Shown here: positions 1 through 64,000 of the stretch, piece after piece
How the letters are laid out: the number at the start of each line of letters is the position of its first letter
How positions within the stretch are numbered: the first letter of the stretch is position 1
Source of the DNA: a virus
Lineage: Duplodnaviria > Heunggongvirae > Uroviricota > Caudoviricetes
Length of the DNA stretch: 64,000 bases
Strand: one strand, 5' to 3'
IMG/VR virus record: IMGVR_UViG_3300025000_000058
Program-made: the position numbers and the translations under genes
Notes under the pieces: model-generated
Told to the model about the DNA's origin: nothing
Seen by the model: the letters and a program-made list of their open reading frames with translations, nothing else
Database searches by the model: none

Positions 1-2640
1 GCTTCAACATTACTGTATTGCAGTTTTAACGGTGATGCTAATGGAAATGGTGGGTCGTATATACCAACTAAAACAGGGGCAGGAATTCCTTATTATACTA
101 GAAGTGTATCTGGTTCAGGAATGGAAGTGCAGAATTTATACAATTATAGTTACCCTGTAGCGGTTGATCCTAATGTCGGAACTATTGAGCTTATTGTTAA
201 GCCACATTTTGGAAGGTTTGATGATACTAATACTAAACGAATATTGAATATTGTAACCGCTAATGGAAACAGGTTATTCTTTCTGATAATAAGCCAAGGT
301 ACAGGTGGAAACGGTGTAAGACTAGAATGGAAAAATATAGATAATGCTAATATAACAAATGGTCAGCTAATATCAACTAATCAAACATGGTCGATGGACG
401 ATTTCTTGTTTATTAAATTTGAGTGGGATAAAGTAAATAACTACCACCGTTTAGAAGTCAATGGTGTTCTTGTACAGGAACTTCCGTATCCAACTGGGGT
501 CACAACATCTGCCCCGACAGCTATTGAGGTAGGTGATAGCTTAGTAAGCATTTCAAAATATCAAATAGCCGAATTAAGGATTTATAATACAGTAAGAAAT
601 CCAAGGCTTCCCCATTCTCAATTACCTAATGATGTTTTACAGGGCCATGCTAAAGTTATGCAATCTTTTGACTATCAAAGGTTAGTACACTCTGACGCAC
701 TAACAAGCCAGTATACACGATCTTTCGCCAAGTTACCTTCTGTAGGTGCATCAGATAGATGCGTTACTGTTACTAAAGTAGGAGCAAACGCCGCTATTTG
801 GGAAGCCACTGATACTATTAAGGTAATAGGATTGGGTGGGGAAATAATTTCCGGTGTTATTGATACTGATACTGCTTTGGCAAGGGTAATAGCTGACGTA
901 CCTAGTTCTACGAGTACTGTAACTTTTTACGTGGATGATGTAACAAAATTTACTGTAAGTGATACTTTTAGAATGACATTCTATTCTGGCAGTTTAGATT
1001 CGCATATTTTTACTGTTTCTGCTATAGATTCGACGCTTAAAACCATTACCGCAACTTTTTCTGGAACTGTGTCTGCTATCTCTGGAGCATTACTATTTGA
1101 AACTACAGCTTCATCCTCTAGTCCAGTAGTAAAGTATTCTGAAGCCGGAACGCTTACTGTTGTTCCTGGTACTTGGGCTAATTTAGGTACAAACGCACCA
1201 GTGTTTACATTAGGTGATTTGTCGGGTATACCAAACTTCGACATAGAGACTGTACAGATTGAGTATTCTTTAAATATTCCTGCTGGGAATGGTGGAATAA
1301 GCGAAGTCTACTCAGAAACCCTGCAAGGCAGTGTGAAAGGCAAGAAGCTAATCACTGGAACTGTCGCAGTAAGGGATGATTACGCAGGAAAAATAGCGGG
1401 AAGCACAGTTGTTTGCCCTTGTGTTTCTAAATCTGCTGTAGCTGCTACTTTATTAGTACCTACCGATGTAGGTTGGACTGAATTGATTCAGGGAGAGTAT
1501 GACAAGATAAAAACGCTAGATGGAGTACCAAGTACGGTTACTACTTCTGTAAACGGTAATTATTCTCTACAATCATTTTCTTATAATTTAATACGTGAAG
1601 TGGAAGACAAACACGGTACTATACCTGCATTAGATGTTCCAGGTAAAGTACAGTGGTTAAAAGATAGCTTTAGTAAATTAACCGGAAATGTTTGGGGATA
1701 CGGTAGTAGTGCTGGTGGAAATCTATTAGAAATTTATATATGGAAAGTCACTACATCTGCTTGGATTAAAAGTGCCTCTAATAATGCTGTAGGTACTGTC
1801 CAAAAAATATCCTATAATGCTGTTACAGGGTTAGCTGATTACATTACTGCCGATGGTTTTGTTCACTTTTTAGTGTCTGCACCTGTATCGAATGGGGTTA
1901 CTGCTAGTACAATAAATATTGACTATCCTAACTGTGAAATTGAACTGAAATCATTGACAGGTTATGACATGCTCGTGCCTGAGAACCCTAGACGGGATGA
2001 TGGGCTTTCAGGAGTACTACAGGTGAGGAAAGAGACTAAAGAAATACAATCATATTTCCCGTTGGTGAATACTGATCAAGTAACTACCTGGGGGAATTAT
2101 GTTCCATATCAGGGAGTAGGGGATTTAGGAGAAGGTTCTATTATAGCTATTGGTAAACCGATTATAACTAATTATGGTACTGGTGGAGTATTGAATTATG
2201 CTGATAATATATATGGTAGTCCTTTAATTCACAAATTACCAAGTTTTAATCATTATTCATATAATTTTAATCCAGCAGAAGCAATTCTAACTGATGGTAC
2301 AGGAAAAATTTCATTTGAGACATCGTTATCACCTAACTACATTGACCAACTACAAAATAATATTTATCGTAAAAGAGTTATTATAGGTCAATTCAAAAGG
2401 GCAACTTCAATGTCACCAATTAGAGGAATACCATTGCGTTTTTATCCAATTAATTCGCAACAATATTTACAGTTGGCTTTTAAAGATAATTTTACAAATG
2501 CTGTGGCTATTCTACCTTTATTAGCTGTTGTAAATAATGAATTAGTTTTAATTATTATTACTTCTAATGCTCGTGTGAAATATCACGATAATATTGGGTG
2601 GGATATGTTTAAAATACCAGGAAGGCCGCTAATCAAGTAA
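1..2640 (+). CDS. Phage tail/tail-fibre structural protein with N-terminal LamG/ConA-like domain, 5'-partial
   Basis: Frame is open from base 1, so the ATG at 121 is internal. LamG-like motifs GTIELIVKP, LEVNGVLV, IAELRIYN; Thr/Ser/Gly-rich beta-type sequence; lies just upstream of the lysis genes. Confidence 0.7.
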   Translation, partial: ASTLLYCSFNGDANGNGGSYIPTKTGAGIPYYTRSVSGSGMEVQNLYNYSYPVAVDPNVGTIELIVKPHFGRFDDTNTKRILNIVTANGNRLFFLIISQGTGGNGVRLEWKNIDNANITNGQLISTNQTWSMDDFLFIKFEWDKVNNYHRLEVNGVLVQELPYPTGVTTSAPTAIEVGDSLVSISKYQIAELRIYNTVRNPRLPHSQLPNDVLQGHAKVMQSFDYQRLVHSDALTSQYTRSFAKLPSVGASDRCVTVTKVGANAAIWEATDTIKVIGLGGEIISGVIDTDTALARVIADVPSSTSTVTFYVDDVTKFTVSDTFRMTFYSGSLDSHIFTVSAIDSTLKTITATFSGTVSAISGALLFETTASSSSPVVKYSEAGTLTVVPGTWANLGTNAPVFTLGDLSGIPNFDIETVQIEYSLNIPAGNGGISEVYSETLQGSVKGKKLITGTVAVRDDYAGKIAGSTVVCPCVSKSAVAATLLVPTDVGWTELIQGEYDKIKTLDGVPSTVTTSVNGNYSLQSFSYNLIREVEDKHGTIPALDVPGKVQWLKDSFSKLTGNVWGYGSSAGGNLLEIYIWKVTTSAWIKSASNNAVGTVQKISYNAVTGLADYITADGFVHFLVSAPVSNGVTASTINIDYPNCEIELKSLTGYDMLVPENPRRDDGLSGVLQVRKETKEIQSYFPLVNTDQVTTWGNYVPYQGVGDLGEGSIIAIGKPIITNYGTGGVLNYADNIYGSPLIHKLPSFNHYSYNFNPAEAILTDGTGKISFETSLSPNYIDQLQNNIYRKRVIIGQFKRATSMSPIRGIPLRFYPINSQQYLQLAFKDNFTNAVAILPLLAVVNNELVLIIITSNARVKYHDNIGWDMFKIPGRPLIK

Positions 2641-2653
2641 AGGAGGTAAAACT

Positions 2654-3292
2654 ATGCAAGTATTTATAGACCCTTTCACTAAAAATGTTTCTCAGCAAGG
2701 TCTTTATTCTATCTCTTTGCCCGAAGATTTCTCCCTGTCTAAGACAGTGGAGGAAATCCAGGGTGAGAAGCAGAAGACCAATGAACAGGGGCAATTGCTT
2801 TTTATAACACCCGAAGGTGAAGAAACAACTGAATCAGAGGATAATGAACCTATTATAATTCCTGATGTTATTGTTAAGCAGGTTACTTTTGCTGAAAATC
2901 CTTACATTTTTAGTGTAAATGAAGTAGCCCAACGTAAATTCGAAATTATAACACAACAATTAGGATTTGCTAATGCGTATGCCGATGAATTTTTAACAGA
3001 AGATGATATTGATTTTAATTATTCTAATCATAGTGCTAATACTGGAGTAAAAGTATTAGAATTATTGTCTAATGGTGGTCAATGTAAAACAAAAACAATA
3101 ACATTAACTATACCTGCAAAAGAGTTTGTTTTATATTTAGAATCTAGTGCAAATGTAACAGTGGAATTAAATGGAATTCCTTTTGTTAATGATAAAGTAT
3201 TATTGTCTGCCAGTACTTTAGAAATTGTTTTAGTATTTAAAAATGAAACAATAAATAATGTAAATGTAAATGCTTATGCAATACTTTATTAA
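2654..3292 (+). CDS. Tail-module hypothetical protein (212 aa)
   Basis: GGAGGT SD upstream; directly follows the tail protein gene. Confidence 0.6.
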   Translation: MQVFIDPFTKNVSQQGLYSISLPEDFSLSKTVEEIQGEKQKTNEQGQLLFITPEGEETTESEDNEPIIIPDVIVKQVTFAENPYIFSVNEVAQRKFEIITQQLGFANAYADEFLTEDDIDFNYSNHSANTGVKVLELLSNGGQCKTKTITLTIPAKEFVLYLESSANVTVELNGIPFVNDKVLLSASTLEIVLVFKNETINNVNVNAYAILY

Positions 3293-3322
3293 ATTAAATT
3301 TTAAAAAATAGGAGGTAATATT

Positions 3323-3493
3323 ATGGGTATTCAAGTTAAAGTTGAAAAAATAAATATTCCAGTGTCAATACAAGATGAAAAAATTGCTAATTTAGAACAG
3401 GAAAATATAAATTTACAAAATGAGTTAGCACAAACAAATAATGATTTTTTACAGTTTATGGAATTTTATTTTAGTAGTAATCCTGAATTATAA
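3323..3493 (+). CDS. Small coiled-coil tail-associated protein (56 aa, MGIQVKVEKINIPV...SSNPEL), missing from the ORF track
   Basis: GGAGGT SD, ATG at 3323, TAA at 3491-3493; typical position before an XkdX-like gene. Confidence 0.65.
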   Translation: MGIQVKVEKINIPVSIQDEKIANLEQENINLQNELAQTNNDFLQFMEFYFSSNPEL

Positions 3494-3519
3494 AAATAAA
3501 TTTAAGGAGGAGTTTATCA

Positions 3520-3747
3520 ATGACTTTAATACAACCTGCAATTTTAAATTTTAGGACTAGTACATATGCAAGAAATATTTATTTGTATGGAAATACAACT
3601 TTTTCAGCAATACCTACAGAATATGTTGAACCAGTTAAACAATATGCAGCTGTAACATTTTCTATTACACAAATTGATAATGCATTAACACAAGGATGGA
3701 TAACACAACAAGAATATGATGATACAATAGCTTATATTCCTGTTTAA
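3520..3747 (+). CDS. XkdX-like small phage protein
   Basis: C-terminal IDNALTQGWITQQEYDDTI pattern; located between tail genes and endolysin. Confidence 0.55.
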   Translation: MTLIQPAILNFRTSTYARNIYLYGNTTFSAIPTEYVEPVKQYAAVTFSITQIDNALTQGWITQQEYDDTIAYIPV

Positions 3748-3780
3748 AATTTAATAAGTGAATTAAAGGAGGACGACAAT

Positions 3781-4548
3781 ATTAAAATGAAAATATTGAT
3801 ATTAGATAAAGGACATATAGGAAAAAATCCTTCTGAAGATTGTGGTGCGTTTGGGAATGGTTTATATGAGTCAGATTTAACAGATATTATAGTTGAAGGA
3901 ATTAAAAAACGTATATTAAACAAATACGATGTAGATATAAAAATTGCCCCAAGAGGGACATTAAATGATAGAACTAATTTTGCTAATTCTATTAATGCAG
4001 ATTATTTTTTAAGTGTGCATATAAATAGTGCAGTTAATGAAAAAGCAACTGGATTTGAGTCATTTATACATAATAATGCTAGTCAAAAATCATTAGATAT
4101 ACAAAACATACTTCATAAAGAAATTATGGAGTATATGAAACAATATAATGTATTTGATAGAGGTAAAAAGAGAGCGAATTTTGCTGTTTTAAGAAATAGT
4201 AAATGTAGTGCATGTTTAATTGAGTGTTTATTCATTAATTCACCCAAAGATGCAGAATTGCTTAAAAATAATAAGTTTTTAGATGGGCTATCTAATAGTA
4301 TTACGTTTGGTTTAGTTCAAGCATTAAATTTAAAATTGAAAGAGAATGCTAGTGATATAACTGAGAATATAAATACAAATATACTACAAACCAAAAACGC
4401 TAAAAATATTGTAATTAATGGTGTTAAAGTAGAAGTTGATAATTATACAATTAACGAAACTACATACTTAAATGCTAAAGATGTTGCTAAGATATTTAAT
4501 AAAAAAATTAATTGGGATGCAGAAACTAAAACAGTATCAATTAATTAA
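3781..4548 (+). CDS. Endolysin, N-acetylmuramoyl-L-alanine amidase (Amidase_3) with C-terminal stalk/copper-amine-oxidase-like domain
   Basis: ILDKGH, E, SVHIN and ACLIECLF zinc-amidase motifs; C-terminal VAKIFNKKINWDAETKTVSIN. SD AGGAGG is 8 nt from an in-frame ATT (3781) but 14 nt from the ATG (3787). Confidence 0.9.
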   Translation: MKMKILILDKGHIGKNPSEDCGAFGNGLYESDLTDIIVEGIKKRILNKYDVDIKIAPRGTLNDRTNFANSINADYFLSVHINSAVNEKATGFESFIHNNASQKSLDIQNILHKEIMEYMKQYNVFDRGKKRANFAVLRNSKCSACLIECLFINSPKDAELLKNNKFLDGLSNSITFGLVQALNLKLKENASDITENINTNILQTKNAKNIVINGVKVEVDNYTINETTYLNAKDVAKIFNKKINWDAETKTVSIN

Positions 4549-4554
4549 CTAAAT

Positions 4555-4636
4555 TATAAAAGTTAAAGGGTGTATAACACCCAACACCCTTTAACATATC
4601 TTTAATCAATAATAAAGAGTCAGCTTTATTATTGAC
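4555..4636 (-). ncRNA. Candidate ~80-nt antisense small RNA with two hairpins
   Basis: Starts just downstream of a consensus - strand promoter; 12-bp hairpin at 4606-4635, then the terminator hairpin at 4562-4595. Confidence 0.45.
4562..4595 (-). terminator. Intrinsic terminator hairpin with U-tail on the - strand
   Basis: Perfect 12-bp inverted repeat gttaaagggtgt/acaccctttaac, followed on the - strand by TTTTATAATTT. Confidence 0.65.
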
Positions 4637-4642
4637 AAATCT

Positions 4643-4672
4643 ATTATACCATACGAGGGGTGAATATGTCAA
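4643..4672 (-). promoter_or_regulatory. Consensus sigmaA promoter, antisense to the lysis cassette
   Basis: - strand TTGACA-18 nt-TATAAT with an extended TG at -15/-14. Confidence 0.7.
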
Positions 4673-4689
4673 TGGTAGGTGAAGATAAA

Positions 4690-5055
4690 ATGTCAATGGA
4701 TTTAGAAATAAAAGAAAAATTTGAAGAGCATGAATCAAAAATAGAACAACATGAAAATCGTATTAGAACGCTAGAAATAGAAACTGCACAGTCAAGAGAA
4801 GCTTTATCTAATCTTCAAAAAGGACAAGATAAATTAGAGTTAGCAATACAAAGATTGGAAAATATTACTGTAACCAATGGTAATGCAATGTTTAATTCAA
4901 TAAATACATTCGCACAATTAATTGAAACAAGAGATACAAATAATACAGAAAAAACTGTCGCGAAAAGCCGAAATATTAAAGATATTATTGTTCAAGGTAT
5001 TATAACTGGTGGGGCATTAATTGGAGGATTCTTTGCTGGGGGTGGAGGAAAATAA
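4690..5055 (+). CDS. XhlA-like holin (coiled coil plus C-terminal TM segment)
   Basis: Coiled coil followed by hydrophobic IIVQGIITGGALIGGFFAGGG; next to the endolysin. Alternative upstream starts at 4660 and 4666. Confidence 0.6.
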   Translation: MSMDLEIKEKFEEHESKIEQHENRIRTLEIETAQSREALSNLQKGQDKLELAIQRLENITVTNGNAMFNSINTFAQLIETRDTNNTEKTVAKSRNIKDIIVQGIITGGALIGGFFAGGGGK

Positions 5056-5153
5056 AATATTAAATAATTAGCACTATATAATATGACAATGTTAAAAAAT
5101 ATATACCAAAAAAGTAGCAAGTAAAATAAATTATAAAGGAGTGTATATTTGTA

Positions 5154-5426
5154 ATGGATAGAGTATATTTTGGAAGTAATGATTTATTGGTTAGCACTGC
5201 AAATAAAGAATTAATTCAGCAACATGCACCAAGGGCAGGATATGAAATAAGAGCTTATAAATTTAGTTTTATGAACAATGAAAATTGTCACGTAAAAATA
5301 AACGGAAGTGGGCAAATATTATTGCAAGCAGGGCAAGGTTTTAATATTGATAAAGATGATGAAAAAATATTATCATTTGTTATTGTTGAAGCAGGAATTA
5401 CATATAATTACATTGGATTATATTAA
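5154..5426 (+). CDS. Hypothetical protein (90 aa)
   Basis: SD GGAGTG; clean ORF. Confidence 0.6.
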   Translation: MDRVYFGSNDLLVSTANKELIQQHAPRAGYEIRAYKFSFMNNENCHVKINGSGQILLQAGQGFNIDKDDEKILSFVIVEAGITYNYIGLY

Positions 5427-5459
5427 AAAATAATTAATATTAAAGAAGGAGGAATAAAA

Positions 5460-6473
5460 ATGTCTGGACTATTTAATGATAATGGCTTAGTATTACACAA
5501 TATACTAAAACAATTACAGGGACTAGGAACAGGAAATCAATCAATTATTCCAATTAACAGTAGTGAAGATGAAATATTTACAGCAGATAATCCTGCTGTA
5601 GTTGAAGTACAAGATTTAGATAAATATGATGGTGGTATTGCAACTGGAGGTAGTAAAACTACTATTGTAGATACTACTAAAGATTTTGTAACAAATATGT
5701 TTACTGGTAATATAGCAAAAGTAAATATTTCAGGCAAAGAATATTATAGGACTGTTGCAAGTAATACTGCAACAACATTAACAATTGCAACATTGCCTGG
5801 GGCGAGTGCAACTGCGAAAATTGGTGAAACAGGTACTTCTGAAGTAACAATTACTGTTGTAGCTGAAGGAATTGAGGGTAATGAATATAGTGTTGAAGTT
5901 GTAGAAGCTCCTGGAACAAATGATAATTTATCAGCATCATTAACAGGGGATGTATTAACTGTATACTTAGGTAAAACTTCTGACTCATTAGATAATACAA
6001 AAAACACTGGAACTCTTGTTGCCAGTGCAATTGATGCGTTGCCAGAATTCACTGCTGTTCTTACAGGCTCAGGTGGTGTTGTACCAGTAACAGTTAATCC
6101 TGTAGAATTTAGTGGTGGTATTGCTACAGTAAGACCTACTGTTGGCACACTTTATCAGATTATGAGAAAAAATATTATATCTGATGGTGGCAATTCTATT
6201 ACAGTAGATGGTTCTGTAAACATTGCAGGAAGTACACTTGTAGAACAACTTACTCAAGCTGATGCTGAAACTGGAGTAATAACATTTGCAGAAAATATCT
6301 CTACAATTAAAATACATAATACAGATGCAGTTAATGCTGGTGTATTTACTGTTAATGGTATTGATATTACTGTTCCAGTAAGTACTATAGTAAAAGAAAC
6401 AATTGGGGGTATTCCTAGTAAAGATGTGACTATAACAGGAGCAACAACATATATTGTTTCTAGGTATGAATAA
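5460..6473 (+). CDS. Thr/Val/Gly-rich probable virion accessory protein (337 aa)
   Basis: Strong SD; beta-rich composition; internal segment (GIEGNEYSVEVV...LTVYLG...FSGG) resembles tail-sheath insertion domains. Confidence 0.5.
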   Translation: MSGLFNDNGLVLHNILKQLQGLGTGNQSIIPINSSEDEIFTADNPAVVEVQDLDKYDGGIATGGSKTTIVDTTKDFVTNMFTGNIAKVNISGKEYYRTVASNTATTLTIATLPGASATAKIGETGTSEVTITVVAEGIEGNEYSVEVVEAPGTNDNLSASLTGDVLTVYLGKTSDSLDNTKNTGTLVASAIDALPEFTAVLTGSGGVVPVTVNPVEFSGGIATVRPTVGTLYQIMRKNIISDGGNSITVDGSVNIAGSTLVEQLTQADAETGVITFAENISTIKIHNTDAVNAGVFTVNGIDITVPVSTIVKETIGGIPSKDVTITGATTYIVSRYE

Positions 6474-6507
6474 TAAAAGTAATATTGAATAAAAGGGTGG
6501 ATGTTTA

Positions 6508-6831
6508 ATGGATACTAATCAATTTTTTGATTTAACAATGTTAGCAACATTGCCAGGTATTACAGCAGGTGTATTATTGGTTGTACAATTTACAAAAAAT
6601 ATAATTGATTTTATAATATTATATTTATGCAATATGCTTAGAATACCAATTGAAAAATTTCCTACAAGTACATGGGTAGTAATTATTAGTGAAGCAATGT
6701 TATTTACAGTAACATATTTCACTAATGGTAGTTTAGACGTAAAAACAATATTTATAACTAGTTTAAATGGATTAATAGTCGCTGGTTCTGGAATGAAAGT
6801 GTTTGAATCAATGACAAAATCAAACACATAA
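6508..6831 (+). CDS. Holin-like membrane protein with about 3 TM helices
   Basis: Hydrophobic segments ITAGVLLVVQF, WVVIISEAMLFTV, IFITSLNGLIVAGSG. Confidence 0.6.
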   Translation: MDTNQFFDLTMLATLPGITAGVLLVVQFTKNIIDFIILYLCNMLRIPIEKFPTSTWVVIISEAMLFTVTYFTNGSLDVKTIFITSLNGLIVAGSGMKVFESMTKSNT

Positions 6832-6849
6832 ATATAAGATTTAATTTAT

Positions 6850-6884
6850 CCCTTCTGAGAATTTTCAGAAGGGTTTATTTTTTT
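6850..6884 (+). terminator. Rho-independent terminator
   Basis: cccttctga/tcagaaggg stem followed by a T run. Confidence 0.8.
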
Positions 6885-6908
6885 ATTTAGAGTAAAAGGA
6901 GAATATTT

Positions 6909-7442
6909 ATGATTAAAAATAAAGGCAAGCAATTTGAAAATGATTTAAAAGATTCATGCAAATCAGAAAAGATATTCTATTATAGAATTAAAGATAGTGC
7001 ATCAGCATTTAATGAAAAATGTTTTAAATGTAAAGATAATAAAAATAAATTTACACTAAAGAATGAATGTGATTTTTTAGTTTTCCATCCTCCTATATTA
7101 ATACCAATTGAATGTAAATCAGTATCAACCAAATCAATTAGCTTGTCAGAAAGTATGATAAAACCACAGCAAATAGAAAGCTTAACAAAGTGGTCAGTGT
7201 TTGAAAATGTTGTGCCAGGGTTTATATTTAATTTTAGAGAGGTTGATAATGATACATATTTTTTACATATAAATGATTTTAATAATTATGTTAAAGATGA
7301 AAATAGAAAAAATAAAGCAAGTATTCCAGTAGCATATTGTGAAAAAATGGGTATTAAGATCGATAGTATGAAAAAAGTAAAGAATTATAAATACGATGTA
7401 ATAGAATTGTTTGATAAATTAAGTGTGAGATATACAAATTAA
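6909..7442 (+). CDS. recU: RecU-like Holliday junction resolvase
   Basis: NKGKQFE, CDF and IECKS (PD-(D/E)XK) motifs typical of phage RecU. Confidence 0.8.
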   Translation: MIKNKGKQFENDLKDSCKSEKIFYYRIKDSASAFNEKCFKCKDNKNKFTLKNECDFLVFHPPILIPIECKSVSTKSISLSESMIKPQQIESLTKWSVFENVVPGFIFNFREVDNDTYFLHINDFNNYVKDENRKNKASIPVAYCEKMGIKIDSMKKVKNYKYDVIELFDKLSVRYTN

Positions 7443-7702
7443 TTTATATTTTTATTTATGTGTAAATTATGAAAATATTTTCTACAATTACTGCAATATG
7501 TTATTTTGTTTTTAGTTTTATGTTTACTAGTAGGATAATCCATTATTTTATTGCATTGTGGACATTTGCCTTCTAATTGTCTTTGCAATCTATATTTTCT
7601 TTGTTTCATTCTGTCTCTGCAAGTATTACAACAATATATATGTTTTTTATTGATAGGTGAAAAAGAATTGCCACAGCATAAACATGAAATAGTATTTAAC
7701 AT
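7439..7702 (-). CDS. Zinc-ribbon protein
   Basis: Several CxxC pairs; has its own promoter and SD. Confidence 0.65.
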   Translation of the reverse strand: MLNTISCLCCGNSFSPINKKHIYCCNTCRDRMKQRKYRLQRQLEGKCPQCNKIMDYPTSKHKTKNKITYCSNCRKYFHNLHINKNIN

Positions 7703-7735
7703 AATTATTTCAGTCCCTTATTATAGAATATTTAT

Positions 7736-7764
7736 ATTATATAATATAAAATAATATATGTCAA
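7736..7764 (-). promoter_or_regulatory. sigmaA promoter
   Basis: TTGACA-17-TATAAT upstream of the 7702 start. Confidence 0.7.
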
Positions 7765-7780
7765 ATTAAATTAGTAATTA

Positions 7781-7823
7781 TAAAGGATACTAATAAAAAT
7801 AGTTATTAGTATCCTTTATTTTT
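7781..7823. terminator. 15-bp hairpin, probably a terminator
   Basis: taaaggatactaata/tattagtatccttta with a T run on the + side. Confidence 0.65.
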
Positions 7824-7824
7824 A

Positions 7825-8052
7825 TTACATATTCTTTTTATTAGTATATCTATTAATTTCTGAAAGTAATTTTTCTAAAACATCTTCTCTGCCTTTTCTA
7901 TAATTGCCATCTTGAAATAGTTTATTTTCTTCAATCAATTTATTTATAATATATTTTATTCTATTTTTTTCTGCAATTCTACCTTCTTCAAATGCTTCTT
8001 CTCTATGTTTACCTAACATACAACTTAACTCTCCATGACTAATTTCTGCCAT
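7825..8052 (-). CDS. Hypothetical protein (75 aa)
   Basis: SD AGGAGA; in an operon-like series. Confidence 0.6.
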   Translation of the reverse strand: MAEISHGELSCMLGKHREEAFEEGRIAEKNRIKYIINKLIEENKLFQDGNYRKGREDVLEKLLSEINRYTNKKNM

Positions 8053-8066
8053 TATATTTCTCCTTT

Positions 8067-8360
8067 TTATTCAGGATAAAATCCCAAAATATCTTTAACA
8101 GAAAAATTCCTTTCTGCATTTTTATCTAAATCAATGGCTTGTAATAAATGTTGATCTGTCCTATGGTATTTATTATTGCCATAATATATTGTTAATGGTT
8201 TTACATTTCTTGTTCCTTGTTTCCCTTCCCAATTCACATACTCAAATTTTAAAGTCCTCTCATCTTTAATTGCATTTCTAATATATCTTATTTTAGATGC
8301 TAGACTTACAATTTTACTTCCCAAAATTTCATTTCTTAAATTTAAATTAATATTCATCAT
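8067..8360 (-). CDS. Stand-alone WYL-domain protein
   Basis: LKFEYVNWEG...RNVKPLTIYY...LLQAIDLDKNAERNFSVKDI matches the WYL SH3-like pattern. Confidence 0.75.
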   Translation of the reverse strand: MMNINLNLRNEILGSKIVSLASKIRYIRNAIKDERTLKFEYVNWEGKQGTRNVKPLTIYYGNNKYHRTDQHLLQAIDLDKNAERNFSVKDILGFYPE

Positions 8361-8674
8361 TAATTTATCTCTCCTTTATTCATACATATTTTAAAATCAT
8401 TTATTTTTTCTGCTAATTTACAAAATGCCATATCTTCTAATTGTCCTTTGCTTGTACAAGGAAAACATTCAACAAGCATTCCAACAATAAAATCTTCACC
8501 TAAGTCCAGATTAACCAATTTTTTTATTGGTTGCATTGCCGTAAGAGTGTATTTATTATCTTCTGGTGGAATGTAATTAATATTTTGTGCTGAAGGTTTT
8601 CTTGGTCTTGATTGTGCTATAATTTCATTATGTCCACCTTTACAAAATATACTTCGTTTAAGGATACTATTCAT
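8360..8674 (-). CDS. Hypothetical protein (104 aa)
   Basis: SD present; overlaps the next gene. Confidence 0.6.
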   Translation of the reverse strand: MNSILKRSIFCKGGHNEIIAQSRPRKPSAQNINYIPPEDNKYTLTAMQPIKKLVNLDLGEDFIVGMLVECFPCTSKGQLEDMAFCKLAEKINDFKICMNKGEIN

Positions 8675-8967
8675 TGTTGTTCACCTTCTCTTTCTTTTTC
8701 TTATTAAATTTCTTTTCCTCTGTTCCTTTAATAATGGCAATTGTTTTTAATTTCTTAATAGGTATAATCAAATCTAATTGATTATTAATAACTTCATCAA
8801 TATTCATTCATCTGTTCTTGATTTTCCATTATATATCTGAATTTATCCATACCCTCTTTTAAACAAAGTGGGCCTAGTTTTTCTCTTACCTTACCAAGAT
8901 TAGATTTGTTATTAATTACAAACATATTAATCTCTCCTTTTATGTTTAATAATTATATATATGATTA

Positions 8968-9294
8968 TTAATCTTCATCTACTTCAATATAATAATTTCC
9001 AACAGTATCATCAAATTTCTTTTTATAATAATTACCTTGTAAAGCAATTCTATCAAATTCTCCAATAATTACTTCTTTATTATTTTTTCTCAAACCAATA
9101 GTAAGTAAATTTTTTGTTCCAATTGCTTTTCTTAAATCATTGCAAATATCAGTATATACATATCTATATTGGTCTTCTGCTTCGTTACTAGGATTTTGTT
9201 CTATATATTCTTCTAGTTTTTTCATATTTATCATGCAATTTATTAAATTTGGTTCAGTACTTCCATACCAATTTATAACATAAATTTTTCTCAT
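8968..9294 (-). CDS. Hypothetical protein
   Basis: SD GGAG upstream of the ATG at 9294. Confidence 0.6.
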   Translation of the reverse strand: MRKIYVINWYGSTEPNLINCMINMKKLEEYIEQNPSNEAEDQYRYVYTDICNDLRKAIGTKNLLTIGLRKNNKEVIIGEFDRIALQGNYYKKKFDDTVGNYYIEVDED

Positions 9295-9316
9295 TAATAT
9301 CAATCTCCTTTTTGTT

Positions 9317-9607
9317 TTAATTTATTTCGTATATTAAAGTATCAATATTTCTTTTAAATTCAATTTTAATAATGTTATACTTATTAAGTATATTCAATAA
9401 TTCTTTTTTAGTATAAAAACCATCAGAACATATTAAACAACGATAACCTTTTATAACATAAGTAATATAGGTAACTTTATAATTATTATAGTGTATAAGT
9501 AAGCTAAAATCATTTTTTATAACAGAATCAATACATTTTTTTAACAGTGGTGTTATTTCTGAAATATCTATCTTAATAATTTTTTTCTTTATTATAAACA
9601 CCTCCAT
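9317..9607 (-). CDS. Hypothetical protein; true start may be ATA at 9592
   Basis: The called ATG-GAG-GTG is itself the SD sequence (GGAGGTG). Confidence 0.6.
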   Translation of the reverse strand: MEVFIIKKKIIKIDISEITPLLKKCIDSVIKNDFSLLIHYNNYKVTYITYVIKGYRCLICSDGFYTKKELLNILNKYNIIKIEFKRNIDTLIYEIN

Positions 9608-9644
9608 GTTTTTTATTTATCATCTTAATTTGTTGCTTTTTATT

Positions 9645-9673
9645 ATTATACTATAATATTTTATCTTTGTCAA
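9645..9673 (-). promoter_or_regulatory. sigmaA promoter with AAAATATTA spacer motif
   Basis: TTGACA aagat AAAATATTA tag TATAAT. Confidence 0.8.
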
Positions 9674-9698
9674 TAGTATAATAATAAAAATATAACAA

Positions 9699-12600
9699 TT
9701 AATTATATTTATTTTTTATCTTTTTCTTTTCATATTTTTTCTTGTATTCTTCAAACCATTTAAAGTATTCTTTAACACCAAAGATTGTTAATGCATTATA
9801 TCTATATATTCCTTTTATAACAAGTGCCGTTCCTCTATTGAATAAATCCTTCTTTTCATTCCACAGTCCAAGTTTAATACGACACTTTAACATACCAGTT
9901 TTTGTCGAAATATATACATATTTCTTATCTGGTTTATCATCTTTATCCATATAACTACCAAATATTAACACTTCTTTTTCTCTTTCATTGCCTAGTTCTT
10001 CAACATTATGGACTTTTAATTTATAATCTTCATATAAATTATCAAATGGTGTTCCAGAAAGATAACAATTCATTGCATGAAATTCCCATTGATATTTATT
10101 GTAATCACTGTATATTTCAATTGCTTTTGCATAATCTTTTTTGCTAAGTGTTGCATAGTCATGTTTTTCAAAATCAAACATTTTTCTTTTATCTTTTTTA
10201 CCTGTTCGTGCTAATTCTATAAATTCCATTAATGTAGCGTATCTATCAGCATTATAAAAATCAAATGCCCCTGCTTTGATTAAGGATATTACAGCACGTT
10301 TATTAACATGATTAGGATTTGTTTTAGAACCTTTCCAACAATTCTTAGAATAAAAATCTTCTAAGTTTGAATATGGTCTATTCTCTTTAATTTGTTTTAC
10401 TGCATCATCACCAATATGGTTAAGGGGTTTTAAACCAAATATAATTTCATTGTTGTGAACAGTAAAGCCATAGTCAGCTTTATTTATATCAGGAGGTCTT
10501 AAAGTGCCACCTTTTTGATTAAATAGTGCAATTGCTTTAGCAAGTTTGCCATATTTGCTTGATTTATTATCTTCTCCTTCTTCATCGGTAGCACCTGCAT
10601 TTACATTCAAACAAGCACATTCCCATTCTAAAGAATGATAGTATTTAAATATAGCAGATTTAATTCCTTCAATGGTATATTCATCGGCATGTATATCGGA
10701 AAAACCATAACCTTTTAATGCTAGTATCATTTTCCAACAATAATCTAAAAATAATTTTCTTCTATTAAGTTTATTGCCTTGTTCATAAAAATCTTGTTCA
10801 ACTTCTTTTAGTAACTCAGGCTTCTTTTTTGCAATTGCCTTTCTTAACTTGTGTTGAAAAGGAATATTGAAACCTGCAACTTCTCTGCTTAAAACCATAA
10901 TATCTTCTTGTGTAATACAAATAAAATATTTTTCTCTTAAACATTGATCAATTAATTTAATTTCATCATCATTTAATCCTGCTTTACGCATTTCTTCAAA
11001 TGCAACATCAGGGTCTTCTTTATATCTAATATACTTATCAATCAATTGTTCACCATCATCATTCATTAAGCGTATTAAACTATTCCCTGCACTTAATTCT
11101 TTAACATTGTTAGGTTTTAATTTTTTTAATGCGTTCTTGCCAACTTCAGTTGCCCATTGGAATACTTCATCTGTATTACCAGGATGAAATATATATTTCC
11201 ATAAATTTTTATCTTTAAAGTTGATATTATCTGGATGAATAGAATCTTCATTTTTATATAATAAATTCAAACAATAATGTAATTTATCTTGTAATTCAGT
11301 GATTAAAAAATCATATTTTATACCACCGCGATACTCAGAATCACCCATATTTAATTGTGTTACAATTTGCCCTCCGCTAGTAGTCATTGAAGCATTATGT
11401 AACATGTAACTATCTGGAAAAATTAATTTACCACTTGCATGAGCACTTCTTTTATCTATAATACCGTTCAAATCAATAGCATATTCAAATAATTTAGGAT
11501 ACTGTTTCTGATAATTTTTTAATTCAGGAATTACATCCCAACCTTCATCTTCACTGCCATTTAGACAGTCTATTAAAGGTCTATTTTTTCCTCTGTCAAC
11601 AGGTATTAAAGAACTTATTTTTTCTGCTGTTTTAATAGGTATTCCTATTGCCCTTGAAACAGCGAGAATAGCTGATTTAGAAGATATAGTGCCAAATGTA
11701 CAAATATCAATTACTTTATCATTGCCAAAATATTCTTTTATTTTTATCCCAATAATACGTTTTTTGCCTTGCTCGCTATCAAAATCAACATCAGGAAAGT
11801 CAGGTCTATCTTCATGTATATATCTCCAATATGGCAAATTAAATTCTATAGCATCTATTTGTACAATATTCGTTAAATAACATGTTACAAATGCACCAAC
11901 AGAACCTCTACCACAACTAATTAAACTTCCACAAGCACGAATAATATCAAATATTGTTAATACTGTCAAGTGATATTTTGTATAAGATGCTTTAACAGAT
12001 TGTTTGCACAATTCAAATACTCTTAATTCTGTGTTAATCATTTCTAAATACTTATTGGCATTTGGTTTTAAATCAATAGATTTATCTATATATCCTTTTT
12101 CAATTAGGTATAACCAATATTGATCGTTTATATCTTCTGATTCTGCAAATAAATTGAAATAAGGGTATTTATCAGGATACTTATCATAATATTGTTTAAA
12201 AATACCTTGATATTTAAATTCGGGAATAATAATTTCTGGCATTAATACGTCATGCTTAATTTCATATTCTTCAACTCTATCAGCAATATCTAATGTATTT
12301 TTCATTGCTAATTCTGTTTCTTCTTTTCCTATTTGGGGATACATAATTTGTCTAATTTCATCAGAAGTCATTATGTAAGTATAGTCGTAAAAATCTTCTT
12401 GTTCTCTTTCATTAGATGGCTTAGATTTTAGCAGTATTCCATGTAATTCTTTATCTTCAGGACGTAAATAATGAGCATCTGTTGTCACAATTGTTTTTAA
12501 TCCAAAATGCTTTGCTAATATTTTTAATTTTTTGTTGACAGGAATTTGGTCAGGATGATTAGAAGCCTGATACTCAAGATAAAAATTATCTTTTCCAAAT

Positions 12601-13196
12601 ATATTAATAAATTTTTTTATTGTTAAAGTAATATTATTTTTTAATTCTTTGATATGATTATTAAATATATTTTTCTTTTCGATATCATCAACTTCCAAGG
12701 ATTTTATAGCATTTTCACAAAAAGTAATTTTAGTCAAATTTTTCTTTACAATTCCACCCAAACATGCTTCAGTGCATATTAAACCTTCACTATATTGTTT
12801 AAGTAAATTATAATCCAAACGAGGTCTGTAAAAAAATCCCTTTTCCCAACTAATAGAACTTAAAATCTGCAAATTTTTTAATCCTGTATTGTTTTTTGCT
12901 AATAATATTAAATGATCATATCTACTGTTATTATCTCTTATGCTTATATCATCGCATAAATATGGTTCTAAGCCAATTATAGGTTTAATACCATATTTAT
13001 TACACTCTTGATACAGTTTAACGTGTCCTGATAAGCTTACATGATCAGTTATTGCTACAGCCTTGAATCCCATTTCCTTACATTGGTTTACTAGTTTATC
13101 AACTTTAATTGTACTGTCTAACATTATTAGGTTGCTTCCAATATGTGTATGGCAATGCATTGGAACATAATCTTGTTGTTGACTATTATCAGACAA
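9699..13196 (-). CDS. dnaE: DNA polymerase III alpha subunit (PHP plus family C polymerase)
   Basis: HCHTH...S, AITDH, RGRGS-like CGRGSVG, PDVDFD, KYDFL and YGFSDIHA motifs; TTG start. Confidence 0.95.
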   Translation of the reverse strand: MSDNSQQQDYVPMHCHTHIGSNLIMLDSTIKVDKLVNQCKEMGFKAVAITDHVSLSGHVKLYQECNKYGIKPIIGLEPYLCDDISIRDNNSRYDHLILLAKNNTGLKNLQILSSISWEKGFFYRPRLDYNLLKQYSEGLICTEACLGGIVKKNLTKITFCENAIKSLEVDDIEKKNIFNNHIKELKNNITLTIKKFINIFGKDNFYLEYQASNHPDQIPVNKKLKILAKHFGLKTIVTTDAHYLRPEDKELHGILLKSKPSNEREQEDFYDYTYIMTSDEIRQIMYPQIGKEETELAMKNTLDIADRVEEYEIKHDVLMPEIIIPEFKYQGIFKQYYDKYPDKYPYFNLFAESEDINDQYWLYLIEKGYIDKSIDLKPNANKYLEMINTELRVFELCKQSVKASYTKYHLTVLTIFDIIRACGSLISCGRGSVGAFVTCYLTNIVQIDAIEFNLPYWRYIHEDRPDFPDVDFDSEQGKKRIIGIKIKEYFGNDKVIDICTFGTISSKSAILAVSRAIGIPIKTAEKISSLIPVDRGKNRPLIDCLNGSEDEGWDVIPELKNYQKQYPKLFEYAIDLNGIIDKRSAHASGKLIFPDSYMLHNASMTTSGGQIVTQLNMGDSEYRGGIKYDFLITELQDKLHYCLNLLYKNEDSIHPDNINFKDKNLWKYIFHPGNTDEVFQWATEVGKNALKKLKPNNVKELSAGNSLIRLMNDDGEQLIDKYIRYKEDPDVAFEEMRKAGLNDDEIKLIDQCLREKYFICITQEDIMVLSREVAGFNIPFQHKLRKAIAKKKPELLKEVEQDFYEQGNKLNRRKLFLDYCWKMILALKGYGFSDIHADEYTIEGIKSAIFKYYHSLEWECACLNVNAGATDEEGEDNKSSKYGKLAKAIALFNQKGGTLRPPDINKADYGFTVHNNEIIFGLKPLNHIGDDAVKQIKENRPYSNLEDFYSKNCWKGSKTNPNHVNKRAVISLIKAGAFDFYNADRYATLMEFIELARTGKKDKRKMFDFEKHDYATLSKKDYAKAIEIYSDYNKYQWEFHAMNCYLSGTPFDNLYEDYKLKVHNVEELGNEREKEVLIFGSYMDKDDKPDKKYVYISTKTGMLKCRIKLGLWNEKKDLFNRGTALVIKGIYRYNALTIFGVKEYFKWFEEYKKKYEKKKIKNKYN

Positions 13197-13226
13197 TTAA
13201 TTGTCACCACTTTCTTTTACAAAATC

Positions 13227-14093
13227 TTATTCATTTCCTTTATACCTGTATTCCCCTTGATAAAATATTTCTGCATCTTTTCTAGCTTTTTTAGCATCTT
13301 CAATATCTATAAAATGTCCTAATCTATATTTTATGCCTTTATGTGTTAATTCAGCATACCACTTATTTCTATTCTTGTCCCAATACACACCTTTAAAATT
13401 AGATTTACTTCCTTTGCGATTTGCTTGATTCATTTGATTTTGTTGTTTTGTTACTAATCTTAAATTAGATTTTCTATTATCTAAAGTATTTAAATTAATA
13501 TGGTCAACTAATTTACTTTTGGGAGCTTCTAGTATATACCTATGTAATAATACTCTTGAATTTCCTATATCAGTTCTCACATATCCATTACCATCTATAC
13601 CCCATTTGTATTTACTGCATTTATCTATATCTTCTAAATCTATTAATGTTTTTACTATAAGATTTCCATTTTTATCATACAAAAATATTTCTGCACATGT
13701 TTGATATTTTACTATTTCATTTTTATCTTTTTGACTTCTTTGATTATTATCTATAAATTTTCCTAATTCTACTAATTGTTTATAATGTCTCTTGCATAAA
13801 TTTATTCCATATTTTTTACTATGTACAAATTTACCTTCTGTTGCTCCACAATGATCACATATATTTTCTCTTACAAATTCTTTATATATAATATTTTTGT
13901 CATATCCTTTATGTAGACAACCACATGATTTAATACTTCCAGATTTTAAAGCATCTTGTCTTATATCTTTTATTGTTTTATTATCACAACTACATTGACA
14001 TGTCCAATATTTTGCGTTATTTTTACCTTTTTTACCTGCATACGCAATAACAGTTAATCTGTTAAATGTTTTATCAATTAAACTATCTACCAA
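13227..14093 (-). CDS. Freestanding HNH endonuclease with AP2 DNA-binding domain
   Basis: LLHRYIL...VDHINLNTLDNRKSNLR (HNH) and SNFKGVYWDKNRNKWYAEL...LGHF (AP2). Confidence 0.9.
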   Translation of the reverse strand: MVDSLIDKTFNRLTVIAYAGKKGKNNAKYWTCQCSCDNKTIKDIRQDALKSGSIKSCGCLHKGYDKNIIYKEFVRENICDHCGATEGKFVHSKKYGINLCKRHYKQLVELGKFIDNNQRSQKDKNEIVKYQTCAEIFLYDKNGNLIVKTLIDLEDIDKCSKYKWGIDGNGYVRTDIGNSRVLLHRYILEAPKSKLVDHINLNTLDNRKSNLRLVTKQQNQMNQANRKGSKSNFKGVYWDKNRNKWYAELTHKGIKYRLGHFIDIEDAKKARKDAEIFYQGEYRYKGNE

Positions 14094-14211
14094 AATACAA
14101 TAATCCTCCTTAATATAGTATTTTAAATTTATTAATCTCTTTTATAAATATAAATTTATGGATAGACCTATTCAGCCTATCCATAATTAATTAAATATAC
14201 ATCTTTCCTTT

Positions 14212-14862
14212 TTATTGATATACAACATTTTTACTTATTTCGCTTTTTAATTTGTCCATTATTTTATTACTTAAATTCTTAACATCAGCTTCCATCTTTT
14301 TCATACTATCATTATGTTTCTTTTTTAAATCTTTAATATCATATTCCATTCCAACTAAATAATTTGCTAACTTATCTCCATCAGACATTTCATCATAATG
14401 TAACTTAATCATATCGCCAGCATCATTGTAATCTTTAATAAAGATTACTAAATCATTCTTTGAAATCTTGTCTTCAAACCATTCCATTCTTATATTATTT
14501 CTTATGCAAGCACATGGTATTTCAAGTGTATATTTAATGTCTTTAAGATCATCCACATTCTGCATTAAACCTTTTGCAATTAATTTACAATCAATTGTTT
14601 TAACTTGTCTATTAAAAATAATTGTTGTAGTATTCTCTACTTTACCTCTTAACATTCTCTCATAGTCATTTGTATGAGTAATTTCATGTTTGTGTAAAAA
14701 TTTTAATATTTCTAAATCAAGTAATGCATTTTTAACAACTAAACATGTAGCATCTTTATTTTGTATAAGTTCACCATATTTTAAAGTATTTAAATTTGCA
14801 ATTAAACTGCCATTAGCATCAAAAATTATTAAATCAAAAATACTAAACATACCAATTTTCAT
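14212..14862 (-). CDS. Hypothetical protein (216 aa)
   Basis: SD GGAGGG; C-terminal coiled coil. Confidence 0.65.
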   Translation of the reverse strand: MKIGMFSIFDLIIFDANGSLIANLNTLKYGELIQNKDATCLVVKNALLDLEILKFLHKHEITHTNDYERMLRGKVENTTTIIFNRQVKTIDCKLIAKGLMQNVDDLKDIKYTLEIPCACIRNNIRMEWFEDKISKNDLVIFIKDYNDAGDMIKLHYDEMSDGDKLANYLVGMEYDIKDLKKKHNDSMKKMEADVKNLSNKIMDKLKSEISKNVVYQ

Positions 14863-14889
14863 AGTTATATAGTCCCTCCCTTTTAATAA

Positions 14890-15720
14890 CTAAATTGCAA
14901 TTGGAATATTCTTAATTTGTTTACCATGCTGATAATTTGTTAAATAAAAATCTACAACTTCAAAATCATAAAAATTCTTTATTGATGAATTAGTATGCAA
15001 TATTGGAGCATCAAATGACCTTCTTTGAATTAATTCTTCTACCAAAGGGGTATGCCTGTCATATATATGTGCATCTGCAATAACATGAACTAATTCACCA
15101 ACTTCAAGATTATTTACTTGTGCGAACATGTGAAGTAAAATAGAATATTGAACAACATTCCAGTTATTTGCGGCTAAAACATCTTGCGATCTTTGGTTTA
15201 ATACTGCATTTAATTTATTACCTGCAACATTGAAAGTCATACTATAAGCACAAGGATATAAATTCATCGCATGTAAATCTTCAAAATTATATAAATTAGT
15301 CATAATTCTTCTGCTATAAGGATTATTCTTTAAATCATACAATACCCTATCAACTTGGTCAAAATATCCTTCAGGATATTTGTGTTTAATACTTAATTGA
15401 AAACCATACGCTTTTCCTATTGAACCATTACTATCTGTCCAACTATCCCATATTTTACTGTTTAAGTCTTTGATATTATTAGATTTCTTTTGAAAAATCC
15501 ATAGTATTTCATCAATACATGCTTTTAAATTTGTTGGTCTTAAAGTTAAAATGGGAAATTCTTTTGATAAATCATATCTATTAACAACACCAAATTTCTT
15601 AATTGTATGAGCTGGTGTTCCATCTTCCCATTTTGCTCTTACAGTCTGCCCTTCTGAAGATATACCATTTTTCAGTATATCTTCACACATTTTTATAAAA
15701 ATCCCATCTGCTTTGCTCAA
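14890..15720 (-). CDS. thyA: Thymidylate synthase
   Basis: SRRIM, LYPC, NQRSQD, NWNVVQY and AHIYDRH motifs. Confidence 0.95.
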   Translation of the reverse strand: MSKADGIFIKMCEDILKNGISSEGQTVRAKWEDGTPAHTIKKFGVVNRYDLSKEFPILTLRPTNLKACIDEILWIFQKKSNNIKDLNSKIWDSWTDSNGSIGKAYGFQLSIKHKYPEGYFDQVDRVLYDLKNNPYSRRIMTNLYNFEDLHAMNLYPCAYSMTFNVAGNKLNAVLNQRSQDVLAANNWNVVQYSILLHMFAQVNNLEVGELVHVIADAHIYDRHTPLVEELIQRRSFDAPILHTNSSIKNFYDFEVVDFYLTNYQHGKQIKNIPIAI

Positions 15721-15731
15721 AAAAATACCTC

Positions 15732-16205
15732 CTATAATTCTTCTATTGGCATATAAACACCAGCATGTTCATATCTTCTAAATAAATGATTTTTATATTT
15801 TAACCAACATCCAAGATAATTAACTTCATTAATCCATATTAAATTAGTATTACAATTTGGACAATTGTAATTATGATAATCTTTTCTTATAATATGAATT
15901 ACTTTACAACATCTACATTTTAATTTAAGGTATACAGCATTTTCCCTGGTGTATACCTTTCTATTAATTTTAAGACTTCTTTTTGTTGGTGAATTAAATT
16001 TAATATCATGTTTGGGAAGATTACTTGTCCCTTTATTTAGAAATAGATTTTTATATCTTATTATTGTTTGTCTATTTACACCAAGTTCATCAGCAACTTG
16101 TTGTTGTGTTTTTGTTTTTAATTGTTTAAGCAACCATTCTTTATTACTATAAAGATGCTTGCTTGGATGCTCTTTTTTGCTTGATTTAGCTTTTTTTTTA
16201 CTCAT
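15732..16205 (-). CDS. HTH plus zinc-ribbon protein
   Basis: TQQQVADELGVNRQTI (HTH); CRCC and CPNC motifs. Confidence 0.7.
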   Translation of the reverse strand: MSKKKAKSSKKEHPSKHLYSNKEWLLKQLKTKTQQQVADELGVNRQTIIRYKNLFLNKGTSNLPKHDIKFNSPTKRSLKINRKVYTRENAVYLKLKCRCCKVIHIIRKDYHNYNCPNCNTNLIWINEVNYLGCWLKYKNHLFRRYEHAGVYMPIEEL

Positions 16206-16824
16206 ATTTTTGTAAATCCACTAATTCAACAACATCAGATTTTTCACCAATAATATAATCAATAATACCTAACTCTTTTGCTTGTTTTGCATACATAAAG
16301 AATTCACTACCATATTTATCATCATATAATTCTTCAGTATATTTTGTATTATCTAATATGAATTTTTTAATTCTATCTTCCATTTCATTATAGAAATTCA
16401 TTGTTTCTTTTACTTTCTTAGTAGAACCACCAATTCCCAAACTTCCATCATGGATTAATATGCTAGTAAATTCATATGCAAATCTTTTATGTCCAGCAAT
16501 TAATACCAATCCACCCATTGAGTATGCTTTCCCCAGTGCAATTGTATATACTGGTGTTAAGGATTGTTGTATTACATTGCATAATACAAGTCCAACATCA
16601 ATATCTCCACCATTAGTATTAATATAAATTTTAATGGGCTTACGTTTTTCAGGAATAATGTTTTCATCTTCTTTATTAATTCTTAATATTTGCATAATAC
16701 ATGTTTCAATAATCATATCATCAACAACAGTATTAAGTATAATTTCTCTTTCCTTTAAATGCTCTAAAAATACCTTTTCATCAAATCCTTGAGCTTCATA
16801 AACCACTTTTGATAGATTTTCCAT
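16198..16824 (-). CDS. clpP: ClpP-like protease subunit
   Basis: IYINTNGG, AYSMGG (catalytic Ser), LIHDG (His), AKELGIID. Confidence 0.85.
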   Translation of the reverse strand: MENLSKVVYEAQGFDEKVFLEHLKEREIILNTVVDDMIIETCIMQILRINKEDENIIPEKRKPIKIYINTNGGDIDVGLVLCNVIQQSLTPVYTIALGKAYSMGGLVLIAGHKRFAYEFTSILIHDGSLGIGGSTKKVKETMNFYNEMEDRIKKFILDNTKYTEELYDDKYGSEFFMYAKQAKELGIIDYIIGEKSDVVELVDLQKYE

Positions 16825-17247
16825 GTTAATAATTCCCTCCTTATTTTATCTCTGCTATTTTGGGTATAAATAATTGCTTCTCGATTTATTTTAAAATTAT
16901 TGTTTTTATATAGATTATATTTATTTATATCTTTTTGTTTAAGAACTCTGATTAATCTTCTTGATAATTTTTGCATATTATATTCTCCTTTACATATTAA
17001 TATTGTTATAGTTTAAGTTTATTTAATATTTTAAATTTTCTATTAGATTAATAAACTAATTTATAATCTAATTCAGGATTGATTCTAACTCTATTATCTT
17101 TTCCTCTACATCTACCTTTTCTCTTTCCATATACAATTTTATTTGATTCAATTTTTTGTTTATTGCCACTTTTAATTTTACTAATAACTGCATTAGTTTT
17201 CATGATCGCACTCCTCCGTTAATTTTTATTATTTGCTCACTACATTA

Positions 17248-17276
17248 ATTATACACTAATATTTTATATTTGTCAA
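17248..17276 (-). promoter_or_regulatory. sigmaA promoter with AAAATATTA spacer motif
   Basis: TTGACA aatat AAAATATTA gtg TATAAT. Confidence 0.8.
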
Positions 17277-17285
17277 GATAAATTA

Positions 17286-18593
17286 TTATTCATCATTCCT
17301 TGCTTCATCTTCTTCCATATCAATAACATCATCTGCTTTAATAATGCCTTCTAACAATTTAAACATGAAGCTTTTGTGTTTAAGTGCTGTAAACTTTTCT
17401 CGATCTTCTATTCTTACAACAATCCCTTCTCTGATGTGATTTTTACCAATAGGATCAGTATCATCAACATATCTATTAACTCTTTCTATTAAATCATTAA
17501 CTGTAGTAAATATGAATTTATCAAATACTGGTACAAACTTTACACCCATTTGTTCACATCTAATTTGAGTATATTTTGTTGAATACTCTACTACTCTGCC
17601 ATCTTCATCAGTTTTAGTCATTCTATATACATAAATATCATTTTGTCCTACTCCACATCCATACGTAAATCTTGTAGTTTCTCCATATAATTTAATAAAT
17701 TCTTTATCTTTTGTTTTCTTATTATTGCATTCAGGCATAATAGTTGTATTCTCATTTACATATCCTACAATTTCATAATAAATAGTTTCGCCTTTATGGA
17801 GTTTATCAATAAAAAAATCATGCCATTCTTTTCTGAAATTATCATTGCCATAAAATCCATTATTATAATTTTTTAATATTGCTCTTCTTGTTCCCGAAAT
17901 ATAATCCCATGATTTCTTATTAGATATTTTTATATTTACTTTTTGTAATATTTTATACAACCAATAAGGTAATAATTTTTTCTTTTCTTTAACAGTATGA
18001 CTCGATCTGCCAGATGTCCCATGAAGCTTTAAAGTAATATAACACAAATCACCTTCTTTAAATTGCCCTGTATTATAAGCAAGCTGTGAAGTATCTCTAT
18101 GCTCTTCAAAGAAAGGATAAGATATAGTTTCAATTTTCTTCTTTTTCTTCTCTTTAGGTGTACCTTCTGACCTATTTCTATTATTTCCTTTTGGAATATA
18201 TTTTTCACATATTAATACTCCATTAAGAATAGAAATTGTATCTCCTTCTTTTAAAGTATTAATATCAGTAAACTTCTCTAAACTTTTTATTGGCATTAAT
18301 AAACCATCAGATTTTTCTTTTCTTAATTTGATTGTAGTTACATGGCATTTTGATTCATCCATGTAACCACCAATATTATTTCCTTGTTCATCTTTTACTC
18401 TAAGTAGTTTGTTTTCTCTACAATATTCTACATTAAGACGACCATCTGTAGGAAAATAAATCATTAAATCATTTTCTTTAACATCTAATCCTACAATAAC
18501 ATCATTACCAAATACAGTAGCAACTTGAAGTCTATCAGCATTAGAATGTGGCTTGAGAATTTTAATTTTTACAATATATGCATTATAACTCAT
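17286..18593 (-). CDS. RNA ligase (DRB0094/Rnl2-type) with N-terminal OB-like domain
   Basis: PHSNADRLQVA N-terminus; motif I TLKLHGTS, motif IV REGIVVR, motif V ALKHKS. Confidence 0.85.
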   Translation of the reverse strand: MSYNAYIVKIKILKPHSNADRLQVATVFGNDVIVGLDVKENDLMIYFPTDGRLNVEYCRENKLLRVKDEQGNNIGGYMDESKCHVTTIKLRKEKSDGLLMPIKSLEKFTDINTLKEGDTISILNGVLICEKYIPKGNNRNRSEGTPKEKKKKKIETISYPFFEEHRDTSQLAYNTGQFKEGDLCYITLKLHGTSGRSSHTVKEKKKLLPYWLYKILQKVNIKISNKKSWDYISGTRRAILKNYNNGFYGNDNFRKEWHDFFIDKLHKGETIYYEIVGYVNENTTIMPECNNKKTKDKEFIKLYGETTRFTYGCGVGQNDIYVYRMTKTDEDGRVVEYSTKYTQIRCEQMGVKFVPVFDKFIFTTVNDLIERVNRYVDDTDPIGKNHIREGIVVRIEDREKFTALKHKSFMFKLLEGIIKADDVIDMEEDEARNDE

Positions 18594-18629
18594 GTTTATA
18601 TTCCCCCCTCTATTATTTTTTATATTATA

Positions 18630-19409
18630 CTAAATATTTAAACAAGTACCACATTCACTACAGATTACATGATTACCAAATGTTTGATTTACTGTTCCAC
18701 AAGTATCACATATAACATCTTTTACATTTGATTGTTCATCAAATCCTTTTAATTGGAGTGCAATAATAGTTGTTTTGTTTTCCAGTTCATTAACACTGTC
18801 ATAAGTAAATGATTGTTTAGATACAGAACCATTAACTGTAATTCCTTCATCTGACTTTAAAGATACATTATCAGAAACATTACAACAGTTCATAGTCATT
18901 CTTGTTATGCCTTTTGATCTGGTTTCTCCAAGTGTGCATTGAGACTGATTATTAACATCATATCTAATATGTGGATACTCAACAGGTCTAGCAGAAGTTG
19001 GTGGTATCCAAGATGATGTATAATGTGGATATCCAAAATTATTGATATGTGGTATATCTATTTCTTTTTCTAATTGAAATGTAACTTTCAAAATACCATC
19101 TTCTATATTGTCACCACGATATTCTTGTATTTTTTTTGTTTTATTAATAAATTTAAATTTATTACCACTATTTAGGTCATTATTTAAAAATCTTTCTAAC
19201 ATTAATTCTTTATTCGCCTCAATAATTAATCTTCTGCCATTTAAAACATCTTTTCCATCAAGCGAAATAGAAATTACAGCTTTTCTATTGTTCAAATTTT
19301 TAAGGATTATTGAGTATTCAGATGAAAAAGGTATTTGTATTTCATTACCAATCTCATTTAATATTTTATTATTAGATTTAAGTTTTACAATAAAATTATT
19401 CTTTAACAT
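18630..19409 (-). CDS. Hypothetical protein with C-terminal zinc ribbon
   Basis: SD present; CDTC and CSEC motifs at the C-terminus. Confidence 0.65.
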   Translation of the reverse strand: MLKNNFIVKLKSNNKILNEIGNEIQIPFSSEYSIILKNLNNRKAVISISLDGKDVLNGRRLIIEANKELMLERFLNNDLNSGNKFKFINKTKKIQEYRGDNIEDGILKVTFQLEKEIDIPHINNFGYPHYTSSWIPPTSARPVEYPHIRYDVNNQSQCTLGETRSKGITRMTMNCCNVSDNVSLKSDEGITVNGSVSKQSFTYDSVNELENKTTIIALQLKGFDEQSNVKDVICDTCGTVNQTFGNHVICSECGTCLNI

Positions 19410-19427
19410 ATGATATAATCTCTCCTT

Positions 19428-19776
19428 TTATCTTTTAATTAATTGACTCTCAAATCTATTATGTGGAATATATTGTTTGATTAATCTAATACCATATTCA
19501 CATTCTATTTTGTCAGTACAAGTAAATATATCAATCCAACATGTTTTAATTTCAGGAAATGTATGAATTGATATATGAGATTCAGCTAAAACAATATATT
19601 ATTGTCAATCCTTGTGGATTAAATTTAACTGAATCATATTTTACAACTGTTGCATTTATATTGTGTGCAACAGATAATAAAATATGTTTTATCATAACAT
19701 CATCTTCTAAAAAATCAACTGACACACCTTCAAGTTTTATTAATGCATGTTTTGGATTTATATTGTTTATGTTCAT
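19428..19776 (-). pseudogene. speD: S-adenosylmethionine decarboxylase proenzyme (SpeD/SpeH family), split by a +1 frameshift
   Basis: Frame 0 reads KFNPQGLTIIYCFS-TGA. The +1 frame continues VLAESHISIHTFPE...WIDIFTC to TAA at 19428. The joined product is 115 aa. Confidence 0.85.
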
Positions 19777-19788
19777 TATTGTTCTCCT

Positions 19789-20373
19789 TTAACAATATTG
19801 TTTATATTTATTACACTCTGCATATCTTGATAAATTATCAAAATATTGCAAAAATTGCTGTTCTACAACATTCATATCTTTATATTCAATTATTGTATTC
19901 AATGCCACATTATTATCTGGTAATGAATTAGCCCACCCATCAATATTACTTGTTAAAGCCAATGCTTCGCATTTTAACATAGCATTATCTACAGATTTAA
20001 CAATATCCCATACTTCTTCAATTGGCTTTTCAATATTGAAAGCTTGCCATATCAATGATTGTAATTGAGATTCATATTGTTCATAGTTCTTAAATGCTGG
20101 TTTAATTGGTCTAGGTATATCACCCAAATATGCTTCAGCACTATCATGTAAAAGCCCATATAATACAATATTTTCATTATATCCCATTTTCTCTAATGCT
20201 TTAGCTACATTGATTGAGTGTTGGGCTACTGAATAAAAGAATTTACAATGTCCATTAAAACGTGTAATCAAAGATAGTGAATGAGCAATATCAATTATTC
20301 TTATATCTTTTAAAGCAACATTAAAAGGATTGAATTTAATACCTGAAATTGTTTCTATCCATGTTGTTTTCAT
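19789..20373 (-). CDS. HD-domain phosphohydrolase (YfbR/phage 5'-deoxynucleotidase-like)
   Basis: IAHSLS..RFNGH, YSVAQHS, LLHDSAEAYLGD; start at 20373 by SD position. Confidence 0.85.
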   Translation of the reverse strand: MKTTWIETISGIKFNPFNVALKDIRIIDIAHSLSLITRFNGHCKFFYSVAQHSINVAKALEKMGYNENIVLYGLLHDSAEAYLGDIPRPIKPAFKNYEQYESQLQSLIWQAFNIEKPIEEVWDIVKSVDNAMLKCEALALTSNIDGWANSLPDNNVALNTIIEYKDMNVVEQQFLQYFDNLSRYAECNKYKQYC

Positions 20374-20392
20374 AATTATTCTCCTTATAATA

Positions 20393-20950
20393 TTAACATT
20401 TCCATGCTTTAGCTTGTTTAATAGCATTAACTATATTTTTAATTTGATTTGCAATTATATCTGTACTTGCTTTTTCACCTTTTATGAATTGGTATTTAAT
20501 ATTAAAATTATCTAACATTTTTCTTAGTTTAATATCATCTTGTTTTGCTTCTTCTTCTGTTTGAAATCTACCATCAGGTTGAAAGGCTTTAACACGATTA
20601 ACAAAATAATTATAATTATTAAATTTGTTAAATTGATTTAACACATGTTGATTAAATATTTTATCTTCTGGCTGATTGTAAAATGCAGATAAAAGAACAG
20701 GAGAATCTGTAACCACTACATCAAGTTTATCTAATAATCGTTTAATATTATAATGTTGTTTGCCAAATATAATATTTTGATCTTTAAATGGTTCTTTTCT
20801 TTCTTCCCAAACCATTGCTTTACACCACTCAGGAACATACTCTACATTTATTTCACCCAACCATTTTAATTCTGCTGAAACATCCCACGCCAAACTTGAT
20901 TTTCCAGCACCACTTCCAGCAAAGAAATTTACTATAATTGTCATAAACAT
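20393..20950 (-). CDS. P-loop ATPase/kinase (NadR-like AAA_28)
   Basis: GSGAGKS Walker A, EYVPEW, VVVTDSP, RFQTEEEA. Confidence 0.75.
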   Translation of the reverse strand: MFMTIIVNFFAGSGAGKSSLAWDVSAELKWLGEINVEYVPEWCKAMVWEERKEPFKDQNIIFGKQHYNIKRLLDKLDVVVTDSPVLLSAFYNQPEDKIFNQHVLNQFNKFNNYNYFVNRVKAFQPDGRFQTEEEAKQDDIKLRKMLDNFNIKYQFIKGEKASTDIIANQIKNIVNAIKQAKAWKC

Positions 20951-21258
20951 TATCCTCCATAGTAATTTTTATTTTTAATAAAATTTATTATTATATCATC
21001 ATTATCAAAATCAGCAATAATTGCACCATAACCTTTTTCATCAACACCAAACAAACCATTTAAAATACCAAGTAAACCTACCTGATAATTATTATCAACT
21101 ACACCCACTTGAACTGTTGGATGTTTTGCTAGTTTCTTATTACATACAACTCTTTGCCCAACTAAATTTGTTATTGCTTTAGGATCAAGTTTTAGTGCAT
21201 CATTTAACAGGCTAATAACATCATCAATATTTACTTGTTTTTTAATAATGTTTTTCAT
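20950..21258 (-). CDS. Hypothetical protein (102 aa)
   Basis: SD present; coupled to neighbouring genes. Confidence 0.6.
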   Translation of the reverse strand: MKNIIKKQVNIDDVISLLNDALKLDPKAITNLVGQRVVCNKKLAKHPTVQVGVVDNNYQVGLLGILNGLFGVDEKGYGAIIADFDNDDIIINFIKNKNYYGG

Positions 21259-21273
21259 AATATAGTACTCCTT

Positions 21274-21864
21274 TTAACTAATTAATTCTTGTAGTGATTC
21301 TCTAATATCTCTGCCATCAATATCATTGCCTAAAACATCCCATCCTTCTGTTTGTTGTCTAGCAAATATTTCAATACGTGGTAAATCACTACATAATTCA
21401 ATAATTTTATCTTTTACTATATCTGGTTTTTTAGAATGTCCTTCAATTGGAGAGTATATTACAGGAGAGTAATCATCTAATGTGTCAATAATTTGGTGTA
21501 CACTTGCAGATATGCGTTTAGGTTTACCTTTTGTTGCAAGTAAACATAATTCTGCATTAGCCCTTGTCCACCTTCCCATTCCCATAAATGGGGTATCTTT
21601 TATTTTATTCTTTTTTACCCACACAAAAGCAACAGTTTTATATTCAAATCCCCATTTATTAATGATAGCAAATACTTCATCTAATTTTGGCATTGTAATC
21701 CATAAAAACAGTATACAATCATCATTCGCTATTTGATTAATAGGTAGATTTGCAATTTCTTTTTGACTCATAACAGGATATTTGCATTCTGCTCCTCTAT
21801 TTCCTGCTTTAGCTTTATCCCTGTAAGTCCAAGGTGGATCAATATAAATGATATTATATTTCAT
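21274..21864 (-). CDS. MT-A70 family adenine methyltransferase
   Basis: IYIDPPW, LFLWIT, WVK, HSKKP and RIEIFAR motifs. Confidence 0.9.
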   Translation of the reverse strand: MKYNIIYIDPPWTYRDKAKAGNRGAECKYPVMSQKEIANLPINQIANDDCILFLWITMPKLDEVFAIINKWGFEYKTVAFVWVKKNKIKDTPFMGMGRWTRANAELCLLATKGKPKRISASVHQIIDTLDDYSPVIYSPIEGHSKKPDIVKDKIIELCSDLPRIEIFARQQTEGWDVLGNDIDGRDIRESLQELIS

Positions 21865-21881
21865 AATACAACTCCTTATAA

Positions 21882-21914
21882 AATTATAGATAAGGAAATT
21901 CCTTATCTATAATT
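21882..21914. repeat. 33-bp near-perfect palindrome downstream of dut (terminator or operator)
   Basis: aattatagataaggaa-a-ttccttatctataatt: 16-bp arms with a 1-nt spacer. Confidence 0.6.
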
Positions 21915-21936
21915 AATATTTTAAATTCACACTAAT

Positions 21937-22626
21937 TTATTTGTTAGTTGAACCAAGTTTCCCTACTCCTCTTTTACTAGGAATTTTAAGTAAATCTTCA
22001 TAGGGAATTACTTTTTCTCTTACTTCAGGAACAAATTCTAAAGCAACTTGGCAAAATGCCTTAGTATATGGGTAATACTGTTTTCCATTTAAAACAATAG
22101 GCTTATCATTTTGTAATTTTTGCTTTGTAATAACAATGGGAATATTTCCTGCATTATTCATTGCAATGAACCATTCACCCCTGTAATTTGAGTCTATTTG
22201 CCCTGCCAAAACAGCCATAGACAATTTTCCTGTTGAACCACGCTCACGTTTGGCATTCATGCGGTATTTAGGGTCAAATGAACTTGCAATACCTGTTCCA
22301 ATCAATTTTGTTTCACCAGGAGCTATTTCAATTTCAAATTCTTCAAAATACGGATATACGTCATAACAACCATTCTCAAATTCCTTAGTAGGAATAATTG
22401 CATCAGGTTTTACTTTAGCAAATAAAATCGTATCTAAAACACGTAATTTATCAATATCCATAAACTTCATAGCTTTTGTTTCAAAACTACGCACACCATT
22501 TTCATCATATACAGGATAACTAATTACCACTTCCAATTGCTCTTTGTTAATGGATTTCACTTTACCTACTTTCTTTTCTTCCTTCATAAAAATCAATTCG
22601 CCAACCTCATAAAATCTTTTTGCCAT
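21937..22626 (-). CDS. dut: Trimeric dUTPase with N-terminal extension
   Basis: ERGSTG, GQIDSNYRGE, CQV and RGVGKLGST motifs. Confidence 0.88.
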   Translation of the reverse strand: MAKRFYEVGELIFMKEEKKVGKVKSINKEQLEVVISYPVYDENGVRSFETKAMKFMDIDKLRVLDTILFAKVKPDAIIPTKEFENGCYDVYPYFEEFEIEIAPGETKLIGTGIASSFDPKYRMNAKRERGSTGKLSMAVLAGQIDSNYRGEWFIAMNNAGNIPIVITKQKLQNDKPIVLNGKQYYPYTKAFCQVALEFVPEVREKVIPYEDLLKIPSKRGVGKLGSTNK

Positions 22627-22868
22627 TTTTAAAATCCTCCTTTTATTCTTGTTTTATTTTTATTATAATTAACTGCTTATAATAAACAGTTAATATTTAT
22701 GAACATAAGATTAATATTTTAAATACTTAGAAAATTCATTAATGTATTTATTAACATTCGTATTAGTTTTGGCAATAATAGTATTAAATTTATTCAGTAC
22801 AATTTTTGTTTGTACTTTATTATTAACTAAACTAAATTGTAAACGCATTATGAATTCCCCCTTGTTAT

Positions 22869-25733
22869 TTAATTACATTTAGAAAAACCACAATTACTAC
22901 AAACAGAACAACCACCATCTGGCAATAATAATTCATTACACTCAGGACATTTTGTTAGATCATTAATTGCAACTTCACTTTCTTCTTCAAGTATAATATT
23001 TTCTTCAATTATTTGCTTAGTATTATTACCATCTTTTAATGCTTTTTGATATTTAATTAATGCTCTTGCTATAGCACTAGGGCAAGATGTTCCTGGTGAA
23101 ACTCTTGTACCTTTACCTTTAGCATATAAATATGCAGGACAACTGCCAACACTATCTAATTGGTCAACTACATCTTCTAAGCTTATACCCCCACGTAATG
23201 CAATACTAATTAATCTTGACATTGCTTGTGTACTTGCTACACAACCACCTTTAGAACCTGTATTAATAAATGTTTCGATTATTTTATTATTACAATCTAC
23301 AAAACACATGAGCCAAATTGCCCCGCACCCTGTAGTTAATTTTAGCCGTTTTCCTTTAGCTTCTTTTTTACTCGTAATAATACTCCCTCTTGCTAATCTC
23401 TTTGTAGTTTTTTCTTTAACTTCTACAATTTCTTTTTTATCTTCAGTATTACCTGTAGACAATACGTTTTCTCTTGAACCATCTCTATATACTGTGACAC
23501 CCTTTAAACCCATTTTCCATGCTTCAATATATACATTACTAACATCATCAACAGTAGCACTCTTAGGTAAGTTTACTGTTTTAGAAAGAGATAGATCAAC
23601 ATGTTTTTGTACAATTGCAACAGTTTTTAAATGTTCCATTGGTGTTAAATCACTAGCAACAACAAAGACTCTTTTAATATCATCAGGTATTTCATCTATG
23701 CCTTGCACAGAACCATTGTTATTAAAAACTTTTTCAATTAATTCTTCACTATAAATATCTAACTCTTTTAATCTATTTTCAAGCACACTATTGACAATAT
23801 AATATATTGTACCATCATTAGCTTTTCTCTTGAAAACTAAAGCAAAATTAGGTTCTACACCAGAACTAGTTTTTGCTATAAAACTAATTGATCCTGTTGG
23901 AGCAATACTTAATAAATTACTGTTTCTAATTAAAATACCCTGCTTTTGCCATACTGAACCTTCGTATGCAGGATAAACACCTTTTTCATTAGCTAAAATA
24001 CAGCTTGTACTAACAGAAACATCATATATATACTTATATAATTCATCAGTTAAGTCATATGCTTCTTGTGAATTGTATGGTATGTTTAACATATAAAGCA
24101 TGTCAGCATATCCCATAGTGCCTAAGCCAATACTTCTAATCATATTAGTTACTTCTTGTATTTTTGGCAAAGGCAGTTTATTAATAGTCACAACATTATC
24201 AAGAAATCTAACAGAGTGTTCTACTAATTCACTTAATTTTTTATAATTAATCGCATTCCCTTCAACCATTTTAGCTAAATTAATTGAACCTAAATTACAT
24301 GAACTATAAGATATATTGACAAATTCTGCACAATTATGAACATATACAGCATTAATTGCTACAGCTTGATTAAGTTTAGGTTCATTGAAGTCCCATACTT
24401 CAACATCACCATATTCTTCAATATTAGTAACTTTAACATTAGTTAATCCATCATCACATAATAACTCTTTGCCTAATAAATCTTTTGCTTCGCACCAATT
24501 TTCATTAGACAATTTGAATTTATGATCAGGTGTAACAATATACTCACAATTATTATTTGTATTAACTTTAATTGTATATTTTACTCCAGTTTTCCAACTT
24601 GTTGCAGGAGTAAATTCTTCCCCATTCCATATATCGGATTTTAATTCACTAATTTTTTCATAACCATTTTCAGTTAAGAGCAATGTATCTTTGTGTAAAC
24701 ATGGATTAGAACCAATAATTCTACCTAAATGTGGATTCATATTAGCTTTGTCCATTGTATCTCTAAAGCTAACACCTGGCTCACCTGTTCTCCATGCACA
24801 CTCTACTAAATGATTCCATAATTCTTTTGCCTGAATAGGTTTATGAACTTTTCCATTAAAATTTAAATCCCACCATTTACCTTTTAGCAATGCATTCATA
24901 AAATCATCGCTTAAAGAAACAGAAATATTCATATTTTTATAATTTTCTGTATCATCTTTGCAATGAATAAATTCAATTATTTCAGGGTGATGATCATTTA
25001 AATCTATTTTCAATGCACCTTTTCTTCTACCACCTTGTTTAACTGTTTCAACAATCTTATCATAAATACCCATAAATGATACTACACCACTAGCATAACC
25101 ATTGCTTGTTAAAACAATATCATCTTTTGGACGTAATGGACTTATATTAAATCCTACTCCTCCACCACTTTTAAATACAATTGACATGTCTTTTGCGAGA
25201 TCCATAATACTTTCCATACTATCTTCAATCTCTAAAATAAAACAACTGCTTAATTGTTGTAGTGTAGTGCCAGCGTTAAATAAAGTTGGAGAAGAGGGTA
25301 TAAATTCCATTTTCATCATCATATCTTTAAATATTTTTTCATATTTAACTTTTAATTTTTTATCTGTTTCTGCATTAGCTATATTCGCTGATACTCTTTT
25401 GCAAACATCTTCCCATGTATGTTCGATTAATTCATTGTTCATATCTTTTAAGAAATATCTTTTCACCAATAAATCTTGTACATTTTTATCAATAATGATA
25501 TTACCATTAATAATATTATTAATATCATTAATTAATAAATCATCAATATCACTAGATTTTGAATGTACATGTGTATTAACATTGTATATAGAATAACCTG
25601 GGGTGTAAGGATCGTCAATGAATTTGACTACATATTCATTATTCAATTTCCATTCAGAACCGTTTTTAACCTCATGTAATTTTTTAACAATATCTACTTT
25701 ACGCAGATATTTAATAATGTCAGTATTATTAAT
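22869..25733 (-). CDS. nrdJ: Class II (B12-dependent) ribonucleotide reductase with intein and C-terminal TSCPD/zinc-ribbon domain
   Basis: PSSPTLFNAG, SSCF, GGGVG, NP|CAE, CNLGSINL, APTGSIS, SKTVNLP and VTVYRDGSR motifs. The frame extends to an ATT at 25733 behind a strong SD; the track starts it at TTG 25646. Confidence 0.92.
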   Translation of the reverse strand: MNNTDIIKYLRKVDIVKKLHEVKNGSEWKLNNEYVVKFIDDPYTPGYSIYNVNTHVHSKSSDIDDLLINDINNIINGNIIIDKNVQDLLVKRYFLKDMNNELIEHTWEDVCKRVSANIANAETDKKLKVKYEKIFKDMMMKMEFIPSSPTLFNAGTTLQQLSSCFILEIEDSMESIMDLAKDMSIVFKSGGGVGFNISPLRPKDDIVLTSNGYASGVVSFMGIYDKIVETVKQGGRRKGALKIDLNDHHPEIIEFIHCKDDTENYKNMNISVSLSDDFMNALLKGKWWDLNFNGKVHKPIQAKELWNHLVECAWRTGEPGVSFRDTMDKANMNPHLGRIIGSNPCLHKDTLLLTENGYEKISELKSDIWNGEEFTPATSWKTGVKYTIKVNTNNNCEYIVTPDHKFKLSNENWCEAKDLLGKELLCDDGLTNVKVTNIEEYGDVEVWDFNEPKLNQAVAINAVYVHNCAEFVNISYSSCNLGSINLAKMVEGNAINYKKLSELVEHSVRFLDNVVTINKLPLPKIQEVTNMIRSIGLGTMGYADMLYMLNIPYNSQEAYDLTDELYKYIYDVSVSTSCILANEKGVYPAYEGSVWQKQGILIRNSNLLSIAPTGSISFIAKTSSGVEPNFALVFKRKANDGTIYYIVNSVLENRLKELDIYSEELIEKVFNNNGSVQGIDEIPDDIKRVFVVASDLTPMEHLKTVAIVQKHVDLSLSKTVNLPKSATVDDVSNVYIEAWKMGLKGVTVYRDGSRENVLSTGNTEDKKEIVEVKEKTTKRLARGSIITSKKEAKGKRLKLTTGCGAIWLMCFVDCNNKIIETFINTGSKGGCVASTQAMSRLISIALRGGISLEDVVDQLDSVGSCPAYLYAKGKGTRVSPGTSCPSAIARALIKYQKALKDGNNTKQIIEENIILEEESEVAINDLTKCPECNELLLPDGGCSVCSNCGFSKCN
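24333..24701 (-). mobile_element. Mini-intein (123 aa, no endonuclease) at the RNR active-site cysteine
   Basis: Block A CLHKDT, block B TPDH, block F VWDFNEP, C-terminal VHN followed by Cys (+1); interrupts NP|CAE. Confidence 0.92.
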
Positions 25734-25764
25734 CTATAATCACTCCTTTATATGTCATTGTATA

Positions 25765-26397
25765 CTAAATTAAATAATTGATAACCAATTTTGTCCATGC
25801 TTCAGATTGACTAATAATATTCTTTAATTCATTTTTATTAACCCAAATACCATCCATTTTATCTTTTTCTTTAATAGCAACTTTATTATATAATTCCATA
25901 ACTACTAATACACCTAAATGCACTTGACTTACTTCGTCTGCTTCACTGTTAATTAAACCAACACAATCTACACTCTTGATATTATCAATATCGCAATCTG
26001 TTTCTTCAAATAGTTCACGATACATTGCATTATAAAAAATATAAGTATTACTATTTACATTGTCAGCATCAGGAGAATCAATATGTCCTCCAATTCCAAT
26101 ACTATATTTATTATGTAGTCTAATTTCTGTTTGTGTGTTTTTCCTAAATGTTAAAAGAAATTTTTCTTCATTGTCTATAATTGTTTTTAATACGATATAT
26201 GGGATAATTTGCTTATAATTGCTGTCATGTTCTGCTTCTTCCCTATTTTTCATAAATCCATTATTAAATAACTTAGTAAATTCGTTTTTTAAATTAGGAC
26301 GAACAATTAAACCATATAAATTTTCAATCCCTTCAATATCATAGTAACAGTGATTAAAAAAATCACTTTTATTAATTACAAATACTTTTTTAGACAT
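25765..26397 (-). CDS. NUDIX-family hydrolase
   Basis: KQIIPY, SIGIGGHID, AMYRELFEET (Nudix box), VHLG. Confidence 0.8.
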   Translation of the reverse strand: MSKKVFVINKSDFFNHCYYDIEGIENLYGLIVRPNLKNEFTKLFNNGFMKNREEAEHDSNYKQIIPYIVLKTIIDNEEKFLLTFRKNTQTEIRLHNKYSIGIGGHIDSPDADNVNSNTYIFYNAMYRELFEETDCDIDNIKSVDCVGLINSEADEVSQVHLGVLVVMELYNKVAIKEKDKMDGIWVNKNELKNIISQSEAWTKLVINYLI

Positions 26398-26420
26398 ACA
26401 ATATATAACCTCCTATGATG

Positions 26421-28094
26421 TTAATATTTTAAATTTATTAAATCAATTTTAGATTTATTCTTGTCACTCAATTTATAATCAATCAATATACCTTGCTTAG
26501 ATACAACATTTTCCCTTGTACCCCAATTAAAGAATGAGTTTATTGATAAATTACAAATCACATCAATTAAATCACCCTCTTTAACTTCTTCAGCAAAATC
26601 TTCTGTTGTTCTAAATTTTAATATGTCTAATTTGTTTTCACAAACAAACTTTACTGTATCCTTTACTTTTGTTTTGCCAAGTAATTTTCTTTCAATTACT
26701 TCAACATCTTTTATTAATACTTTTGTGTTGTAGGCATCTTTACCTGCTAACATATTGAATTTCATTATATCTTCAATTAGTTTAAATGTAATATCAGATA
26801 ATTTTAATTCAATATCATAATAAACAACTTTTTCTTTAACATTCTTTAATTTTTTATTAAGTTCATTATGAATCTTATCTAAATCTTCTTCTTTAAATCC
26901 AATCCCAAAAGCTCCTTGGTGTCCTTCTAATAAGTGAAATAATCCTGTACTTTCTAAAACCTCTTTAAATTTAATACTTCCAATACCCCTTGCACTTCCC
27001 ATGCAAATACCATTTTTCTTTTTACAAATAATTGTTGGTTTTTGGTATTTCTCAGCAATACCTGTTGCAATTAAACCATTGAATCCTCTTTCATCATCTA
27101 AACCCCCTTCTTCAACAGATATAATTACTGCATTTGAAGTGTCTAAATATGTTTCAATTTTCTTTGTTAATTTTTTTGTAATTTTCTTTCTTTCTTTATT
27201 TAGAGAAATTGCTTCTTTTGCTAATTCTAAGCATCTGCTATAATCATCTTCAAGAAGTAATTCAATCATTATTTCTATCTTGCCAAGTCTGGCACATGCA
27301 TTAATTACAGGAACAATATCAAATCCTATTGTTTGAGTTGACATATTATCTTGATCTATTTTACTTACTTCAAGAATTGCAGATAAACCATAATTCATTA
27401 TGTTGTTTAATGCTTGATATACAAAATAGCGATTCTCCTTTTCTTTCATGCTCATAACGTCACCACTAATTCCAATGCCAGCCATATCAATAAATTCTTG
27501 GTGAGTTTCTTGTGACAACAAATCATCTAATACTTGTACAACTTTAAAAACCATTCCTGCACCGCTTAATTCTTTGTTTGGGTAATTGTCTAACTGATTA
27601 TTCACAATTAATGCATATGGATTATCTTGTGTTTTAGGGTGATGATCTATTATAATGATCTGATTCACACCATCACAGAATAATTCTTTACATACTTCAG
27701 TTTCATTTGTTGAAGAATCAACTACAATTAATAATTGTGTTTCTTCTGGTATGAATTGAACTCCTATACCATGTCCATCGTTACGTTGTCCATAAACATA
27801 ATTGATATTACTTGTAAATTGTTTAAGATAGCGAATTAGTATAGAACCACTAGTAATTCCGTCACTGTCTACATCATAACTAACAGTTATCATTTCTCCA
27901 TCTTCAATTGCTTTTATAATTCTCATACCAACTTCAACAATATTATCAATTGTATAAGGATCATGTACACTTGCTTTTGTGGGCTTTAACCATTCATCTA
28001 AATCTTCAACTCCATAGATATCAGACAATCTTGTTATAATATCATCAAAATCAAAATATTCTCTTTCTGGTTTACGCTCTAACCAAACTGCCAA
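26421..28094 (-). CDS. recJ: RecJ-like ssDNA exonuclease (DHH family)
   Basis: YDVDSDG, IVVDSS, IIDHH, LSGAG and GSARG motifs. Confidence 0.92.
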   Translation of the reverse strand: MAVWLERKPEREYFDFDDIITRLSDIYGVEDLDEWLKPTKASVHDPYTIDNIVEVGMRIIKAIEDGEMITVSYDVDSDGITSGSILIRYLKQFTSNINYVYGQRNDGHGIGVQFIPEETQLLIVVDSSTNETEVCKELFCDGVNQIIIIDHHPKTQDNPYALIVNNQLDNYPNKELSGAGMVFKVVQVLDDLLSQETHQEFIDMAGIGISGDVMSMKEKENRYFVYQALNNIMNYGLSAILEVSKIDQDNMSTQTIGFDIVPVINACARLGKIEIMIELLLEDDYSRCLELAKEAISLNKERKKITKKLTKKIETYLDTSNAVIISVEEGGLDDERGFNGLIATGIAEKYQKPTIICKKKNGICMGSARGIGSIKFKEVLESTGLFHLLEGHQGAFGIGFKEEDLDKIHNELNKKLKNVKEKVVYYDIELKLSDITFKLIEDIMKFNMLAGKDAYNTKVLIKDVEVIERKLLGKTKVKDTVKFVCENKLDILKFRTTEDFAEEVKEGDLIDVICNLSINSFFNWGTRENVVSKQGILIDYKLSDKNKSKIDLINLKY

Positions 28095-28112
28095 ATCATT
28101 TACTACCTCCTT

Positions 28113-28141
28113 ATTATACTATAATATTTTAACTTTGTCAA
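28113..28141 (-). promoter_or_regulatory. sigmaA promoter with AAAATATTA spacer motif
   Basis: TTGACA aagtt AAAATATTA tag TATAAT. Confidence 0.8.
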
Positions 28142-28196
28142 GCTAAATTTTAAATGTGACATTTTATTAAGATTTAGCCGACAAAATGTTTAATAT

Positions 28197-28769
28197 TTAA
28201 ACAAATTTATACTCATTAAATGTTTTAATAAATATGTTAGCTATATTTTTAGCATCGTCAATTCCTCTATGGTGTGTACCATCATGTTTCAAATTTAACA
28301 TTCTAAGTGCTGTTAACATACCAACATGTTTAATTCTTCTATTTTTACAAAATTGATGTTTAACTGAAATATGTTTATCCAACCATTTAATAGGTAAATT
28401 GTGTAATGTGCAATCTTGTACTAATTGTTTCTTATCATAAAATCCCCAAGAACATAGATTGTAATTTATATTGGTATTATGACTATGTATCCAATTTTTA
28501 AAATCAGATATTACTTCATAAAATCCACTTGCAATATCAATATCTTCTTGTTTTATTGTAGTTAATTCTTTACAGAAATCAGATAACACAGGATTCAATT
28601 TAGGTTTTATATATCTATCATATTCATCAATTATTTCTAATTTATCATTGATTTTCACTGCACCAATTTCAATAATTTCAGATTGATATTTATCTCTTAA
28701 TTTATCATCATTCCAACATGTTGCTTCTAAGTCTAAAACAATATAGTGTCTATTTCCTTGTAAACTCAA
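28197..28769 (-). CDS. DEDDh 3'-5' exonuclease (ERI1/KapD-like)
   Basis: VLDLEATC, EIIEIGAV, SWGFYD, HHRGIDDA. Confidence 0.88.
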   Translation of the reverse strand: MSLQGNRHYIVLDLEATCWNDDKLRDKYQSEIIEIGAVKINDKLEIIDEYDRYIKPKLNPVLSDFCKELTTIKQEDIDIASGFYEVISDFKNWIHSHNTNINYNLCSWGFYDKKQLVQDCTLHNLPIKWLDKHISVKHQFCKNRRIKHVGMLTALRMLNLKHDGTHHRGIDDAKNIANIFIKTFNEYKFV

Positions 28770-30097
28770 TTTGTGAACCTCCTTATAATATGTTCTGCTA
28801 AATCTTCATAATTATTTAAATCAGGATTAATTAAAACCATTTCTAATAACCAATTTAACATAACACCAATTTCTTTACCCTGTTTAAATCCTAAAAATAT
28901 TAAATCATCACCATTAATTTCTAAATCTTTCACTGTTAGAGGTTGTTTTTCATTAAGTATTCTAAAACACTCATCAGATAATTTCATAATATTATCAACA
29001 TCTTCTTGTTTTTTATATTTAGAACCTTTAATATCTGCAATTTGCAATTCAAACAAATCATTAAGATTCTCTATACCTACACGATTAATAAACTTCTTTG
29101 TGTTTGCAATTCTTAATTTATCATATCTTGACATATGCTCTTTAACGAGTATTGTTACACCATATATTGTACTATTGTCAAATTTTAAACGCTTTAATAT
29201 TTCTTCTGTCATATCAGCACCTATAATATGATGTTTATAAAAATGACCAATACCATTTTCATCTAAACTAAAACAACAAGGTTTAGCAATATCATGAAGC
29301 AATGCACCCAATCTTATATTTAAAGTCTTTGGCGTTGCATCTAATACAGCCATAATATGATGAAAAACATCTTTATCATGATTGGGATTATATTGTTGAA
29401 ACCCAAAGCAAACACACAATTCAGGAATAATATATTGCAATAAACCAGAATAATATAATAATCTTATGCCTTTACTTGGACTATCATTCATTAATATTTT
29501 GCACAATTCATCTCTGATTCTTTCTTTAGAAATCATTTGTATTAAATATGCATTATTTTTAATAGCTAAAAATGTATCTCCTTCTATAATAAAATTATAT
29601 TGTGAACTAAATCTAATAGCTCTCATAAGGCGAAGTGCATCTTCTTCAAAACGCATATTAGCATTACCTACAGCACGAATTATACCATGTTCAATATCTT
29701 TTAAACCATTATGGTAATCATAAACATTTCTATTTATATCAATAGCAATTGAATTGATTGTAAAATCCCTTCTTGCCAAATCGTCCATTAAATCATTGGT
29801 ATAAAATACTTCTTCTGGATTTCTATTGTCTTTATATTCCCCATCTTTACGCATGGTTGTTATTTCAAAATGTTCACCATTTAAAACAACTGTAACAGTA
29901 CCATGCTTCAATCCTGTATCATATGATTTTGCAAATAAAGATTTTACTTGTTCTGGTGTTGCATCTGTAGTAATATCATAGTCTTTGGGACTTTTATAAT
30001 TAAAAATATTTCTTACTGAACCTCCAACCAAATACCCCTTAAACCCATTAACTTCTAAATGCATAAGTACATATTCTACTGTTTGAGGTATTTCCAT
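28766..30097 (-). CDS. cca: CCA-adding tRNA nucleotidyltransferase (class II, with HD region)
   Basis: LVGGSVR, DYDITT, RRDFTIN, EDALRLMRA, SKERI and LLHDIAKP motifs. Confidence 0.92.
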   Translation of the reverse strand: MEIPQTVEYVLMHLEVNGFKGYLVGGSVRNIFNYKSPKDYDITTDATPEQVKSLFAKSYDTGLKHGTVTVVLNGEHFEITTMRKDGEYKDNRNPEEVFYTNDLMDDLARRDFTINSIAIDINRNVYDYHNGLKDIEHGIIRAVGNANMRFEEDALRLMRAIRFSSQYNFIIEGDTFLAIKNNAYLIQMISKERIRDELCKILMNDSPSKGIRLLYYSGLLQYIIPELCVCFGFQQYNPNHDKDVFHHIMAVLDATPKTLNIRLGALLHDIAKPCCFSLDENGIGHFYKHHIIGADMTEEILKRLKFDNSTIYGVTILVKEHMSRYDKLRIANTKKFINRVGIENLNDLFELQIADIKGSKYKKQEDVDNIMKLSDECFRILNEKQPLTVKDLEINGDDLIFLGFKQGKEIGVMLNWLLEMVLINPDLNNYEDLAEHIIRRFTN

Positions 30098-30121
30098 ATA
30101 TAATCACCTTCTTTTTATTTA

Positions 30122-31108
30122 TTATTTATTAAAACTCATTAATGTTATATCACATAACAAATCATTTATTTTCTTTCTATCAGGTGAATGTGGTAATTTA
30201 GATTTTTCATAAGCTTCATCTAACTTAATAAACAATTGTTCAGCATGTGATTTTACCTGTTCTAAAGTATACTTACCATGTCTTATATCCAATAAATAAT
30301 CTTTTTCTGGTCTTAAAACATGTAATTCACCTGTCTCTAATATTTCAATACCTTGATTAAGTAATCTAATTAAATGGAGCGAATGTTTTACGTCATATCC
30401 AAAATCCTCAATTAATCCTTTATGTGAACCTATATGATTATGTTGTCCTTTCCCTATTTCTTTTTTAACAATAATAATTTCATCATTTGCTTTATTAACC
30501 ATATTATTATACTCTTGTATTTCATTTGTTAAAGAAATAATCATTTCAGCATCATTATCTGTTATTTCTGTAATACTTTTCTTTAAAATATCAAGTTTAT
30601 ATTCAAGTTTTGTAATATAAATATTATATTGTCTGATACGTTCATTTAAATTATTTAAACGTGTTTTTAATTCATCAACAGGCAATTTATTAGTCAATCT
30701 TTTTAATTGGCTGTAAGCATAGCCACCAAAGGTATGTCTCGCCCTTTTGGTTAAAAACAAAAATTTATTATCCATTATCATTTTACCAATGTCATTATAA
30801 AATATAATATGTTTATCATCAACAAATAAATGTTCAACAATATTTGGGTTACAATTAAATGCTAAATTAAAAAATTTATGCAAACCATAAATAGCAATTT
30901 CAGCTTTTTTTGTTTTATCACCAAAATTATAATATTCTTTAGAAATATATTGTTCAAAATTTTCAAATCCAATAATATATTCTCTTGATGGGATAGTAAT
31001 TGCTCCTAAATCAATGTCACTTGTTTCATGGCTTGTACCATAACTATGACTACCCCTATATACTTTTAATATAATGTTGTCTTCAATCCATTTCATGTTG
31101 TCATCCAA
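30122..31108 (-). CDS. Pol-beta-superfamily nucleotidyltransferase (YcgL/NrdC.11-like) with coiled-coil insert
   Basis: GSHSYG..SDID motif, CNPNIVEHLF, YDVKHSLHLIRLL; probable TTG start at 31108. Confidence 0.8.
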   Translation of the reverse strand: MDDNMKWIEDNIILKVYRGSHSYGTSHETSDIDLGAITIPSREYIIGFENFEQYISKEYYNFGDKTKKAEIAIYGLHKFFNLAFNCNPNIVEHLFVDDKHIIFYNDIGKMIMDNKFLFLTKRARHTFGGYAYSQLKRLTNKLPVDELKTRLNNLNERIRQYNIYITKLEYKLDILKKSITEITDNDAEMIISLTNEIQEYNNMVNKANDEIIIVKKEIGKGQHNHIGSHKGLIEDFGYDVKHSLHLIRLLNQGIEILETGELHVLRPEKDYLLDIRHGKYTLEQVKSHAEQLFIKLDEAYEKSKLPHSPDRKKINDLLCDITLMSFNK

Positions 31109-31148
31109 TATTATCACTCCCTTGTGTTTGTAAGTTTACCTTGCTTGG

Positions 31149-31406
31149 TTATTCAGAATCATTAATGTGTAACTCAATATTCTTATAAGGAATAATTTCT
31201 TTAATGTATTTTTCTTTCTCTTCATAAAAACTTTCTAATGATTTTGTTGACGAATAGATTGTAAAATCATTTATATTAATTAATTTATAAGGATATTTAC
31301 TAGAATTTTCATGCGCTATTAAATATTTATTGCCATCATTAAATACAATAACATCCCCTCTACCAAAGCTTGCAACAGAAGTTTTTCTATTATCTACTAC
31401 TTTCAT
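31149..31406 (-). CDS. Hypothetical protein (85 aa)
   Basis: Strong SD. Confidence 0.65.
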   Translation of the reverse strand: MKVVDNRKTSVASFGRGDVIVFNDGNKYLIAHENSSKYPYKLININDFTIYSSTKSLESFYEEKEKYIKEIIPYKNIELHINDSE

Positions 31407-31420
31407 ATTACAATTCCTCC

Positions 31421-32428
31421 TTAAACAAAATATTTTACTTTATCATATAATATATTAAACGCTTCTATATTATCTGCTGGAGATTCTTTATCTTTTAATA
31501 AGTCACTTTTGGCATCATCATACATAACACCAACTTTACCAAATAACTTAAATCTATCAATAATATTTTTCAAATGTTTTTTTGTAACACCTTTATCCAA
31601 AGCAAATATTGGAGTTGCATTCAATCTTATAATTTGTTCTAGCTGTGCATCTGAAACATCCATACTACCTAGTGCTACACTATTATTAATACCATTACTC
31701 ATAAGTTGCATTACGCCTTTTTCTGCTTCAACAATTATAACTTCTTTATTTTTTTTAATATCTTTGTATGTTTTATCTAAACCAAATAATATTTTACTTT
31801 TTGATGTTGGGTGAAGATATATATACTTTTTTTTATCATCTTCATCTTTTTTATTTATCGCTCTGCCTTTCACCCCGACCAAATTACCAATAGAATCATA
31901 TATGGGCAATGTAATCCTTTCACTTCTCCTGTCAAAACCAATATTAAATAATCTTTGTATTTTGGGTTTGATGCCATCTTTAACAAACCAAATATTAGGA
32001 CATAATTCATAATCATTTAATACTGTTTCAGGAATTGGTTTTACTTTATGATCAATCTCAACTTCATTTCCTTCAATATTATCTAACCACTTTAACAAAC
32101 CTAATTCATCACTATTATCTTCTTCATTGTTTATGTTATAATAATCATATCCGCAAGTATCACATATCCATTTCATGGCTTGTGGAAATGATAATTCTTT
32201 AATAAATTCAACAAGTGATATTACATCTCCACTTACATCTCTTGTGAATACTTTACATATTAATGTGTTGATGTTTACTTGTACTGCCCTTTTATTTTGC
32301 CCTCCTGGTAAAGCACATGTTATCCATTCATTTCTTTCAGTTTTAATATTAGTACAACCTAATTGTTCAAAAATAAAAGCAACTAGGTTGTCTTCAATAA
32401 TTTTATCTTTTAATGTTTGAGCGTTAAT
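31421..32428 (-). CDS. dnaG: DNA primase (TOPRIM), starting at ATT
   Basis: Frame is open from ATT at 32428 (SD GGGGTG 6 nt upstream, TAA just before). N-terminal zinc-binding-type region, ITLPIYD..VGVKGR, IIVEAEKG and FALDKG. Confidence 0.85.
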   Translation of the reverse strand: MNAQTLKDKIIEDNLVAFIFEQLGCTNIKTERNEWITCALPGGQNKRAVQVNINTLICKVFTRDVSGDVISLVEFIKELSFPQAMKWICDTCGYDYYNINNEEDNSDELGLLKWLDNIEGNEVEIDHKVKPIPETVLNDYELCPNIWFVKDGIKPKIQRLFNIGFDRRSERITLPIYDSIGNLVGVKGRAINKKDEDDKKKYIYLHPTSKSKILFGLDKTYKDIKKNKEVIIVEAEKGVMQLMSNGINNSVALGSMDVSDAQLEQIIRLNATPIFALDKGVTKKHLKNIIDRFKLFGKVGVMYDDAKSDLLKDKESPADNIEAFNILYDKVKYFV

Positions 32429-32442
32429 TTATAACACCCCAT

Positions 32443-32982
32443 TTATCCCAACTTTACAGACTCAAATTTATGAAAAATACTTGTTTTTGTATTCATATTA
32501 TAAATAAGTATGTTTTCATAATTATCTTTAATAAATTTCATATGGACTCTAAATGTTTCCATAGAATAATTTAGATTTTTATTAAATGCGTTACCTTTGT
32601 CTTTCTTAATAATAAAAACATCACCACTAATTATAATAACAATATTTGCTCTACGTGCAATTTTTTCAACTTTTTCTGGTAGTTTACAAGCATGTTTTAA
32701 CAATTCTTTTTTAGTAAAAATAATTAAACTAGTTTCTACATCTGCAACAATAGTATTATTGTATTGCGGAACAGATACAAATAACGTACCAATATCTTCT
32801 ATCTCTGCAATTGGCATCATTTCACCTTTTGATTTAGCAGGTAAAATTAAATCTATCCCTACAATTTTAAATAGTTTATTGTTTTTGTAATCTTTTAATT
32901 GTGTTGGAACAAGCCTACCATTTTTATTTAATTTTAAAGAAGTTGTATTCCTTTTCATTGTTACCAAATCGTTAATTTTCAT
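32443..32982 (-). CDS. Hypothetical protein (179 aa)
   Basis: SD GGAGGT. Confidence 0.65.
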   Translation of the reverse strand: MKINDLVTMKRNTTSLKLNKNGRLVPTQLKDYKNNKLFKIVGIDLILPAKSKGEMMPIAEIEDIGTLFVSVPQYNNTIVADVETSLIIFTKKELLKHACKLPEKVEKIARRANIVIIISGDVFIIKKDKGNAFNKNLNYSMETFRVHMKFIKDNYENILIYNMNTKTSIFHKFESVKLG

Positions 32983-33015
32983 TTTGTTACCTCCATATTA
33001 TATTTATTTTAATAA

Positions 33016-33900
33016 TTACCAAGGTCTAAAAATTTCATTATTTTTCAATCTTTCTGAAACAGATAAAGACAATTCGGGTTCACAATATTCGCAAGCAGAT
33101 ATTATACAACTATTATTTTTTTTACAATGTAAATTCATATTTTCAAATTTAAGATGTTGGCATTTCCCATCCGCATTCCTGTAAATACATTTATGAAAAT
33201 AGCAATAACAAGAATTACATTTATTATTTATTATATTCTCTTTCGCATATTTATCAACAGCTTCAATTTTAATAGATTTACCACATTCCATTAAATATTG
33301 TAAATCAATCCCTTTTATAGAATAACCAGTAAAATAACCCCCATCATAAACTGCTTTTGGTACACCAGTGATTTCTTTAACAAAATATTGTGTAAATTCA
33401 TTAGCAAATAAATTTAAATCTTTATGTTTCCCAAAAGGATAATAAGATTTATGTTCAGCTACTTTCATTCCTTCTACTTTAAATTTAAAAATATACTCAT
33501 GATTTTTAGTTGATTCACAATGTAATATTTCAAATTTACCCATCTCTGCCAAAAGAAATAGTATTGTATTAATTCTCAAAATCGTTACATCAATGCTACT
33601 TAATAATTTTTCAATATTTTTATCATTAATATTAAAATATTTAATAATACACGTATTACCATGTTGCAATTTGATAACATATTTCTTCTTTTTATATTTA
33701 TCACTATGATTTATAGTAATTTTATAATCAGGAAATGATTCCTTTAATGCTGTACATAGATTAATAAAATTTTTATCTTGAAATATTTCTGTATGTTTGT
33801 CCATTTGGTGTTGTGCATATTCCATAGGGTCAGTTGTGGCAAAATCACATGATTTACATGAATAAATTACAGGTGTTAAAGATATATTTTTGTTTAACAT
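33016..33900 (-). CDS. Hypothetical protein with N-terminal C2H2-like and C-terminal Cys-rich motifs
   Basis: CKSC...H...H at the N-terminus; Cys cluster at the C-terminus. Confidence 0.6.
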   Translation of the reverse strand: MLNKNISLTPVIYSCKSCDFATTDPMEYAQHQMDKHTEIFQDKNFINLCTALKESFPDYKITINHSDKYKKKKYVIKLQHGNTCIIKYFNINDKNIEKLLSSIDVTILRINTILFLLAEMGKFEILHCESTKNHEYIFKFKVEGMKVAEHKSYYPFGKHKDLNLFANEFTQYFVKEITGVPKAVYDGGYFTGYSIKGIDLQYLMECGKSIKIEAVDKYAKENIINNKCNSCYCYFHKCIYRNADGKCQHLKFENMNLHCKKNNSCIISACEYCEPELSLSVSERLKNNEIFRPW

Positions 33901-33924
33901 AATATACTCTCTCCTTTGTTTAAT

Positions 33925-35364
33925 TTATTTTTTTATTTTATTATATTTTAACAAACCCAATTCAATCCAAGTATTATTTCCTCTGTCTACTTCATAACAT
34001 ATCCATAAGTTATCTAAACCACCTCTATTTTTATCAATAACCATAGCATAATATGTTTTACTTGGACTTAAATCAATTCTGCCATACTCATCACTATCTA
34101 TATAATAATCTTCATACTCAGCTTTATTTAATTCTCTTGCCATTAATAAAACATCTAAAACATGCTTAATGTGCTTCGCTCCACTTATAGATTGACTAGA
34201 TAACATTTTGTCAAACAATGATTCATCAGTAAGCTGACCTGTTATAAATCCTGCAACATCTAAATCATTGCATAAATCTTTTAGCAATCTAGCACTCTCT
34301 GCGAATTTTTCCCATGTAGCCAAACCACTCATACTTTTGTCTAATCGCATTGGTTTGAAAGTATCTACTATAAAATGTTCAACACCATATTTTAATTTAT
34401 GTTTTTTAATTATGCGTGTTAAAGTTTTTACATCCCATTTCTTTAAACTTACAAAATATATATTTGTATTTTTTTCAATCCATGTTGATGCTTTAATACA
34501 TAATAAATTTTTTTTAGAATCGTTATGAGCACGACCAGTAACAATTTCTGCTTCATTGATTAAAATATTACTTTTACTATAAAATATGTTATTAATTACA
34601 GAACTTAGTAGCATTGCGTTCCATTCTTCAACATCTTGCTCATTAACCAATATTAATAAAGGGACTTTGTTTACAATACTTGTGTGAGTTATTATTCTAC
34701 TCATTATCCTACTTTTACCACGACCAGAATGCATACAACACATATGCAATTTCTTTTTTCGCATTCCTCTGATAAAACTATCTAATATAGGAAAAGGCAA
34801 TGATATTCCAATGGAAGGATTTTTACCCCAATTATCATACACTTCAACCATGTTTTTCCCCAGTAAAACGCTATCTTCAACACCTTTAATTTTCATTTGA
34901 ATCTGATTTAATTGGTATTCAACGCTTTCTATAATCTGTTCTGGAGTAATTTTATCAATTACTTTTAAAATTGGTTCAATAGGGAAATTCTTTTCATGTA
35001 ATTCCCTCAATATAGTATATTTCTGCAATGTATTAAAGTATATGTCTTTATCTTTTAAATCACAATTATTCTTTAATCTTTTTAAAGTTGTCCAACCATT
35101 ATACTTTTTATATAATTTCTTTTTTATTTCATCTTCTTCAAGATAAACATTAATTTTAATTTCATCAATATTCTCATATTTTTTTACAAAAAATAAATCT
35201 TGAAGAAGCTTATAAAAAAACAGTGCCATTGGAGAACTAAAATATGATTCATGTGGATAAATCTTATCATAATAATCCAATAGCAAACTATTATCTTTTA
35301 GCAGACAACCTAACATTAATGCTTCTGCCCCTGTATTACATAAATCTTTCTTGTCTATTGCCAT
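33925..35364 (-). CDS. dnaB: Replicative DNA helicase (DnaB-like)
   Basis: AEALMLGCLL N-terminus, SGRGKS Walker A, FIVDT Walker B, GQL and DKNRGG motifs. Confidence 0.88.
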   Translation of the reverse strand: MAIDKKDLCNTGAEALMLGCLLKDNSLLLDYYDKIYPHESYFSSPMALFFYKLLQDLFFVKKYENIDEIKINVYLEEDEIKKKLYKKYNGWTTLKRLKNNCDLKDKDIYFNTLQKYTILRELHEKNFPIEPILKVIDKITPEQIIESVEYQLNQIQMKIKGVEDSVLLGKNMVEVYDNWGKNPSIGISLPFPILDSFIRGMRKKKLHMCCMHSGRGKSRIMSRIITHTSIVNKVPLLILVNEQDVEEWNAMLLSSVINNIFYSKSNILINEAEIVTGRAHNDSKKNLLCIKASTWIEKNTNIYFVSLKKWDVKTLTRIIKKHKLKYGVEHFIVDTFKPMRLDKSMSGLATWEKFAESARLLKDLCNDLDVAGFITGQLTDESLFDKMLSSQSISGAKHIKHVLDVLLMARELNKAEYEDYYIDSDEYGRIDLSPSKTYYAMVIDKNRGGLDNLWICYEVDRGNNTWIELGLLKYNKIKK

Positions 35365-35381
35365 ACATTATCCACCATCCT

Positions 35382-35639
35382 TTAACTGGCAAGCAACTCT
35401 CCATACATACCATTGTTACATATAATATTTTGAATTCTTACCAGCAAATTATCAAAGAATTTAATATCTTTATAATAATATTCTGCTTCACACCAATTTC
35501 TAACACGTAAATCAATATCATTTTCAGGGTTTCTAACATCATTCTTAAACATTGGAAATCTTTTATATGGATTATAATTTGTAACTTTCATATCCATAAC
35601 TTCTTGAACACTGTATATTTTATTATTGTTTAAGTTCAT
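35382..35639 (-). CDS. Hypothetical protein (85 aa)
   Basis: SD present. Confidence 0.6.
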   Translation of the reverse strand: MNLNNNKIYSVQEVMDMKVTNYNPYKRFPMFKNDVRNPENDIDLRVRNWCEAEYYYKDIKFFDNLLVRIQNIICNNGMYGELLAS

Positions 35640-35657
35640 GTTATTATCTCCTTTTTA

Positions 35658-36215
35658 TTATTCAAATAAAGTTGTTATATCTACTTCATTAGAATTGTTT
35701 TTTATTTTATTTTCAACACGTTTGCTTTCATCAATTTTGTGAATTACTATATTGTCATTAGTAGTATCAGTTTGTTCTTTAATTATTTCCATCTCTCTGT
35801 GCAATTCGCTAATACATTGTTTAATAATAGCAAATACATACCTCCAAGGTTTACCTGCCTTTAAATGATGTTTAATAATTAAATTCTTTTTAATAAATGC
35901 TCTTTCCATTAAAGCATAGTCATAACCCTCTTTGATTTTTCCTTTCCTGCCCAAAGCTGGTTCTTCACCATTTCTTAAGTCCCTTAAATCTTGAATCATA
36001 TATTGATCTAATTGTGGGATTTTAAAAATTTTTAAAATTACTTCTCTTAAACTTCCAAATGAATCATAATCTTCTTTCCATGATTCATAACATTCTTTAT
36101 GAGCATTTCTTTTTTGTGTTGACTTGCCAGTATATGTTGTATGCTCATATTGAATACGCTCATTAACATGTACTGGTTCTTTACAATGCCAACACTTTAC
36201 ATATTCTCTTGCCAT
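35658..36215 (-). CDS. Zinc-binding replication-associated protein (SPbeta YorH-like position)
   Basis: CWHC...HKEC; located upstream of the helicase. Confidence 0.55.
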   Translation of the reverse strand: MAREYVKCWHCKEPVHVNERIQYEHTTYTGKSTQKRNAHKECYESWKEDYDSFGSLREVILKIFKIPQLDQYMIQDLRDLRNGEEPALGRKGKIKEGYDYALMERAFIKKNLIIKHHLKAGKPWRYVFAIIKQCISELHREMEIIKEQTDTTNDNIVIHKIDESKRVENKIKNNSNEVDITTLFE

Positions 36216-36796
36216 TATATCACCTTATTACTAATTATATTTTTTATATAAATTTTTACTTGTTTTTGAAGTTTATCTTTCAACTCTTCAATTGTACCAT
36301 TGTTTTCAACAATAATATCAAATACAAAATTGTCTAAATCTGTTTCTGATGCATGTTGATTAAGTTCATCTCCTGCAACATTATAGTTTGGTCTATTAAT
36401 TCTTAAAGTGATAATGCTATCAACTAAATTCTTTTTTTGTAATTTTTTAAAAAAATCATAATTAACTTTTTCTCTAAATGACTCAATTAATGCAATAGAT
36501 TCTGTAGCATACCCTACATATGGCATTATATCTCTTTCCCATACTCTACGTGCCATATGGTAAGGATAAAATTCAGTACCTACACGATATATTTCAGCCA
36601 TTAATTTTCTGCTTTCAGGCGTATCAAAACCATTCCAATAAAAATCATTAAAGCATAACTCCCTAATATAAGTAGACAAACTGCATTGTATTACATTATT
36701 ATATAAAGGAGAAAGCAGAGAATTTAACAAGTTCCCTGCTGTACCTTTCCCACTTCCACTTTTTCCTGATATTAATAGTATATCTGGTTTAATCAT
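36215..36796 (-). CDS. Deoxynucleoside monophosphate kinase-like protein
   Basis: ISGKSGSGKG P-loop, ESFR, HASETDLD. Confidence 0.8.
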   Translation of the reverse strand: MIKPDILLISGKSGSGKGTAGNLLNSLLSPLYNNVIQCSLSTYIRELCFNDFYWNGFDTPESRKLMAEIYRVGTEFYPYHMARRVWERDIMPYVGYATESIALIESFREKVNYDFFKKLQKKNLVDSIITLRINRPNYNVAGDELNQHASETDLDNFVFDIIVENNGTIEELKDKLQKQVKIYIKNIISNKVI

Positions 36797-36816
36797 ATAA
36801 TATTAAATATCCTCCT

Positions 36817-37068
36817 TTACTGCTTGGAATTAGACTCATGAATAAAGTTGTCCTTAATTTTGACAATTGTTTTAGTCGTATTTGCTACTTCAGCAAATAT
36901 AGTATTATTTAATTCATTTAATTGTCTAATTTTCATTGCGTTTTTCTCATGAATAGTTTGCAGTTTTGCAACATTATTTTCTAATTTATTTACAATTTTT
37001 ACAAATATATTAACTGCACCTTTAATTGCGTTTTGATATCTTTTCATCATAAACATTGTCATAAACAT
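36817..37068 (-). CDS. Coiled-coil hypothetical protein
   Basis: SD present. Confidence 0.6.
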   Translation of the reverse strand: MFMTMFMMKRYQNAIKGAVNIFVKIVNKLENNVAKLQTIHEKNAMKIRQLNELNNTIFAEVANTTKTIVKIKDNFIHESNSKQ

Positions 37069-37111
37069 ATTGTTATAACCTCCATTTATTGTTATATTTA
37101 ATATTTTAAAT

Positions 37112-38251
37112 TTACTCTTGTTCTAGGGCAATTAAATTTTCCATTACTTGCTTTGCTGTATCTAAATCTTTAACAAAATCAAAATTTCTATTGTTATTCA
37201 TTGCTTTTTTAATATCAATTGGTTTAACTTTTTTTACCCTTAATTCTTTTGCTTTTGTTTCTAACTGAGTAAGCATTTCTTCTAATGTGTATTCTGCATC
37301 TTCTTTTTCCTTATTGGTAGTAGTATCACTATCTGTTGTTTCATTGTTTTTAATTTTCTTTTGTTCTTCCAGATAGGTTTTTGTTTTTATGCTTTTCTCT
37401 TCTTGTTGCTCTTCTGCAATTTCATCAATATCTTTATCCAACTGTTCCAATTCTGCTCTTACAGCTTGTTTAAATACTTCAATAAACTCGTTTACGTTAT
37501 ATTCAATTCTTTCAGGAACTTTTGTAAATCTTCCTCCTGCTTCAACATACCCATCTGTTCTAAAATACATATATCTTTTTGATACAGTATCTCCAGTGTC
37601 TTTGTCTTTTTCTTTTTCTGCTGTAATAAATATAATAAAATCTGCCATGTTAATAAATATTTCTCTTGCAGAACTAGGCATTGAAACAATTAATTGATCA
37701 AATTTTTGTCCATCTCTTTGTTCTACTTCTTTATCTTTAGAGTGTGTTAATACCCATACTCCATAACCAGCTTTCATTAGTCTGTTAATTTGTGTTCTAA
37801 TTTTTTGTTTAGCCCTTTGATAACCTACACCAAATCCTTGATCACTTTTACCTTTTGCACCAACACCAGAAATATCTGCTGTCCTCTTAGTAGGATTCTT
37901 AATGTTCCATTCTTTGATTACAGCATCACAAGCCCAATCCCAACAAAGATCACCTGTATCAATTCCTATTATTTTAAAAGGCAATTCTTCTTTTTTCTCA
38001 ACTAACTGGTCTACAGCTTCTTCAAAATCATCAAAATCATTAATATCTTGTGGAACAACTTGTAAAGCTGTATAACCTTTTTCAAAAGCTAATAATAAAC
38101 CTTTTGTAATATCTCCAAAATATAATTTAATCAATGATGCAAATAATGCTGTTTTCCCAACTTTAGGTATTCCTGCTATGACAAAAGAATAGTCTTCAAT
38201 AGCCACTTGTGGTACATTAATTTTAAAATTACTTAAATCAAAATCTGCCAA
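37112..38251 (-). CDS. AAA_24-type ATP-binding protein (Sak4/YorG-like)
   Basis: GIPKVGKT Walker A, IIGIDT Walker B, LTHSK and AGGRF. Confidence 0.75.
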   Translation of the reverse strand: MADFDLSNFKINVPQVAIEDYSFVIAGIPKVGKTALFASLIKLYFGDITKGLLLAFEKGYTALQVVPQDINDFDDFEEAVDQLVEKKEELPFKIIGIDTGDLCWDWACDAVIKEWNIKNPTKRTADISGVGAKGKSDQGFGVGYQRAKQKIRTQINRLMKAGYGVWVLTHSKDKEVEQRDGQKFDQLIVSMPSSAREIFINMADFIIFITAEKEKDKDTGDTVSKRYMYFRTDGYVEAGGRFTKVPERIEYNVNEFIEVFKQAVRAELEQLDKDIDEIAEEQQEEKSIKTKTYLEEQKKIKNNETTDSDTTTNKEKEDAEYTLEEMLTQLETKAKELRVKKVKPIDIKKAMNNNRNFDFVKDLDTAKQVMENLIALEQE

Positions 38252-38264
38252 TCTTTATACACTC

Positions 38265-38318
38265 TCCTTAACAAAATATTTTGTTAAGGAATCAGTTTTG
38301 TTATGTTTAAGATTCCTT
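38265..38318 (-). promoter_or_regulatory. Two mutually exclusive hairpins over the SD of the ATPase gene
   Basis: 26-bp perfect palindrome at 38265-38290 includes AAGGA of the SD; competing 8-bp stem 38286-38293/38311-38318. Confidence 0.5.
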
Positions 38319-38358
38319 CTTGTTATTAAGATTAAATATTATTATAAATATTATTATT

Positions 38359-39126
38359 TTATATTACTCTTATTTTGTTATAAAAATCATTATATTTATC
38401 AATTATATCCCATCTATCTTTAAATATATTGTATTTACTGTCGCTATTATATGGTATTTCTAGTGTTTTTATTCTTAATACTGTACTAGGTATAATATAT
38501 ATTTTATTATTATTCATTTCCTTATCCACTGCAAATGCCATATATATATCACATGAACTATATATTTTTTTTAATCTGAATACATAAGATTTATAATAAA
38601 TATCTGTATTATGTCCTTTTTTAATATTAGTATTTGCCATTTTAACGTCTATTTTAATATTATTATTAACTAATAAATCAAAATGACATTTTACAGCCAT
38701 CTTATCTACTTTATATCCTTTGGATTCTAATAATGTTTTTGCTATAAATTCATATTCGTTACCTATTAATCCTTTACATTCTTTAGAAGTTAAATTTAAT
38801 TTATTAGTCCAATATCGAAAACCACCATTTTTACATATTTTATTTGCAATACTACTATTGTTATATACGTCTTTTATTTCATTTAATGTTGGCATTCTAT
38901 TAAGTTCTAATACATCTATTACTTTTTTAATTCCTGATATAATTTCAACTTCAATATCTTCTAAATACTTTAACTTATTATGTTCTATTTTGGTTAAAAT
39001 ATTTAAAGTTTTTGCCCATTTCACATAACCACCTGTTTTTTCTATTTGTGCAGTTAAGCTATGACTACCCCTATATTTTATTATATCTTCTCTACTTGGC
39101 ATACATTCTAAATTCAATGCTTTCAT
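38359..39126 (-). CDS. Freestanding endonuclease-like protein: two N-terminal repeats plus PD-(D/E)XK domain
   Basis: Repeats MPS...GGYVKWA and MPT...GGFRYWT; FDLLVNNNIKIDVK. Possible upstream ATA/ATT start at 39165-39168. Confidence 0.65.
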   Translation of the reverse strand: MKALNLECMPSREDIIKYRGSHSLTAQIEKTGGYVKWAKTLNILTKIEHNKLKYLEDIEVEIISGIKKVIDVLELNRMPTLNEIKDVYNNSSIANKICKNGGFRYWTNKLNLTSKECKGLIGNEYEFIAKTLLESKGYKVDKMAVKCHFDLLVNNNIKIDVKMANTNIKKGHNTDIYYKSYVFRLKKIYSSCDIYMAFAVDKEMNNNKIYIIPSTVLRIKTLEIPYNSDSKYNIFKDRWDIIDKYNDFYNKIRVI

Positions 39127-39241
39127 AACTTCTCCTATTTCCTGCTCAATTACATTTAAATCTATAATAATAACCTCCTTTCTAGTATATAGTAATATAC
39201 TATATACTTAATATTTTTATTTCACTGATTTATCAATTATA

Positions 39242-40285
39242 TCAAAAGGGAATGTCGCTTTCGCTTAAATCGAGGTCATCATCTTGATTTGTTTCACCAA
39301 ACTCTGAATTTTCATTTTCATCATCATCATCATTTTCATCTACATCAAAATCTTCTTTTGCTTGTTTAGTTGATAATGCTTCTTCAAAATCTTCAGGCTT
39401 GTACATTTTACTTACAAAACTTTCTTTGTAAATACCTGTAATTTCAAATTCTTTAATTAACTTTGTTATAACTTTTTCTTCCACTTCACCCCAAGCATCA
39501 TCTGATTCTTCATCACTTACAACACTTTTTTCTGTTCTACTTTGAATAATACCAGACACTTCAAATGTATCACCAAACTTCAATTTTTTTACATTTGCAT
39601 AAAATTTCTTATTTTTTTCTGTTAAATTAACATAAAATACAGCAGTTTGCACATCTGGTAATCTTTCAACTCCATCTTTATCTTTCCCTCTACCTTGAAT
39701 AATGTATGCTGTTATAGCTAATTTCTTTTTGCCATCATCATCTTTTATTTCATTAACTTCTACTACTGTCATTTCTTGCCTAAATGTACTTACTTCTTTA
39801 AAATCTGGATCATCAAAATCCATTGGCTCAGTTTCTTCATAAATCTTTTTAATTCCTAAATTTACTTGTGGTTCATCGTTATATTCAGAATAACGAATTT
39901 CACCCAAACACATTACTCTTACATCATCAGCAAAATTATCAATTATTTCATCAATTAAATCCCATGCTGGCTGAATAATTTTAAATCCATTTGGTAATTT
40001 ATCATTTCTATCTTTCCATGCAATCTTCTTAGTAGTACCTTTCTTTTCTCCCTTTGCTGGTTTTTTATATGCATATGCATAATCTTTTTCAGTGTCAAAC
40101 ACTCCAACAAATACTTTATTATCATTCGATGTTTCAATACTAAAATTAATACTTTTCCATTCCTTGCCTGATTCACCTACACCTTCTTTAAAGAAGAATT
40201 TACTACCCATTCCATTAATCTTTCCTCTTAATTTAAAACCACCTTTTTGTGGAACTAATGGTGTTAATTCTTTTGCTTTAGCCAA
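39242..40285 (-). CDS. ssb: Single-stranded DNA-binding protein (SPbeta-type)
   Basis: OB-type beta patterns and a long acidic tail ending DIPF; lies upstream of the ATPase and helicase. Confidence 0.7.
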   Translation of the reverse strand: MAKAKELTPLVPQKGGFKLRGKINGMGSKFFFKEGVGESGKEWKSINFSIETSNDNKVFVGVFDTEKDYAYAYKKPAKGEKKGTTKKIAWKDRNDKLPNGFKIIQPAWDLIDEIIDNFADDVRVMCLGEIRYSEYNDEPQVNLGIKKIYEETEPMDFDDPDFKEVSTFRQEMTVVEVNEIKDDDGKKKLAITAYIIQGRGKDKDGVERLPDVQTAVFYVNLTEKNKKFYANVKKLKFGDTFEVSGIIQSRTEKSVVSDEESDDAWGEVEEKVITKLIKEFEITGIYKESFVSKMYKPEDFEEALSTKQAKEDFDVDENDDDDENENSEFGETNQDDDLDLSESDIPF

Positions 40286-40323
40286 AAATAACCCTCTCCT
40301 TTGTTTTAATATTTTAAATTCTC

Positions 40324-40408
40324 AATAGTGAGATAATTATAAACATTTTATCTCACTATTTTTATATAGTACAATTGTTTCCCGAACTCATGCTCAGTTT
40401 GTACTATA
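40324..40408. other. Two intergenic hairpins in the ssb leader
   Basis: 13-bp inverted repeat 40324-40336/40348-40360 and 10-bp inverted repeat 40365-40374/40399-40408. Confidence 0.6.
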
Positions 40409-40438
40409 AATTCTTAATTTAATTTACCTTACCAATTT

Positions 40439-40467
40439 ATTATACATTAATATTTTGTTCTTGTCAA
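40439..40467 (-). promoter_or_regulatory. sigmaA promoter with AAAATATTA spacer motif
   Basis: TTGACA agaac AAAATATTA atg TATAAT. Confidence 0.8.
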
Positions 40468-40474
40468 GCACTTT

Positions 40475-40747
40475 TTAGAATTTTAATTTTAACCTTTCAA
40501 CGCATTGCCAAAATGTAACAGCAGAATTTTCTGTTTTAATTTTAATTATATTGTTTATTATATTCATTATTTCGGTTTTTAAAAAACAATTTTTCCAATA
40601 AATTGTTCTTAAAATATTATATAATTTAATAGATTCAATTTCATTATTAAATAATCTCATAACTTTCTGAATTATATTATCATGCATGTCCAATTTATTA
40701 TAATGTAAATACTCATTCTCTAACCGACTAGTTAATAGCTTGTCTAT
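40475..40747 (-). CDS. Hypothetical protein (~90 aa), probable ATA start
   Basis: SD AAGGAG 9 nt before an in-frame ATA at 40747; promoter TTGTAC-17-TATAAT at 40796-40824. Confidence 0.55.
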   Translation of the reverse strand: MDKLLTSRLENEYLHYNKLDMHDNIIQKVMRLFNNEIESIKLYNILRTIYWKNCFLKTEIMNIINNIIKIKTENSAVTFWQCVERLKLKF

Positions 40748-40863
40748 GAATATCAGCTCCTTTGTTATATTATTTTGTTAATAGAAACTTAGTATATTAT
40801 ACCATACCTTCTTAAATAGTACAAGCTTTATTTAATTTTCAAAATGCCCATAAATAAAAATAC

Positions 40864-40883
40864 CTCCTAATAAATATTAGGAG
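40864..40883 (-). terminator. Rho-independent terminator
   Basis: ctcctaata/tattaggag stem with a T-rich tail on the - strand. Confidence 0.65.
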
Positions 40884-40925
40884 AATCTTAATATAACCAT
40901 TAATATTCTTATTTATAAGCATATA

Positions 40926-41822
40926 TTATTTTTCTTTATAAATTTTCTTTGCGACATTTTTCAACCAGATTAAATCACTTTTAGTTTTTTTACTTAATAA
41001 ATCAGCTACATCAATTTCTTTAGCATTATGTGAACCCATCCAATAGAATATTAACGATCTACGAATATCCTCTATTGAAATATGTTCCATGTCCAAATCA
41101 CGATGATATATTTTATTTAATACTTTTTTTAATGACAAAGAAGGATTTGCTATCGTTTCATTATCTGAACTATTGGTTTCTATTGGTCTAATAAGATATG
41201 GAGTATCTTTATATTTAATCTCCATTTCTTTACCTGTACTTTCAACTCTAAGATAATACCTTTCTTTCATGCAAACTTTAATATCTTCTATTAATTCTAT
41301 ATCTGTTGTTGTTATTGTTCTTGTGTCAAAATGTAATACACAACAATTTTTATTATTAATTGTAGTAAACTCTATATCACTTTTCTTTAGATTTTTCATT
41401 TCACTATTTGTTAAACCAAGGCAACTTAAGCAAAATAATATTTTATCTCTCATATTATATTCTATTTCTCCAACAGAAATAGTAATTTGATTTTTAATGG
41501 CAGAGTAATCCATTGGGAATATAATTGTTTTAGAAAGTAGCCTTTCATAATCTACATATTCATCAATCCTTTTAGTCGGCTGAATTCTTTTCCCTGGTAA
41601 TACAACTTTAATAATTTCACGAATAAATTGCAAGTATTTATTTAACGAATTAACACTTATAGAACCAAAAGAATATAGAATATTATCTAAATCATTATTA
41701 TTAAAATTATAAATATCTATATCTAATACTTTTATTGCATCAAATATACAATTATAAGTGCTTTTATCTTTGGTAATGTTTTTCATAAATTCTTCTTGAA
41801 TCTCTTCTAGAGTTTTTTTCAT
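40926..41822 (-). CDS. Tyrosine-recombinase-fold protein lacking catalytic residues (probable repressor)
   Basis: Box I RDKILF..LGLTNSEM has Thr for the catalytic Arg; box II ISIEDIRRS...DLLSKK...IW lacks His and Tyr. Confidence 0.7.
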   Translation of the reverse strand: MKKTLEEIQEEFMKNITKDKSTYNCIFDAIKVLDIDIYNFNNNDLDNILYSFGSISVNSLNKYLQFIREIIKVVLPGKRIQPTKRIDEYVDYERLLSKTIIFPMDYSAIKNQITISVGEIEYNMRDKILFCLSCLGLTNSEMKNLKKSDIEFTTINNKNCCVLHFDTRTITTTDIELIEDIKVCMKERYYLRVESTGKEMEIKYKDTPYLIRPIETNSSDNETIANPSLSLKKVLNKIYHRDLDMEHISIEDIRRSLIFYWMGSHNAKEIDVADLLSKKTKSDLIWLKNVAKKIYKEK

Positions 41823-41835
41823 TTGATTCACCTCT

Positions 41836-42126
41836 TTATAATCTTTCATATTTCAATTCTTTAAGTTCAGATATTTTAAAGGTTGAAGTCTTTGCTTTTA
41901 TATTAATACTGTCAAAGTAGTATTTTAAATTCATATTTAGCTCATTTGCGATTTTAATTAATATCTTTTCATCTATATCTATTAATGATTTTTTATCAAA
42001 CATCTTATTCATTTGAATAAGAATCTCACTTTGTTGATAATATTGCTTTAGAATTTTTATAATAATCAATCTGCCTATATTTTTCTTTTTCTTTAGCTCT
42101 GCGATAAAGTTTTCTATATTTTTCAT
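41836..42126 (-). CDS. Small helical protein, possibly HTH
   Basis: SD GGAGTG; LIKIANELNMNLKYYF resembles an XRE C-terminus. Confidence 0.5.
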   Translation of the reverse strand: MKNIENFIAELKKKKNIGRLIIIKILKQYYQQSEILIQMNKMFDKKSLIDIDEKILIKIANELNMNLKYYFDSINIKAKTSTFKISELKELKYERL

Positions 42127-42228
42127 AGATACTGCACTCCTTTCTTTATATTAATATTTTACTATTAATGATATTTGTTTTTTTGCTTCTTCTATAGTAT
42201 ATTCAATATCTATAATAAATATACTATA

Positions 42229-42411
42229 TTATTTATCTTTTTTGTATCCTAATTCTTCCATATATTCTGTTGTAGTTTTCTTTTTTCTTTTTGCTTGCTG
42301 TGCCAACTTATTGTACTCTTTTTGATTAATATATTCTTGTTTTTTTGGATTATACCAGTTAGTAGTTATAACTATAGATTTTTTTAAATTTATTGTTCTG
42401 ATATTAATAAT
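42229..42411 (-). CDS. Small basic protein (60 aa), ATT start
   Basis: The TTG used by the track is the -35 box. SD AGGAGATG lies 7 nt before the ATT at 42411. Confidence 0.55.
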   Translation of the reverse strand: MINIRTINLKKSIVITTNWYNPKKQEYINQKEYNKLAQQAKRKKKTTTEYMEELGYKKDK

Positions 42412-42442
42412 GACTGTCCATCTCCTTTTTGGGTGTATACTT

Positions 42443-42471
42443 ATTATATAATAATATTTTTTAAAAGTCAA
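42443..42471 (-). promoter_or_regulatory. sigmaA promoter with AAAATATTA spacer motif
   Basis: TTGACT tttaa AAAATATTA tta TATAAT. Confidence 0.75.
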
Positions 42472-42519
42472 ACATATTACAATAATTTGTTACAAGATTC
42501 GACAAATTATTCATAATGC

Positions 42520-42561
42520 AAAAAATAAAAATCAGGACTAACCATAATGTTAGTCCTGATT
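42520..42561 (-). terminator. Rho-independent terminator
   Basis: 13-bp stem aatcaggactaac/gttagtcctgatt with a T tail on the - strand. Confidence 0.8.
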
Positions 42562-42566
42562 ACAAA

Positions 42567-42857
42567 CTAATCTAATGCGGCAATTTCCAATACCATAATA
42601 CCTCGACCATTTTCTTGTATTCGATATTTATTTAATAATACAACATCAACACTTATATCCTTGAATTTGAATTTGTTTATCCATTTTGGATTTGAGTATC
42701 TTTGTGCAACTTTTTCACAGGCTTCTTCATGTGAAATAGCTAATACAATGCCCCTTACACATTCTTCATTACTAAACATTTGATAAGTATAATATTTATA
42801 ATCTTTTAATTCTTCCTCAATATCTTCTTCTGTTCTAAATCTATTATTAACTTCCAT
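42567..42857 (-). CDS. Hypothetical protein (96 aa)
   Basis: SD GGAGGA. Confidence 0.6.
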   Translation of the reverse strand: MEVNNRFRTEEDIEEELKDYKYYTYQMFSNEECVRGIVLAISHEEACEKVAQRYSNPKWINKFKFKDISVDVVLLNKYRIQENGRGIMVLEIAALD

Positions 42858-42875
42858 TATTTTATTCCTCCTATA

Positions 42876-43315
42876 TTATAATTTAAATTTTTCATCAACC
42901 ATCTTTTTAACTTCTTTCATATCAATTTTTCCTTTCAATTCTTTAGACAATAATTTCATTGCATCACCAATGCCCTTACCTGTATTTTTTGTTTCTGTAA
43001 CAATACTATCTATAATTAATTTAACTTCTTCAATACTTAGTTGTGCTGGTATGTTTCAAATAATTCTATATCTTGTTCAAGAATCTTTATTTTACTTTCA
43101 TCTTTAATGTACGACAATTCCTCTTTATATTTTTTTAATGTTCTTTGAACGACACTAATTATAATACTTTCATCTAATTTGTCCTCAGATATTCTTACCC
43201 TTTTTGCTTCCATAATAATATCTGCTTTTAACATCCTTAATGCCGATAATACTTTGACATTTTTACTCTTCATTGCTACTTTTAATTGTTCATTGATTTT
43301 ATTCATTGTACTCAT
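42876..43315 (-). pseudogene. YqeY/GatB-domain protein, frameshifted
   Basis: LKVAMKSK...LRMLKADI...LFETY in frame 0; PAQLSIEEV...IGDAMKLL..ELKGKIDMKEV in the -1 frame. Confidence 0.8.
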
Positions 43316-43327
43316 TTTTAATTCCTC

Positions 43328-43738
43328 CTATATTATATATTTATTTCCTTTAATCATATTACATTTTATACACATTGTTTGTAAATTACTAATATGGTTT
43401 GCTCCACCTAAACTTTTTGGTATTATGTGGTCTTTTGTCATTAGTATTTCATTGCCTTCTTTTGTTATTCCATATAAATTAAGATGATATTTATTATCTA
43501 TTAGATGTTTTTCTTTAGCAAAATATCTACCAGTTATTCCACAAGAACGACAACGAATTCCTTTTTTTATAAAACATTTATATCTTAATGATTTGGCATT
43601 AACCATATCGCCATCAAATTCTATTTCTTTCTGTCCATTCCCGCGAGCTTGCCTTATTTTTGTGAATACTTCCTTAATAGAATAAATTTCTTTTCTATCT
43701 AACTTTGCACTTTTTCCATATCTTTTTCTTTTAGTCAT
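43328..43738 (-). CDS. HNH endonuclease (McrA-type)
   Basis: CRSCG...TKDHIIPKSLGG.NHISNLQTMCIKCN. Confidence 0.85.
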   Translation of the reverse strand: MTKRKRYGKSAKLDRKEIYSIKEVFTKIRQARGNGQKEIEFDGDMVNAKSLRYKCFIKKGIRCRSCGITGRYFAKEKHLIDNKYHLNLYGITKEGNEILMTKDHIIPKSLGGANHISNLQTMCIKCNMIKGNKYII

Positions 43739-43756
43739 TCTCTGCAACACTCCTCA

Positions 43757-44422
43757 CTAACTAATTAACTGCATGTCCCTTAAGTACTTATGCGGATTAG
43801 CAATTTTCTTTGCATGTTTATCTATTTCTTTACTAATTCTTTCTGGCTCATTCTCTATGTGTTTAATTTCTTTTTCTAAATTTTCCTTTTTTAACATCAA
43901 AGAGCTTAATTGTTCTTGAATTAAAGTAATTTCATCTTGACAATTTTTTAAAATAGATACTTTCTTTTTTACTGAAGTATTTAACTTTTTCTGAGCTAAT
44001 AAATGTTTTCTTTTCAATTTATTAATTTCTTTTAGTAATTGTTTAACAATGCTTTTTTCAATATGACTTGGCATATCAAAGTCAATATTATACAATGTTA
44101 TAATAGTATCTTTTGTTTCACATTTAACAACAAAAACAATATTATATTCAATATTAAGAAAAAAGTCTCTTTGAGGGTTATTTCCTATAACCCCTGTCCA
44201 AAAATATATACTATTAGATTTTAAATCTGATATTTCTTTTCCAAGAGATAATTCATTTTGCCTTGCATAATATTCTGATTCAAACTTTGAAATATTAAGA
44301 ACACGCTCACAATATCTTTTAACGGTATGCAATGTTATATAATCATTAACATTATTATTTAGTACTTCTTCGTTATGTTTTTCTATTATATTATAATTTA
44401 ATCTTTCACCGATACTTGTCAT
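43757..44422 (-). CDS. Hypothetical protein with C-terminal coiled coil
   Basis: SD present; HTVKRYCER motif; heptad-rich C-terminus. Confidence 0.6.
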   Translation of the reverse strand: MTSIGERLNYNIIEKHNEEVLNNNVNDYITLHTVKRYCERVLNISKFESEYYARQNELSLGKEISDLKSNSIYFWTGVIGNNPQRDFFLNIEYNIVFVVKCETKDTIITLYNIDFDMPSHIEKSIVKQLLKEINKLKRKHLLAQKKLNTSVKKKVSILKNCQDEITLIQEQLSSLMLKKENLEKEIKHIENEPERISKEIDKHAKKIANPHKYLRDMQLIS

Positions 44423-44506
44423 ATTAAAAACCTCCATTTATAATATTTTAAATTTACTATTGGGGGAGACAAATAGCTCTCCTCTAATATTTTAAATGCA
44501 TCACTT

Positions 44507-44620
44507 TCACATTTCCCAAGGCGGAAATGCCAAAATAAAAATTATTGCCAATGGCGAAAAATAAAGAAAATTAGTCCAAAAATCTTTTGATGATAAAATT
44601 TGAATCGTTAAATTTTCCAT
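44507..44620 (-). CDS. 37-aa hydrophobic peptide
   Basis: SD GGAGGT; MENLTIQILSSKDFWTNFLYFSPLAIIFILAFPPWEM. Confidence 0.5.
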   Translation of the reverse strand: MENLTIQILSSKDFWTNFLYFSPLAIIFILAFPPWEM

Positions 44621-44723
44621 AATATTCCTCATACCTCCTATTCATTATTCTACCCCAAGAAGTCTTATTAAAACTTCTTGGACGCACTGAGCTTAAAGAC
44701 TATTTATACTGGCATCAGTCCAG

Positions 44724-45818
44724 TTATGCTGTTTTTTGTTCTTCACTATTACTATTCTGGTCAAACACACAACTATCTTCAATTCTATTTACTTCATCTT
44801 GATGTGCTTTTAAATATTCATTCCAACTATCAAGTAAAATCGCCTTTCTACCTCTAAGTGAAGTATTATTCCCTGTACCACTGGTAATAAACTTTAAATA
44901 CTTAGCATACATTGGCAATCTGTCTTTTTCTGCTTTTTCTTCTTGAATTTTTCTTTCAGCTTCAAAATTAAAGAACCAATTTGCGAACATCCCAATATAG
45001 TTCTCCATTTTATTATAGCCATTTTGTTTAATTAATTCTGAAGCAACCATATACAAAGAGTGTACAGTGGTTTTTTTCAACATTGCTTTGTCCACAAACT
45101 GTTTTTTATCAGGAAAACAATTTTGCAAAAAGTCCATTGTATTAATAATGGTTTCTTCTACTTTCTCAGAAACACCAGTCAAAATATTTTCTTCATAATA
45201 TTTATCAATTTCTGCATTACTTAATTTTAATTCTGCTTCAGGTTTTACTTCTATAAGTATGAATTGGCAAATTACTTCAGCATATGTCCCTCTGCTATCA
45301 TTAAATTGACAACTTTCAAAGAAATCATGATTACTTGCTAAACGTACAAACTCTCTTAATTGACCACTCATGGCATTACGTTTTTCTTGAGCTTTAAGTG
45401 GACTACCATTTTGTAATCTCTTAAACATTCTTTCTACTTCTTCTTTACTTCCATTAATAATAACAAGATGCAATTCTCTGGAATCAAAATAGTATTTTTG
45501 TTCAGGTGTTAAATCTTTATACTTTTTACCTTTAACACTAAACCCTTTAACATCAACGTCACCTAAAACAATTTTATTATTCAAAAATTTCATTATTGCT
45601 GTACTTCTTTGTACTCCATCAACCATCTCATATTTATCTTCTTCAATTTCACGTAAGATAATCTCAGGAACAATATAATCTCTTGCAATTGTATCAATCA
45701 ACAATTCTTGTTGCGCTTTGCCCCATACAACACCTCTTTGATAGTCTGGAGCTAGATTTGCGGCCTGTACCAAATTTAAGAAACTTCCCAATGGTAAACT
45801 TCTAGTATGTTTTTTCAT
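44724..45818 (-). CDS. DUF262 (ParB/GmrS-like) domain protein 1
   Basis: PDYQRGVVW, LIDTI, MVDGVQR. Confidence 0.85.
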   Translation of the reverse strand: MKKHTRSLPLGSFLNLVQAANLAPDYQRGVVWGKAQQELLIDTIARDYIVPEIILREIEEDKYEMVDGVQRSTAIMKFLNNKIVLGDVDVKGFSVKGKKYKDLTPEQKYYFDSRELHLVIINGSKEEVERMFKRLQNGSPLKAQEKRNAMSGQLREFVRLASNHDFFESCQFNDSRGTYAEVICQFILIEVKPEAELKLSNAEIDKYYEENILTGVSEKVEETIINTMDFLQNCFPDKKQFVDKAMLKKTTVHSLYMVASELIKQNGYNKMENYIGMFANWFFNFEAERKIQEEKAEKDRLPMYAKYLKFITSGTGNNTSLRGRKAILLDSWNEYLKAHQDEVNRIEDSCVFDQNSNSEEQKTA

Positions 45819-45914
45819 AATGTAATTCCTCCCTTTAATATATTATATGTATTTATAAGCTGATTTATTCTAACATATTGGACAATTCTTTGTCAAATTA
45901 TTTTAAGTAGTTTT

Positions 45915-46190
45915 TTATATTATTTTATTCACTTGCTTTAATCTAATTATATCATCACTATCTATAATTACATCAAAGTCTAATACCATTTCTAAAGTAT
46001 CACATGTATTACATTTAACAAATAACGGATAATCTTTACAAGATTTAATTTTTGGGTTTTTCAAATTTTCTAATTCAACTTTTAATCCTACACATGCTTG
46101 AATTAATACTTCTACATCAGATATTGCATTTTGTTTTTCACAATTAATACAATTAAATCCTGAATCATAATCATACTCAAATTTATCCAT
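45915..46190 (-). CDS. Zinc-ribbon hypothetical protein
   Basis: CINC and CNTC motifs. Confidence 0.6.
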   Translation of the reverse strand: MDKFEYDYDSGFNCINCEKQNAISDVEVLIQACVGLKVELENLKNPKIKSCKDYPLFVKCNTCDTLEMVLDFDVIIDSDDIIRLKQVNKII

Positions 46191-46207
46191 ATTACTTTCT
46201 CTCCTAT

Positions 46208-46840
46208 TTATATAAATTTATTGTATAAACCAATAATAACATCATTCTTTGGTGTTATATGTGATTTAATTGTTTTTAATTTTACAATATAATTTGGATT
46301 ATTACATATTTTATAAAATCTAATAATAAATTCCGTTTGATTTCTGGTGAATTTATTTCTTAATTGTTGCCATTGACCATATATTAAATCAGGATTACTA
46401 CAACATGGTACTACGGTAAAACTATTTTGCGAAGACATTGCTTTATCAATAATTAAATCACATAATTGTTTACATGGGTGGCATCCAACAATAAAACTAT
46501 TACCTTTATATTTCTTCATATTAAAACTGTTAAAATCTTCTTGATATCTATGTACTATTTCTTTTGTCCAAGGAAATACTACATTAAATTTTTCTTTAAC
46601 TTTTACAAATGCTTTAGGAACAATTAAATCAACTTGTATTACCTTTTTAACTTCGGGTACTAATACCGCTAAAACATACCCTAACGCTCCATGCCCTGCA
46701 CCCACTTCAATAACAATAGATTCTTTAATATATTCTTTAATTTTATTTGCAACAGCCAATGTTTCTTCTGTTTCTTTTGTTCCAATTGTTGACAATAAGA
46801 TATTTTTAATTTTTTGATTCATTGATAAATTACTTTCCAT
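46208..46840 (-). CDS. SAM-dependent methyltransferase (Methyltransf_32/TRM44-like)
   Basis: VIEVGAGHG motif I, VIQVD, VGCHPCKQL and VVPCC; ATG at 46840 has a strong SD. Confidence 0.7.
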   Translation of the reverse strand: MESNLSMNQKIKNILLSTIGTKETEETLAVANKIKEYIKESIVIEVGAGHGALGYVLAVLVPEVKKVIQVDLIVPKAFVKVKEKFNVVFPWTKEIVHRYQEDFNSFNMKKYKGNSFIVGCHPCKQLCDLIIDKAMSSQNSFTVVPCCSNPDLIYGQWQQLRNKFTRNQTEFIIRFYKICNNPNYIVKLKTIKSHITPKNDVIIGLYNKFI

Positions 46841-46911
46841 TATTATAACTCCTCCTTTATTTATAATTAATATCTTGTTTCTACTCATATCTAAATGAGC
46901 AGAATAAAACA

Positions 46912-47595
46912 TCAATTTTTAATTTGTTTTGTTGAAGGATTACCAAAATTTTTACCTTGTTGATACCCTGCTTGCCTAGCATTTACATCACCACTCATAC
47001 TTACTTTACTTCTTTGTGCTTTCCTAAATTTCATTTCTTCAACTACTTTAATTACTGCATCAGATTTAACTAATACTAAACCATAATTTTGTGTTCTTAC
47101 TTGTTCTCTAAATTTATCTCTTAAACCATTCAAAAATCCCATTATAAAATCATTTTTAATTTGTGTTGACGAGCCTGCAAGATATGAATGATTTTTGGCA
47201 AATTTTTTACTTTGAACATCTATAATTCTTACCGCATAACTATATACTTCTGTAGCAATTGCAATATCTTCTTCTAATCCTATTAAGTGTATACCATTTC
47301 TGGATTTATACGCAACACAACGGAAATTGTCTGCAAGTATCATTGCTAATGTGCCTTTCCACCAAGTAACTCTTTTACTTTCATCCATAAGTGTTTTAGA
47401 AACATTATTTTCTTTTTCTTCAACTAAATCTTGCATTGTTAAACTGTGTTTTGCCAATAATGCTTGTGCTTTCAACATGGAATTTTCTGCTTCTTCAATA
47501 CATGAATTGTTATTTGCAAGTGATAATAATTTTTTAACCTTATTAAGTACGCTTTCTTGCTCAGATGTTATATTTTTTGCATGTTGATTATTCAT
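46912..47595 (-). CDS. DUF2786-domain protein
   Basis: KVKKLLSLA...EEAENSMLKAQALLAKH. Confidence 0.8.
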   Translation of the reverse strand: MNNQHAKNITSEQESVLNKVKKLLSLANNNSCIEEAENSMLKAQALLAKHSLTMQDLVEEKENNVSKTLMDESKRVTWWKGTLAMILADNFRCVAYKSRNGIHLIGLEEDIAIATEVYSYAVRIIDVQSKKFAKNHSYLAGSSTQIKNDFIMGFLNGLRDKFREQVRTQNYGLVLVKSDAVIKVVEEMKFRKAQRSKVSMSGDVNARQAGYQQGKNFGNPSTKQIKN

Positions 47596-47657
47596 GTATA
47601 CACATACCTCCTTGATATTTTTTTCTTGTCAATATAGAACGTCATATTACAGAATAT

Positions 47658-47885
47658 TTAACTAACAATTCCTAAATCGTGAAACATTTTCATTTCTTCT
47701 GCTCCAGTTAACACTCTATACTCAAGAATTTCTTTGATGCTTACAAATATATCACATCTAATTCCTTTATTACCACTAGAGTTATACCATTTTTTAAGAT
47801 CGCTTATTGTAAGAATATTAGAACGATAGTTGCCACCGTTAATATTTTTAATATAATAAGTTTGCCCATTTTTACGATAAAACAT
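47658..47885 (-). CDS. Hypothetical protein
   Basis: SD GGAGGG; promoter TTGACT-17-TATAAT at 47927-47955. Confidence 0.6.
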   Translation of the reverse strand: MFYRKNGQTYYIKNINGGNYRSNILTISDLKKWYNSSGNKGIRCDIFVSIKEILEYRVLTGAEEMKMFHDLGIVS

Positions 47886-47959
47886 TTTAAACCCTCCTTG
47901 ATATTTTGTTATTGTCATTATAGTATATTATATATTATTGTGTTTTAGAAGTCAAATTA

Positions 47960-48652
47960 TTATTTTCTTTTTAATTTTAATTTTCTTCCCTGTGGTAATT
48001 CTTCCCACCTTTGTTTTATTCCAAATATGTTTTCACAAACAGCCATACGCATTTGATAGCTACTTAATTCTGCTATTTTTTCAAAATCTTCATTACTCGG
48101 ACACCAAATAAATTCTAAACACTTATTACATTTTTCATCAGCATTATAATATGGAATATCAATAATTCCATCTTTTAAAAATATAATATCATTTCTTTTC
48201 TTTAATAAGTTTAAAAATTTATCAAGATTATATTTTTCGTTGTTAATAAATCCTTCTGAATAATTGAATAATATTGCTTTAGGAAGTTTTTTGCCTGATA
48301 TATCATATATATTATAATCTGAAAATGATATATTTAGCAATTCTACATCATTCAATCCATTAGCTTCAATATAGTCATATGGTCTTTTAATATGATACTT
48401 CATCATTTCATCATAACTTCTACCGAATAAGTTACATCTTGAAAATTCTTTTACTTCATCAGAATATAGCTTATACTTACACTGTGGTATTTGCTCATTT
48501 AATATGATATTTTCTACCATATCTTTTAAAGCAACACCTTGTTTATATACAGGATTACTATTTGTCATACTAATTTTTTCTTTATATGCACATATTTCAT
48601 CTGTTATCTGAATTGTTTTTATTTCTCTTTTAACTGTATATTCTATAATCAT
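47960..48652 (-). CDS. Hypothetical protein (230 aa)
   Basis: SD present. Confidence 0.6.
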   Translation of the reverse strand: MIIEYTVKREIKTIQITDEICAYKEKISMTNSNPVYKQGVALKDMVENIILNEQIPQCKYKLYSDEVKEFSRCNLFGRSYDEMMKYHIKRPYDYIEANGLNDVELLNISFSDYNIYDISGKKLPKAILFNYSEGFINNEKYNLDKFLNLLKKRNDIIFLKDGIIDIPYYNADEKCNKCLEFIWCPSNEDFEKIAELSSYQMRMAVCENIFGIKQRWEELPQGRKLKLKRK

Positions 48653-49172
48653 TAAACATCTCTCCCTTTTTAATACTACAAATAATTTTTGCTTTACTGC
48701 CTTGATTCCATTTAAAATCTAACAAATATTGATACATATTATATATTTCGTTACCAAAGTAACCTCTAACATTGCCATAACAATAATATTTTGGCATTGC
48801 GTTCCAATCAAATAATTCTTTATTATTATACACAATTTCTGATATTTTATCAATTTTACCTTGAAATTCTTTTCCTCGATTTTTACCTCTGTTATAAACC
48901 CATTCATAACTTAATATATTCATATATTCTAATATGTCAGGTAAATAAGGCTTACCATTATTGTAAATCATTAATGTTATAGGATGGTTTGCGTGAGGTG
49001 GTAATTTACCACTTTTACTTTTAACTTCAATCAATCCCATTTTCATTAAACACATTTCAGCGATCTGATAACATTCTATCACTTGCTTATTTAATCTAAG
49101 ATCATCTAAATATCTTGCTGTATCTTTATATGATTTACAAGGCATAAATATTTGAATAAAAATCAACTCCAT
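48630..49172 (-). CDS. Pyrimidine-dimer DNA glycosylase/DenV-like protein (MSMEG_6728 family)
   Basis: QIFMP...ARYLDDLRLNKQVIECYQI and NHPITLM, plus later EW...RG; probable ATT start at 49157. Confidence 0.7.
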   Translation of the reverse strand: MELIFIQIFMPCKSYKDTARYLDDLRLNKQVIECYQIAEMCLMKMGLIEVKSKSGKLPPHANHPITLMIYNNGKPYLPDILEYMNILSYEWVYNRGKNRGKEFQGKIDKISEIVYNNKELFDWNAMPKYYCYGNVRGYFGNEIYNMYQYLLDFKWNQGSKAKIICSIKKGEMFNDYRIYS

Positions 49173-49438
49173 TTCTGGCTGTATAATTTGTTCACAGGTA
49201 CTTTCTATCCTAAAGTTTATTTACTCTTGAATATGAGCCACCACAGCGATTCTGGTGTCATTCTATTTTTAAAATTTTTCATAATCAGCTTGTGCTTTTT
49301 CAAACTCTGCTTCACAATTATTACATTTAAAATATAAACTATTACGAGTATTTAAATTATATTCATCTTTGTCAATGTCAACATTATTAGAATTGCAACA
49401 TGGACACACTACAACTACCATTTATTATCACAACCTCC

Positions 49439-49741
49439 TTAATGACTTTCCATCATTTCATCAAATGTTAAATACGATTTAACTTCTTTATTTATTGCAC
49501 CGCAATGTTTACATTTAGAACCAAATGTTAATTCATATCTTTCATTCAATTCAATCTGTTCAAGAATCTTACTTACTTCTTCAACAGATAAATTATCACT
49601 ACTCAATATTTCAATATCATCAGTGTCCATTTTTTTAATACCAACCAGAGGTCTTGGTAGTTTTTTTCCGCATAATGAGCAATTGCCTTGTTTAAGTTTA
49701 TTTTTGACTTTTTTCTTTTTAGTGGTTTTACTTGTAGCCAT
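49439..49741 (-). CDS. Zinc-binding hypothetical protein
   Basis: CSLC and CKHC motifs; strong SD. Confidence 0.6.
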   Translation of the reverse strand: MATSKTTKKKKVKNKLKQGNCSLCGKKLPRPLVGIKKMDTDDIEILSSDNLSVEEVSKILEQIELNERYELTFGSKCKHCGAINKEVKSYLTFDEMMESH

Positions 49742-49781
49742 TATTAATCCTCCTCCTTATGATTTACATGTTATTAATATA

Positions 49782-49973
49782 TTACAAACATAATATATAG
49801 CTTATCGCATATGATATTCCTGCACCTGCTGGTATACCTAACCCCCAAGCTATGCATATATTTTTCCATAATGAATTTCTAAAATCTAATTTAAACATTA
49901 TTAATAATGGCATTAAGCCACCAAAAAACATTCCAGTTAATACATTAATGGTAGTAAGTGTATCGTTGTCCAT
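49782..49973 (-). CDS. Small membrane protein with 2 TM segments
   Basis: Two hydrophobic stretches. Confidence 0.6.
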   Translation of the reverse strand: MDNDTLTTINVLTGMFFGGLMPLLIMFKLDFRNSLWKNICIAWGLGIPAGAGISYAISYILCL

Positions 49974-50001
49974 ATTATCATTCCTTTTTTAATTTTTGCT
50001 T

Positions 50002-50235
50002 TTATATATCTTTACCTAAGTTAAATGAAACACCACATTTATTACAACTTATTGTAATAGATATATTTGTTACAGTACCCTCACAACGACTATATAAATA
50101 ATCAAAATCAAAATTAATATTTCCAATATCTACTCCATCATCTTTAACTTCATAGTTTATATCGTCATTTAAATCAATTTCTTCACCACAATTATCACAA
50201 ATTATTTTTAAATGTTTTTCTTTACTATTATGCAT
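50002..50235 (-). CDS. Zinc-ribbon protein
   Basis: CDNC and CNKC motifs. Confidence 0.6.
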   Translation of the reverse strand: MHNSKEKHLKIICDNCGEEIDLNDDINYEVKDDGVDIGNINFDFDYLYSRCEGTVTNISITISCNKCGVSFNLGKDI

Positions 50236-50315
50236 TTTTAATCTCCTTTCATTATTATATATATGTTCTCCATAAAGCCCCTTAGATTACTCCAAGGGAC
50301 TCTAACAAAACATAT

Positions 50316-51350
50316 TTATGCACTTCTCTTATTTGCTATTTTAAAAGCATTGTAAACATTTGTTAATTCCTTAATTCTAATAGCTACGTTTGCTACTTTG
50401 GTACTTCCTGCACTAGCTCCACTCCCATATGCCCCACCAACTTGATATGTTTTGGGATTAAAAAAGTCCTTCATACATTTAGCAAAACTTTGTGGACTTA
50501 ATCCTTCTTTGTCTGCTTTAACTGCCATCAAGAATATAATTGGAGTATGAACCTTTTTCAAAAATGTTTCTTTTGTGGGAAACGCTTGATTCAAATATAT
50601 TGTTGTATCTCTGATTAAATCATAATTTTCTTTAGAGTATTCATTATTTTTAATATCTGCAACGAATTCAGAAATAGCTTTGCTTGATAAATCAACCGCT
50701 TCACCATTATTAGCAACCATAGCCATAATTTGCAGTATCATTTCCTGATCAACAAAACGATTTCTTGCTTTGTCACTCATATTAACACTGGTAAAGAAGA
50801 ATGGATTTTCTGCTATCTCAGTAACAAATTCCATTATACCACTGCCAGCAGATACCCTTGTGAGTTCCATCTTTGTTAAAGATACTCCATTATTCAAGCG
50901 TAAAAACATTTCATCTCTTTCTTCATCACTCATGTTCTTGAAATAATATATAGTAATGTGTGTACTGGATATTGCATCTTGTACCTGCTCAGGAAATTCT
51001 GAAAACTTTTTACCTGAAATATCGAATTTTTCTTCTACACCATCCATATTAGCAATATATACTTTTGGTGTATTTTTTGCTATTACAAGCTTATCAGCAT
51101 ATAACTCGCCGATAGTAGTTAAACGCTGTTTCCCATCAATAACCCAAAATTCATTGTCGCCAAAATCTTGTACGAAAACTGGTAATATCGGATAATCAGT
51201 AGCTAAACTATGCACAAACAATGATTTTCTCATATCTTTTGCTTCATCCCAAACTAGATTTCTTTGAATTGCTAAATCAAAACGAAACTTATTAATGTTT
51301 TTCCCTATTGCCTTAACTGCCATTGGTCTGTTTGTTTTTGTAAATGCCAT
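50316..51350 (-). CDS. DUF262 (ParB/GmrS-like) domain protein 2
   Basis: IQRNLVW, FVHSL, VIDGKQR, FLRLNNG; promoter TTGACT-17-TAGAAT near 51424-51452. Confidence 0.85.
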   Translation of the reverse strand: MAFTKTNRPMAVKAIGKNINKFRFDLAIQRNLVWDEAKDMRKSLFVHSLATDYPILPVFVQDFGDNEFWVIDGKQRLTTIGELYADKLVIAKNTPKVYIANMDGVEEKFDISGKKFSEFPEQVQDAISSTHITIYYFKNMSDEERDEMFLRLNNGVSLTKMELTRVSAGSGIMEFVTEIAENPFFFTSVNMSDKARNRFVDQEMILQIMAMVANNGEAVDLSSKAISEFVADIKNNEYSKENYDLIRDTTIYLNQAFPTKETFLKKVHTPIIFLMAVKADKEGLSPQSFAKCMKDFFNPKTYQVGGAYGSGASAGSTKVANVAIRIKELTNVYNAFKIANKRSA

Positions 51351-51481
51351 TATAAAAATCCCCCTTATTATTATTTTTTATTTTTATGTAGTAATGCTTT
51401 CTGTTCAATTTCTAACTTAATACATTCTACCATAGAAATACTTTACAGTCAACTAATATTTTAACTTTATCAATATTAATT

Positions 51482-51896
51482 TTATAATTTATATGTTTTA
51501 GATATTTTATCCAATTCTTTATTCCCTTTAACATGCTCATTAATCCATACTCGTTTACCTGATTTAAGATTTCTCCAATGCCCTCTAACTTTCCAAGATT
51601 CAGTATGTCTTTCTATTTGTTTTTTCTTTTTGTTTTCTATTCCATCAAGGTTGACTTTATAGATAGACTTTTGTTATAATTTTTTCATTGTATACTATAG
51701 AAGCAATAGATCTTATTATATCCCCTTCTTGCTTAAAATATTGCCTGTAATTATTCTCATATATTATAACTCCTTCGGTTAATACAGGCATAAAATTCCT
51801 GACTAATTCTTTATTATTATCTCGCCATGTGAGCAATTGTTTTATATCTTTATTGTTAATTATTATTTTATCTATTGCATCATATTTAATACTCAC
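51482..51896 (-). pseudogene. Disrupted phage protein of the VRGHWR...KSGK.VWI family
   Basis: The 79-aa frame stops at 51657; the +1 frame continues KSIYKV...WKVRGHWRNLKSGKRVWINEHVKG to TAA at 51482. Confidence 0.6.
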
Positions 51897-52004
51897 ATTA
51901 ATACTCCTTTCATTATATAGTTAGTGGTGGGGCTTTTTATGCTAACCCCAAGCATTTTATCAATTATTATTAAATTACTATTGTTACTTTTGCCCAATAA
52001 TACT

Positions 52005-52253
52005 TTACAAAGAAGGTTGTTGTAACATAATATAAAAGGCATCTTTCTTCTTTGATTCTCCAACCCTAATATTATTACTCTTATTAAACTTAAAGATTTC
52101 TCCATTTTTTGATGAATTGTTGTTTTGGAATCTAATATGAACCTGTGTTTTAGTTATTCTAACTACTTCATGAGCTGATCCTAAGTTAATGTCTGCACCA
52201 AATTCAGTAAACTTAAATATTGAAACCTTTTCCCCAATAATTAAATTATTCAT
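52005..52253 (-). CDS. Hypothetical protein (82 aa)
   Basis: SD GGAGGA. Confidence 0.55.
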   Translation of the reverse strand: MNNLIIGEKVSIFKFTEFGADINLGSAHEVVRITKTQVHIRFQNNNSSKNGEIFKFNKSNNIRVGESKKKDAFYIMLQQPSL

Positions 52254-52339
52254 CTAAATATATTCCTCCACAACCCTCTTTCTGATTTTTTATACATCTC
52301 AGATACCTCGCCAAGCGCACTAGGATTCGATTCTAGCAT
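52250..52339 (-). CDS. 29-aa small ORF coupled to the next gene
   Basis: SD AGGAG; its stop overlaps the next start (ATGA). Confidence 0.4.
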   Translation of the reverse strand: MLESNPSALGEVSEMYKKSERGLWRNIFR

Positions 52340-52409
52340 GGTTAAATCTCCTACAGGTATAATCTATCCTGATTTTCTGAAACAGCCTCCTACAGCACCA
52401 TATAATATT

Positions 52410-52472
52410 TTACTTCAATTCCCCTCTACATGCTGACCAAATCAATATTATTAATGCTAATACCCAACCCAT
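52410..52472 (-). CDS. 20-aa hydrophobic peptide MGWVLALIILIWSACRGELK
   Basis: SD AAGGAGGT directly after promoter TTTACA-17-TATAAT (52486-52514). Confidence 0.5.
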   Translation of the reverse strand: MGWVLALIILIWSACRGELK

Positions 52473-52771
52473 AACATACCTCCTTATTATATAATATTTA
52501 TTGTAAATTGTAAATATATTTTGCTATGCTCATGTATATTTTATGTTCCACAGTTTAATTATATACATGAGCCAAGCAAAATATACTTGTTATATTAATT
52601 TACATAAAAATATAATTTTGTTAATAGCCAAAATACAGTAAATGATATTATACTTGTTGTAATAAATGGAAACTTATCAAAAATCAACATTAGATATAAT
52701 AATGGTTTGTTTTTGTCTGCAACGTAAATATAATTCTTATAATTTTTCATAATTAAAATCCCCTTTTATCT

Positions 52772-53308
52772 TTATGCACTCATTAATAATTCTTCTGCTA
52801 TTCTTCTAATCATGTAAAATCCTAAAAAATGTTCATATCTACCTCTATCACATGCTCTAGGATCATATATAATATTACCAGAATTATCAAAATTTTCTAC
52901 TTGTCTTTGCCCTACTTTATGACTCCATGTACCATTTATATTTTGTCTATACCAATGATAATCAGTACTACTATATGCAAATGCTACTTTCCAACAATCA
53001 ATATCATCTACGTATTCTTCATATGTTGATTCAATCATTTCATAACCTATATCATTTAAATCTTTTTTCGCTAAGTCTATCAATATATGAAAATTATCAT
53101 AAACATTTTCATTTCTACCTTCTTTTCTTTTGCCACCTAAATATCCTGGCTGGCAATGAAGATAATCTCTATATTTTTCTTTTGTATAAGGGTTAACTGG
53201 TTGATTAATGGCATATGTGTAACAATTATTATATTCATATGGCATAAAATTTTTATTATCTATTTGCAATCCATTGTATTTATTGTTATTATTTAATAAT
53301 AATGTCAT
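52772..53308 (-). CDS. Hypothetical protein with putative Cys-His dyad (papain-like?)
   Basis: NNCYTYA ... DYHWYRQ...WSHKVG. Confidence 0.5.
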   Translation of the reverse strand: MTLLLNNNNKYNGLQIDNKNFMPYEYNNCYTYAINQPVNPYTKEKYRDYLHCQPGYLGGKRKEGRNENVYDNFHILIDLAKKDLNDIGYEMIESTYEEYVDDIDCWKVAFAYSSTDYHWYRQNINGTWSHKVGQRQVENFDNSGNIIYDPRACDRGRYEHFLGFYMIRRIAEELLMSA

Positions 53309-53322
53309 TATTACACATCTCC

Positions 53323-53907
53323 TTATTCAATTATTAATGATTCTCTTTGTCCTTTAGATAAGTACCCTTTTTCTTCTAAAAACTTATATAAGCTTCTAAG
53401 AAAAATTATTCTGCCTTGATTATTTTGTTCCTTTGCAATTTCTGCATTTTTTATAAGTACATTTTTCCAGTATTCTTTATCAAATATACCATTACTTGTT
53501 ATTGTGTTAGATTCTAATGACTCTTTTTGTTTATTTGTTAAATAACCTTTTTCGTTTAATTGTTTTAATAAAGACTCATAATAATCGGTTTTTCTATTAT
53601 TTGTTTTTGCTTCATTGATTTTCTGTTCTAATTTATTTCTTAACCTTTTTATTTCTTTAGCTTTTTCCTTTGCTATTTTAAGTGCTAAAGAATGTTTAGG
53701 CATTGTCCAATCTAAATTTCTAACACATTCACTGCCAACAACAATAATTTCTCCTGTGTGAACATGCTTCATTTCATATTCATATCTAATTCTGTGACCG
53801 CACCCAGGATTCTCACATTTACCAGACATCGCACCTAAATCGTTGCAAACACCAGTCCATTTATAAACCGAGTTTTTTGATTCTTGATTGTTGCTTTGAT
53901 TATTCAT
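53323..53907 (-). CDS. Hypothetical protein with N-terminal metal-binding motif
   Basis: CENPGCGH...GSECV; internal repeat FYESLLKQLNEKGYLT / FLRSLYKFLEEKGYLS. Confidence 0.6.
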   Translation of the reverse strand: MNNQSNNQESKNSVYKWTGVCNDLGAMSGKCENPGCGHRIRYEYEMKHVHTGEIIVVGSECVRNLDWTMPKHSLALKIAKEKAKEIKRLRNKLEQKINEAKTNNRKTDYYESLLKQLNEKGYLTNKQKESLESNTITSNGIFDKEYWKNVLIKNAEIAKEQNNQGRIIFLRSLYKFLEEKGYLSKGQRESLIIE

Positions 53908-53992
53908 TAACAACACCTCTTTATTATATTTTGTTCTTTATAATATCTATTAATTTATGTATAAACATTATAAAAAACAATTAATATTTTAT

Positions 53993-54023
53993 ATTCGTTG
54001 GAGTAATAAAACAACTCCAACGA
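53993..54023. terminator. Hairpin downstream of the helicase gene
   Basis: ttcgttggagt/actccaacgaa, 11 bp. Confidence 0.6.
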
Positions 54024-54032
54024 ATTATTAAA

Positions 54033-55946
54033 TCAAGCCATTTGTTCTTTTACTTCTTCTAAATTTAATCCCTGCATTTCATTAATAAAAGTATAACCAT
54101 CAATTTCTTTTCCATTATAAAATTGTAAACTTGATACATACAACAACTCAATGGCCCTTGTTACAGCTACATATGCAAGCCTTCTTTCTTCTTCAACACC
54201 TATATTGCCTAATCCGCACCCATCAGCTTTAATGTGCGGTAATAAGCCATCACATACACCTGCAACAAACACAATTGGGAATTCTAAACCTTTGCTTCGG
54301 TGTATCGTCATTAATTTAACTGCATTTGTTGTTTCTTTGTTATTTTCAGCTTGTTTTACTAATTCAATGTAGGCTAAGAATGATTTTACTGTTTTGAAGT
54401 TTGTTATTGACATTGATAAACTATTTAAGTTTTCCAATATGTCTTTCTGTTCTTCTACATTTAATTCTTCTTCGCCAAGCATGTGCTTATCGTATCCACC
54501 TTGAATGCGAATATAATCAACCATTTCAGCAGGAGTTTCAAATTCTTTAAGCTTATTAATGAGAGAATAAAATTCACTACCTTTTTCTGTTCTTTTTGAT
54601 TTTGATTCAAATGGTACTGCTTCGACTAATGAAATACCTTTTTTCGTACTTCTGACAGTAACTTTATCAACAAAAGTATTGCCTAAATACCTTGTTGGAG
54701 TATTAATAACTCTTTTAAAACTATCATAATCATTATCATCAATTATTAAAGTAAGATAAGCAATTATGTCCTTAATTTCTTTCCTGTTATAAAACCCTAA
54801 CCCTCCAACAATCACATATGGTATACTTGCTTTTATTAATTCATCTTCAATTGCTCTGCTTTGGCTATTTGTACGATATAATACTGTAATATCCTTTTCA
54901 CTGTATCCTTCTGCCAATAAAGCCTTCATTTCATTTACAATTGCTTCACCTTCGGCATTTTCATCAGCATAATGGTTATAAACAACATCTTTCGTTGATT
55001 TTTTATTTGCTCTAGTGAAAATTGTTTCTAGCACTTGGCTAATATTGTTTTTAATTAAACAATTCGCTATATCAACAATACGCCCTTGACTTCTATAATT
55101 AGTGTCAAGATTGTAAATATTTGTTGTACCCCATTGCTGTCTGAAATTTACGATTAATTCTACATTGGCACTTCTAAATCCGTAAATACTTTGTTTATCA
55201 TCTCCTACAACGAAGACATTTTTATTTTCACCTGCCAATAGTTTCAATATACCTTCCTGAGCTGAATTAGTATCTTGGTATTCATCAACAAGAATGAATT
55301 GATATTTTTTTTGGTAATATGCAAGCACTTCAGGATTATCTCTAAGAAGATAATAGCATTCAATTAACATATCATCAAATTCGATAAGTTTTTCTCTAGC
55401 TTTTGCAAATTCATAACCACGATAAAAATACCTATATCTTTCAGGAGAATCTTTTTCATCTGGTAATAATAAATGTTCTTCAGGTGATATTAAATTATTC
55501 TTTTGAAAACCAACCCAACCTTGCATCTCGTTAGGTTTCTTTAATTGATCCCATTTCATAGCTTTAAGTAAATCACTGGCAATTTTTTTATACTTCCACT
55601 TAGGCCCAATTTCATACCATTGCTTAGGACTTCTTGTGTTTTTCCAATGTTCACGCAAAATACTGAAACAAATACTATGGAATGTACCAATTGTTACATT
55701 ATTTGCTTCAACGCCGATTAATTCTACTAAACGCTCTTTCATTTCTTCACTTGCTTTTTTGGTGAATGTTGTAGCTAAGATGTTTTGCGGTTTAACTTTA
55801 CATTGCTTAATTAAGTAAGCAATTCTACTAATTAATACTTTGGTTTTACCAGAACCAGCCCCAGCGATTACTACTGCTGGACTTTTAAAATGTTTTACGG
55901 CTAATAGCTGATTTCGATTTAGCCCTTCTAATATTTTTTCCGACAA
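54033..55946 (-). CDS. pcrA: UvrD/PcrA-family SF1 helicase
   Basis: AGAGSGKT, LVDEYQDT, VGDDKQSIYGFR, NYRS, LYRTN, MTIHRSKGLEF and EERRLAYVAVTRA; TTG start. Confidence 0.92.
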   Translation of the reverse strand: MSEKILEGLNRNQLLAVKHFKSPAVVIAGAGSGKTKVLISRIAYLIKQCKVKPQNILATTFTKKASEEMKERLVELIGVEANNVTIGTFHSICFSILREHWKNTRSPKQWYEIGPKWKYKKIASDLLKAMKWDQLKKPNEMQGWVGFQKNNLISPEEHLLLPDEKDSPERYRYFYRGYEFAKAREKLIEFDDMLIECYYLLRDNPEVLAYYQKKYQFILVDEYQDTNSAQEGILKLLAGENKNVFVVGDDKQSIYGFRSANVELIVNFRQQWGTTNIYNLDTNYRSQGRIVDIANCLIKNNISQVLETIFTRANKKSTKDVVYNHYADENAEGEAIVNEMKALLAEGYSEKDITVLYRTNSQSRAIEDELIKASIPYVIVGGLGFYNRKEIKDIIAYLTLIIDDNDYDSFKRVINTPTRYLGNTFVDKVTVRSTKKGISLVEAVPFESKSKRTEKGSEFYSLINKLKEFETPAEMVDYIRIQGGYDKHMLGEEELNVEEQKDILENLNSLSMSITNFKTVKSFLAYIELVKQAENNKETTNAVKLMTIHRSKGLEFPIVFVAGVCDGLLPHIKADGCGLGNIGVEEERRLAYVAVTRAIELLYVSSLQFYNGKEIDGYTFINEMQGLNLEEVKEQMA

Positions 55947-55968
55947 AATATAACACCTCATTTCATTT

Positions 55969-56184
55969 TTAATAATATGTAAGCTTTGCTAATTCATATC
56001 CTAAATTAAATGTCTGTTGTAGCATTTTAGCAACTCTTTTAGCTATATTATAAGTTTGTCTATGTGTGATTAATTTTCTGCTATTATTGTCACATAAATA
56101 TATCCCAAATAAGTTGCTTTTTTCTTTTACTATTTCAAAATAAGTATATTCTTCCGAAGTAGTATATTTAAATACCTGTTTCAT
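55969..56184 (-). CDS. Hypothetical protein (71 aa)
   Basis: SD present. Confidence 0.55.
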   Translation of the reverse strand: MKQVFKYTTSEEYTYFEIVKEKSNLFGIYLCDNNSRKLITHRQTYNIAKRVAKMLQQTFNLGYELAKLTYY

Positions 56185-56239
56185 TATTTACTTTCACACT
56201 CCTTTTAAATTTAATTGTATTATTTAAAAAACTCCTTCT

Positions 56240-56269
56240 ATTATACACTTAATATTTTGTTGTTGTCAA
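56240..56269 (-). promoter_or_regulatory. sigmaA promoter with AAAATATTA spacer motif
   Basis: TTGACA acaac AAAATATTA agtg TATAAT. Confidence 0.75.
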
Positions 56270-56321
56270 GTATAAATATTAAGTGCATATACAAGGAATT
56301 TATATACGACATTTTAATACG

Positions 56322-56528
56322 TTATATTATGTTATTGTTATTTTTATAACCTTGATAATATTTATTTGTTATTGTAAATAATTTTTTATACTTCTTTGCT
56401 TCTTCAAAACGTCCCATATCTACAGCTTCACAATATAAACGATAATAATGATTTGCAATTCCATAAATAATATCTAATACTCTTTTGTCATTTTGCATTT
56501 CATAAATCAATCTGTAAACATTTGACAT
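56322..56528 (-). CDS. Hypothetical protein (68 aa)
   Basis: SD GGAGGT. Confidence 0.6.
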   Translation of the reverse strand: MSNVYRLIYEMQNDKRVLDIIYGIANHYYRLYCEAVDMGRFEEAKKYKKLFTITNKYYQGYKNNNNII

Positions 56529-56542
56529 ATTAATACCTCCTT

Positions 56543-56764
56543 TTAATATTTATAATTGCACTTTGTACATTTTTCATGCCACATTGTTCTACAATCAAGA
56601 TCAGTTTCAGATATTAATTCTTGCCCACAATTAAAACAGAAACGATAATAATAATGTATTTTTTTATCTGTTATTCCGAACTTTTCTATAAACTTTTTAG
56701 ATTCTTCATCATTAGATAGATATTTTATACTTATTTCAGCTTTTATACTTATTGGTTTACTCAT
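56543..56764 (-). CDS. Zinc-ribbon protein
   Basis: CFNC and CTKC motifs. Confidence 0.6.
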   Translation of the reverse strand: MSKPISIKAEISIKYLSNDEESKKFIEKFGITDKKIHYYYRFCFNCGQELISETDLDCRTMWHEKCTKCNYKY

Positions 56765-56860
56765 TTAATAATAAACCTCCTTTTTTATAATTGCATAGTT
56801 TAATATTACTATTCTTTTATTTAGAGTGTTAAACTACTTTTTTGTGAATGTGGTCTTTTA

Positions 56861-57313
56861 TTAAGTTATTAGATTAATTATATTATTATTTAAATACTTT
56901 CTAATTTGACAAGTTAATTTTTCTCTATACTTACTACTATTAATATTATTAATAAATACTGTTAATTTTTCTTCTGAATCATTAGTAAATACTTTCATAT
57001 AGCATTCTACTAATTCATAAAAATGTTTTTTAATTTGACTAGCAGATGATAGTCGTGTTAATTTTTCTAATGTGCTCTCATAATCATAATCACTATTTTC
57101 ATTATTTTCTTCTAATAGACTCCAACAATCATTCATCACAATTTGAAATTTATTTAATATATTGTTTTTATCTTCTTGAGTTAAGTTGATAATTTGTTTT
57201 TTAAAACAATTTTCATTTATAATTGTATACATATTAATAGTAACAAGTTCTATTATAGATTTATATCCTTCAAAACATGTAGTATCAACTGGAATGTTTA
57301 AATATTTACTCAT
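56861..57313 (-). CDS. Hypothetical protein (150 aa)
   Basis: SD AGGAGA. Confidence 0.6.
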   Translation of the reverse strand: MSKYLNIPVDTTCFEGYKSIIELVTINMYTIINENCFKKQIINLTQEDKNNILNKFQIVMNDCWSLLEENNENSDYDYESTLEKLTRLSSASQIKKHFYELVECYMKVFTNDSEEKLTVFINNINSSKYREKLTCQIRKYLNNNIINLIT

Positions 57314-57447
57314 TTTATATTCTCCTTTAAAATTATTTTTTATAAATTGTTTTTGTTTTAGTTATTATTATAACCTCCTTAATACTTTATATTCTCTATA
57401 ATACCCTTTAATTTAACAGAACCAAAGGGTATTAACAAAATATAAAA

Positions 57448-57630
57448 TTATATTATTTTTCTAAAAAATTTGCCATACCAATAATATTTATTCGGATTGT
57501 CAATAAAATCTATTTTTATTTGTGGTGATACTTCCCATCCATGTTTTTTCATTTTCTCAATATGTTCATTTCTTTCTTCTTCTGAATCATAAATGTATTG
57601 AATAATAGTAACCTCAGAAAATTTTTGCAT
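57448..57630 (-). CDS. Hypothetical protein (60 aa)
   Basis: SD GGAGGT. Confidence 0.6.
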   Translation of the reverse strand: MQKFSEVTIIQYIYDSEEERNEHIEKMKKHGWEVSPQIKIDFIDNPNKYYWYGKFFRKII

Positions 57631-57636
57631 TTTTAT

Positions 57637-59016
57637 TTACCTCCTTCTTCTTTGCGTTCCCCTAGCAAACGCCCTACATGCTCTTGAAAATTCATTCTCA
57701 AATACCACTGTACAATCATCAGCCCTACTTACTTGGTGTACTACTTCATGTATTAATGTATCAAACAATTGATCCCAATCTTCAAGAATTTCTTTTTCAA
57801 TATATATTGTTTGTTCTTTGTGTACGCACAAGCCACTACATTTATTACCATGATCATCATGTAAATTTTCTTTGTAGCGAATTGTATACATTTCAATTTC
57901 CATTGGTGATAAATAATACTTTGTTATAAGTTTTTTAACTTCTTTAATATTGTCTTTTTCTTCTTCTTCTAATTCCCTAACTTTAACATCTTCCCCTACA
58001 ACATCACCATGATGTTGTAGGGTTTTGATTGAATCAAATATACCAAGCTTCTCAAACAATGGAATAATACCACTTACAGGTTTGTCAAGTAAATTATAGT
58101 GTCTATAAAGCACTTGCACATCAGCAGGAGAATTGCTGGCATAACATACTTTACTTCCCCATAATTCTTTTGCTACTGCTTGCCACAATTTGATATTTTT
58201 AGTGTTAAAGTAGTAAGAATCATATGTTTCCATACAACTCTCATTAATATTTAATAATACTGATTTTATTATTTCTTTGTCAATTGTTTCAGATAAAATG
58301 TACTCCCATACATGGTTGTTAATTGTCCATATACTTACAGCGTTTCTGTCTCTATTTGATAATCTTTTACCAACCAGATTATAACCATATAAGCACTTTA
58401 ATTTTAAATCAATTTCAACACCATTGATATACAATTTGTTTGCATCTTTGAGAATCGAATTCTTGGTAAACAAATGTTTATCATTATTGCTGGCACTGAT
58501 AAAACCAAAACAAGCATTAGCTTGATTGAATTCTTCCTCAGAACATTCCAATGAAAATCTACAACCTGCTATTCTATTATTACGATAGATATATAATACT
58601 AATTCTTCACTGCTTAAACTCCCAATCTCAAATTTAGCTTCAATGTCATAACCTGGGATTGAAATTTGAGCATACTTGCCACATTGGGAAGCAACTTTAA
58701 GTGATAATTTCATACCTTCGCCATTCTCACCTGGGCTATTGTTATCTTGACGTTGCTGTGAATTGCCAATGAGTAACATTTCCAATCCAAAACCTTTGCC
58801 ATAATCTTCCCATATTGCAATACCTGTTTGTTTGTCATAATAATGATTGCCATTTTGTCCCAATGTTTGTAAAGCATAAACATAATTTTGTGCAAATTCT
58901 TTGCAAGCATGAAGAATCGTCCAATTTGACAAATAATTGTTTGAAATAATTGTTTCCTTTCTTAAAAATAATTCCATTTGTTCTTGATTGTTGTTGATAT
59001 TTAAAGCTGGTGACAT
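57637..59016 (-). CDS. GHKL-type ATPase fused to a C-terminal HEXXH metallopeptidase-like domain
   Basis: KEFAQN, EDYGKG and GENGEGMK at the N-terminus; TLIHEVVHQ near the C-terminus. Confidence 0.7.
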   Translation of the reverse strand: MSPALNINNNQEQMELFLRKETIISNNYLSNWTILHACKEFAQNYVYALQTLGQNGNHYYDKQTGIAIWEDYGKGFGLEMLLIGNSQQRQDNNSPGENGEGMKLSLKVASQCGKYAQISIPGYDIEAKFEIGSLSSEELVLYIYRNNRIAGCRFSLECSEEEFNQANACFGFISASNNDKHLFTKNSILKDANKLYINGVEIDLKLKCLYGYNLVGKRLSNRDRNAVSIWTINNHVWEYILSETIDKEIIKSVLLNINESCMETYDSYYFNTKNIKLWQAVAKELWGSKVCYASNSPADVQVLYRHYNLLDKPVSGIIPLFEKLGIFDSIKTLQHHGDVVGEDVKVRELEEEEKDNIKEVKKLITKYYLSPMEIEMYTIRYKENLHDDHGNKCSGLCVHKEQTIYIEKEILEDWDQLFDTLIHEVVHQVSRADDCTVVFENEFSRACRAFARGTQRRRR

Positions 59017-59113
59017 AAATGTGAACCTCCTTGTTATATTTATTTTGTTAAAGTTATCTTTATAATATGCATTGTTTTTAATGAATATAACAATGCATAC
59101 AGTAAAAACAACT

Positions 59114-59560
59114 TTATTCTAATGATTTTTGTATTTTCTCTTTCATTTCCAAAAGTTTTTCTATCTCTTTTTTATTTTGTTCAATATATTTATCTATCTT
59201 TTTTATTTCCATTAATTTACTTTGCATTTCCATTTCAACAAAATATTCTTCAAGTGTCATGTTTTTATATTTTTCGCAATCTTTCATTGTATATACTATA
59301 GTAACAATTTTTCCTTTTCTATCCATCTTACATCGCTTATCTTCTATTAAATCTAATTCTAATTTAAATATTTCCCTATAATACCCATACTTAATTGCCC
59401 AAACACTATATACTAATTCCTTAACCCCCAATTTTCTAAATATTTTAACTGCTATTTGTCTTGCAGTATCATGGAATTCTCCAACATTGATTTTTTGCCC
59501 TTCGAATTGTTTCATTTCTTTATTCAATGCATTTATTATTGTTTTAATTGTAGCACTCAT
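59114..59560 (-). CDS. Hypothetical protein (148 aa)
   Basis: SD GGAGGT. Confidence 0.6.
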   Translation of the reverse strand: MSATIKTIINALNKEMKQFEGQKINVGEFHDTARQIAVKIFRKLGVKELVYSVWAIKYGYYREIFKLELDLIEDKRCKMDRKGKIVTIVYTMKDCEKYKNMTLEEYFVEMEMQSKLMEIKKIDKYIEQNKKEIEKLLEMKEKIQKSLE

Positions 59561-59648
59561 TTTAAATAAAACCTCCTTGTTATATTTATCATATTTCTTC
59601 TACACTACCCATTATTATATTAAATAATGAGTAGAAACAAGAAATCAT

Positions 59649-60506
59649 TTATATATTTTTAATTTTACCAATTATATCATGAAGATTTTTTTCAGTCATT
59701 ATTTTACCTCTTGGAGAACCAGCAATGCCAGCATGACCTCCTGCTTCATTCCCCCAAAGTGACTGAACAATATCTTTACAATTAATTGTATCATCACTGC
59801 AACTTATTGTAATGTTGTTAAATGTTTTATTAAAACTGATAATAACTTTAGCAATAGTTTTTAATGTTGGAGAATAATAACTTGCATTGCAAAATACTTT
59901 ATCTGTTATAAAAATACGATAATTTTCTGTTTCTTCAATTAGTAAACTCTCAGTAACACTCTGAATATTTTCTGCCCATTGTTTACCTTTTTTAATCCAA
60001 AATGAATTATCTCCATTAATTCCAAGTATTTCGTCTAATACTTGAGCATGTTGGAATATAGTATCTGTCACATCGGCAATTTCTGTTATGCGTGGTGCTC
60101 TATTTTCTGCTGTATAACTCCAATAGGCATTAAACAAATCTTGGATATGTTGAGGAAATTTATGGATATGATGAGGGCCATTTAAATCAATATATTCAGC
60201 GGCTTTCCAAAATTCGTCAATGTAATATTTATTACCAGTTAATGCCAATACACCACCGATAGTATCTAAATCTATATGAGAAACAATAATATTACTACCA
60301 ATAGGCAAAGAAAAATCTCTTAAATCTACATTACAAGGTGAAGGACAATTTTTATATTTGTCTACGTGATGTGCTAATGTTATTATACTGCCTTCCAATA
60401 CATTATTACCATACTCTGCTTCAACAGTAGCATGAGGAACAAACGGTATATTTTGTGCTAACTCCCTAGTCGGTACTAGATAGATATTTACTGTTCTTTT
60501 TGTCAT
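59649..60506 (-). CDS. DHH/DHHA1-like phosphoesterase
   Basis: SHIDLDTIGG and C-terminal AGGHAGIAGS. Confidence 0.55.
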   Translation of the reverse strand: MTKRTVNIYLVPTRELAQNIPFVPHATVEAEYGNNVLEGSIITLAHHVDKYKNCPSPCNVDLRDFSLPIGSNIIVSHIDLDTIGGVLALTGNKYYIDEFWKAAEYIDLNGPHHIHKFPQHIQDLFNAYWSYTAENRAPRITEIADVTDTIFQHAQVLDEILGINGDNSFWIKKGKQWAENIQSVTESLLIEETENYRIFITDKVFCNASYYSPTLKTIAKVIISFNKTFNNITISCSDDTINCKDIVQSLWGNEAGGHAGIAGSPRGKIMTEKNLHDIIGKIKNI

Positions 60507-60655
60507 GATAAAACCTCCATTTATTTTTAATTTAAGGCACTGTTTTAATTGCCTTTATAATATACACTGCTATTATTATATATGCAGTGTATACAGTAAA
60601 AACAACTTTTATTTCTTCTAATGATTTTTGTAATTTCTCTTTCATTTCTCACATA

Positions 60656-60802
60656 TTATTTTAATTGTTTAATACAGCTTTTCATTTCAGTCCCACACTT
60701 AGGACAATAACGTATTTCCTCACTGTTCCGATAATCATAGTCAGACGATCCCTCTTCTCCACATTTAGGGCATTTAGTAATCCACATTTCCTTCATTTCC
60801 AT
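60656..60802 (-). CDS. 48-aa zinc-ribbon protein
   Basis: SD AAGGAGAG; CPKC twice. Confidence 0.55.
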   Translation of the reverse strand: MEMKEMWITKCPKCGEEGSSDYDYRNSEEIRYCPKCGTEMKSCIKQLK

Positions 60803-60847
60803 AATAACACTCTCCTTTATTTAATCAGCATTTAATACATTATACTC

Positions 60848-61069
60848 CTAACAAAATATATTATACTTAGCAAAAACAACATACCTTCCATTGTTCTGTT
60901 TAAAACATCTAAATCTAATTATTGCTAATTCATGATAAATTCTTTTGTCAACATAAAAGCCATACTTTTTTGCTTCAGTAACCAATTCCATTAAATTATT
61001 ACTATGAATTCCTAACTCCAGCCCCTTTTTACCATGAATTGACATGTATATTTGATCTTGTCCCGACAT
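60848..61069 (-). CDS. Hypothetical protein (73 aa)
   Basis: SD present. Confidence 0.55.
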   Translation of the reverse strand: MSGQDQIYMSIHGKKGLELGIHSNNLMELVTEAKKYGFYVDKRIYHELAIIRFRCFKQNNGRYVVFAKYNIFC

Positions 61070-61173
61070 AATTATATCACAACTCCTTTTAATTTATAAT
61101 GTATTTAAAAGCCTTTATCCCATACATTAACCTTAATTCTTAGCGTTAATGTACAGATAAAAACTTCTAATAC

Positions 61174-62736
61174 TTAGCTGATTAATTTTCTTAATTTCAT
61201 ATATTGCAACAATTCGCTGTATTTATACATTTTTGCCCAATTTACAATATCGTTAAATGTCGTACTTTGAATATCTTGTAGTTTAACATCTCTAACAAAA
61301 TTTAACAAACACTGGCAGAATTGCAATGTAGCAACAAATGTTTCATACTTCAATGTACCTCTAAAAATTCTTAATTCAATTGTTTCTACATTTCTAATAT
61401 TTACGGTACAATAGCGGTCATGTTTATCTTCGGCATATTTTAATATTGTGTTAATGTCAGTATGGCAATATCTTTTGCACCATGTAGACAATTGGTCTTC
61501 TGTTCTACGTGAGAATAACACAAATTGATCCCAAAATACTTCTGTTACATATAACAATTTTGCAATATTATACTCTTGTTCTGTTCTAGTTTTACCGAAT
61601 GCCTTTCTGTTAATGTGAACATGTAAACCACACGTTCCAGAAGTATGACTTCTATAACCTAATTTTATAGCTTTTTTCATTAACTCCTGCCATTTGAATT
61701 CTTTTAGATGTTTTTCCAATGTGGCAGGGTGACTAACAATTTCAAAACCATTGCAAGCTCTGCTATCTTTATCACAAATTGACCCATCGTATTTGGTGTA
61801 AAATTTACTTTCATGTTTATTACCATTAACAATACTTAATAATCTTTTAGCGTTTTCATCACTGAAGCCACCTTCTCCAATTTCCAATTCTACACCAAAA
61901 AGGTCAGCTTGACTCTTTTTCATGTAAAATATTGGGTCTGGTCTATACTTATAATGATGAATAGCACTTGCCTCAAAAAAGCAGTTCATACAGTAATGTT
62001 TATTATTAATAATATAAATATTAGATTTTATTTCCACCCAATTACCACATTCAGGACATAAATCATATTTATTTCTGCAATTATTACAAATTCTTCTACC
62101 ATTATTGTCAATTCCATTACTTTCTTTAATTAAATGATAACCACCACAACACCTACAATGAAAAAATTCTAATCTGAAACATTCTCTGCAATAATATTTG
62201 CCTTGATGTTCTGTCGCGTCACAACTTTCCGTATTTACTACAACACCACAACAACTACATGGTTTAAAATATCTATCATAGCATTTATCACAAATTGGTT
62301 TGTTATTTTTGCCATATGTTTTGGTAACTTCAGAACGTAAGTGATAATTGTAACAATTAGAACACATTAAAAATTTCTCATTAAAACATTTTTCACAATA
62401 ATCAATATTATCCTTCCTATACATATAGTCTTCATGAATTTTTTCGCCACAACATTTACATGGTTTATAGTATCTATCATGACATTTACTACATATCATT
62501 CTGCCATTGGAATCTGTTATTAACTCTGATTTTAAAAGGTGTTTTCCACATTCACTACAATATGAATATTTTTCATTGAAGCATTTATAACATAATTTTT
62601 CTTCAGTTAAAACGTACATACTTCTAACATTTTTTTCAATTCCGCAGTCTGTACATACTTCAGTTATAACTGGGCTCCTTAGTGGTTGTAGTCTAAAACT
62701 GTAATTCATGGTATAATTCATGTTAGATATTGTCAT
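61174..62736 (-). CDS. Putative amidoligase (COOH-NH2 ligase, Amidoligase_2) with N-terminal Cys-rich repeats
   Basis: FGVELE, DGSI, FEIVSHP, TCGLHVHI, RY..VN and TIELRIF motifs. Confidence 0.85.
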   Translation of the reverse strand: MTISNMNYTMNYSFRLQPLRSPVITEVCTDCGIEKNVRSMYVLTEEKLCYKCFNEKYSYCSECGKHLLKSELITDSNGRMICSKCHDRYYKPCKCCGEKIHEDYMYRKDNIDYCEKCFNEKFLMCSNCYNYHLRSEVTKTYGKNNKPICDKCYDRYFKPCSCCGVVVNTESCDATEHQGKYYCRECFRLEFFHCRCCGGYHLIKESNGIDNNGRRICNNCRNKYDLCPECGNWVEIKSNIYIINNKHYCMNCFFEASAIHHYKYRPDPIFYMKKSQADLFGVELEIGEGGFSDENAKRLLSIVNGNKHESKFYTKYDGSICDKDSRACNGFEIVSHPATLEKHLKEFKWQELMKKAIKLGYRSHTSGTCGLHVHINRKAFGKTRTEQEYNIAKLLYVTEVFWDQFVLFSRRTEDQLSTWCKRYCHTDINTILKYAEDKHDRYCTVNIRNVETIELRIFRGTLKYETFVATLQFCQCLLNFVRDVKLQDIQSTTFNDIVNWAKMYKYSELLQYMKLRKLIS

Positions 62737-62852
62737 AATAAAAAATCCCCCTCATTTTATTATATTTTTGTTATGTTAGAATCATGATGTCTTTATTCTA
62801 TACACTATTATAATTAATATTTTATACTTGCTAGTGTATAGATAAAAACATC

Positions 62853-63119
62853 TTAAATAACATCTTGTAGATTTATTTCTTTAGGTATAAAACTATTTTT
62901 TTCATAACAAAATGTATAATTTTCTTTTAAACAAGTAGAACATATTAATCTTTTACTTCTGTTAATACAAAATAATGTTTCTGGCAATGCGAATTCTTCA
63001 CAATCAGCACATTTAATATAATGCTGTTCTATGCAATTTTCGCATATTTCTTTATTGCTTATATCTGGAAATGTTTCGCTGGCTTGTTTTTTACAATGGT
63101 GACATTGTTTTAATTTAAT
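62853..63119 (-). CDS. 88-aa Cys-rich protein, ATT start, missing from the ORF track
   Basis: AAAGGAGGT SD 6 nt before ATT; no ATG/GTG/TTG near the 5' end; CHHC, CENC, CADC and CSTC motifs. Confidence 0.75.
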   Translation of the reverse strand: MKLKQCHHCKKQASETFPDISNKEICENCIEQHYIKCADCEEFALPETLFCINRSKRLICSTCLKENYTFCYEKNSFIPKEINLQDVI

Positions 63120-63207
63120 AATTATACCTCCTTTATTTTATATATTATTAAAAATGCTTTTAATGCTATACTGTTATAATTAACCAGTATAGACATAAAA
63201 ACACTCT

Positions 63208-64000
63208 TTATTTTAATGCAGTAGTACCATAACTAGCACCATAAGCATCATAATATCTTGCTTCTTCTTCCTCACATGCCAAACATTCTTGGTAGTAATG
63301 GCACTCACTGCAACTTTTTACAGAAAGAGACAATTGACAAGTTTTTTTGTACTCTAATTCAACAATTTCTAGTACATTTTCAATGGTTGTTTGTGTTGTT
63401 GTAGTTGCTGTTTTAGTCTGTTTGGTATATTTACTATATTTACTACTATAATAACTGGTTTTATAATAATGACTTTCATAGGATGAATTGCTGTAATAAC
63501 AACCATCCATTTTATTGTAAATAAAGTTTCCAATTATTTTAATTTCAGAAGGTGACATAATGACAAATTTACTTTTGGTTGCTTCAACAATTAAATCTCC
63601 AACACCTGGATGAAATATTACATCCTTCATATTTACTAAATATTTAGATACGAATACCATCGTGTCAGAGGTATTTTTGTCATCACCGCAAAAGCTAATA
63701 ATTCCATTATGGACAATAGCCAAGTCTGTTTTAATTAATTTAGCTTTAAGATGTTTAGTATTAGTTGTTACTGGGAATGGATGACAATTGCCTTTGTTTA
63801 CTTTCCCATGCGAAGCCATACGGAAATGTATAGATAATTCCAATTCTTGCATATTTTCTTTTTGTGATAACTCACGCAAAGCGTTCATAAGAGCATCAAA
63901 CTTCATAAAACCTTTTTGAATTGTTACAAAAGATTTTGAAGGATCTTGGTACATAAAACCAGCACCATCCCAATTGTTATCCCAACAATTTTGCAATGTT
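63208..64000 (-). CDS. Class II glutamine amidotransferase, 5'-partial
   Basis: NWDGAG, HFRMASHG, CHPF, HNG and SDT motifs; the start lies beyond the window end. Confidence 0.85.
   Translation of the reverse strand, partial: TLQNCWDNNWDGAGFMYQDPSKSFVTIQKGFMKFDALMNALRELSQKENMQELELSIHFRMASHGKVNKGNCHPFPVTTNTKHLKAKLIKTDLAIVHNGIISFCGDDKNTSDTMVFVSKYLVNMKDVIFHPGVGDLIVEATKSKFVIMSPSEIKIIGNFIYNKMDGCYYSNSSYESHYYKTSYYSSKYSKYTKQTKTATTTTQTTIENVLEIVELEYKKTCQLSLSVKSCSECHYYQECLACEEEEARYYDAYGASYGTTALK

What the first reader, a model, noticed from the sequence alone, without database searches (positions are those of the whole stretch)
31421..32440. Systematic use of ATT/ATA start codons, including primase and RNR
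The strongest cases have an optimally spaced SD and no suitable canonical start: primase (ATT 32428, stop just before it, restores the N-terminal domain), the Cys-rich gene (ATT 63119), 42411 (the alternative TTG is the -35 box), 40747 (ATA) and RNR (ATT 25733). Weaker cases are the endolysin (ATT 3781), the DenV-like gene (ATT 49157, giving the family-typical MQIF start), 9592 (ATA) and 39165/39168. AUU initiation is suppressed by IF3 and used in infC autoregulation (established). This phage may therefore tie replication, dNTP supply and lysis to IF3 activity, as a translation-level switch (inference).
Basis: partly seen in the sequence, partly recalled or inferred. Interest (0 to 1): 0.7.

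Follow-up and report, generated by a model that had tools for sequence, protein, structure and literature searches.

The report
Weak start codons on phage enzymes
About six to eight of the 90 genes in this stretch of a large uncultured phage, including its DNA primase, most likely begin at the weak codons ATT or ATA instead of ATG; related phages do the same, probably to keep low-copy DNA enzymes scarce, and there is no sign of the proposed IF3-controlled switch.

Summary
The window is part of a ~174-kb, 27% GC, SPbeta/c-st-like Firmicute phage from groundwater metagenomes. All claimed ATT/ATA codons exist and recur in 2-10 other assemblies. Three starts are backed by homologues whose Met aligns there: primase 32428, the Pyr_excise gene 49157 and the endonuclease-like gene 39165/39168. 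Three more have a strong SD, coding-like sequence and no canonical alternative (RNR 25733, 63119, 42411). Two are uncertain (40747, 9592). The endolysin claim is not supported: ATG 3787 matches the family start. The rate, 6-8 of 90, does not differ from SPbeta's own GenBank annotation (9/185). Across related phages, primase (7/43) and helicase (9/36) often start at ATT/ATA/ATC and swap freely with TTG/GTG/ATG, while YorF and YorG never do (0/48). In the window the other DNA enzymes mostly start at TTG. The best reading is graded translational down-tuning of low-copy enzymes (about 0.65). An IF3 switch is unsupported (about 0.1): the codon is not fixed, lysis is not involved, and no phage IF3 was found where I could look. 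The scan noted similar starts before in other phages.

The parts
31421..32428 (-). YorJ-like DNA primase, 335 codons, starting at ATT 32428; first canonical codon (ATG 32176) would drop the N-terminal 84 residues
   Evidence: PHROG 47 E 5e-39, PF08275; homologue Met aligns to the ATT; ATT kept in L016 (88% aa) and L052 (45% aa)
32435..32440 (-). Shine-Dalgarno GGGGTG of the primase, 6 nt before ATT and just after the upstream gene's stop (32445-32443)
   Evidence: same in L016
32419..32439 (-). 8-bp hairpin pairing the primase SD with codons 2-3; most stable start-region fold of the 90 window genes (-8.8 kcal/mol, median -2.2); suggestive only (z -1.8)
22869..25733 (-). Class II (NrdJ-like) ribonucleotide reductase, probable ATT start behind AAAGGAGTGAT, with a ~78-residue N-terminal extension lacking homologues
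24324..24701 (-). Mini-intein-like insert in the RNR (residues ~345-470)
   Evidence: TIGR01445 at its cut-off; PF14890 E 1e-5, below cut-off; gap against relatives
48630..49157 (-). Pyr_excise (DenV-like / MSMEG_6728-like) gene, ATT start
   Evidence: PF03013; NF038085 positions 1-33; homologue L045 has ATG at this codon
38359..39168 (-). Endonuclease-like gene (PHROG 28936; function inferred), start at ATT 39168 or ATA 39165 behind a perfect SD; absent in strain variant L009
62853..63119 (-). 88-codon Cys-rich gene with no ATG, probable ATT start
   Evidence: atlas hits all below 0.9
42229..42411 (-). 60-codon basic ORF, probable ATT start; promoter-like site at 42471-42443 overlaps the upstream TTG
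40475..40747 (-). 90-codon ORF with possible ATA start; gene status uncertain
9317..9592 (-). 91-codon ORF with possible ATA start (9592 or 9595); SD-less ATG 9607 and GTG 9601 are alternatives
3787..4548 (+). Amidase_3 endolysin, most likely starting at ATG 3787 rather than ATT 3781

Best explanation
These are real near-cognate starts used for fixed dosage tuning. A strong SD holds the 30S subunit so that fMet-tRNA decodes AUU/AUA at a reduced rate (established for S. aureus: about 10% of AUG in poor medium). The phage sets gene output inside long operons with a ladder of start codons (ATG > TTG/GTG > ATT/ATA/ATC). Enzymes needed in few copies or harmful in excess (primase, helicase, polymerase, nucleases, a mobile endonuclease) sit on the low rungs. 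The two proteins I infer to be abundant (YorF, YorG) sit on ATG or TTG only. For this primase, an SD-hiding hairpin 15 nt past the upstream stop may add translational coupling. Shown: codons, SDs, homologue alignment, family distribution. Inferred: actual initiation, its rate, selection for low dosage, protein abundances, coupling.
For: Met-column alignment for primase, 49157 and 39165/8. Primase starts among 42 non-redundant homologues: ATG 20, TTG 10, GTG 5, ATT 6, ATC 1. The ATT/ATC rows are not one clade (AU p 0.0002; at least 4 state changes). Helicase 9/36 ATA/ATT/ATC; YorF and YorG 0/48 (Fisher p 5e-4, not corrected for kinship). In the window, non-ATG starts are on 13/29 nucleic-acid-metabolism genes against 5/61 others (p 1e-4), and TTG/GTG alone 9/25 against 1/57 (p 6e-5) (classes assigned by me after seeing the data). 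SPbeta GenBank already lists 6 ATT and 3 CTG starts, including bnrdI. Reporter precedent: PMC13009471.
Against: No expression data. The window's own helicase starts at ATG, and dUTPase and two nucleotide kinases do too. Some ATT/ATA genes are small unknowns with no dosage argument. PMC5499595 shows that non-AUG genes can be highly expressed and that AUA or AUU can work at 50-95% of AUG in vitro. The hairpin is not family-wide and 13 of 200 shuffles fold as well.
Confidence: 0.65

Rival explanations
1. Near-neutral drift: in an AT-rich genome ATG mutates to ATT/ATA, and Firmicute ribosomes tolerate this behind a strong SD wherever little protein is needed. There is no selection for the weak codon, only relaxed selection for ATG.
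For: 27% GC; the start codon changes often along the primase tree (12 ATG/non-ATG changes among 42 rows); the rate is like SPbeta's; several sites are small genes of unknown function.
Against: ATT is shared by the window, L016 and L052 down to 45% amino-acid identity (branch support 94/91, not starred). ATG>TTG/GTG/ATC changes do not follow an AT bias yet show the same gene-class pattern. ATT also occurs in a 42% GC phage (L081).
Confidence: 0.2
2. Physiological gate: AUU starts make primase and RNR synthesis respond to the IF3/ribosome ratio, ppGpp or nutrient state, so that replication runs only in well-fed hosts.
For: In vitro, excess IF3 cuts AUU translation by about half to over 60%, and nutrient limitation or ppGpp hits non-AUG mRNAs (PMC5499595). 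ccpN AUA initiation is medium-dependent in S. aureus. Primase and RNR both use ATT here.
Against: The codon is interchangeable with TTG/GTG/ATG across the family. Primase and helicase non-canonical starts do not significantly co-occur (p 0.26). The closest RNRs use TTG, and strain L007 replaces this RNR by a TTG-started NrdD. The endolysin uses ATG. No IF3 gene in 4 relatives. AUA is only weakly IF3-sensitive.
Confidence: 0.1
3. The primase N-terminus is reached another way: from the ATG just after the upstream stop (32442, an 11-codon overlapping frame) with a -1 frameshift, or by read-through or re-initiation.
For: An out-of-frame ATG and an 11-codon mini-frame overlap the SD and ATT.
Against: No slippery heptamer. 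That ATG has no SD of its own and is part of the SD run. It is absent in the other ATT/ATC lineages. The ATT falls exactly on the family Met column.
Confidence: 0.04
4. Sequencing or assembly error, or decayed genes.
Against: Same codons in 2-10 assemblies from different samples and assemblers; ATT primase starts in five other lineages; frames are intact.
Confidence: 0.01

Closest known systems
S. aureus AUU/AUA starts: cvfC1 (AUU), ccpN, citZ, infC (AUA) (PMC13009471)
   Same: Near-cognate codon behind a strong SD in a Firmicute setting; expected result is lowered initiation.
   Different: 4 sites in a bacterial genome, shown by experiment, all with extended SDs. Here 6-8 of 90 phage genes, predicted only; only some have the extended GTGAT-type SD (RNR yes, primase no).
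Bacillus phage SPbeta GenBank annotation AF020713 (ATT: youA, yoqL, yorM, yorY, bnrdI, yotK; CTG: yomF, yoqK, yotH)
   Same: Same phage group (YorF/H/I/J/K/L-like module); similar share of non-canonical starts (9/185); includes an RNR-associated gene.
   Different: SPbeta primase yorJ and bnrdE start at TTG; those starts are annotation calls, not shown by experiment in what I read.
E. coli infC autoregulation by IF3 at AUU; pcnB AUU
   Same: Same codon; AUU is IF3-sensitive (PMC5499595). pcnB is the precedent for simple limiting of an enzyme (title cited in PMC13009471).
   Different: No feedback loop: the products are not IF3, and the codon is not conserved across orthologues.
SPbeta/c-st-like YorJ primases (Geobacillus virus E3 gp98, Clostridium phage c-st CST059)
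   Same: Full-length homology at 32-45% identity and same gene neighbourhood.
   Different: E3 and c-st start at ATG; the c-st annotation itself starts downstream of the aligned ATG.

Membership tests
Near-cognate (AUU/AUA) initiation behind a strong SD in Firmicutes | ATT/ATA in frame at SD spacing used by ATG genes, with no canonical codon served by that SD | tested here: met
   Spacing 7-9, the mode for ATG genes; met for 8 sites, not for endolysin 3781
Near-cognate (AUU/AUA) initiation behind a strong SD in Firmicutes | Codon aligns with the initiator Met of homologues | tested here: met
   Primase, 49157, 39165/8; no homologues found for the RNR extension, 63119, 40747; 42411 and 9592 only scanned against Pfam and PHROGs
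Near-cognate (AUU/AUA) initiation behind a strong SD in Firmicutes | Extended SD pairing (AU after the core SD) | tested here: inconclusive
   Present by inspection for RNR, 40747 and 49157 (TGAT); absent for primase, 63119, 42411; host 16S tail unknown
Near-cognate (AUU/AUA) initiation behind a strong SD in Firmicutes | Ribosomes initiate there at reduced efficiency | not testable with these tools
   Needs Ribo-RET, N-terminomics or reporters
infC-type IF3-responsive control | Non-canonical codon conserved across orthologues | tested here: not met
   7 of 42 non-redundant primases; swaps with ATG/TTG/GTG
infC-type IF3-responsive control | Link to IF3 (gene product is or controls IF3) | tested here: inconclusive
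   No PF00707 in 4 relatives, 2 complete; none among Pfam labels in window and flanks; about 95 kb of the own genome could not be searched
infC-type IF3-responsive control | Expression rises when IF3 falls | not testable with these tools
   Needs IF3 titration
SPbeta/c-st-like YorJ primase | Full-length homology and place near YorF, YorH, YorI helicase and RecJ | tested here: met

The most novel reading that the evidence does not exclude
Large SPbeta-like phages have repeatedly placed their rate-limiting replisome enzymes (primase, helicase, here also RNR) on AUU/AUA/AUC starts so that genome replication is gated by the host's initiation fidelity (IF3/ribosome ratio, ppGpp, nutrients), a translation-level sensor without any dedicated regulator.
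Probability: 0.12. Interest if true: 0.7.

Novelty: new member of a known kind. Interest (0 to 1): 0.38.

Why it matters
Practical: gene callers truncate or miss these genes (the primase is on record as a 251-aa fragment on 14+ contigs, the RNR as 925 aa), so annotation and cloning of such phage enzymes go wrong. Conceptual: repeated use of weak starts on primase and helicase but not on YorF/YorG gives a natural, testable series for the open question of whether non-AUG starts in bacteria only limit dosage or also sense physiology. My paper searches found no study of this pattern in phages, but the library is incomplete.

Tried and rejected
Single-protein scans of viral or genome contigs found no close relatives for primase, RNR N-terminus, 49157, 40747, the amidoligase or the endolysin. 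The RNR extension has no homologue except itself; P0124 is a spurious repeat hit. The 39168 gene is absent from 32 related phage records, and P0125 had no contig on record. An automated SD-only caller gave false positives in control phages, so the comparison rests on SPbeta's curated annotation and on homologue alignment. Rejected: endolysin ATT start; the 11-codon overlapping mini-frame at the primase as a conserved element; the start-region hairpin as a family trait (Mann-Whitney p 0.22). Hecht 2017 was not held; four literature searches for phage IF3 or primase/replication start codons returned nothing relevant.

Full report
Setting. The window (27% GC, no tRNA genes) belongs to a large phage of the SPbeta/c-st type. 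It has a YorF/YorH/YorI/YorJ/RecJ/DnaE-like module. The same sequence occurs in many groundwater metagenome assemblies, the longest 173,928 bases. The host is unknown; the closest homologues are from Firmicute phages.

Observation. Each is identical in 2-10 other assemblies. An SD-led in-frame ATT/ATA is rare inside genes (17 of 15,112 codons), so finding one at the 5' end of an otherwise start-less frame has P of 0.001-0.03 per site. But 22 of 78 canonical genes also have a spare ATT/ATA at good spacing, so only sites without a canonical codon on the same SD count.

Primase. A stop lies directly before ATT 32428 and the first canonical codon is 84 codons downstream. Homologues begin with Met exactly at the ATT column, and the skipped part scores as coding. 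A relative at 88% identity keeps SD, spacer and ATT; one at 45% also has ATT. Among 42 non-redundant family members the start is ATG 20, TTG 10, GTG 5, ATT 6, ATC 1. The ATT/ATC rows are rejected as one clade (AU p 0.0002; at least four state changes), which shows repeated switching but not its direction. The start region forms the most stable fold of all 90 genes, an 8-bp hairpin hiding the SD, 15 nt past the upstream stop. It is only suggestive (z -1.8) and not family-wide.

Other sites. 49157: homologue L045 has its own SD and ATG at this codon, and NF038085 starts there. An SD-less ATG five codons upstream is the alternative that gene callers use. 39165/39168: the Met of P0128 aligns within two codons, and the helix upstream of ATG 39126 is homologous. 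RNR: strong SD, stop directly before, next canonical codon (TTG 25646) without SD, coding-like extension. The closest RNR starts about 78 residues later at TTG and the extension has no homologue, so this start is probable, not homology-proven. 63119 and 42411 are probable on SD, codon score and lack of alternatives; the TTG at 42471 is a -35 hexamer. 40747 and 9592 are uncertain. The endolysin most likely starts at ATG 3787, which is profile position 1; spacing 14 is used at 36796.

Is it systematic? The count is 6-8 of 90. SPbeta's GenBank record lists 9 non-canonical starts among the 185 I counted (6 ATT, 3 CTG, including bnrdI), not significantly different. The 19 called genes just beyond the window all start with ATG. 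What is non-random is the gene class. In the window 13/29 nucleic-acid-metabolism genes have non-ATG starts against 5/61 others, and TTG/GTG alone gives 9/25 against 1/57 (my classes, assigned after seeing the data). Across relatives, helicase has 9/36 ATA/ATT/ATC starts and primase 7/43, while YorF and YorG have 0/48 (not corrected for kinship).

Mechanism. Established: near-cognate starts behind strong SDs work in Firmicutes at about 10% of AUG in poor medium (PMC13009471). IF3 excess lowers AUU translation, affects AUA less and barely affects UUG (PMC5499595). Inferred: the phage uses a ladder of start codons to set protein amounts within operons, with low-copy enzymes on the weak rungs (0.65). 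Relaxed selection plus tolerance is the main rival (0.2). A purposeful IF3 or nutrient gate (0.1) is not excluded but lacks support: the codon swaps with IF3-canonical TTG/GTG, primase and helicase cases do not co-occur significantly, a strain variant swaps in a TTG-started NrdD, lysis is not involved, and no IF3 gene was found in four relatives.

Comparison and verdict. This is a new case of a known kind: AUU/AUA initiation as in S. aureus cvfC1/ccpN/citZ, E. coli pcnB and annotated SPbeta genes. It fails the conservation test for an infC-type circuit. Earlier scan notes report similar starts in other Firmicute phages and elsewhere in this genome; I read them after my own family analysis and do not count them as evidence. 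Interest 0.38: real, useful for annotation and testable, but expected for this phage group.

Noticed in passing
window 24324-24701 (-): Mini-intein-like insert of about 126 residues in the class II RNR, at the NPC/AE active-site motif; absent from the closest relative.
   Followed up: partly
window 25500-25733 (-): Coding-like N-terminal extension of about 78 residues on the RNR with no homologue in 1.8 billion representatives.
   Followed up: partly
L007 10504-12989: A strain variant replaces the NUDIX-like gene and class II RNR with an anaerobic NrdD/NrdG pair at the same position.
   Followed up: no
window 38359-39207; L009 190-1556: The endonuclease-like gene is missing in strain L009, whose adjacent AAA_24 gene is only about 76% identical, consistent with a mobile element or allele swap.
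   Followed up: partly
L034 9242-14826: Strain variant whose DnaE is split into two called genes by a LAGLIDADG-like ORF, suggesting an intron; a short duplication of the SD upstream of the 9592 gene puts a GTG at good spacing.
   Followed up: no
window 28766-31108 (-): Adjacent CCA-adding-like nucleotidyltransferase and RlaP-like nucleotidyltransferase; an RtcB-sized RNA ligase gene lies at 17286-18593.
   Followed up: no
window 19428-19776 (-): AdoMet decarboxylase homology covers only profile positions 1-53 in the first frame; the rest appears to lie in another frame.
   Followed up: partly
L029 138-8687 (beyond window end): Run of 19 genes nearly all with the same ACAGGAGGTTTT ribosome-binding motif and ATG starts, separated by ~100-nt spacers.
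   Followed up: partly
L004 1495-1543 (c-st CST059): The GenBank start of the c-st primase lies downstream of an SD-led ATG that aligns with the family Met; likely mis-annotated.
   Followed up: no
L047 3935 and 43616 (SPbeta): SD-led ATA upstream of annotated yoqJ and an unannotated SD-led ATT ORF before yosV: possible further non-canonical starts in SPbeta.
   Followed up: no

Follow-up and report, generated by a model that had tools for sequence, protein, structure and literature searches.

Long intercistronic RNA hairpins in the accessory gene block of an uncultured, SPbeta-related phage

Hairpins between the accessory genes

The window analysed here (the whole 64,000-nt stretch of IMG/VR record IMGVR_UViG_3300025000_000058) belongs to an uncultured AT-rich phage in which, upstream of the replication genes, nearly all accessory genes have a long hairpin behind them. 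A sequence-only reading had listed nine of them on the minus (coding) strand, and RNAfold recovers all nine where they had been placed, with 20–30 pairs, folding energies of −16.5 to −27.6 kcal/mol and z-scores of −5.5 to −7.5 against dinucleotide shuffles, none of 200 shuffles folding equally well. Two unlisted hairpins of like kind, 52512-52588 (26 bp) and 56229-56301 (30 bp), bring the set to 11. The features are given below (ΔG in kcal/mol; R1, bit score with the covariance model of the core family described in the next section).

50261..50315, minus: hairpin of 24 bp with 5 G·U (ΔG −27.6, z −7.3; plus strand −10.4), 0 nt from the stop of a 344-aa GmrSD_N-like gene; next start 25 nt on
52512..52588, minus: hairpin unlisted by the sequence-only reading, 26 bp with a 2×2 internal loop (ΔG −30.7, z −7.9), 6 nt past a stop and followed by a promoter-like site (52486-52514)
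53931..53980, minus: core-family hairpin, 20/20 paired with 3 G·U exactly as had been claimed; R1 30.3 bits; next start 14 nt on
53994..54024, minus: shorter, GC-richer hairpin 8 nt past the helicase stop, immediately ahead of 53931-53980
56229..56301, minus: promoter-embedded hairpin, 30 bp; R1 22.4 bits
56240-56269, minus: TTGACA-N18-TATAAT promoter within the loop and 3′ arm of hairpin 56229..56301
57362..57380, minus: orphan Shine–Dalgarno sequence (SD), AAGGAGG, not followed by a gene in the window
57385..57447, minus: hairpin of 26–27 bp, 0 nt past a stop
59052..59113, minus: core-family hairpin with an 11-bp lower stem, 2×2 loop and 12-bp upper stem, 0 nt past the stop of a 148-aa gene (59114-59560); R1 69.9 bits
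59593..59645, minus: hairpin of 20 bp, 3 nt past a stop; R1 26.4 bits (E 0.035), outside the training set
60547..60607, minus: core-family hairpin, paralogue of 59052-59113 with three compensated upper-stem pair changes; R1 70.7 bits
60608..60648, minus: gene remnant, by alignment the final ~11 codons of a gene resembling the 148-aa ORF, still attached to hairpin 60547-60607
61101..61173, minus: core-family hairpin, 30 bp, 0 nt past the stop of a 520-aa amidoligase gene; R1 59.4 bits
62786..62852, minus: core-family hairpin, 21 bp, 0 nt past a stop; R1 66 bits; its 24-nt loop contains the AAAATATTA motif and a −10-like hexamer
62853-63122, minus: ATT-start Cys-rich ORF, starting 29 nt after hairpin 63152-63206
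63152..63206, minus: core-family hairpin, 21 bp, 1 nt past a stop; R1 55.5 bits

A 37-aa ORF that spans hairpin 60547-60607, considered as a candidate small membrane peptide, was put down to the U-rich arm plus the remnant of the 148-aa gene end.

All 11 hairpins lie on the coding strand between a stop codon and the next SD, as the earlier reading had it, and all are intercistronic in a co-directional multi-gene transcript, the placement of T7/SP82-type processing sites. Seven of the 11 start 0–6 nt from the stop codon, and the next start codon follows within 14–71 nt in every case. The 2×2 internal loop attributed to five copies was overstated: it is exact in three (59052, 60547 and 52512), while the remaining copies have 1×1, 1×2 or bulge irregularities and 53931-53980 has none. 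The stem is thus irregular at its middle in 10 of 11 hairpins, which gives them the interrupted two-turn helix of the T7/SP82 type.

The number of hairpins of at least 16 pairs is a poor statistic in AT-rich DNA, where shuffles yield about five per 15 gaps; for this reason we base the argument on folding energies, z-scores and the asymmetry of the wobbles. The coding strand carries 34 G·U against 2 A·C oppositions and the opposite strand 3 G·U against 12 A·C, so that the strand-specific pairing that had been claimed holds; wobbles occur on the transcribed strand in each of the 11 copies, all of which are oriented with transcription. The plus-strand fold is weaker for every hairpin, the RNA energies summing to −255 kcal/mol (minus) versus −168 kcal/mol (plus); with DNA parameters, the sums are −121 (minus) and −100 (plus), a much smaller gap between the strands. 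A DNA operator or cruciform is rejected on the strand asymmetry together with the variable inner stems.

The hairpins had been held not to be terminators for want of a 3′ U-tail, and we agree: a U-tract follows the stem in none of the 11, the stems are AU-rich rather than GC-rich, and a terminator scan calls none of them. A full (−35/−10) promoter is present in just one hairpin, 56229-56301 (12/12 positions, sigma-70-type). We consider it very improbable that the stems are atypical terminators or attenuators able to act without a U-tract, or else signals (priming sites, for example) that operate on one strand as single-stranded DNA. Stable stems at the ends of genes would suit either role, and G·T pairs do give the minus strand a small advantage at the DNA level, but canonical U-tailed terminators are used elsewhere in the window, the 3′ flanks of the hairpins are A-rich on both strands, most genes downstream of the stems lack a promoter of their own, and folding as DNA yields low energies that hardly differ between the strands. 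The label “early” for the transcript is drawn solely from the sigma-70-type promoters and the location upstream of the replication genes.

A core family with a fixed lower stem and a co-varying upper stem

The GUUUUUA…UAAAG flanks described by the sequence-only reading are shared by six copies (53931-53980, 59052-59113, 60547-60607, 61101-61173, 62786-62852 and 63152-63206), in which they form the lower stem; a U·G wobble within it is invariant in all six. The suggestion that the differing inner stems reflect compensatory change is borne out: 9 of 19 upper-stem pairs are altered on both sides, which none of 500 shuffles match, and the signal is lost when the pairing partners are slid. Compensatory changes in inverted repeats may also arise at the DNA level via template switching (PMC8794818). 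The covariance-model scan that had been proposed as a check places the family (model R1) at 53.9–63.2 kb of the window only; it is present in the accessory block and missing from the replication module on the same strand.

These hairpins are a real RNA element. No hairpin matches Rfam at the gathering threshold or at E ≤ 1, barring chance-level rows far under the cut-offs, and a DNA pattern search for the hairpin in IMG/VR returned 14 loci, none of which scores with R1. One hairpin gave chance matches only in a blastn search of GenBank phages, the region gave no match there with megablast, and neither the 520-aa nor the 459-aa protein found a match when scanned against IMG/VR. The sequence family is new; the type of element, a phage intercistronic signal, is known and is not new in principle.

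The hairpins might instead be bound by an RNA-binding protein that the phage devotes to them (a nuclease, an antiterminator or a translational repressor) and that reads the lower stem. This would account for a lower stem and U·G wobble fixed in six copies under a freely variable upper stem, and for a family private to this phage lineage. We nevertheless hold this to be quite improbable, for five other hairpins occupy equivalent slots and do not have the GUUUUUA/UAAAG lower-stem sequence, no candidate protein was identified, and recent common descent or gene conversion may have produced the invariance.

Gene content at the hairpin junctions

The hairpins had also been proposed as recombination points. 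The comparison with a close relative is that with a single contig, L058 (3.5 kb, roughly 90% identical), and each of the three gene-content differences between it and the window is bounded by hairpin 57385-57447 or 56229-56301. In L058, the stem of the former is 100% conserved with its loop and both flanks changed, and the latter is conserved with one G·U replaced by A-U; the SD that is orphaned in the window (57362..57380) there starts a 49-aa gene. The proposal thus gains from the gene remnant, the 3′ end still carried by one copy, and from these three differences beside hairpin modules; it is weakened in that the indels come from one 3.5-kb contig and each event has one hairpin-free boundary. 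Cassette exchange at hairpin junctions may accordingly be said to have some support from the sequence comparison.

The helicase cluster (P0001) occurs on 11 contigs (up to 174 kb), and a near-identical helicase member (P0121) on three further contigs (up to 166 kb). One distant relative, L001, whose helicase is 40% identical, has junction-hairpin arrays of its own, in which the base is conserved and the top variable yet perfectly paired. The DnaE polymerase of the window is 38% identical to that of SPbeta. We searched the SPbeta genome for a comparable hairpin array and found none (median gap 44 nt, weak gap folding); SPbeta itself is therefore rejected as a carrier of such an array.

The modules might act chiefly as DNA, as junctions for cassette recombination or mobility of the PeSL or MITE kind, the RNA fold being a by-product of the palindrome. 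The family is limited to the variable accessory block, one copy is joined to a gene remnant, and all three differences from L058 adjoin hairpin modules. There is also a precedent in the promoter-early stem-loop (PeSL) cassettes of T4-type phages, which are composite terminator/promoter motifs (PMC2839356, PMC4122927). Like PeSLs, the hairpins are short, conserved and intergenic, they stand in a hyperplastic stretch made up of small genes, and indels or replacements between close relatives fall at the modules (three out of three, on the one short contig L058). Unlike PeSLs, they are not composite: only 56229-56301 combines a promoter with a hairpin, so that 10 of the 11 are without a full (−35/−10) promoter, and no copy has a terminator tail. 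Moreover, the 34:2 ratio of G·U to A·C and the orientation of all 11 copies with transcription are unexpected for a DNA palindrome, the flanks show no target-site duplication, and the conserved segments, at 7–11 nt, are short for homologous recombination. We therefore judge a primarily DNA-level role improbable. A MITE- or REP-like mobile palindrome is rejected on the single orientation, the lack of flank duplications and the divergence of the copies with compensated changes.

Two further known elements were compared. SPBRE of SPbeta (MrpR operator sites; PMC10516654) consists of 15 bp of DNA within promoter regions and is bound by a repressor. Like SPBRE, the hairpins recur between genes of the early cluster, in a genome related to SPbeta; unlike it, they lie away from promoters and act as RNA. 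A better candidate counterpart is the window's AAAATATTA promoter-spacer motif. The integron attC site is rejected, since the conserved ends GTTTTTA and TAAAG(A/G)C do not match the RYYYAAC/GTTRRRY core sites; no active tyrosine recombinase, as expected of an integron integrase, was identified in the window.

A more elaborate possibility is a dedicated cassette system of which the hairpins would be the RNA-level manifestation. Every accessory gene would bear such a module at its 3′ junction; a specific factor would read the fixed lower stem with its U·G wobble, the upper stem, evolving fast yet always compensated, would give each junction its identity, and the modules would drive gene gain, loss and reordering. 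This would be a counterpart of attC working by RNA processing and homologous exchange, with parallel versions of different sequence in relatives like L001. We offer it as a speculation with a rather small chance of being right.

Proposed processing by a host RNase III

The fold confined to the coding strand, the compensatory changes, the missing U-tail, the helices of about two turns with irregularities and the stop-to-SD slot point to an RNA-level, non-terminator intercistronic signal, a reading that fits everything testable from sequence. Most likely, each hairpin is where a long transcript is either cut or protected, and also where cassettes are swapped. In more specific terms, we favour, with slightly better than even confidence, intercistronic RNA elements that are most likely cut by the host RNase III and that double as cassette crossover points.

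Known RNase III processing sites are found in the early mRNAs of two phages, T7 (R0.3–R1.3 type) and the Bacillus phage SP82, whose sites are those of Bs-RNase III (Panganiban & Whiteley 1983, cited by PMC1935012 and PMC4838370). They are helices of about two turns with mid-stem irregularities (PMC1935012, PMC3867540). The idealised RNase III substrate has 22 bp, irregularities lead to single-strand cuts, and 3′ hairpins produced by the enzyme stabilise RNA (PMC3867540); in SP82 sites that contain an internal loop, the enzyme makes a single cut, downstream of the loop's other side (PMC1935012). The hairpins described here resemble them as repeated intercistronic structures on a long early-type transcript that cause no termination, as helices of about two turns broken by internal loops or bulges, and as a related sequence family within one phage. 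They differ in several respects: no sequence similarity to the T7/SP82 sites was shown; they are limited to the accessory block, coincide with gene gain and loss, and have the invariant U·G wobble in the lower stem. By analogy, RNase III cleavage of these stems is plausible. It leaves the invariance of the lower-stem sequence unexplained, and confinement to the accessory block would be more natural for an element linked to cassettes than for a processing system of general use.

Under the favoured reading, every accessory gene of a long co-directional transcript would end in an mRNA hairpin of 20–30 pairs with no termination there, and the double-strand-specific RNase III of the host would cut at the mid-stem irregularity. 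Cutting would release single-gene pieces, the upstream one retaining a protective 3′ stem and the downstream one starting just ahead of a strong SD; what we infer in this scheme is which nuclease acts, how stability is affected and when the genes are expressed. We propose further that the junction modules would serve as crossover points for gain, loss and replacement of cassettes, since the modules are conserved and the flanking genes are not. A phage-encoded RNase III is rejected for the window, since a six-frame search for the RNase III signature (PROSITE PS00517) found none, and a host enzyme would therefore be needed.

The main competitor, which we think unlikely yet the likeliest of the alternatives, is that the hairpins are passive intercistronic barriers. 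Left uncut, they would stop PNPase (3′-to-5′) or RNase J (5′-to-3′), cleavage would occur elsewhere, for instance by RNase Y in the adjacent AU-rich single strand, and the cistrons would decay independently. The structural, strand and co-variation data are equally compatible with this, no sequence feature requires RNase III, and stems anchored 0–6 nt past stops are where such barriers would be placed, with the strong SDs behind them as possible 5′ stabilisers. However, long AU-rich stems with wobbles are poor exonuclease blocks compared with short GC-rich ones, and helices of at least 20 bp are expected RNase III substrates where the enzyme is present (PMC3867540).

Should the stems prove to be processing sites, the accessory genes of this phage and of at least one distant relative would be separately stabilised messages from one transcript. 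The principle known from T7 and SP82 would then hold also for uncultured phages that are related to SPbeta and infect low-GC hosts. The association with gene gain and loss would explain how small host-takeover or anti-defence genes can be shuffled without upsetting expression signals. The covariance model also marks cassette boundaries and aids gene calling in very AT-rich phage genomes; the gene remnant ahead of 60547-60607 and the ORF with an ATT start behind 63152-63206 are cases in point.

Also in favour of the processing reading, an equivalent stop-to-SD slot elsewhere in the window is occupied by a Pistol self-cleaving ribozyme (44648-44724; 58.5 bits), which sits behind a paralogue of the gene preceding hairpin 50261-50315.

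Hairpins between the accessory genes

From about 8 kb to the end of the window, all genes lie on the minus strand and the G+C content is about 26%. The gene set is that of a large phage (ribonucleotide reductase, RecJ-like exonuclease, DnaB-like helicase, RNA ligase, CCA-adding enzyme); the DnaE-type polymerase shares 38% identity with that of SPbeta-group phages, and GenBank phages include no close relatives of the window. The hairpin stretch encodes a UvrD-type helicase, an amidoligase and a GmrSD_N-like protein, along with numerous small genes whose function is unknown. When every minus-strand intergenic gap was folded, the nine hairpins of the sequence-only reading were all recovered at their coordinates, together with two further long hairpins and a shorter one; six of the nine form the core family defined by a GUUUUUA/UAAAG lower stem.

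50261-50315 (-), hairpin
52512-52588 (-), additional hairpin, 26 bp
53931-53980 (-), hairpin, core family
53994-54024 (-), shorter, GC-richer hairpin preceding 53931-53980
56229-56301 (-), additional hairpin, 30 bp, with a perfect TTGACA-N18-TATAAT in the loop and 3′ arm
57385-57447 (-), hairpin
59052-59113 (-), hairpin, core family
59593-59645 (-), hairpin
60547-60607 (-), hairpin, core family
61101-61173 (-), hairpin, core family
62786-62852 (-), hairpin, core family
63152-63206 (-), hairpin, core family

The nine have 20–30 pairs and folding energies of -16.5 to -27.6 kcal/mol (z of -5.5 to -7.5 against dinucleotide-preserving shuffles), and none of 200 shuffles folded equally well. As had been claimed, 53931-53980 is paired at 20 of 20 positions with three G·U. 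The 2x2 internal loop ascribed to five hairpins was overstated: it is exact in three copies, while small, non-2x2 irregularities occur in seven hairpins and none in 53931-53980.

Placement between a stop codon and the next gene was also borne out. Among the 11 long hairpins, seven start 0–6 nt past the stop codon and all end 14–71 nt upstream of the next start, distances that count as genes an ATT-start Cys-rich ORF (62853-63122) and a possible 20-codon ORF. None has a U run after the stem, as previously stated; the 3′ flanks are A-rich, and canonical U-tailed terminators are present elsewhere on the window's minus strand.

The Cys-rich ORF (minus strand, 89 aa) starts 7 nt past a strong SD and is overlooked by ordinary start-codon rules. 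The 20-codon ORF (52410-52472, minus strand), specifying a hydrophobic peptide, is preceded by a promoter-like site and a strong SD. The surrounding GC-richer stretch of about 226 nt (52256-52481, minus strand) folds at -42 kcal/mol on the coding strand versus -20 on the other, with 14 G·U; a type I toxin-like peptide and a structured RNA are the candidate readings. At 9637-9690 (minus strand), a consensus promoter is again enclosed by a hairpin, as in 56229-56301; the stem is AU and 18 bp long, and it folds with nearly the same energy on either strand.

Strand-specific RNA structure

The hairpins are a real, strand-specific family of RNA structures. Folding depends on the strand, as the sequence-only reading held: all 11 are weaker on the plus strand, and their summed RNA energy is -255 kcal/mol on the minus versus -168 on the plus strand. 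With DNA parameters, the energies are weak and nearly equal between strands (-121 vs -100). The coding-strand fold of the array's intergenic gaps contains 34 G·U and 2 A·C oppositions; the opposite strand, when folded, gives 3 G·U and 12 A·C, so that the folding program does not account for the asymmetry. A palindrome maintained for a DNA-binding protein or as a cruciform would be expected to decay symmetrically. The asymmetry of energies and wobbles therefore indicates that the structure is selected in the transcript or, less likely, in single-stranded minus-strand DNA.

Most hairpins had been said to share GUUUUUA...AUAAAG flanks; alignment upholds this for the six core copies, in all of which one U·G wobble of the lower stem is invariant. 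The proposed compensatory change was confirmed: nine of 19 pairs show pair-keeping changes on both sides and 88% of cells are paired, values reached by none of 500 shuffles, and sliding the partner columns by 1–3 lowers pairing to 40–55%. Template switching in replication can make compensated changes in inverted repeats in one step (PMC8794818), and thus co-variation by itself is no proof of selection on the RNA; the asymmetry of the wobbles argues for it more strongly.

The scan that had been called for, with a covariance model trained on the six copies, also recovers 59593-59645 (26.4 bits), absent from the training set, and more weakly 56229-56301; it found nothing convincing in the 8–50 kb replication block. 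No Rfam family matches the hairpins, nor was the family found in IMG/VR or GenBank phages. A sub-threshold match to RF03531, a Clostridioides difficile sRNA located within a helicase gene, lies at 54122-54220 (minus strand; 42 bits, cut-off 65) and probably reflects nucleotide conservation of the helicase gene only.

Possible gene exchange at hairpin junctions

The hairpins had also been proposed as recombination points. The 149-nt gap before 60547-60607 repeats the final ~11 codons of the 148-aa gene preceding 59052-59113, with the hairpin directly after them. The flank is about 97% identical between copies, and the three pairs by which the upper stems differ are all compensated. Duplication therefore took in both the 3′ end of the gene and its hairpin, and the remainder of the gene was lost. 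The single close relative compared, a 3.5-kb metagenome contig (L058) with ~90% DNA identity, differs in gene content at three places:

upstream of 57385-57447 (-), the 60-aa gene directly preceding the hairpin is missing in L058
downstream of 57385-57447 (-), an unrelated 49-aa gene in L058 instead of the window's 150-aa and 73-aa genes
behind 56229-56301 (-), an unrelated 54-aa gene in L058 instead of the window's 71-aa gene

The SD of the 49-aa gene persists as an orphan in the window (57362-57380). At 57385-57447 the stem is identical in both, but the loop and both flanks differ; at 56229-56301, one G·U of the window is A-U in L058. The duplication and the changes at hairpins give the recombination claim some support; against it, the comparison covers one short contig, and at one of its boundaries each of the three events meets a hairpin-free junction. 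The L058 sequence is thus consistent with a crossover role of hairpin junctions, though no proof of it. That the hairpins act mainly as DNA-level junctions is less probable than RNase III processing.

Predicted processing and parallels in other phages

The long hairpins are candidate RNase III processing sites in the transcript. Their helices match known features of bacterial RNase III substrates, idealised as 22 bp, in which a loop, bulge or mismatch at the target site confines the cut to a single strand; RNA is stabilised by the 3′ hairpins left behind (PMC3867540). Bubble sites of T7 and internal-loop sites of SP82 receive a single cut on the downstream side (PMC1935012), and PMC4838370 cites RNase III targets in SP82 early RNA as long established. 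Judged by structure, the window hairpins would work as those of T7 and SP82 do and are putative members of that class. At the genome level they behave like the promoter-early stem-loop (PeSL) junctions of T4-type phages; the composite defining PeSL was not found in them.

Three observations count against RNase III: the window encodes no RNase III signature, the enzyme gives no reason for the invariant lower stem, and the family occurs only within the accessory block. Recognition by a dedicated RNA-binding protein and a passive barrier to exonucleases are each less probable than RNase III processing.

A parallel is offered by one further element:

44648-44724 (-), Pistol self-cleaving ribozyme (RF02679), 58.5 bits (cut-off 34.5)

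Its first base is the final one of the stop codon that closes a 364-aa GmrSD_N-like gene, and it ends immediately ahead of the SD belonging to the small gene that follows. A paralogue of that gene (50316-51350, 27% identity) is followed by hairpin 50261-50315; the same slot therefore holds a self-cutting RNA once and long hairpins elsewhere. By analogy, this lends circumstantial support to cleavage of the hairpins. Clustering of Pistol RNAs near Firmicutes phage genes is known (PMC4604425).

A distant relative, IMG/VR contig L001, whose helicase is 40% identical to that of the window, carries hairpins in most of the gaps that separate its small genes (median 94 nt), upstream and downstream of the helicase, with 52 G·U versus 5 A·C wobbles. 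Each of its junctions has three parts: first a fixed GC-rich stem, next a long stem whose base is conserved and whose top varies and pairs perfectly, and last a small third stem, after which comes a conserved SD. The junction hairpins of L001 and the window are unrelated in sequence but alike in logic. Two further families occur on the plus strand of L001 (1-10000 and 12000-21950), one being these tripartite modules; the second, 3′ of the helicase, has a -10-like hexamer as its loop and G·U-rich stems (e.g., -22.5 vs -7.0 kcal/mol by strand). In SPbeta, gaps are short and no such array was found.

Throughout the window, the 9-mer AAAATATTA has 42 copies where 14.9 are expected, nearly all on the coding strand (e.g., 9654-9662, 17257-17265, 28122-28130, 40448-40456 and 56250-56258, minus strand). 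At five sites or more it forms the spacer of a TTGACA/TATAAT promoter, and it is possibly equivalent to the SPBRE operator of SPbeta, serving an MrpR-like repressor (PMC10516654).
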